From NCBI GenBank assembly GCA_002719295.1, contig PBHC01000013.1, forward strand, positions 1-20,865: DNA of 20,865 bases, in the 5' to 3' direction. Of the stretch, positions 1-20,865 are shown piece after piece. Numbering within the stretch: the stretch's first letter is position 1; each line of letters begins with the position of its first letter. This DNA is from Chloroflexota bacterium (lineage in GTDB: Bacteria > Chloroflexota > Dehalococcoidia > Lucifugimonadales > Lucifugimonadaceae). The notes below the pieces were generated by a model. That model was not told the origin of the DNA. It searched no databases and saw only the letters and a program-made list of their open reading frames with translations. The translations under genes and the position numbers were made by a program.

Positions 1-89
1 CTGCTGTAGCTTCTTCAGTTGTTTCTGCTGTAGCTTCTTCAGTTGTTTCTGCTGTAGCTTCTTCAGTTGTTTCTGCTGTAGCTTCTTCA
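1..89. repeat. Perfect 24-bp tandem repeat (ctgctgtagcttcttcagttgttt), at least 3.7 copies, encoding EEATAETT in S18
   Basis: Identical units at 1-24, 25-48 and 49-72, partial unit at 73-89; truncated by the window edge. Confidence 0.97.
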
Positions 90-367
90 ACTGAGCTTCT
101 AACAATTTCATGTTCATGAGAGATAGGAAGTAAAGCCATGTGCCTAGCTCTTTTTATAGCTGTTGTTAAACTTCTATGATCTTTTGCCGAGTTACCAGTC
201 CTGTAAGAACTTGTAATCTTCGCTCTATCTGAAATATAAGAAATTAAAACATCAACATCTTTATAATCAACAGGTAAACCTTTTATAACCTTAGAAATAG
301 GTTTTTTTCTAGCTCTAAAGTCGAAGGAAAAATTATTTCTTCTAGTATTTTGTCTATTTGTAGTCAT
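1..367 (-). CDS. rpsR: 30S ribosomal protein S18 (runs off window edge; cysteine-free; C-terminal acidic repeat tail)
   Basis: Not in the ORF track because it has no stop in the window. Translated by hand from ATG 367: [10 protein letters not shown]...[49 protein letters not shown], carrying the S18 signatures DYKD and AIKRAR..ALLP. AAGGA SD upstream; canonical rpsF-ssb-rpsR order. Confidence 0.95.
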
Positions 368-379
368 TTTATTCCTTTT

Positions 380-853
380 CTACCATGGTAATTCTTCAGC
401 ATCATCTGTCTCATTTTCAGGAGAAGTCTGTGCCTGATTCATTCCAATATCATTCGGTTGATTATTTTCTGCTGGAGGATTACTCATATTTTGAGTGAAG
501 TTTCCAGCGCCTTCAGAGGATTCAGCATTTCTATCCAAAAAAATAACCCTAAAAGCTGTAACCTCATTTGATTGTCTTTGAGAACCATCATTTGCAGTAT
601 AAGTACTTGATTTAAATCTTCCTTCTACAAAACATCTAGAACCTTTTTGAAGAAATTGATTTACTGATTCTGCAGTTTTATTCCAACAGGCAATTCTAAA
701 CCATTCTGTTTCTTGAATCTGCTCTCCATCAGAGCCATTTCTGTAGGAATTTACAGCTAAGCTAAAGTTTACAACCATTGAACCATTTGGGGTGTACCTC
801 ATCTCTGGATCAGATCCACAATTTCCTATAAGTAATATTTGATTTAGACTCAA
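380..853 (-). CDS. ssb: Single-stranded DNA-binding protein
   Basis: LNQILLIGN..DPEMRYTPNG, TEWFRI..W, KGS..VEGR OB-fold motifs; acidic tip DDAEELPW; TTG start with AGGAG SD. Confidence 0.97.
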   Translation of the reverse strand: MSLNQILLIGNCGSDPEMRYTPNGSMVVNFSLAVNSYRNGSDGEQIQETEWFRIACWNKTAESVNQFLQKGSRCFVEGRFKSSTYTANDGSQRQSNEVTAFRVIFLDRNAESSEGAGNFTQNMSNPPAENNQPNDIGMNQAQTSPENETDDAEELPW

Positions 854-862
854 CTTATCTCC

Positions 863-1180
863 TTATTTAGAACTAACTTTGTAGGGTTTGAATTTTTCTT
901 TTGAAGTTATTAAATGACGTATTACATTTTCATTTTCTTTAAGAATGTTTTCTAATTGAGCAATTACCACTGGTTCTGCCTCTAATTCAGCTAGAAAATA
1001 TGTTCCTTCTTCAAAATTATTGATTATGTAAGACAATTTTCTTTTAGCCCAAATTTCTGCTTTGATCACCTTACTTTTCTTAGGTAATGATATAGATTTA
1101 GTTACATTTGATAAAGATTCTTCAGCAGCTTGGTCATCTAAGATGCCACCTATAATCCACATTAATTCATATCTTTTCAA
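863..1180 (-). CDS. rpsF: 30S ribosomal protein S6
   Basis: MKRYELM, W.KRKLSY.I...EG.Y and VIRHLI motifs; upstream of ssb; TTG start. Confidence 0.95.
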   Translation of the reverse strand: MKRYELMWIIGGILDDQAAEESLSNVTKSISLPKKSKVIKAEIWAKRKLSYIINNFEEGTYFLAELEAEPVVIAQLENILKENENVIRHLITSKEKFKPYKVSSK

Positions 1181-1217
1181 AATTTTCCCTTTTTCAATTG
1201 GTTTTCTGATGTATAAA

Positions 1218-1226
1218 ATTATAACA
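1218..1226 (-). promoter_or_regulatory. Extended -10 promoter element (TGnTATAAT) for rpsF-ssb-rpsR
   Basis: Minus strand reads TGTTATAAT, 37 nt upstream of the rpsF start. Confidence 0.6.
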
Positions 1227-1265
1227 TTGATTTCTTCATAAATGCTCTAAATATAAATGATTTAT

Positions 1266-2483
1266 TTATGGAAGTGGCAATTTATGCATAATTTTACTTA
1301 CCTGATCTTTTATAGTAGAGCTATTTTTATCTGATGTTGTAAGAGTTTCATATATAAGATCTCCAATTTCCAATAAATCATTTTGAGATATTCCTCTAGT
1401 TGTAATTGCAGGAGTTCCTATTCTTATTCCAGATGTGATTTTTGGAGGTTCTGGATCAAACGGGATCGCATTTTTATTTACTATAATTCCAACTGAATTT
1501 AATTTTTCTTCAGCTTCAGCACCATTAAGATTTACCGATCTAGTATCTATCAACATTAGGTGATTATCGGTCTGATCTGAAACAATTCTTAAGTTCTTCT
1601 TCTTAAAAAAATCACACAATAATTTTGCATTACTAATTATATCTTTTGAATATTGAATAAATTCATCAGTGGAAGCTTCCTTAAATGCTACAGCTTTTGC
1701 TAGTACATTATTCATAATAGGCCCACCCTGTACAGCAGGAAAAATTCCTCTATCATATTTTTTAGAAAGAGAATCACTAATAATTGCAATCCCTCCTCTT
1801 GGGCCTCTAAGAGTCTTATGGGTTGTAGATGTAATTATATCTGCTATGTTTACTGGTGAAGGATGCTGTTTTGAAACTATCAAACCTGCTATATGAGCAA
1901 TATCTGCCATCAAAAGTGCATTTACTGATTCAGCTATTTTTTTGAACTTTGGAAAATCAATAATTCTCGAATAGGCAGAAAAACCACAAATTATAATTTT
2001 AGGCTTAATTTCTTCTGCGGTTTTTTGAAGTGATTCGAAATCTATCATTTCAGTTTCTTTATCCAAAAAATAATTATGAATTTCGTATATTTTTCCAGAA
2101 AAATTTACATTATGACCATGCGATAAATGTCCCCCGTGATCTAAGGACAAACTTAGGATTTTATCTCCAGGATTTAGTAAAGCAATATAAGCTGCCATGT
2201 TAGCTTGTGAACCAGAATGAGGCTGAACATTTATATGATTACTTTGAAAGATTTTTTTCCCTCTTTCAATAGCTAAATTTTCAGCTTGATCTGCAAATTC
2301 ACATCCAGCATAATATCTTTGCCCTGGATAACCTTCTGCATATTTATTAGTTAATATTGATGAAGTATATTTTCTAACTGAACTTGAAGCATAATTTTCA
2401 GATGCTATAAATACTGCTGAATCTCTTTGTCGTTTTTGTTCATTTTCTAAAATATTGTCAATTTCAAGATCAATAGTGTTCAT
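1266..2483 (-). CDS. glyA: Serine hydroxymethyltransferase
   Basis: IASENY, NKYAEGYPGQRYY, NVQPHSGSQAN, GGHLSHG, TTHKTLRGPRGG (PLP lysine), SGIRIGTPA. Confidence 0.98.
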   Translation of the reverse strand: MNTIDLEIDNILENEQKRQRDSAVFIASENYASSSVRKYTSSILTNKYAEGYPGQRYYAGCEFADQAENLAIERGKKIFQSNHINVQPHSGSQANMAAYIALLNPGDKILSLSLDHGGHLSHGHNVNFSGKIYEIHNYFLDKETEMIDFESLQKTAEEIKPKIIICGFSAYSRIIDFPKFKKIAESVNALLMADIAHIAGLIVSKQHPSPVNIADIITSTTHKTLRGPRGGIAIISDSLSKKYDRGIFPAVQGGPIMNNVLAKAVAFKEASTDEFIQYSKDIISNAKLLCDFFKKKNLRIVSDQTDNHLMLIDTRSVNLNGAEAEEKLNSVGIIVNKNAIPFDPEPPKITSGIRIGTPAITTRGISQNDLLEIGDLIYETLTTSDKNSSTIKDQVSKIMHKLPLP

Positions 2484-2584
2484 TTCATATTCCCTAAGTT
2501 TATATTTCTACATATATTCTATATTGATTTTTTTTCTAATAGAATGAAATAATTGAATGATATAAAAAAGATTATTGATGAAAA

Positions 2585-3298
2585 ATGAATGAATTCTTAG
2601 AAATACCTAAAACTGCAATGGTAGTATTTGCGCATCCTGATGATGCAGAAATTGGAACAGGAGCAACTGTTGCAAAATGGGTTTCTCATGGAACTGAGGT
2701 AGTTTATGTCCTTGGAACTACAGGTTCAAGTGGATCAAATGACGTAGAGATGACTAGTAAAAAAATAGTTGGCATCAGATCTAATGAACAAATAGAAGCT
2801 GCAAAAGTCATAGGGGTTAAGGAAATAGTATCTTTAAACTATATTGATGGAGAACTAGAATCAAATAGATCTTTATTATCTGATTTAGTCTATAACATTA
2901 GAAAATTTAGACCCGAAATTATATTTACTCACGATCCATTTAGAATGAAAAACTTTTTGCATAGAGACCATAGAAATTTAGGATTTTCTGTTATGGATGC
3001 TATTTATCCATATGCAAGAGATCATCTACATTTTCCTGAACAAATAGATAAAAATATCCAACCATATAAAGTGAAAAAATTATTATTTTGGGGCAGTGAT
3101 GAACCCAATATTTGTGTAAATGTCACATCTTTTGAACAAAAAAAAGTTGAATCATTATCCAAGCATGAAAGTCAGTTACCTGGCTTGAGTCTAGGGTCAG
3201 AGTATGGGAAAAATATAATAAAAAGATTACAGGAATCGGCTAAAAGCATGAGCTTTGAGTACGGAGAATCTTTTAGAATGATAGAAGCAAGATCTTAA
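2585..3298 (+). CDS. PIG-L/LmbE family metal-dependent N-deacetylase
   Basis: AHPDD motif, T.GSSG, R..E...AA...G, HRDH and K...L..H.SQ motifs. Confidence 0.9.
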   Translation: MNEFLEIPKTAMVVFAHPDDAEIGTGATVAKWVSHGTEVVYVLGTTGSSGSNDVEMTSKKIVGIRSNEQIEAAKVIGVKEIVSLNYIDGELESNRSLLSDLVYNIRKFRPEIIFTHDPFRMKNFLHRDHRNLGFSVMDAIYPYARDHLHFPEQIDKNIQPYKVKKLLFWGSDEPNICVNVTSFEQKKVESLSKHESQLPGLSLGSEYGKNIIKRLQESAKSMSFEYGESFRMIEARS

Positions 3299-4038
3299 TG
3301 ATTGACATAAATAATAAAAAGTTTAATTTCTATGACCCAATAAAATTAATTGAAATGGAAAAAATATCTGAAAAATTCTTTTCGGATATTATTTATATAC
3401 TTTCAGAGAAATATATTCCAAATAGAGAAAAAAATAAAATAAAAAACCAGTTTTCAAACCTAATCTTAAACTACTCAAATAAAAATTCAGAAAAAGCTAA
3501 TCCTCAAAAGAAATTTTCCAGTTTTGAAAATATTTTGAATGAAGATCTAATCATAAGACTAGAAAAAAAATCATCTGAAGTAACACTTCTTAAATCAAAT
3601 TTTATACTGATAGATATCAACAACAATAAAAATTTAAATTTTACTGAGGAAATATTAAATAAAATTTTGGAAAAAAGAATGATACCTATAATTTCTCATC
3701 CCGAGAGGTTTGAAATTTTTGAAAAAAATAATCTTAAAAGATTGAAAAGTAAAGGTGTTCTATTTCAATTATCTTTAGGTTCATTTTCATCATATTTTGG
3801 AGAAACCTCTATGATTAAATCTAAAGATTTTTTAGAAACTGGCATTTATGATTTTGTTGCGTCAGATACCAATAACTATCATCAATATAACGATGATATT
3901 TTTGAAGATCAAATAAATGAAATTTCAAAAATAGTTGGTTCAAGCAAATTGAACCAAATGCTTTATGATAATCCTAAAAATGTTATTGATGAAAAAACTT
4001 CAAACGATTATCAATTATTACATACTAAAGGAAGTTAG
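3298..4038 (+). CDS. Degenerate CpsB/CapC/YwqE-like PHP-fold protein (probably lacks metal ligands)
   Basis: PIISHPER, G.LFQLSLGS and FVASD..NP motifs of the CpsB family; N-terminal MIDINN where the family has MIDxHxH; TAATG coupling to the upstream gene. Confidence 0.6.
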   Translation: MIDINNKKFNFYDPIKLIEMEKISEKFFSDIIYILSEKYIPNREKNKIKNQFSNLILNYSNKNSEKANPQKKFSSFENILNEDLIIRLEKKSSEVTLLKSNFILIDINNNKNLNFTEEILNKILEKRMIPIISHPERFEIFEKNNLKRLKSKGVLFQLSLGSFSSYFGETSMIKSKDFLETGIYDFVASDTNNYHQYNDDIFEDQINEISKIVGSSKLNQMLYDNPKNVIDEKTSNDYQLLHTKGS

Positions 4039-4965
4039 CCATTTAGAATAATCTGATTTCTTTTTAACTGAATCATTACCTATGACAATTGAAAAATATA
4101 GTTCTTGTAATTTCTTAGTTATTTCACCAATAGAACCTGTTCCTATTTTTCTACTATCTAGTGTCCCTACTGATGTAACATGAGCCGCAGTTCCTGTAAG
4201 AAAAACTTCGTCTGCCAAATATAATTCTGACCTATGAATTTTTCTTTCTGTGACTTTCAATCCTAATTCTTTTTCTGCAATTTCAATTATTGAATCTCTT
4301 GTAATCCCTAATAAGCAATTATCTGTTTCTGTAGGAGTTATGATTTCATCATTTTTAATCATAAATAAATTCTCTCCACTTCCTTCTGATACAGTACCGT
4401 CAAAGTTTAGAAGAATTGCTTCATCAAAGTTAGCTGAAACTGCTTCTGTTTTCGCAAGTATACTTGTTGTATATAGACCTGAAAGCTTTACTCCAGTTGG
4501 CATCATTGTATCTTCAGGCCTTCTCCATGAACTTGTTTGGCAATTAATAGGTTTATCGTTATCAATATAAGCACCAAAAGGAATAACTATTATACTTAAA
4601 TCGTCCTCAAGCTCATGTAATTTTAAATTCGCTACTAATTCATGAGATTTATAAGCTAAAGGTCTTATATAAACATCCTGCTTATATCCATTAGATTTTA
4701 CAAGATCAACAGTAATTTCAGAAAGTTCTTCTGCAGTATATGGAAGGTTCATACGAAGAATTTTTGCTCCTCGTAAAAGTCTTTCATAATGTTCTTTTAA
4801 CCTGAAAATTACCATATTGTTATTATCAGAATTCCAGTTACCTCTAATTCCTTCAAATGCAGCAGTTCCATAATGCAATGCGTGAGTCATAACTCCAACT
4901 TTTGCATCTTTTAATAAAATTTTGTTCCCTTGATGAAATGCCATTCCTTCAACTGTCATAGTCAT
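4018..4965 (-). CDS. ilvE: Branched-chain amino acid aminotransferase (fold-type IV PLP enzyme); start may be 4959
   Basis: HALHYGTAAFEGIR, YIRP, K.SGLY, EGSGENLF, LGITR, ADEVFLTGTAA. GGAG spacing favours the ATG at 4959. Confidence 0.95.
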   Translation of the reverse strand: MTMTVEGMAFHQGNKILLKDAKVGVMTHALHYGTAAFEGIRGNWNSDNNNMVIFRLKEHYERLLRGAKILRMNLPYTAEELSEITVDLVKSNGYKQDVYIRPLAYKSHELVANLKLHELEDDLSIIVIPFGAYIDNDKPINCQTSSWRRPEDTMMPTGVKLSGLYTTSILAKTEAVSANFDEAILLNFDGTVSEGSGENLFMIKNDEIITPTETDNCLLGITRDSIIEIAEKELGLKVTERKIHRSELYLADEVFLTGTAAHVTSVGTLDSRKIGTGSIGEITKKLQELYFSIVIGNDSVKKKSDYSKWLTSFSM

Positions 4966-4980
4966 AACTCCAGTAATAAT

Positions 4981-5676
4981 TTATTTTCTCTTTTTTTTAA
5001 ATTCTTCATATAGTTTATACGTAAGCTCATTAAATGGGTAATATTTTCCTGGAGAGCCTGGATTTTTGATCAGTTCATTTTTTACTAATTCTTCTATTTC
5101 AACTCTCTCTTCCATTATTTTCAAGCATTCATCAAAGATTATATTTGGCAAAACAACAACTCCATCAATATCTCCTAAAATATAATCTCCAGGTCTAACA
5201 AGAATTCCTCCACAATTTATGGGTTGATTTACATAATATGGAAGCATGATTCCAGGTCCTTGTTTTGAGGTAAAAGAATGAGCATATATTGGAAAATTAT
5301 ATTTTTCCATTGCATCAGAATCTCTTACCGAACCATCAGTTATTAACCCAGCTATATTTTTTTGAGCTAGTCTAAGAAATTTTATATCTCCTCCAATCGA
5401 TTCCCAAGGTCCTACAGAAGATGCTACTAGAACTGAATCTTCTGAACATAATTCAAATGCTTGATACTCTGGAGAATTTATTTCTTTAGGTAAATCTTCT
5501 AATAAATCTTCTCTATAAAAAACAAATCCAAGTGTAACAGCTTTACCCACCATTTTCTCTTTTTCAATTAATAATCTAGGCCCCTCTATCATTGATTGAT
5601 TCCAACCTAAAACAGTCATAGCGTCAATGACATTCTGAGAACTAAACCTTTTCAATTTATCAATTTTAGAAATCAT
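4981..5676 (-). CDS. RraA-like / HMG-CHA aldolase family protein
   Basis: GGDI, GLITDGSVRD and CGG..V.PGDYILGDIDGVVVLP family motifs. Confidence 0.88.
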   Translation of the reverse strand: MISKIDKLKRFSSQNVIDAMTVLGWNQSMIEGPRLLIEKEKMVGKAVTLGFVFYREDLLEDLPKEINSPEYQAFELCSEDSVLVASSVGPWESIGGDIKFLRLAQKNIAGLITDGSVRDSDAMEKYNFPIYAHSFTSKQGPGIMLPYYVNQPINCGGILVRPGDYILGDIDGVVVLPNIIFDECLKIMEERVEIEELVKNELIKNPGSPGKYYPFNELTYKLYEEFKKKRK

Positions 5677-5679
5677 GGG

Positions 5680-6591
5680 TTATCCTCTCTTAAAGTTTTC
5701 CAATGAAGACACCAAAATAGAACTATGAGGTAAATAAATATCATGTTTCTTTGCTAGATTTACAACATGACCTAAAATACTGTCAATCTCCAAGGGTTTT
5801 TTATTTTTCAAATCATTAAACATAGAAGAAGTCATTTCATCTGCTTCTTCTTTTAGCCCTATAATAATTTGATCAATATCCACGGAACTCAATTCTATAC
5901 CTTCAGCAATACCAATGCTTAATATTTCTTTCATAGTTTCTCTTAAAATTTTTTCTCCATAAAAAGAATCAATTAATTCTCTAAAAGACATTCTGAATGA
6001 AGTCATTATAGTTCCAAATGCACCTACTATAATCATTTTTTCCCATAATGTAGACAAAATATTTTCAGAGATTTTAAAACTTAAGAATTTAGAATCAAAT
6101 TTTTTATGAATATCTAATAATCTATTAGATTTGGAGTTATCTAATTCTCCAAATTCTACCAATGCAGATGATCCCTGCTGAAGAATTACTCCTGGAGATT
6201 CAATTTCAGCTTCTATAAAAGTTGCAGCAGGAATAATATTTTTTTTATCAACAAATTTTGCAATTTCATTATGGCTATTTACTCCATTTTGAATAGTAAT
6301 TATCAATGTATTAACATCAGATATCTTACCTAACATTGGAAGAGTTTCGTTGTTTGAATATAACTTTGGTGTATAAAATATCAGATCAAAAGAATTAATA
6401 TTGTTAACATTGTCTGTCGCATTTATATCTAAATTATAGTTACCCCAATTAGACTTAATTGATAATCCGTTAGAAGATATTTGATTATAATGATCTCCTC
6501 TACAAATTAAAGTTACATCAAATCCTTTGTTTTTTAATACGGCTCCATAGTAACTTCCTACAGAACCTGCTCCTAACACTGCAATTTTCAT
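5680..6591 (-). CDS. panE: Ketopantoate reductase (PanE/ApbA family)
   Basis: MKIAVLGAGSVG, K.YS, IQNG, LWEK, SSMFND and EIDSILG motifs. Confidence 0.9.
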   Translation of the reverse strand: MKIAVLGAGSVGSYYGAVLKNKGFDVTLICRGDHYNQISSNGLSIKSNWGNYNLDINATDNVNNINSFDLIFYTPKLYSNNETLPMLGKISDVNTLIITIQNGVNSHNEIAKFVDKKNIIPAATFIEAEIESPGVILQQGSSALVEFGELDNSKSNRLLDIHKKFDSKFLSFKISENILSTLWEKMIIVGAFGTIMTSFRMSFRELIDSFYGEKILRETMKEILSIGIAEGIELSSVDIDQIIIGLKEEADEMTSSMFNDLKNKKPLEIDSILGHVVNLAKKHDIYLPHSSILVSSLENFKRG

Positions 6592-6666
6592 GAGAATCTA
6601 TCTTATAATCTATTTTGGTAATTAATATAAATTAGTAACAAACTAATTATTTTGTAAAATGATACT

Positions 6667-7386
6667 ATGAGAAAAAATAATAGAAAACATGATGAGGCTA
6701 GGAATTTATCAATAGTTCCAAATTATCAAAAAAATTCCATTGGTTCAGTCCTAATAAAATTTGAAGATACCCAAGTTATATGCTCAACTAATATTTCAAA
6801 TAATCTTCCCAGATGGCTAATGAACAAAAATCAAGGTTGGGTAACTGCAGAATACAATATGCTTCCAAACTCATCCTCTGAAAGAATTTCTAGAGATAGA
6901 GGGAATAAACTTAGTGGTAGAACACAAGAAATCCAAAGACTTATTGGAAGATCCTTAAGGCAAGCTATAGATTTAACGATGATTCCTGGAGTTATTGTTA
7001 CTATTGATTGCGATGTATTAAATGCTGATGGAGGCACAAGAACTGCATCAATAACAGGTTCATACATTTCCACATATATTGCTTTAAAAAACTACTATAA
7101 TACTAATCCATCAAAATTTTTCAAAAATCAAATCGCTGCAATCAGTTTAGGAAAGGTAGATGGAGAAATTTATCTAGACTTAGACTATTCTGAAGATTCT
7201 ATAGCAGATTTTGATATGAATCTAATTCTTAACTCAAAATTAGAAATAATCGAAATTCAGGGTACTTCAGAAAATGAATTGCTTAGCTTTGAAGAATTAA
7301 ATCAACTTATTCAAATAGGTTCAAATGGTATAAAAAATATACTAGATAAACAAAATGAAATAATAAAAAGCATAGACCTTAATTAG
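6667..7386 (+). CDS. rph: Ribonuclease PH
   Basis: GWVTAEYNMLP, GRTQEIQRLIGRSLR, DCDVLNADGGTRTASITG, LDLDYSEDS, EIQGT. Confidence 0.98.
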   Translation: MRKNNRKHDEARNLSIVPNYQKNSIGSVLIKFEDTQVICSTNISNNLPRWLMNKNQGWVTAEYNMLPNSSSERISRDRGNKLSGRTQEIQRLIGRSLRQAIDLTMIPGVIVTIDCDVLNADGGTRTASITGSYISTYIALKNYYNTNPSKFFKNQIAAISLGKVDGEIYLDLDYSEDSIADFDMNLILNSKLEIIEIQGTSENELLSFEELNQLIQIGSNGIKNILDKQNEIIKSIDLN

Positions 7387-7403
7387 ATAACTCAGAGGAT
7401 AAA

Positions 7404-8690
7404 ATGTACAAAATCAAATCGGTTTTAGGAAGAGAAATATTAGATTCCAGAGGCAATCCAACTGTCGGAGTGGAAGTTACACTTGAAGATGGTAAGGTGG
7501 GTCTATCATCCGTTCCATCCGGAGCGAGTACAGGTTCAAGAGAAGCACTAGAGCTAAGAGATAATGATTCAAGTAGATTCATGGGTAAAGGAGTATTAAA
7601 AGCAGTAGAAAATATTAATAATAAAATATCCAAGGCTTTAATTTCAAAAGATGTTCGAAATCAAATAGAAATAGATAACACAATGATTGATATTGATGGA
7701 ACTGAGGAGAAAAAAAATATTGGTGCTAACGCAATTTTAGGTGTTTCACTAGCAATACTTTCAGCATCGAGTCAAGCAGAAGGTATTGAGATATATCAAA
7801 AAATCGCATCATTAATTCAAGAAAAAAACCCTGTGTTGCTTCCAGTTCCAATGTTAAACATAATGAATGGTGGAGCTCATGCAATAAATTCTACCGATTT
7901 CCAAGAATTCATGATTGCCCCTGTAGGATTTGGGACTTTTTCTGAATCTATTAGAGCAGGATCTGAAATTTATAGTACCTTAGGTAAAATTTTAGAGAAA
8001 GATGGTCTTTCAACAAATGTTGGTTTTGAAGGAGGATATGCTCCACCAAATTTATCAAATAATCAAGTATTAGATTATATTATGAAAGCTATTGAAAAAT
8101 CAGGATACAAACCAGGAGAGAATATATTTATAGCTCTGGACCCTGCATCTTCAGAGTTTGGAAACAATTCAAAATACAATCTTTCAAAAGAAAATCTAGA
8201 ACTTTCATCAGAAGAAATGATTGAGTATTATTCTAGATTAATTAAAGAATATCCAATCTATTCCATTGAAGATGGCTTATCTGAAGATGACTGGACAGGA
8301 TGGAATAAATTTACAGAAAAACACGGTAAAGAAATTCAGATAGTCGGTGATGATTTGTTTGTCACTCAAAAAAAATATCTAGAAAAAGGTATTAATGATA
8401 AATCTGCAAATTCAATCTTAATAAAATTTAATCAAGTAGGAACAATTTCCGAAACTATCGAAACAATTAATTATGCAATAAAAAATAATTTTAGTTCAGT
8501 TATTAGTCATAGATCAGGTGAAACAGAAGATACAACAATAGCTGATTTGGCAGTTGGAACTAACGCAGGTCAAATAAAAACGGGGGCACCAGCTCGGTCA
8601 GATAGGGTTGCAAAATATAATCGATTGCTTAGAATTGAAGAGAAACTTAAAGATAAAGCAACTTTTGCTGGAAAATCAATTTTATTTTAA
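7404..8690 (+). CDS. eno: Enolase
   Basis: REILDSRGNPTV, VPSGASTG, NGGAHA, QEFM, IEDG, VGDDLFVT, SHRSGETED, GQIKTG, R.AKYN. Confidence 0.98.
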   Translation: MYKIKSVLGREILDSRGNPTVGVEVTLEDGKVGLSSVPSGASTGSREALELRDNDSSRFMGKGVLKAVENINNKISKALISKDVRNQIEIDNTMIDIDGTEEKKNIGANAILGVSLAILSASSQAEGIEIYQKIASLIQEKNPVLLPVPMLNIMNGGAHAINSTDFQEFMIAPVGFGTFSESIRAGSEIYSTLGKILEKDGLSTNVGFEGGYAPPNLSNNQVLDYIMKAIEKSGYKPGENIFIALDPASSEFGNNSKYNLSKENLELSSEEMIEYYSRLIKEYPIYSIEDGLSEDDWTGWNKFTEKHGKEIQIVGDDLFVTQKKYLEKGINDKSANSILIKFNQVGTISETIETINYAIKNNFSSVISHRSGETEDTTIADLAVGTNAGQIKTGAPARSDRVAKYNRLLRIEEKLKDKATFAGKSILF

Positions 8691-8693
8691 ATT

Positions 8694-9704
8694 ATGTCTA
8701 CAAATATAGGAATTAATGGTTTTGGTAGAATCGGAAGGCAGATTCTCAGAATTATTGCTGAAGAAGATTTAGATATAAAAATAGTTGCAATAAATGGAAG
8801 ATCTGAGATAGAAACTTATAAGCATTTACTGAAGTACGATTCTGCTTATGGAAAAATAAAAATAGATATAAAAAACGACAAAGATTTTTTATATTTAGGT
8901 GATAGAAAAATTAGATTTTTCAATGAAAACAATCCTGAAAATATCCCTTGGTCTGAAGAAAATGTAAAAATAGTTATTGAATCAACAGGGAAATTTAATT
9001 CGAAAGAAAAGGCAAGCGCTCATTTAGGCAATGGCGTAAAAAAAGTTTTGCTAACCGCTCCTGGAAAAAATGAAGATGCAACTATTGTATTGGGAGTGAA
9101 TGAGGATATATATGATAATGAAAAACATCATATAATTTCTAATTCTTCATGCACAACAAACTGTTTGGCCCCAATAGTTAAGATTTTAGAGGATAACTAT
9201 AAAATCAAGAGCGGCTTTATGACTACAATTCACTCTTACACAAATGATCAAAATATTTTGGATAATTCACATAAAGATCTAAGAAGAGCAAGAGCTGGAG
9301 CATCAAGCATAATTCCAACAACTACGGGTGCTGCAAAATCAGTGGGGAAAGTAATAAAATCAGTTGAAGGAAAACTAGACGGGATGGCATTCAGGGTTCC
9401 TACTCCAAGTTGTTCTGTAGTTGATTTAAATGTGATTCTTGAAAAAAAAACAAGCTCATTAGAAATAAATAAATTATTTACAGAATACTCTAAAGGTAAA
9501 CTTAAAGGTATTTTAGATGTGACAAATGAAAATTTAGTTTCCATTGATTTTTTAGGTAACAAACACTCTTCAATAATAGACTTGAATTCAACGATGGAAG
9601 TTGGAGATAATATGTTTAAAATTGTTAGCTGGTACGATAATGAGTGGGGATATGCACATAGAACTATTGATCTGGTACAGATATTGTCGACAAAATTAGA
9701 TTAA
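8694..9704 (+). CDS. gap: Type I glyceraldehyde-3-phosphate dehydrogenase (NADP-type signature residues)
   Basis: INGFGRIGR, SCTTNCLAP, DLRRARA, IIPTTTGAA, GMAFRVPT, WYDNEWGY. Confidence 0.97.
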   Translation: MSTNIGINGFGRIGRQILRIIAEEDLDIKIVAINGRSEIETYKHLLKYDSAYGKIKIDIKNDKDFLYLGDRKIRFFNENNPENIPWSEENVKIVIESTGKFNSKEKASAHLGNGVKKVLLTAPGKNEDATIVLGVNEDIYDNEKHHIISNSSCTTNCLAPIVKILEDNYKIKSGFMTTIHSYTNDQNILDNSHKDLRRARAGASSIIPTTTGAAKSVGKVIKSVEGKLDGMAFRVPTPSCSVVDLNVILEKKTSSLEINKLFTEYSKGKLKGILDVTNENLVSIDFLGNKHSSIIDLNSTMEVGDNMFKIVSWYDNEWGYAHRTIDLVQILSTKLD

Positions 9705-9707
9705 ATA

Positions 9708-9736
9708 ATGACTAAATCTAAATAATTTACTATTAT
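9708..9736 (+). promoter_or_regulatory. Putative sigma70 promoter for pdxS-pdxT
   Basis: ATGACT (9708-9713), 17-bp spacer, TATTAT (9731-9736); predicts a start site near 9742-9744. Confidence 0.5.
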
Positions 9737-9742
9737 AGTACA

Positions 9743-9785
9743 TATACGGGTTCGGTGTCGTATAAACAAACAAAAAGCCGAGGAG
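9743..9785 (+). promoter_or_regulatory. Candidate cis-regulatory RNA: H-type pseudoknot overlapping the pdxS Shine-Dalgarno
   Basis: P1 UAUACGG(9743-9749)/UCGUAUA(9758-9764); P2 UUCGGU(9751-9756)/GCCGAG(9777-9782); A-rich linker 9765-9776; SD GAGGAG 9780-9785. Confidence 0.55.
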
Positions 9786-9793
9786 ATAAAAAA

Positions 9794-10726
9794 ATGAGTA
9801 CATTAAAAGACAAAAAATCAAAATCATGGAAAGAACAATCACTTCCTGAAGTAGGAAATTGGAGAGTCAAAGGCGGATTGGCGCAAATGCTTAAAGGAGG
9901 AGTAATAATGGATGTTGTTACCCCTGATGAAGCAAAAATAGCCGAAGATGCTGGAGCTGTTGCAGTAATGGCATTGGAAAGAGTCCCTTCTGACATTAGA
10001 AGAGACGGAGGAGTAGCAAGAGCTTCTGACCCAGAAATGATAACAGGAATTATTGATGCTGTTTCAATTCCAGTTATGGCAAAGGCTAGAATTGGTCACT
10101 TTGCGGAAGCGCAAGTATTAGAAGCACTAGGTGTTGATTACTGTGATGAATCTGAGGTTCTTACTCCAGCAGATAATGAATATCATATTAACAAGTGGGA
10201 ATATAAAATGCCATTTGTTTGTGGAGCAACAAATTTAGGAGAAGCTTTGAGAAGAATTGGTGAAGGAGCTTCAATGATAAGAACAAAAGGAGAAGCTGGC
10301 ACAGGTGATGTTGTTCAAGCAGTAACTCATGCTAGACAGATTCTTTCTGATATAAAAAAAATACAAAGATTAGACGATGAAGAACTAATGACAGAAGCAA
10401 AAAATTTAGGAGCCCCTTACGAATTAGTTTGTGAAGTAAAAAATACAGGAAAACTTCCTGTTGTAAATTTTGCGGCTGGTGGAATTGCAACTCCTGCTGA
10501 TGCAGCATTATTAATGCAAATAGGAGTAGAAGGTGTTTTTGTAGGATCAGGAATTTTCAAGAGTGGGAATCCTTCAAAAATGGCTGATGCAATTGTTCAA
10601 GCAACAACTCACTATGAAGATGCAGATTTGATTGCAGAAATATCTAAAAATTTGGGTGGTGCTATGAAAGGTGATGAAGTTTCTAAATTAGATCCATCAG
10701 AAAGATTAGAAAAAAGAGGTTGGTAA
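9794..10726 (+). CDS. pdxS: Pyridoxal 5'-phosphate synthase lyase subunit
   Basis: [59 protein letters not shown]-terminal RGW. Start moved from GTG 9755 to ATG 9794, which has AGGAG 8 nt upstream. Confidence 0.98.
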
Positions 10727-11304
10727 ATTCCAAAGTAAAAATTGGAGTTCTAGCATTACAAGGTGATTTTGCAGAACATATCGAAGTTCTTGAGAGCTTA
10801 AATATTGAATGTTCATTAGTAAAAAAAACCTCTGAACTAGACAACCTAGATGGTTTAATTATTCCAGGTGGAGAGTCTACTGCCATAAAAAAACTTATAG
10901 ACAGGTATGGATTTGAATTAGCCATTAAAGACAAAGTTGATTCTGGAATGTCTTTATGGGGTACTTGTGCTGGATTAATTTGTATAGCAAATACCCTTAC
11001 AGAATCTGATCCAATTCCTATGAAGTTAATTAATGCTGAAGTTTCTAGAAACTGGTTTGGCAGACAAGTTGATTCATTTGAATCAAATATTGAATTTAAA
11101 GGAATAGAAGAAAAAATAAAAGCTGTTTTTATTAGAGCCCCCATAGTTAAAAATATTTCTAAAAATGTTAAAGTTCTTTCCACTCTCGAAGATGGAACAA
11201 TTGTAGCAATACAAGAAAATAAAATTATGGGGACTTCTTTTCATCCTGAAATTACAGGATCTTCAAAAGTGCATGAGTATTTCATAAATTTAACAAAGGG
11301 GTAA
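10720..11304 (+). CDS. pdxT: Pyridoxal 5'-phosphate synthase glutaminase subunit
   Basis: [43 protein letters not shown]; overlaps the pdxS stop. Confidence 0.98.
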
Positions 11305-11343
11305 TTAATATTTCACAAAAATATTGATATAAACTTAAATATT

Positions 11344-12930
11344 ATGTTTAAAGAAAATTTAGAAATTTTAGATGATTTAGATTTATTTTTAGATATTTTA
11401 CCGAAAAAAATCACAAAAAATATTGATCAACAAAATCAAGAACTTATAGAAGTGGTCATGGATATAGGAAGACCTCCTGTAATTATTTATTCAAAAAGTA
11501 AAAAGACCTTAGATAAGGAAATTGTTACAGATTTAGACCTTAGCTTTGTTCTTGAAAAATTAGGCCATGTTGGTGATGATAACAGAGCTGGTATAGAAAA
11601 AACTCTTCATAGAATTTCATTGATTCGCAATAGAGGAAGTAAAACAATTGGCTTAACATGTAGAGTTGGAAGAGCAATTTTTGGAAGTATCCAAGTAATA
11701 GAAGATTTTATAGGAAATGGAAAAAGTATTCTAATTATGGGGAAACCAGGAATTGGTAAAACTACAATGTTGAGAGAAATAGCTAGACTATTGGCTGATA
11801 AGGAAGAAAAAAGAGTAGTTGTAATAGATACTTCAAATGAAATCGCAGGAGATGGAGATATCCCTCACCCTGCAATAGGATCTGCTAGAAGAATGCAAGT
11901 AAAAAATACAGACCTTCAACACAATGTTATGATTGAAGCTGTAGAAAATCATATGCCTGAAGTAATAGTTATAGATGAGATTAGCACTGAAAAAGAAGCA
12001 ATGGCATCAAGGACCATTGCAGAAAGAGGTGTTCAGCTAATAGCCACAGCACATGGTAATACATTAGATAATCTTATAATAAACCCTACTCTGAGTGATC
12101 TAATAGGAGGAGTAAAGTCAGTTACTTTAGGAGACATTGAAGCAAGGCGAAGAAAGACTCAAAAAACTGTTCTAGAAAGGGAGTTTGAACCAACTTTTGA
12201 TATTTTAGTTGAAATAATCGATAGAAACGAAGTTGCAGTTCACTTTGATGTAGCAATGGCTGTAGATAAAAAATTAAGAGGAATTTCAACAAATACAGAA
12301 ATAAGAAAAATCTCAAAAGGTAAATTAATTAAATTAAGCGATGAAAAAAATAGTAATGATTTATCAAAGAATAAAAAGAACTTATTAGAGAACAAGCAAA
12401 ATCTAATAGTAGAAGAAAATGAAGAAAAACCAAATCAAAAAAAAATCAATGTTTTTCCATTTGGACTTCAAAAAACCAAATTAAAGAAGTTATCTAAATC
12501 TTTTTTTTCAAACATAAGGATTGTTTCTAAGCCTGAATCAGCTAAAATCATACTAACTACAAAATCTAATTATTCTAAAGAACCTAAACCAAAAATTATA
12601 GAAATGGCAGAAAAAGTAGGAATCCCAATACATCTAATTAAAAAAGGGTCAAGTGATCAAATAACTAGATTCTTAGAAAAAATAAGTGACGAAAAATCTT
12701 CAAAACAAAATTTTGTTGATAATAAACTTGACACAGATAACTCTGAAGCTTTAAATGAAGTTAAGATTGGTATAAAAAAAATCAAAAATGGAGAAAATGA
12801 AATAGAGCTATCCCCTCAAGATTCTTATATCAGAAGAAAGCAACATTTTTTTGCTACAAACGAAGGTATAGGTTCAATTTCTATAGGTGAAGAAAGCAAC
12901 AGAAGGATAGTTCTTAAAAAAAGAAAATAA
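11344..12930 (+). CDS. SpoIIIAA/Ycf45-like AAA ATPase with C-terminal R3H domain
   Basis: Walker A GKPGIGKTT, DTSNEIAGDGDIPHPAIG, EAVENHMPEVIVIDEI, ATAHG; R3H-like LSPQ..YIRRKQH...GEE..RR. Confidence 0.9.
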   Translation: MFKENLEILDDLDLFLDILPKKITKNIDQQNQELIEVVMDIGRPPVIIYSKSKKTLDKEIVTDLDLSFVLEKLGHVGDDNRAGIEKTLHRISLIRNRGSKTIGLTCRVGRAIFGSIQVIEDFIGNGKSILIMGKPGIGKTTMLREIARLLADKEEKRVVVIDTSNEIAGDGDIPHPAIGSARRMQVKNTDLQHNVMIEAVENHMPEVIVIDEISTEKEAMASRTIAERGVQLIATAHGNTLDNLIINPTLSDLIGGVKSVTLGDIEARRRKTQKTVLEREFEPTFDILVEIIDRNEVAVHFDVAMAVDKKLRGISTNTEIRKISKGKLIKLSDEKNSNDLSKNKKNLLENKQNLIVEENEEKPNQKKINVFPFGLQKTKLKKLSKSFFSNIRIVSKPESAKIILTTKSNYSKEPKPKIIEMAEKVGIPIHLIKKGSSDQITRFLEKISDEKSSKQNFVDNKLDTDNSEALNEVKIGIKKIKNGENEIELSPQDSYIRRKQHFFATNEGIGSISIGEESNRRIVLKKRK

Positions 12931-13694
12931 TGGCTTCAACGAAAAAATCAGAAAGAAACTTAAAATTATTTAATTTCCCAGAAGACGGGAAATCTTCAAA
13001 AAATATTCTCTCTAAGGGATTACTAATTAGCTTTGAAGGTGGAGAAGGCTCAGGGAAATCTACTCAGTGTAAAAGGCTTGTAAATAAGCTAGTAGATGAA
13101 GGTATTAACTCAATCCTAATCCATGAACCAGGAAATACCGCACTAGGAGAACAAGTTAGAAAATGGGTTAAATCTAAAAGTATCCAAAATCCAATTGCCG
13201 AGACCTATTTATTTTGTGCAGCAAGGGCTGAGTTATGTAAATCTGTAATTGTCCCTGCATTAAATAAAGGGGTGACTGTAATTGTCGATAGATTTATTCA
13301 CTCAACGTTAGCATATCAAGGATATGGAAAAGGAGTAGATCTAGAAATAATAAATAACTTAAATAAAATAACTACAAATGAATTGTTTCCAGACTTAACT
13401 ATTTTACTTGATATAGATCCAAATGTTTCAAATACAAGAATTAATAAATCAATAAATATAGAATTAGATTCTCTAGAAAAATCAAAAAAAAGTAAACGCG
13501 AAAATTATGAAGGTAACAAGTATGAAAATATGGATAATAGTTTTCATAATAAAGTTAGAAATGGCTACCTAGAAATGGCTAATAACAATCGATCATCTTG
13601 GAGCATAGTTGGAGGGCATCAAACTGAATCTAGGGTAGCAGATTCTATTTGGAAAAGAGTAAATAGACTTATAGAAAGCCATAAAGCTACATAA
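12930..13694 (+). CDS. tmk: Thymidylate kinase
   Basis: FEGGEGSGKSTQ P-loop, EPG, LF.AAR, DRF..STLAYQGYG, PDLTILLD; TAATG coupling to the upstream gene. Confidence 0.96.
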   Translation: MASTKKSERNLKLFNFPEDGKSSKNILSKGLLISFEGGEGSGKSTQCKRLVNKLVDEGINSILIHEPGNTALGEQVRKWVKSKSIQNPIAETYLFCAARAELCKSVIVPALNKGVTVIVDRFIHSTLAYQGYGKGVDLEIINNLNKITTNELFPDLTILLDIDPNVSNTRINKSINIELDSLEKSKKSKRENYEGNKYENMDNSFHNKVRNGYLEMANNNRSSWSIVGGHQTESRVADSIWKRVNRLIESHKAT

Positions 13695-14094
13695 TTTTTT
13701 TCATTTTTCTCCAGCTAGAAATAATTTCTAAATCATGGTCAAATGCCAAATCTGGTAGATTATTGATTTCAAAAAAACCTACTTCTAATGTCTCATCTAA
13801 AGGTTTTATGTCTCCAGATATAAATTTTAAATTCCAAACTAGAAGAATGATAGGAGAATCAGTATTTGAGTAGACTCCAGATATCCAATCTGCTTTGACT
13901 ATTATTCCACATTCTTCAAGAAGTTCTCTTTCAATTGCATCTTCAACTTTTTCAAATCTGTTTATATATCCTGAAGGCATACTCCATAAACCATACCCAG
14001 GCTCTATTCCTCGTTTGACTAATAAAATTTTATTTTCTTTTTCTAAAATCCCTACTCCTACAACTTTAGGGTCTAGATATTTTTGATGATCCAT
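13687..14094 (-). CDS. NUDIX hydrolase
   Basis: Nudix box GYINRFEKVEDAIERELLEECG; LLVKR.IEP..G.W and LAFDH motifs. Confidence 0.93.
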   Translation of the reverse strand: MDHQKYLDPKVVGVGILEKENKILLVKRGIEPGYGLWSMPSGYINRFEKVEDAIERELLEECGIIVKADWISGVYSNTDSPIILLVWNLKFISGDIKPLDETLEVGFFEINNLPDLAFDHDLEIISSWRKMKKIM

Positions 14095-14138
14095 ATTTAT
14101 AATCGATTTATAACTTATATATTTAATAATATAAAATT

Positions 14139-14777
14139 ATGGCAAAAAAAGATTTAGAAAGAATAAAGATAGTCAAATATCTTATAAATAGTGATAAACA
14201 ATTAGGTAAATTTATAGATTTTTTTGAAAAAGAAAATTTTATAATTCAGGACGATTATAAAAAACAATCAGACTTCTTATCATTAGTTAGAATCATTATA
14301 GGACAGCAATTAAGTATAAGTGCCGCATCAAGTATTTATGTTAAATTTACTGATAGATATGGGGATAAAATAAATAACCTTACAATAAATGATTCTACTG
14401 AAAAAACACTTAATAATTTAGGTTTATCGAAATCAAAAACAAATACAATTTTAGAGCTTTCAAACTTAATTACAAATAATAAATTAGACCTCAATTTTGT
14501 TTCTAATCTCCAAGAAGAAGAAGCTAAAAAAATTCTTTGTGAAATCAAAGGAATCGGTCCTTGGACAGTTGAAAATTTCCTTCTATTTACTGGAGGTAAT
14601 AAGGATATTTGCCCTGCAAATGACCTAGGAGTAAAAAAAGGCATTCAAAAAATTTACAAATTAGATAATATCCCATCTGACGAAGAGGTATATAAAATTT
14701 CTGAAAAATGGAGACCTTATAGATCTTTAGCTGTCAGGTATATTTGGGAAGTAGTTGATCAAAATATTAGCTTTTAA
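14139..14777 (+). CDS. DNA-3-methyladenine glycosylase, AlkA-like HhH-GPD family
   Basis: IIGQQLS, GLSKSK, HhH LCEIKGIGPWT, P..DLG and W.PYRSLA..Y.W motifs. Confidence 0.92.
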   Translation: MAKKDLERIKIVKYLINSDKQLGKFIDFFEKENFIIQDDYKKQSDFLSLVRIIIGQQLSISAASSIYVKFTDRYGDKINNLTINDSTEKTLNNLGLSKSKTNTILELSNLITNNKLDLNFVSNLQEEEAKKILCEIKGIGPWTVENFLLFTGGNKDICPANDLGVKKGIQKIYKLDNIPSDEEVYKISEKWRPYRSLAVRYIWEVVDQNISF

Positions 14778-15960
14778 TAACTTTTTTATTGCTTAATAAA
14801 ATTGTAAAAATGATTAAAGCAATACCTGAAAAAATAAAAGCTATATTCACTCCAAATTTATCAGCGATAATTCCCATAGGAATTGCGCCTAGAGGAATAA
14901 ATCCAAAACTCATAGCATAGAATCCCATAACTCTCCCTCTGAACTCTACAGGAGTTTTTTCAATAATCATTGAAGGATTTAGAGATCTTCTACCAGCATC
15001 TCCTATTCCTAAAAAGAAACATATAAAAATAGAAAAAAGAGTAAAAGATGAAAATCCTAAAATTAATATAGAAATACCTGAAATAATTGAAGTCAGTAAA
15101 ATATATTTTCCTTTTTTTGAATCTTGAGGGATTGAAGCTGCGATTAAAGTTCCAAGCAATGCTCCACCTCCTATAGATGCAAGCATTAATCCGACTTGTA
15201 AGGCTCCACCTGAAAGTCGTTCAGATGCATAAGGTGCAAACAAGGTTCTTGTAGGCATTGTCAATAGAGTTGTAATTAGTGCCAATAAGATCAAATACAT
15301 AAGTAAATTGTTACTCTTAAGAACAAGAAATACATCTTTGATTTCTCTGAACATTTTAGGTTTCTTAGTATTCTTTGATTTAGTACTTGGAATCATCGAA
15401 GTACTAAAAATAGCGATTATGCAGAATAAAGTTATTAATACATAGGTCATTCCTGGTCCAAAATAATGATATACCAATCCTCCTATTGCGGGAGAAATCA
15501 TTGTGGTTAGAGACATACCTGCAGCATTTAAAGAAACTGCATTATTAAGTTGGTTATCATCTACTAATTCAGCTATTATTGACTGACGAGCTGGCATCAT
15601 AAAAGCCCAAAATGTTCCTTGAAAAAAAGAGACAATAATTAAATGGTAAATAGTAATAGTATTAGTAAAAATTGAGATAGCTATAAACGAAGTTATAAAA
15701 ATAACACCTAGCTGGCCTAGTTGAATTATATTTTTATTATCAAATCTATCTGAAACAACTCCACCAAAAACAGAGAATAATAACATTGGTGGTGCGAATC
15801 CTACTCCGACTAAGGTCACTGCAAGTGATGATGATGTCAAATCCCATCCTAGTTGAGATCTTGCTAGCATTTGTATATTCATACCACCTATCATCGAAAT
15901 CATACCAAAAACTAAAAATCTAAAATTTCTATTTCTTAATGAATCAAAAGTATTAATCAA
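14767..15960 (-). CDS. MFS transporter
   Basis: About 12 hydrophobic segments; SLRNRNFR, GGVVSDRFD (motif A), P.RQSII, P.EFRGRVMG, G.IADKFG. Confidence 0.92.
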   Translation of the reverse strand: MINTFDSLRNRNFRFLVFGMISMIGGMNIQMLARSQLGWDLTSSSLAVTLVGVGFAPPMLLFSVFGGVVSDRFDNKNIIQLGQLGVIFITSFIAISIFTNTITIYHLIIVSFFQGTFWAFMMPARQSIIAELVDDNQLNNAVSLNAAGMSLTTMISPAIGGLVYHYFGPGMTYVLITLFCIIAIFSTSMIPSTKSKNTKKPKMFREIKDVFLVLKSNNLLMYLILLALITTLLTMPTRTLFAPYASERLSGGALQVGLMLASIGGGALLGTLIAASIPQDSKKGKYILLTSIISGISILILGFSSFTLFSIFICFFLGIGDAGRRSLNPSMIIEKTPVEFRGRVMGFYAMSFGFIPLGAIPMGIIADKFGVNIAFIFSGIALIIFTILLSNKKVIKS

Positions 15961-15963
15961 ATT

Positions 15964-15979
15964 TCTGGACCAGACTAGT
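15964..15979. promoter_or_regulatory. Possible GntR/HutC-type operator in the divergent MFS/DMT spacer
   Basis: TCTGGACCAGACTAGT matches the palindrome ACTGGTCTAGACCAGT at 12/16; lies 3 nt upstream of the MFS start. Confidence 0.25.
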
Positions 15980-16041
15980 TAACAATAAGTTATAATTAAA
16001 TCTCTCATATGAGTTAATCAATAACCTTAGTTTATAGGAAT

Positions 16042-16914
16042 ATGGAATCTTTTTTTCAGTTTGCTGCTTTAATTAGTGCCTTTACATGGACAACATCTGG
16101 CGTGATATTAAAAAAAATTAATTTTAATAGATATTTTAGTTTTCCTTTTTATGAAGCATTAATTTCATTATCAATAATGGTAATAATAATAACTTTTATA
16201 CAAGAATGGTCAGCTATTTTTAATGAAAAGCCGTTAGATTTAGCAATGTTTAGCATAGCAGCATTATTAAGTTGTATAGGAACTGTTTTTTACGTTATTT
16301 CATTAAAAAATAATCCTATGGGAGTAACATTTACCTTATGTGCAGTATCTACAATTTTGATGAGCCTTACTTTAGATTTCGCAATAAATAACGTAAATTA
16401 CAGTATTGCAGTTTTTATAGGTGCATTAATAGTTCTTATAAGTATTTTTATTATCAACTTTCAGAGCTTTAGAGAGTTTGAAAATAAAAGTCTTTTAGGG
16501 ATCTTAGGTGGAGTTTTTGCAGGAAGTTTATGGGGAATTGCGGTATTTTTTAATGACAAAGCTCTTATAGAAAGTAGTATCTTAACAGGAGCTATTGTTA
16601 GAGCTGTAATCAGCGTAATTGCACTTGGTATATTAAGTGAAATCATGAGACAAAGATTAGAAACAACTAGCAACATAAAAGAGGTTTCAAAAGTATTAAT
16701 TGCAGGTTCATTGATTACATTTTCAAGTTTATTATGGTTTTTGTCATTAAATACAATTACTGGTTCTTTGACAACAATTTTTGGAAATACAGCCCCTGTT
16801 TTCGCAATATTATTGGGGTTTTTCTTCTTAAATGAAAAAATTCATAAATCAGAAATTTTAGGAATTTTTTTAGCATTTATAGGGATAGTTATCATAATAA
16901 TATCTAAAACCTAA
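16042..16914 (+). CDS. DMT/EamA family transporter
   Basis: About 10 transmembrane segments in two repeats; C-terminal PVFAILLGFFFLNEK...G..L...G pattern; AGGA SD. Confidence 0.88.
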   Translation: MESFFQFAALISAFTWTTSGVILKKINFNRYFSFPFYEALISLSIMVIIITFIQEWSAIFNEKPLDLAMFSIAALLSCIGTVFYVISLKNNPMGVTFTLCAVSTILMSLTLDFAINNVNYSIAVFIGALIVLISIFIINFQSFREFENKSLLGILGGVFAGSLWGIAVFFNDKALIESSILTGAIVRAVISVIALGILSEIMRQRLETTSNIKEVSKVLIAGSLITFSSLLWFLSLNTITGSLTTIFGNTAPVFAILLGFFFLNEKIHKSEILGIFLAFIGIVIIIISKT

Positions 16915-16991
16915 TTACATCTGGTTACTCCTAACCAGACTAAAATAAATGGTCCCACCAGCATAAAAATACTTATTATTCGTACAAACAT
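16911..16991 (-). CDS. Possible 26-aa hydrophobic small protein MFVRIISIFMLVGPFILVWLGVTRCN
   Basis: Hand-translated; one transmembrane-length segment; 4-nt convergent overlap with DMT; no clear SD. Confidence 0.25.
   Translation of the reverse strand: MFVRIISIFMLVGPFILVWLGVTRCN
16920..16939. other. Perfect 8-bp hairpin at a convergent junction (possible terminator or processing site)
   Basis: TCTGGTTA-ctcc-TAACCAGA, 5 nt after the DMT stop; no clear U-tract on either strand. Confidence 0.4.
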
Positions 16992-17091
16992 AAATAAAAA
17001 TGAAAGTTAATACTGATAAATTCTAACATCAGAAGAAAAAATAAGGATAGTTATTAATTATGCAAAGATTTACAAGTTTTTATAATTATTA

Positions 17092-17181
17092 TTAAAAGGT
17101 TCTACTTAAAAAAACTGAAACTATCATAATAATCATAATTAAAGAAAAAATTATTTTAGCTTTTACTAACTTTATAAGCAT
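17092..17181 (-). CDS. Possible 29-aa hydrophobic small protein MLIKLVKAKIIFSLIMIIMIVSVFLSRTF
   Basis: Hand-translated; ATG lies 4 nt after the stop of the RraA-family gene; basic N-terminus plus hydrophobic core. Confidence 0.25.
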   Translation of the reverse strand: MLIKLVKAKIIFSLIMIIMIVSVFLSRTF

Positions 17182-17185
17182 GAAA

Positions 17186-17833
17186 TCAATATAATTCAAA
17201 CCTTTTATTAACATTATCTTCAAGCATCATTTCAGATTCTTTTTCCCTTACTTCAATACACTTTTTAAGAGTTTGTTCTGCGATATCTAAAGGAATTCTA
17301 GTTATACCATCTTCATCTGCAATTAATAGATCGCCAGGATCAATTTTCAATTTTGCTATTTCTACTGAAGTTTGTGTTTCTATAAGATTAAATGGTCCAT
17401 GTCCAGGGACTCTTCCTGTACCCCATACAGGCATATTTGCTTTCTTTATTCCGGGAATATCCCTTATTGAACCCTCAGCAACCATACCGACTGCACCTAG
17501 CACTCTTGCCATATTTGCCATTACGTCTCCAATTATAGCTGCACGACCTTTTTCTTTTTCAATGTCTTCAAGAACAACTATCACGGGGAATTCACTGTTC
17601 TTTACATTCCCATATAAATCATTGAAATCTATTTTTGCATTAGGTTCATTTAAAGGTGTAACCTTTCCAGTTACAGCAATCCCTACAACAGGTTCATCAA
17701 AATTATAGGATTTTAATTCAGGAGAAGTATAATCAATATTTGCATCTACATACCCTCTTACTAAAATCATAGCATTTTGAACTGTTGCAGAATCATATTC
17801 CTTGAAATCATTTATTATTTTATTTAAATCCAT
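17186..17833 (-). CDS. RraA-like / HMG-CHA aldolase family protein (second paralog)
   Basis: DSATVQNA, AIIGDVMA, GMVAEGSIRD, PGDLLIADEDGI..IP; AAGGA SD. Confidence 0.9.
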   Translation of the reverse strand: MDLNKIINDFKEYDSATVQNAMILVRGYVDANIDYTSPELKSYNFDEPVVGIAVTGKVTPLNEPNAKIDFNDLYGNVKNSEFPVIVVLEDIEKEKGRAAIIGDVMANMARVLGAVGMVAEGSIRDIPGIKKANMPVWGTGRVPGHGPFNLIETQTSVEIAKLKIDPGDLLIADEDGITRIPLDIAEQTLKKCIEVREKESEMMLEDNVNKRFELY

Positions 17834-17850
17834 TATTTAGTCCTTTTTAT

Positions 17851-18327
17851 TTATAACCATCTTCTAGTATTACTTTTATATTCTTTATAGTCATTTAATT
17901 TAACTAATTCTTTTTCTTCTTCCAAAACAACATATTTATGTATTAATAATATTCCAATAATTGCTCCCAATAAAATTCCAAAAGAAGAAAAAATCGTAGA
18001 TATTCCAAAAGCTGATACAAAAAAAGATACATACATTGGATTTCTTGTATACCTGAAAATTCCTGTTGTAATAATTTTTTTTGTCTTTATAAAAGGTGCA
18101 GGGGATTCATTATTAGAATAAAAGGCTCTTAGTGAAAAAAGCATTATGATAATAGCAAAAACAAAAATGAATAGTCCTAATATTACAAATATATTGTTGC
18201 TGAATTCAATTTTTCTGAAAATAAAATTTTCTATATTTCCACAAACAACACATGGCATAAAAAAAATAACTGGTGGAATTCTGAGTCTTTTTTTTATTAA
18301 GTATTTTTTACCAGAGTCTAAACTCAT
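17851..18327 (-). CDS. Isoprenylcysteine carboxylmethyltransferase / PEMT family membrane protein
   Basis: TTGIFRYTRNPMY, EEK.L and Y..Y...TRRWL motifs; hydrophobic segments. Confidence 0.88.
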   Translation of the reverse strand: MSLDSGKKYLIKKRLRIPPVIFFMPCVVCGNIENFIFRKIEFSNNIFVILGLFIFVFAIIIMLFSLRAFYSNNESPAPFIKTKKIITTGIFRYTRNPMYVSFFVSAFGISTIFSSFGILLGAIIGILLIHKYVVLEEEKELVKLNDYKEYKSNTRRWL

Positions 18328-18836
18328 TTATTAAGCCCTCTCATCATTCCTCTTACATATGAAACCTGTCCCAAGTGTTGATTTAATTCTGTAATTAACC
18401 TTCCTAAAATAAAATAACCAGAAACTTCTCGTTTAAAAAAACTATATTTTAAAGATAGATCTTTTTCCGTAATTTCATCCAATAAATTAATTGTTCGATT
18501 CTTAACATCACTTGAATATTTAGATAAGAAATCAATTTCAATTATAGGGAATTCATCTATTTGTTTCTGAGTAAATCCAAAGCCTATTTCATTTTTCAAT
18601 TTTGGATATTTTTCATAATAATTTTTGGATATCCATATTCTTTCTTGTCCTAATAAAACTTTGTTAACTAAATTATCTTCTACTAAAGCCATATGCCAAA
18701 TCAAGAATATAATATTATTAGAATGAGCATTTGGTCTCCAGATGATTTCATTCTCTGAAAGTGAATTTAGTGACTTGTTTAGGATTTCATAATATTCATT
18801 AACTCCACTCTTAATAGCTTCAGCAAAATAATTCAC
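18324..18836 (-). CDS. DinB/YfiT family four-helix-bundle protein
   Basis: LS..EI.WRP...SN.I..LIWHM...ED and E..QHLGQ..Y.RG motifs; GTG start overlapping the upstream stop. Confidence 0.88.
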   Translation of the reverse strand: MNYFAEAIKSGVNEYYEILNKSLNSLSENEIIWRPNAHSNNIIFLIWHMALVEDNLVNKVLLGQERIWISKNYYEKYPKLKNEIGFGFTQKQIDEFPIIEIDFLSKYSSDVKNRTINLLDEITEKDLSLKYSFFKREVSGYFILGRLITELNQHLGQVSYVRGMMRGLNK

Positions 18837-19600
18837 AGTTCTCCTTTAGCAATTCTTTTATTTCTCGGAGAATTAATAGTTGGGATATTCTTAATTTCTT
18901 CTTCAGAAACAAACTCAATTTTTTCAAGATTTGGGATATGAACAACTTCATTTTCATTTCTGTGATTCTGATAGAAAAGAACATCTGTTTTCGATACGTT
19001 TAACTTCAAAAAATAGTTATATTCTTTTTCATTACTAATTAAGTTTTTATTATAAAACCATTTTGCAATTGAGATCTCAGTAGTCCAAGATAAACCCTCT
19101 TTAGTACCAGCTCTAAATATATCAAAGCTTTCATCCGGCAAATCTCCTTTGTAAAAAGATATTTTAGAAAAAATATACTTCCATTCATTAATATACTTAT
19201 AATGAGAATTAACTTTTCCCCATTCATATTTTATAGTTTCTTCTAAATATCTTTCAGAAAATTTTGTAGATATTAATCTTTCAAAATCTAAGATAGGAAT
19301 TTTGCTTTGTTCAAGTTCATTTATCCTGTTTTGAAATACTGCGCGTGCTAGTGATCTATCTTCATTTTTAATTTTGACTCTAAGTCCATTTATTATTTTA
19401 TTTCGAGCAGCAATATTAAAATTAGGGTCTAAATTATTAATTAAATTTATATGAGCAATTAAACTTTCTTTTTCACTATCAGTTAATTTTTCATAATCTC
19501 TAGAGAATAAAATCAATTGTAATAATTGTGGAATATTAGATTCTGGAATTCTTGATAAAAAGTTTTCAAGATCATCTGGATTGTATGGGTTTGTGTTCAT
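18833..19600 (-). CDS. Hypothetical protein with a putative C-terminal ADP-ribosyltransferase-fold domain (R-S-E motif)
   Basis: LPDESFDIFRAG (R163), GLSWTT (S171), AKWF, RNENEVV (E216/E218). Confidence 0.6.
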   Translation of the reverse strand: MNTNPYNPDDLENFLSRIPESNIPQLLQLILFSRDYEKLTDSEKESLIAHINLINNLDPNFNIAARNKIINGLRVKIKNEDRSLARAVFQNRINELEQSKIPILDFERLISTKFSERYLEETIKYEWGKVNSHYKYINEWKYIFSKISFYKGDLPDESFDIFRAGTKEGLSWTTEISIAKWFYNKNLISNEKEYNYFLKLNVSKTDVLFYQNHRNENEVVHIPNLEKIEFVSEEEIKNIPTINSPRNKRIAKGEL

Positions 19601-19685
19601 AAATTCGCTCTATAAAACAATATCATTATTCTTAAGAAAATACTTCATAGAAATGTTTATGTAAATAAATGAATTAAGAATAGAA

Positions 19686-19762
19686 TGGTGGGCCCGGGAT
19701 GACTCGAACATCCGACCTCTACTTTATCAGAGTAGCGCTCTAACCGACTGAGCTACGGGCCC
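19686..19762 (-). tRNA. tRNA-Ile(GAT)
   Basis: GGGCCCG acceptor stem, AGCTCAGTCGGTTAGAGC D arm, CTACT-CTGATAA-AGTAG anticodon arm, GGATG-TTCGAGT-CATCC T arm, encoded CCA; 77 nt. Confidence 0.98.
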
Positions 19763-19833
19763 TAGTGTTTTTTTATTCTTTTGTAATTTTATATCAAGAA
19801 AAAAAAAATAAAGCTTATTTCTAATAAAAAAAA

Positions 19834-19855
19834 CACTTTGAAGACTGAACAGTGA
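19834..19855 (-). other. Probable 3' arm of the 16S precursor processing stem
   Basis: Transcript reads UUCACUGUUCAGUCUUCAAAGUG, complementary to the CTTTGAAxACTGAAC-type sequence common in rRNA leaders; the partner arm is outside the window. Confidence 0.5.
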
Positions 19856-20044
19856 ATGAAAAAGACCTTAAATGTTTGTTCTTAGTTTGTACTTAATGTA
19901 CGTTAACAATGATGTATTTTTTTGTGAAAAAGAAAGATTATTGCGAGCCCCTTCAACAAATGTGAATCTCGCTCAAGCATTAAGATTTCTTTTTTACATA
20001 CACCAAACGACCATAATAATAATCATAAAAATGATTTTATTTAT

Positions 20045-20865
<821 letters not shown>

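Follow-up and report, generated by a model that had tools for sequence, protein, structure and literature searches.

The window, the whole 20,865-nt stretch of DNA that was analysed, comes from a 1.27 Mb genome of 30.7% GC. The host family belongs to the marine Dehalococcoidia, probably to the SAR202 group, and the organism is taken to be a genome-streamlined SAR202 bacterium in the sense used in the accessible text of PMC11994032. The stretch is present in marine metatranscriptomes. Its forward strand carries gap (8694–9704), which encodes GAPDH, followed by the leader described here, by pdxS (9794–10726), which encodes the 310-residue lyase subunit of PLP synthase, and by pdxT (10720–11304), which encodes the glutaminase subunit. 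The identification of the gene behind the leader as pdxS, with pdxT next, holds: the product matches NCBIfam PRK04180 at 511 bits against a cut-off of 395. The start of pdxT overlaps the stop of pdxS, an arrangement likely to couple the two genes translationally. In most loci of the family gap lies directly 5' of pdxS. On the other side of the operon, 17 of the first 30 loci, mostly those of small genomes, have a 528-residue SpoIIIAA-like ATPase (window 11344–12930) 3' of pdxT, and two further reading frames of the window (4981–5676 and 17186–17833) resemble, by eye, paralogues of the RraA/HMG-aldolase family. PdxS proteins of the family begin with an N-terminal extension of variable length (window 9794–9865), which in many cases contains a conserved Trp-x(6-8)-Pro-Glu-Val-Gly segment; the extension is mostly absent from other families of the order. 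A coupling of this extension to the RNA motif was rejected, since the extension does not track the motif.

The leader contains a short element whose sequence and pairings are found where the initial annotation had placed them: P1 joins 9743–9749 to 9758–9764, the loop between these strands runs from 9750 to 9757, GCCGAG occupies 9777–9782 and pdxS opens with ATG at 9794. Relatives redraw the details. P2 had been given six base pairs, but the sixth, U9751–G9782, can form in only 59 of 88 copies, so that the helix has five (9752–9756 with 9777–9781), and L1, drawn as a single nucleotide, becomes two. Read along the forward strand, the 5' strand of P1 (9743–9749) ends in an invariant CGG and is followed by L1 (9750–9751), an invariant G and U that may form one wall of a pocket. 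The 5' strand of P2, UCGGU (9752–9756), is also invariant, as is the one G of L2 (9757), which sits at the position of the preQ1-I specificity C (cf. the accessible text of PMC11625349). The 3' strand of P1 (9758–9764) follows, the closing pair of this helix being G–U in 82 copies and G–C in six. L3 (9765–9776) is A-rich, with three invariant adenines at its end, and receives hairpin inserts in larger genomes. The 3' strand of P2, GCCGR (9777–9781), overlaps the start of the pdxS Shine–Dalgarno (SD) sequence, GAGGAG (9780–9785), of which the 16S tail (window 20049–20060) best reads AGGAG. The view that P2 covers the SD sequence is thus correct in that an overlap exists, but only 1–2 nt are covered once P2 is reduced to five pairs. 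A promoter-like −35/−10 pair (ATGACT, 17 nt, TATTAT; 9708–9736) predicts a transcription start near 9743. By itself this promoter is weak, with 9 of 12 positions matching, and the window sequence holds five promoter-like sites against 2.9 ± 1.6 in shuffles.

Nothing in the single sequence sets the element apart from chance; it does stand above chance because it is conserved in relatives. Its nested fold is ordinary (z −0.18), and a pseudoknot descriptor, which was written post hoc, has a single match among the genome's 1170 gene-upstream regions and none in 1000 shuffles. The comparative sample consisted of 152 genomes of the window's family, from which 88 copies of the motif were obtained in 12 genera: 87 within 400 nt upstream of pdxS and one before a pdxS cut by a contig end. 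In relatives chosen by their PdxS protein, the core CGGGUUCGGUGYCG and a later AAAGCCG recur in 26 of the best 30 loci. The 14-nt core has 121 matches in 99 of the 152 genomes, against three for a backwards control. The 3' block accompanies all 87 pdxS-linked cores and two of the 34 others, and examination of all 121 places found complete copies only before pdxS. Extra copies before other genes were accordingly discarded: 32 of the 34 unlinked cores lack the 3' block, one precedes a truncated pdxS and one is chance-like. Among the core matches in the 152 genomes, none lies at a B6 transporter or salvage gene.

The same result is reached from the gene. A pdxS was found in 102 of the 152 genomes, and 86 of the 102 carry the exact core with the AAAGCCG block; of the other 16, 11 belong to genus g5, four come singly from g3, g9, g10 and g18, and the last has its leader off the contig. 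Within the 12 motif-bearing genera the exact core is present in 86 of 86 assessable leaders, and because pdxS was located independently, the search pattern does not explain this invariance. Twenty positions, 13 in the core and seven in the 3' block, never vary among the 88 copies, and the pdxS coding GC of the motif-bearing genomes ranges from 35 to 68%. Among 12 representatives, one per genus, none of 78 four-fold degenerate pdxS sites is invariant. The motif is also carried by 24 of 28 metagenome loci, and 87 distinct sequences are available overall. In a PdxS tree of 61 rows, made up of 37 from the 88 motif copies, 17 from family members without the motif and seven outgroups, at least two changes of the motif are required. 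The g9, g10 and g18 rows are nested among motif-bearing rows (support 96/87), and the motif has therefore been lost at least once.

Genus g13, with 36 genomes of which many are more than 90% complete, gave neither a pdxS match nor a complete motif; its members (e.g. G024, G315 and G365) may be auxotrophic for B6 or rely on a different route. One genome holds a second, distant pdxS (L192, G005:C25) of 59% identity, with one internal stop, on a 4-kb contig and without the motif, perhaps a contamination or a decayed copy. In one motif-less leader of genus g3 (L030, G014), and in this one genome only, a different pseudoknot is possible about 95 nt before the pdxS start. Its crossing helices of 6 and 7 bp enclose a hairpin, the second helix ends beside a GGAGG SD sequence, and it has no Rfam match.

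The initial annotation had proposed to test covariation in both helices; it is seen in P1 but not in P2. Of the P1 pairs beyond the core, the first can form in all 88 copies, as G–C in 11 genera and A–U in the window's genus; the second can form in 84 of 88 and occurs as five pair types. In an alignment of 24 sequences 95.5% of cells are paired, compared with 85.2 ± 1.2% in shuffled alignments and 36–48% with slid partners, a test that is inflated by related sequences and whose support applies to P1. P2 shows no compensatory change. Its complementarity and the A-tract hold in all 88 copies and four of its pairs never vary; at the fifth, U–A (55 copies) exchanges with U–G (33 copies) and a pyrimidine never occurs on the 3' side. 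As no P2 pair changes on both sides, we only infer the pseudoknot, and chance alone can produce a complement of 5 bp between two short conserved blocks. The distance between the core and the 3' strand varies from 15 to 161 nt, with hairpins between; among the 71 long spacers, the fold is better than the shuffle mean in 58, and z is below −2 in 23. In GC-rich genera P1 continues beyond a bulge, and there are additional hairpins at the 5' end and within L3. The streamlined genera g1 and g6 have no such inserts, and the window therefore holds the minimal form. The additional 5' hairpin, which varies in sequence, stands before P1 in larger genomes (L015, L024, L027, L020 and others) and is absent from the streamlined genera; placed directly after the predicted start site, it is possibly a 5'-end stabilizer.

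The element is non-coding, as had been supposed. Translation from GTG 9755 would make it coding, but that codon is in frame in only four of 12 genomes of the genus, which rules this role out. A tRNA T-arm remnant was also ruled out, because the loop is set at 8 nt by the outer pairs that covary and lacks the T-loop A.

The 3' strand of P2 always lies on the ribosome-binding region, in one of two layouts. In 69 copies the SD sequence follows or overlaps this strand. In 19 copies, from four genera (g12, g4, g8 and g2), GGAG lies inside L3 just 5' of the A-tract, and P2 falls over the spacer and the A of the in-frame AUG. The retention of P2 on the ribosome site through both layouts points to control of translation initiation. 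Relatives also strengthen the promoter proposed for the window: a −10 hexamer recurs at genus-typical spacing, as exact TATAAT in 66 of 88 copies and with at most one mismatch in 85, and the leader therefore probably starts at or just 5' of P1. Two RNA contigs of one study start near 9745 and 9760, the stretch 9283–9709 being uncovered, and an RNA contig of another study spans 9609–9919, across the gap–pdxS junction; such contigs show the region in RNA libraries, cannot map a start and were given no weight as evidence.

A comparison across the Dehalococcoidia had been proposed; the element was found in one family only, by pattern searches that need the exact core and would miss diverged cousins. 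At class level (401 genomes) ten core matches lie outside the family, none with ribosome-site context, and at phylum level (401 genomes) two, both in coding DNA. The core is also missing from pdxS leaders of 24 further families within the order and from those of six genomes in a different order. A hairpin model applied to 151 genomes of the order gave 36–45 bits for the three matching family members and at most 23.8 bits elsewhere; the 22 best outside-family matches lack the element, and with 46 candidates scored per genome weak variants can escape. Contigs of all species yielded at least 119 loci, at least 16 of them pdxS leaders of the same kind and 103 judged by eye to lack the context, and three matches in viral sequences are all due to chance. 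No match to an Rfam family was found. A scan of the window gave no match over the element at E ≤ 5, the 91-nt stretch alone scored best against freshwater-2 in Rfam 15 (16.5 bits, where the gathering score is 49.9), and 14 relatives gave four sub-threshold matches to unrelated families. No RNA motif of pdxS or PLP was found in the literature, where coverage of subscription journals was thin, and the accessible main texts of two motif surveys hold no pdx or pyridox term (PMC11109978, PMC8632094). The motif is a real, previously unlisted, family-restricted RNA that is tied only to PLP synthase.

What survives of the first interpretation is a conserved non-coding cis RNA structure of the pdxS leader whose second helix is always on the ribosome-binding region; the pseudoknot part of it comes without compensatory change. 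On balance, the leader is probably a riboswitch that turns translation off in response to PLP or some other B6 vitamer, a candidate whose ligand is hypothetical. The chances are even for the fuller proposal that it represents the first natural PLP riboswitch class, a pseudoknot of about 40 nt with a pocket that would bind the pyridine cofactor directly and shut off translation of PLP synthase, the window holding a naturally minimal aptamer. The element is a conserved and structured cis element, lies upstream of a metabolic gene in the same orientation and includes an expression platform, features expected of strong riboswitch candidates according to the accessible text of PMC8632094. NAD+-II offers a precedent: its P1 and pseudoknot were proposed from 43 sequences without covariation and were later validated (PMC7749635, accessible text). 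Product sensing is the simplest logic for an OFF switch on a biosynthetic gene; with a single gene context, the ligand is not triangulated. The invariant bases cluster at the would-be stack of P1 on P2, namely the G–U closing pair, the GU of L1, the G of L2, the three adenines and the terminal U–G pair of P2.

The proposed mechanism may be summarized as follows. (i) The transcript would begin at P1, which would fold at once. (ii) Without ligand, P2 would be short and marginal, the ribosome site free and PdxS made, with PdxT coupled to it. The isolated P2 duplex is worth −5.5 kcal/mol and P1 −5.7 kcal/mol, and after a pseudoknot penalty P2 should be marginal, as expected for a ligand-locked helix. 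(iii) The ligand would bind at the P1/P2 junction, in a pocket made of the G–U closing pair, both bases of L1 (GU), the G of L2 and the three invariant adenines. (iv) Binding would lock the H-type pseudoknot and bury the first bases of the SD sequence. (v) In the four genera with the second layout, the locked P2 would bury the spacer and the A of AUG instead.

As proposed, the element would act in the manner of translational preQ1-I and NAD+-II switches and belongs to neither class, the separation from NAD+-II being drawn against its longer form; a shortened 'mini' form has reportedly been described. With preQ1-I (types I–III), as set out in the accessible text of PMC11625349, it shares an A-rich L3 ending in adenines beside P1 and GGUUCG atop P1, and it would share an H-type pseudoknot of about 40 nt, a P2 that buries the first SD bases and translational OFF logic. 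The ligand-pairing C is missing, as had been recognized: in every one of the 88 copies UG stands directly ahead of the second P1 strand, whereas the rule in the same text is UC or AC (PMC11625349). The element further differs in an L1 that begins with G, a P1 that closes mostly with G–U, long hairpin inserts in L3, the absence of an Rfam score and a place at pdxS instead of genes for queuosine synthesis or transport. The preQ1-I junction is described as holding the ligand, with L3 adenines in the minor groove of P1 (PMC11625349, accessible text), and NAD+-II as binding a pyridine ring at a like junction (PMC10085692, accessible text). NAD+-II, found at pnuC, is rare and lineage-restricted, with a pseudoknot over the ribosome site and an A-tract along P1 (PMC7749635, PMC10085692, accessible texts). 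It also has GUU after the P1 5' strand and G before the 3' strand (PMC10085692, accessible text). The element shares these features, the pseudoknot being a proposed one. The ligand of NAD+-II contains a pyridine ring, as does PLP. However, the element has no P1a helix, its pseudoknot sequence is different, it lies at pdxS and not at pnuC or NAD genes, and a G comes right after its A-tract in all 88 copies, so that the C of the site-1 G:C pair is missing. SAM-II and SAM-V are H-type pseudoknots with translational control in marine bacteria, as is proposed here; the element differs from them in lacking a U-rich L1 suited to a major-groove triplex, in having no link to SAM genes and in having no Rfam score.

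Regulation of pdxST is usually the task of PdxR (PMC5320631, accessible text), and MocR proteins consist of about 60 plus 350 residues (PMC4944035, accessible text). PdxR, a MocR/GntR protein (PMC5320631, accessible text), has the same target genes and the same presumed logic, in which PLP lowers PLP synthesis, but it is a protein acting on DNA at transcription, whereas the element would be an RNA acting on translation. GntR domains occur in 34 of the 152 family genomes and were not found in the window's own genome (81% complete) or in 12 congeners. In motif-bearing genomes the GntR matches above cut-off lie in frames of at most 333 residues, short for PdxR, though contig ends may cut frames. 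A 434-residue GntR frame in the motif-less genome G014 is, by eye, not MocR-like. PdxR seems to be missing from motif-bearing genomes, and its absence is compatible with other protein regulators. One such regulator could act on the leader RNA itself, the pseudoknot being a translational operator bound by PdxS in an autoregulatory loop or by another B6-responsive RNA-binding protein. Ribosomal protein S15 and T4 gene 32 provide examples of pseudoknot operators, and the link to a single gene suits autoregulation. Yet the Trp segment of PdxS is missing in motif-bearing g4 and present in motif-less rows of g5, g9 and g10, the invariant bases are concentrated where the helices meet and in the A-tract, much as in pockets for small molecules, and we know of no RNA binding by PdxS; an operator of this kind is considered unlikely.

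A riboswitch for a metabolite other than a B6 vitamer ranks next and is likewise doubtful. Its ligand could be a substrate (ribose 5-phosphate, glyceraldehyde 3-phosphate or glutamine) or intermediate of the enzyme, a PLP–amino acid adduct, or another pyridine such as NMN, in which last case the element would be a distant variant of NAD+-II or preQ1-I. The proposed architecture is that of preQ1-I and NAD+-II, the GUU and G flanking the P1 strands are NAD+-II-like (PMC10085692, accessible text), and gap stands just 5' in most family loci. Against this, an OFF switch on a substrate would make little regulatory sense, the motif was never seen at NAD, queuosine or SAM genes, and the two cytosines needed, after the A-tract for NAD+-II site 1 and for preQ1 specificity, are both lacking. 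A ligand-independent structure (5'-end stabilizer, translation damper or thermosensor) or a DNA operator might suit an element at the extreme 5' end of the predicted transcript whose P1 is an inverted repeat in DNA, but is improbable: the former needs no 20 invariant bases across 35–68% GC, and a DNA site would hardly tolerate G–U pairs, an asymmetric centre and a tenfold variation in block spacing.

The B6 riboswitch that is preferred here would occupy a recognized gap. No PLP riboswitch was known to reviews of 2015, 2022 and 2023, as far as their accessible texts go (PMC4371269, PMC10043782, PMC11207198). In the latter two PLP appears as a near-universal coenzyme without a validated riboswitch, and one of them suggests that the gap may reflect that PLP is not RNA-derived (PMC10043782, PMC11207198, accessible texts). 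The question can now be tested with a short synthetic RNA and commercial vitamers. Should the ligand differ, the element would still be a new orphan riboswitch or operator, represented by 87 distinct sequences. If the proposal is correct, the leader would provide an RNA that recognizes a reactive aldehyde cofactor and a small genetic sensor for PLP, and it would explain how B6 synthesis is tuned in abundant, streamlined ocean bacteria with few transcription factors.
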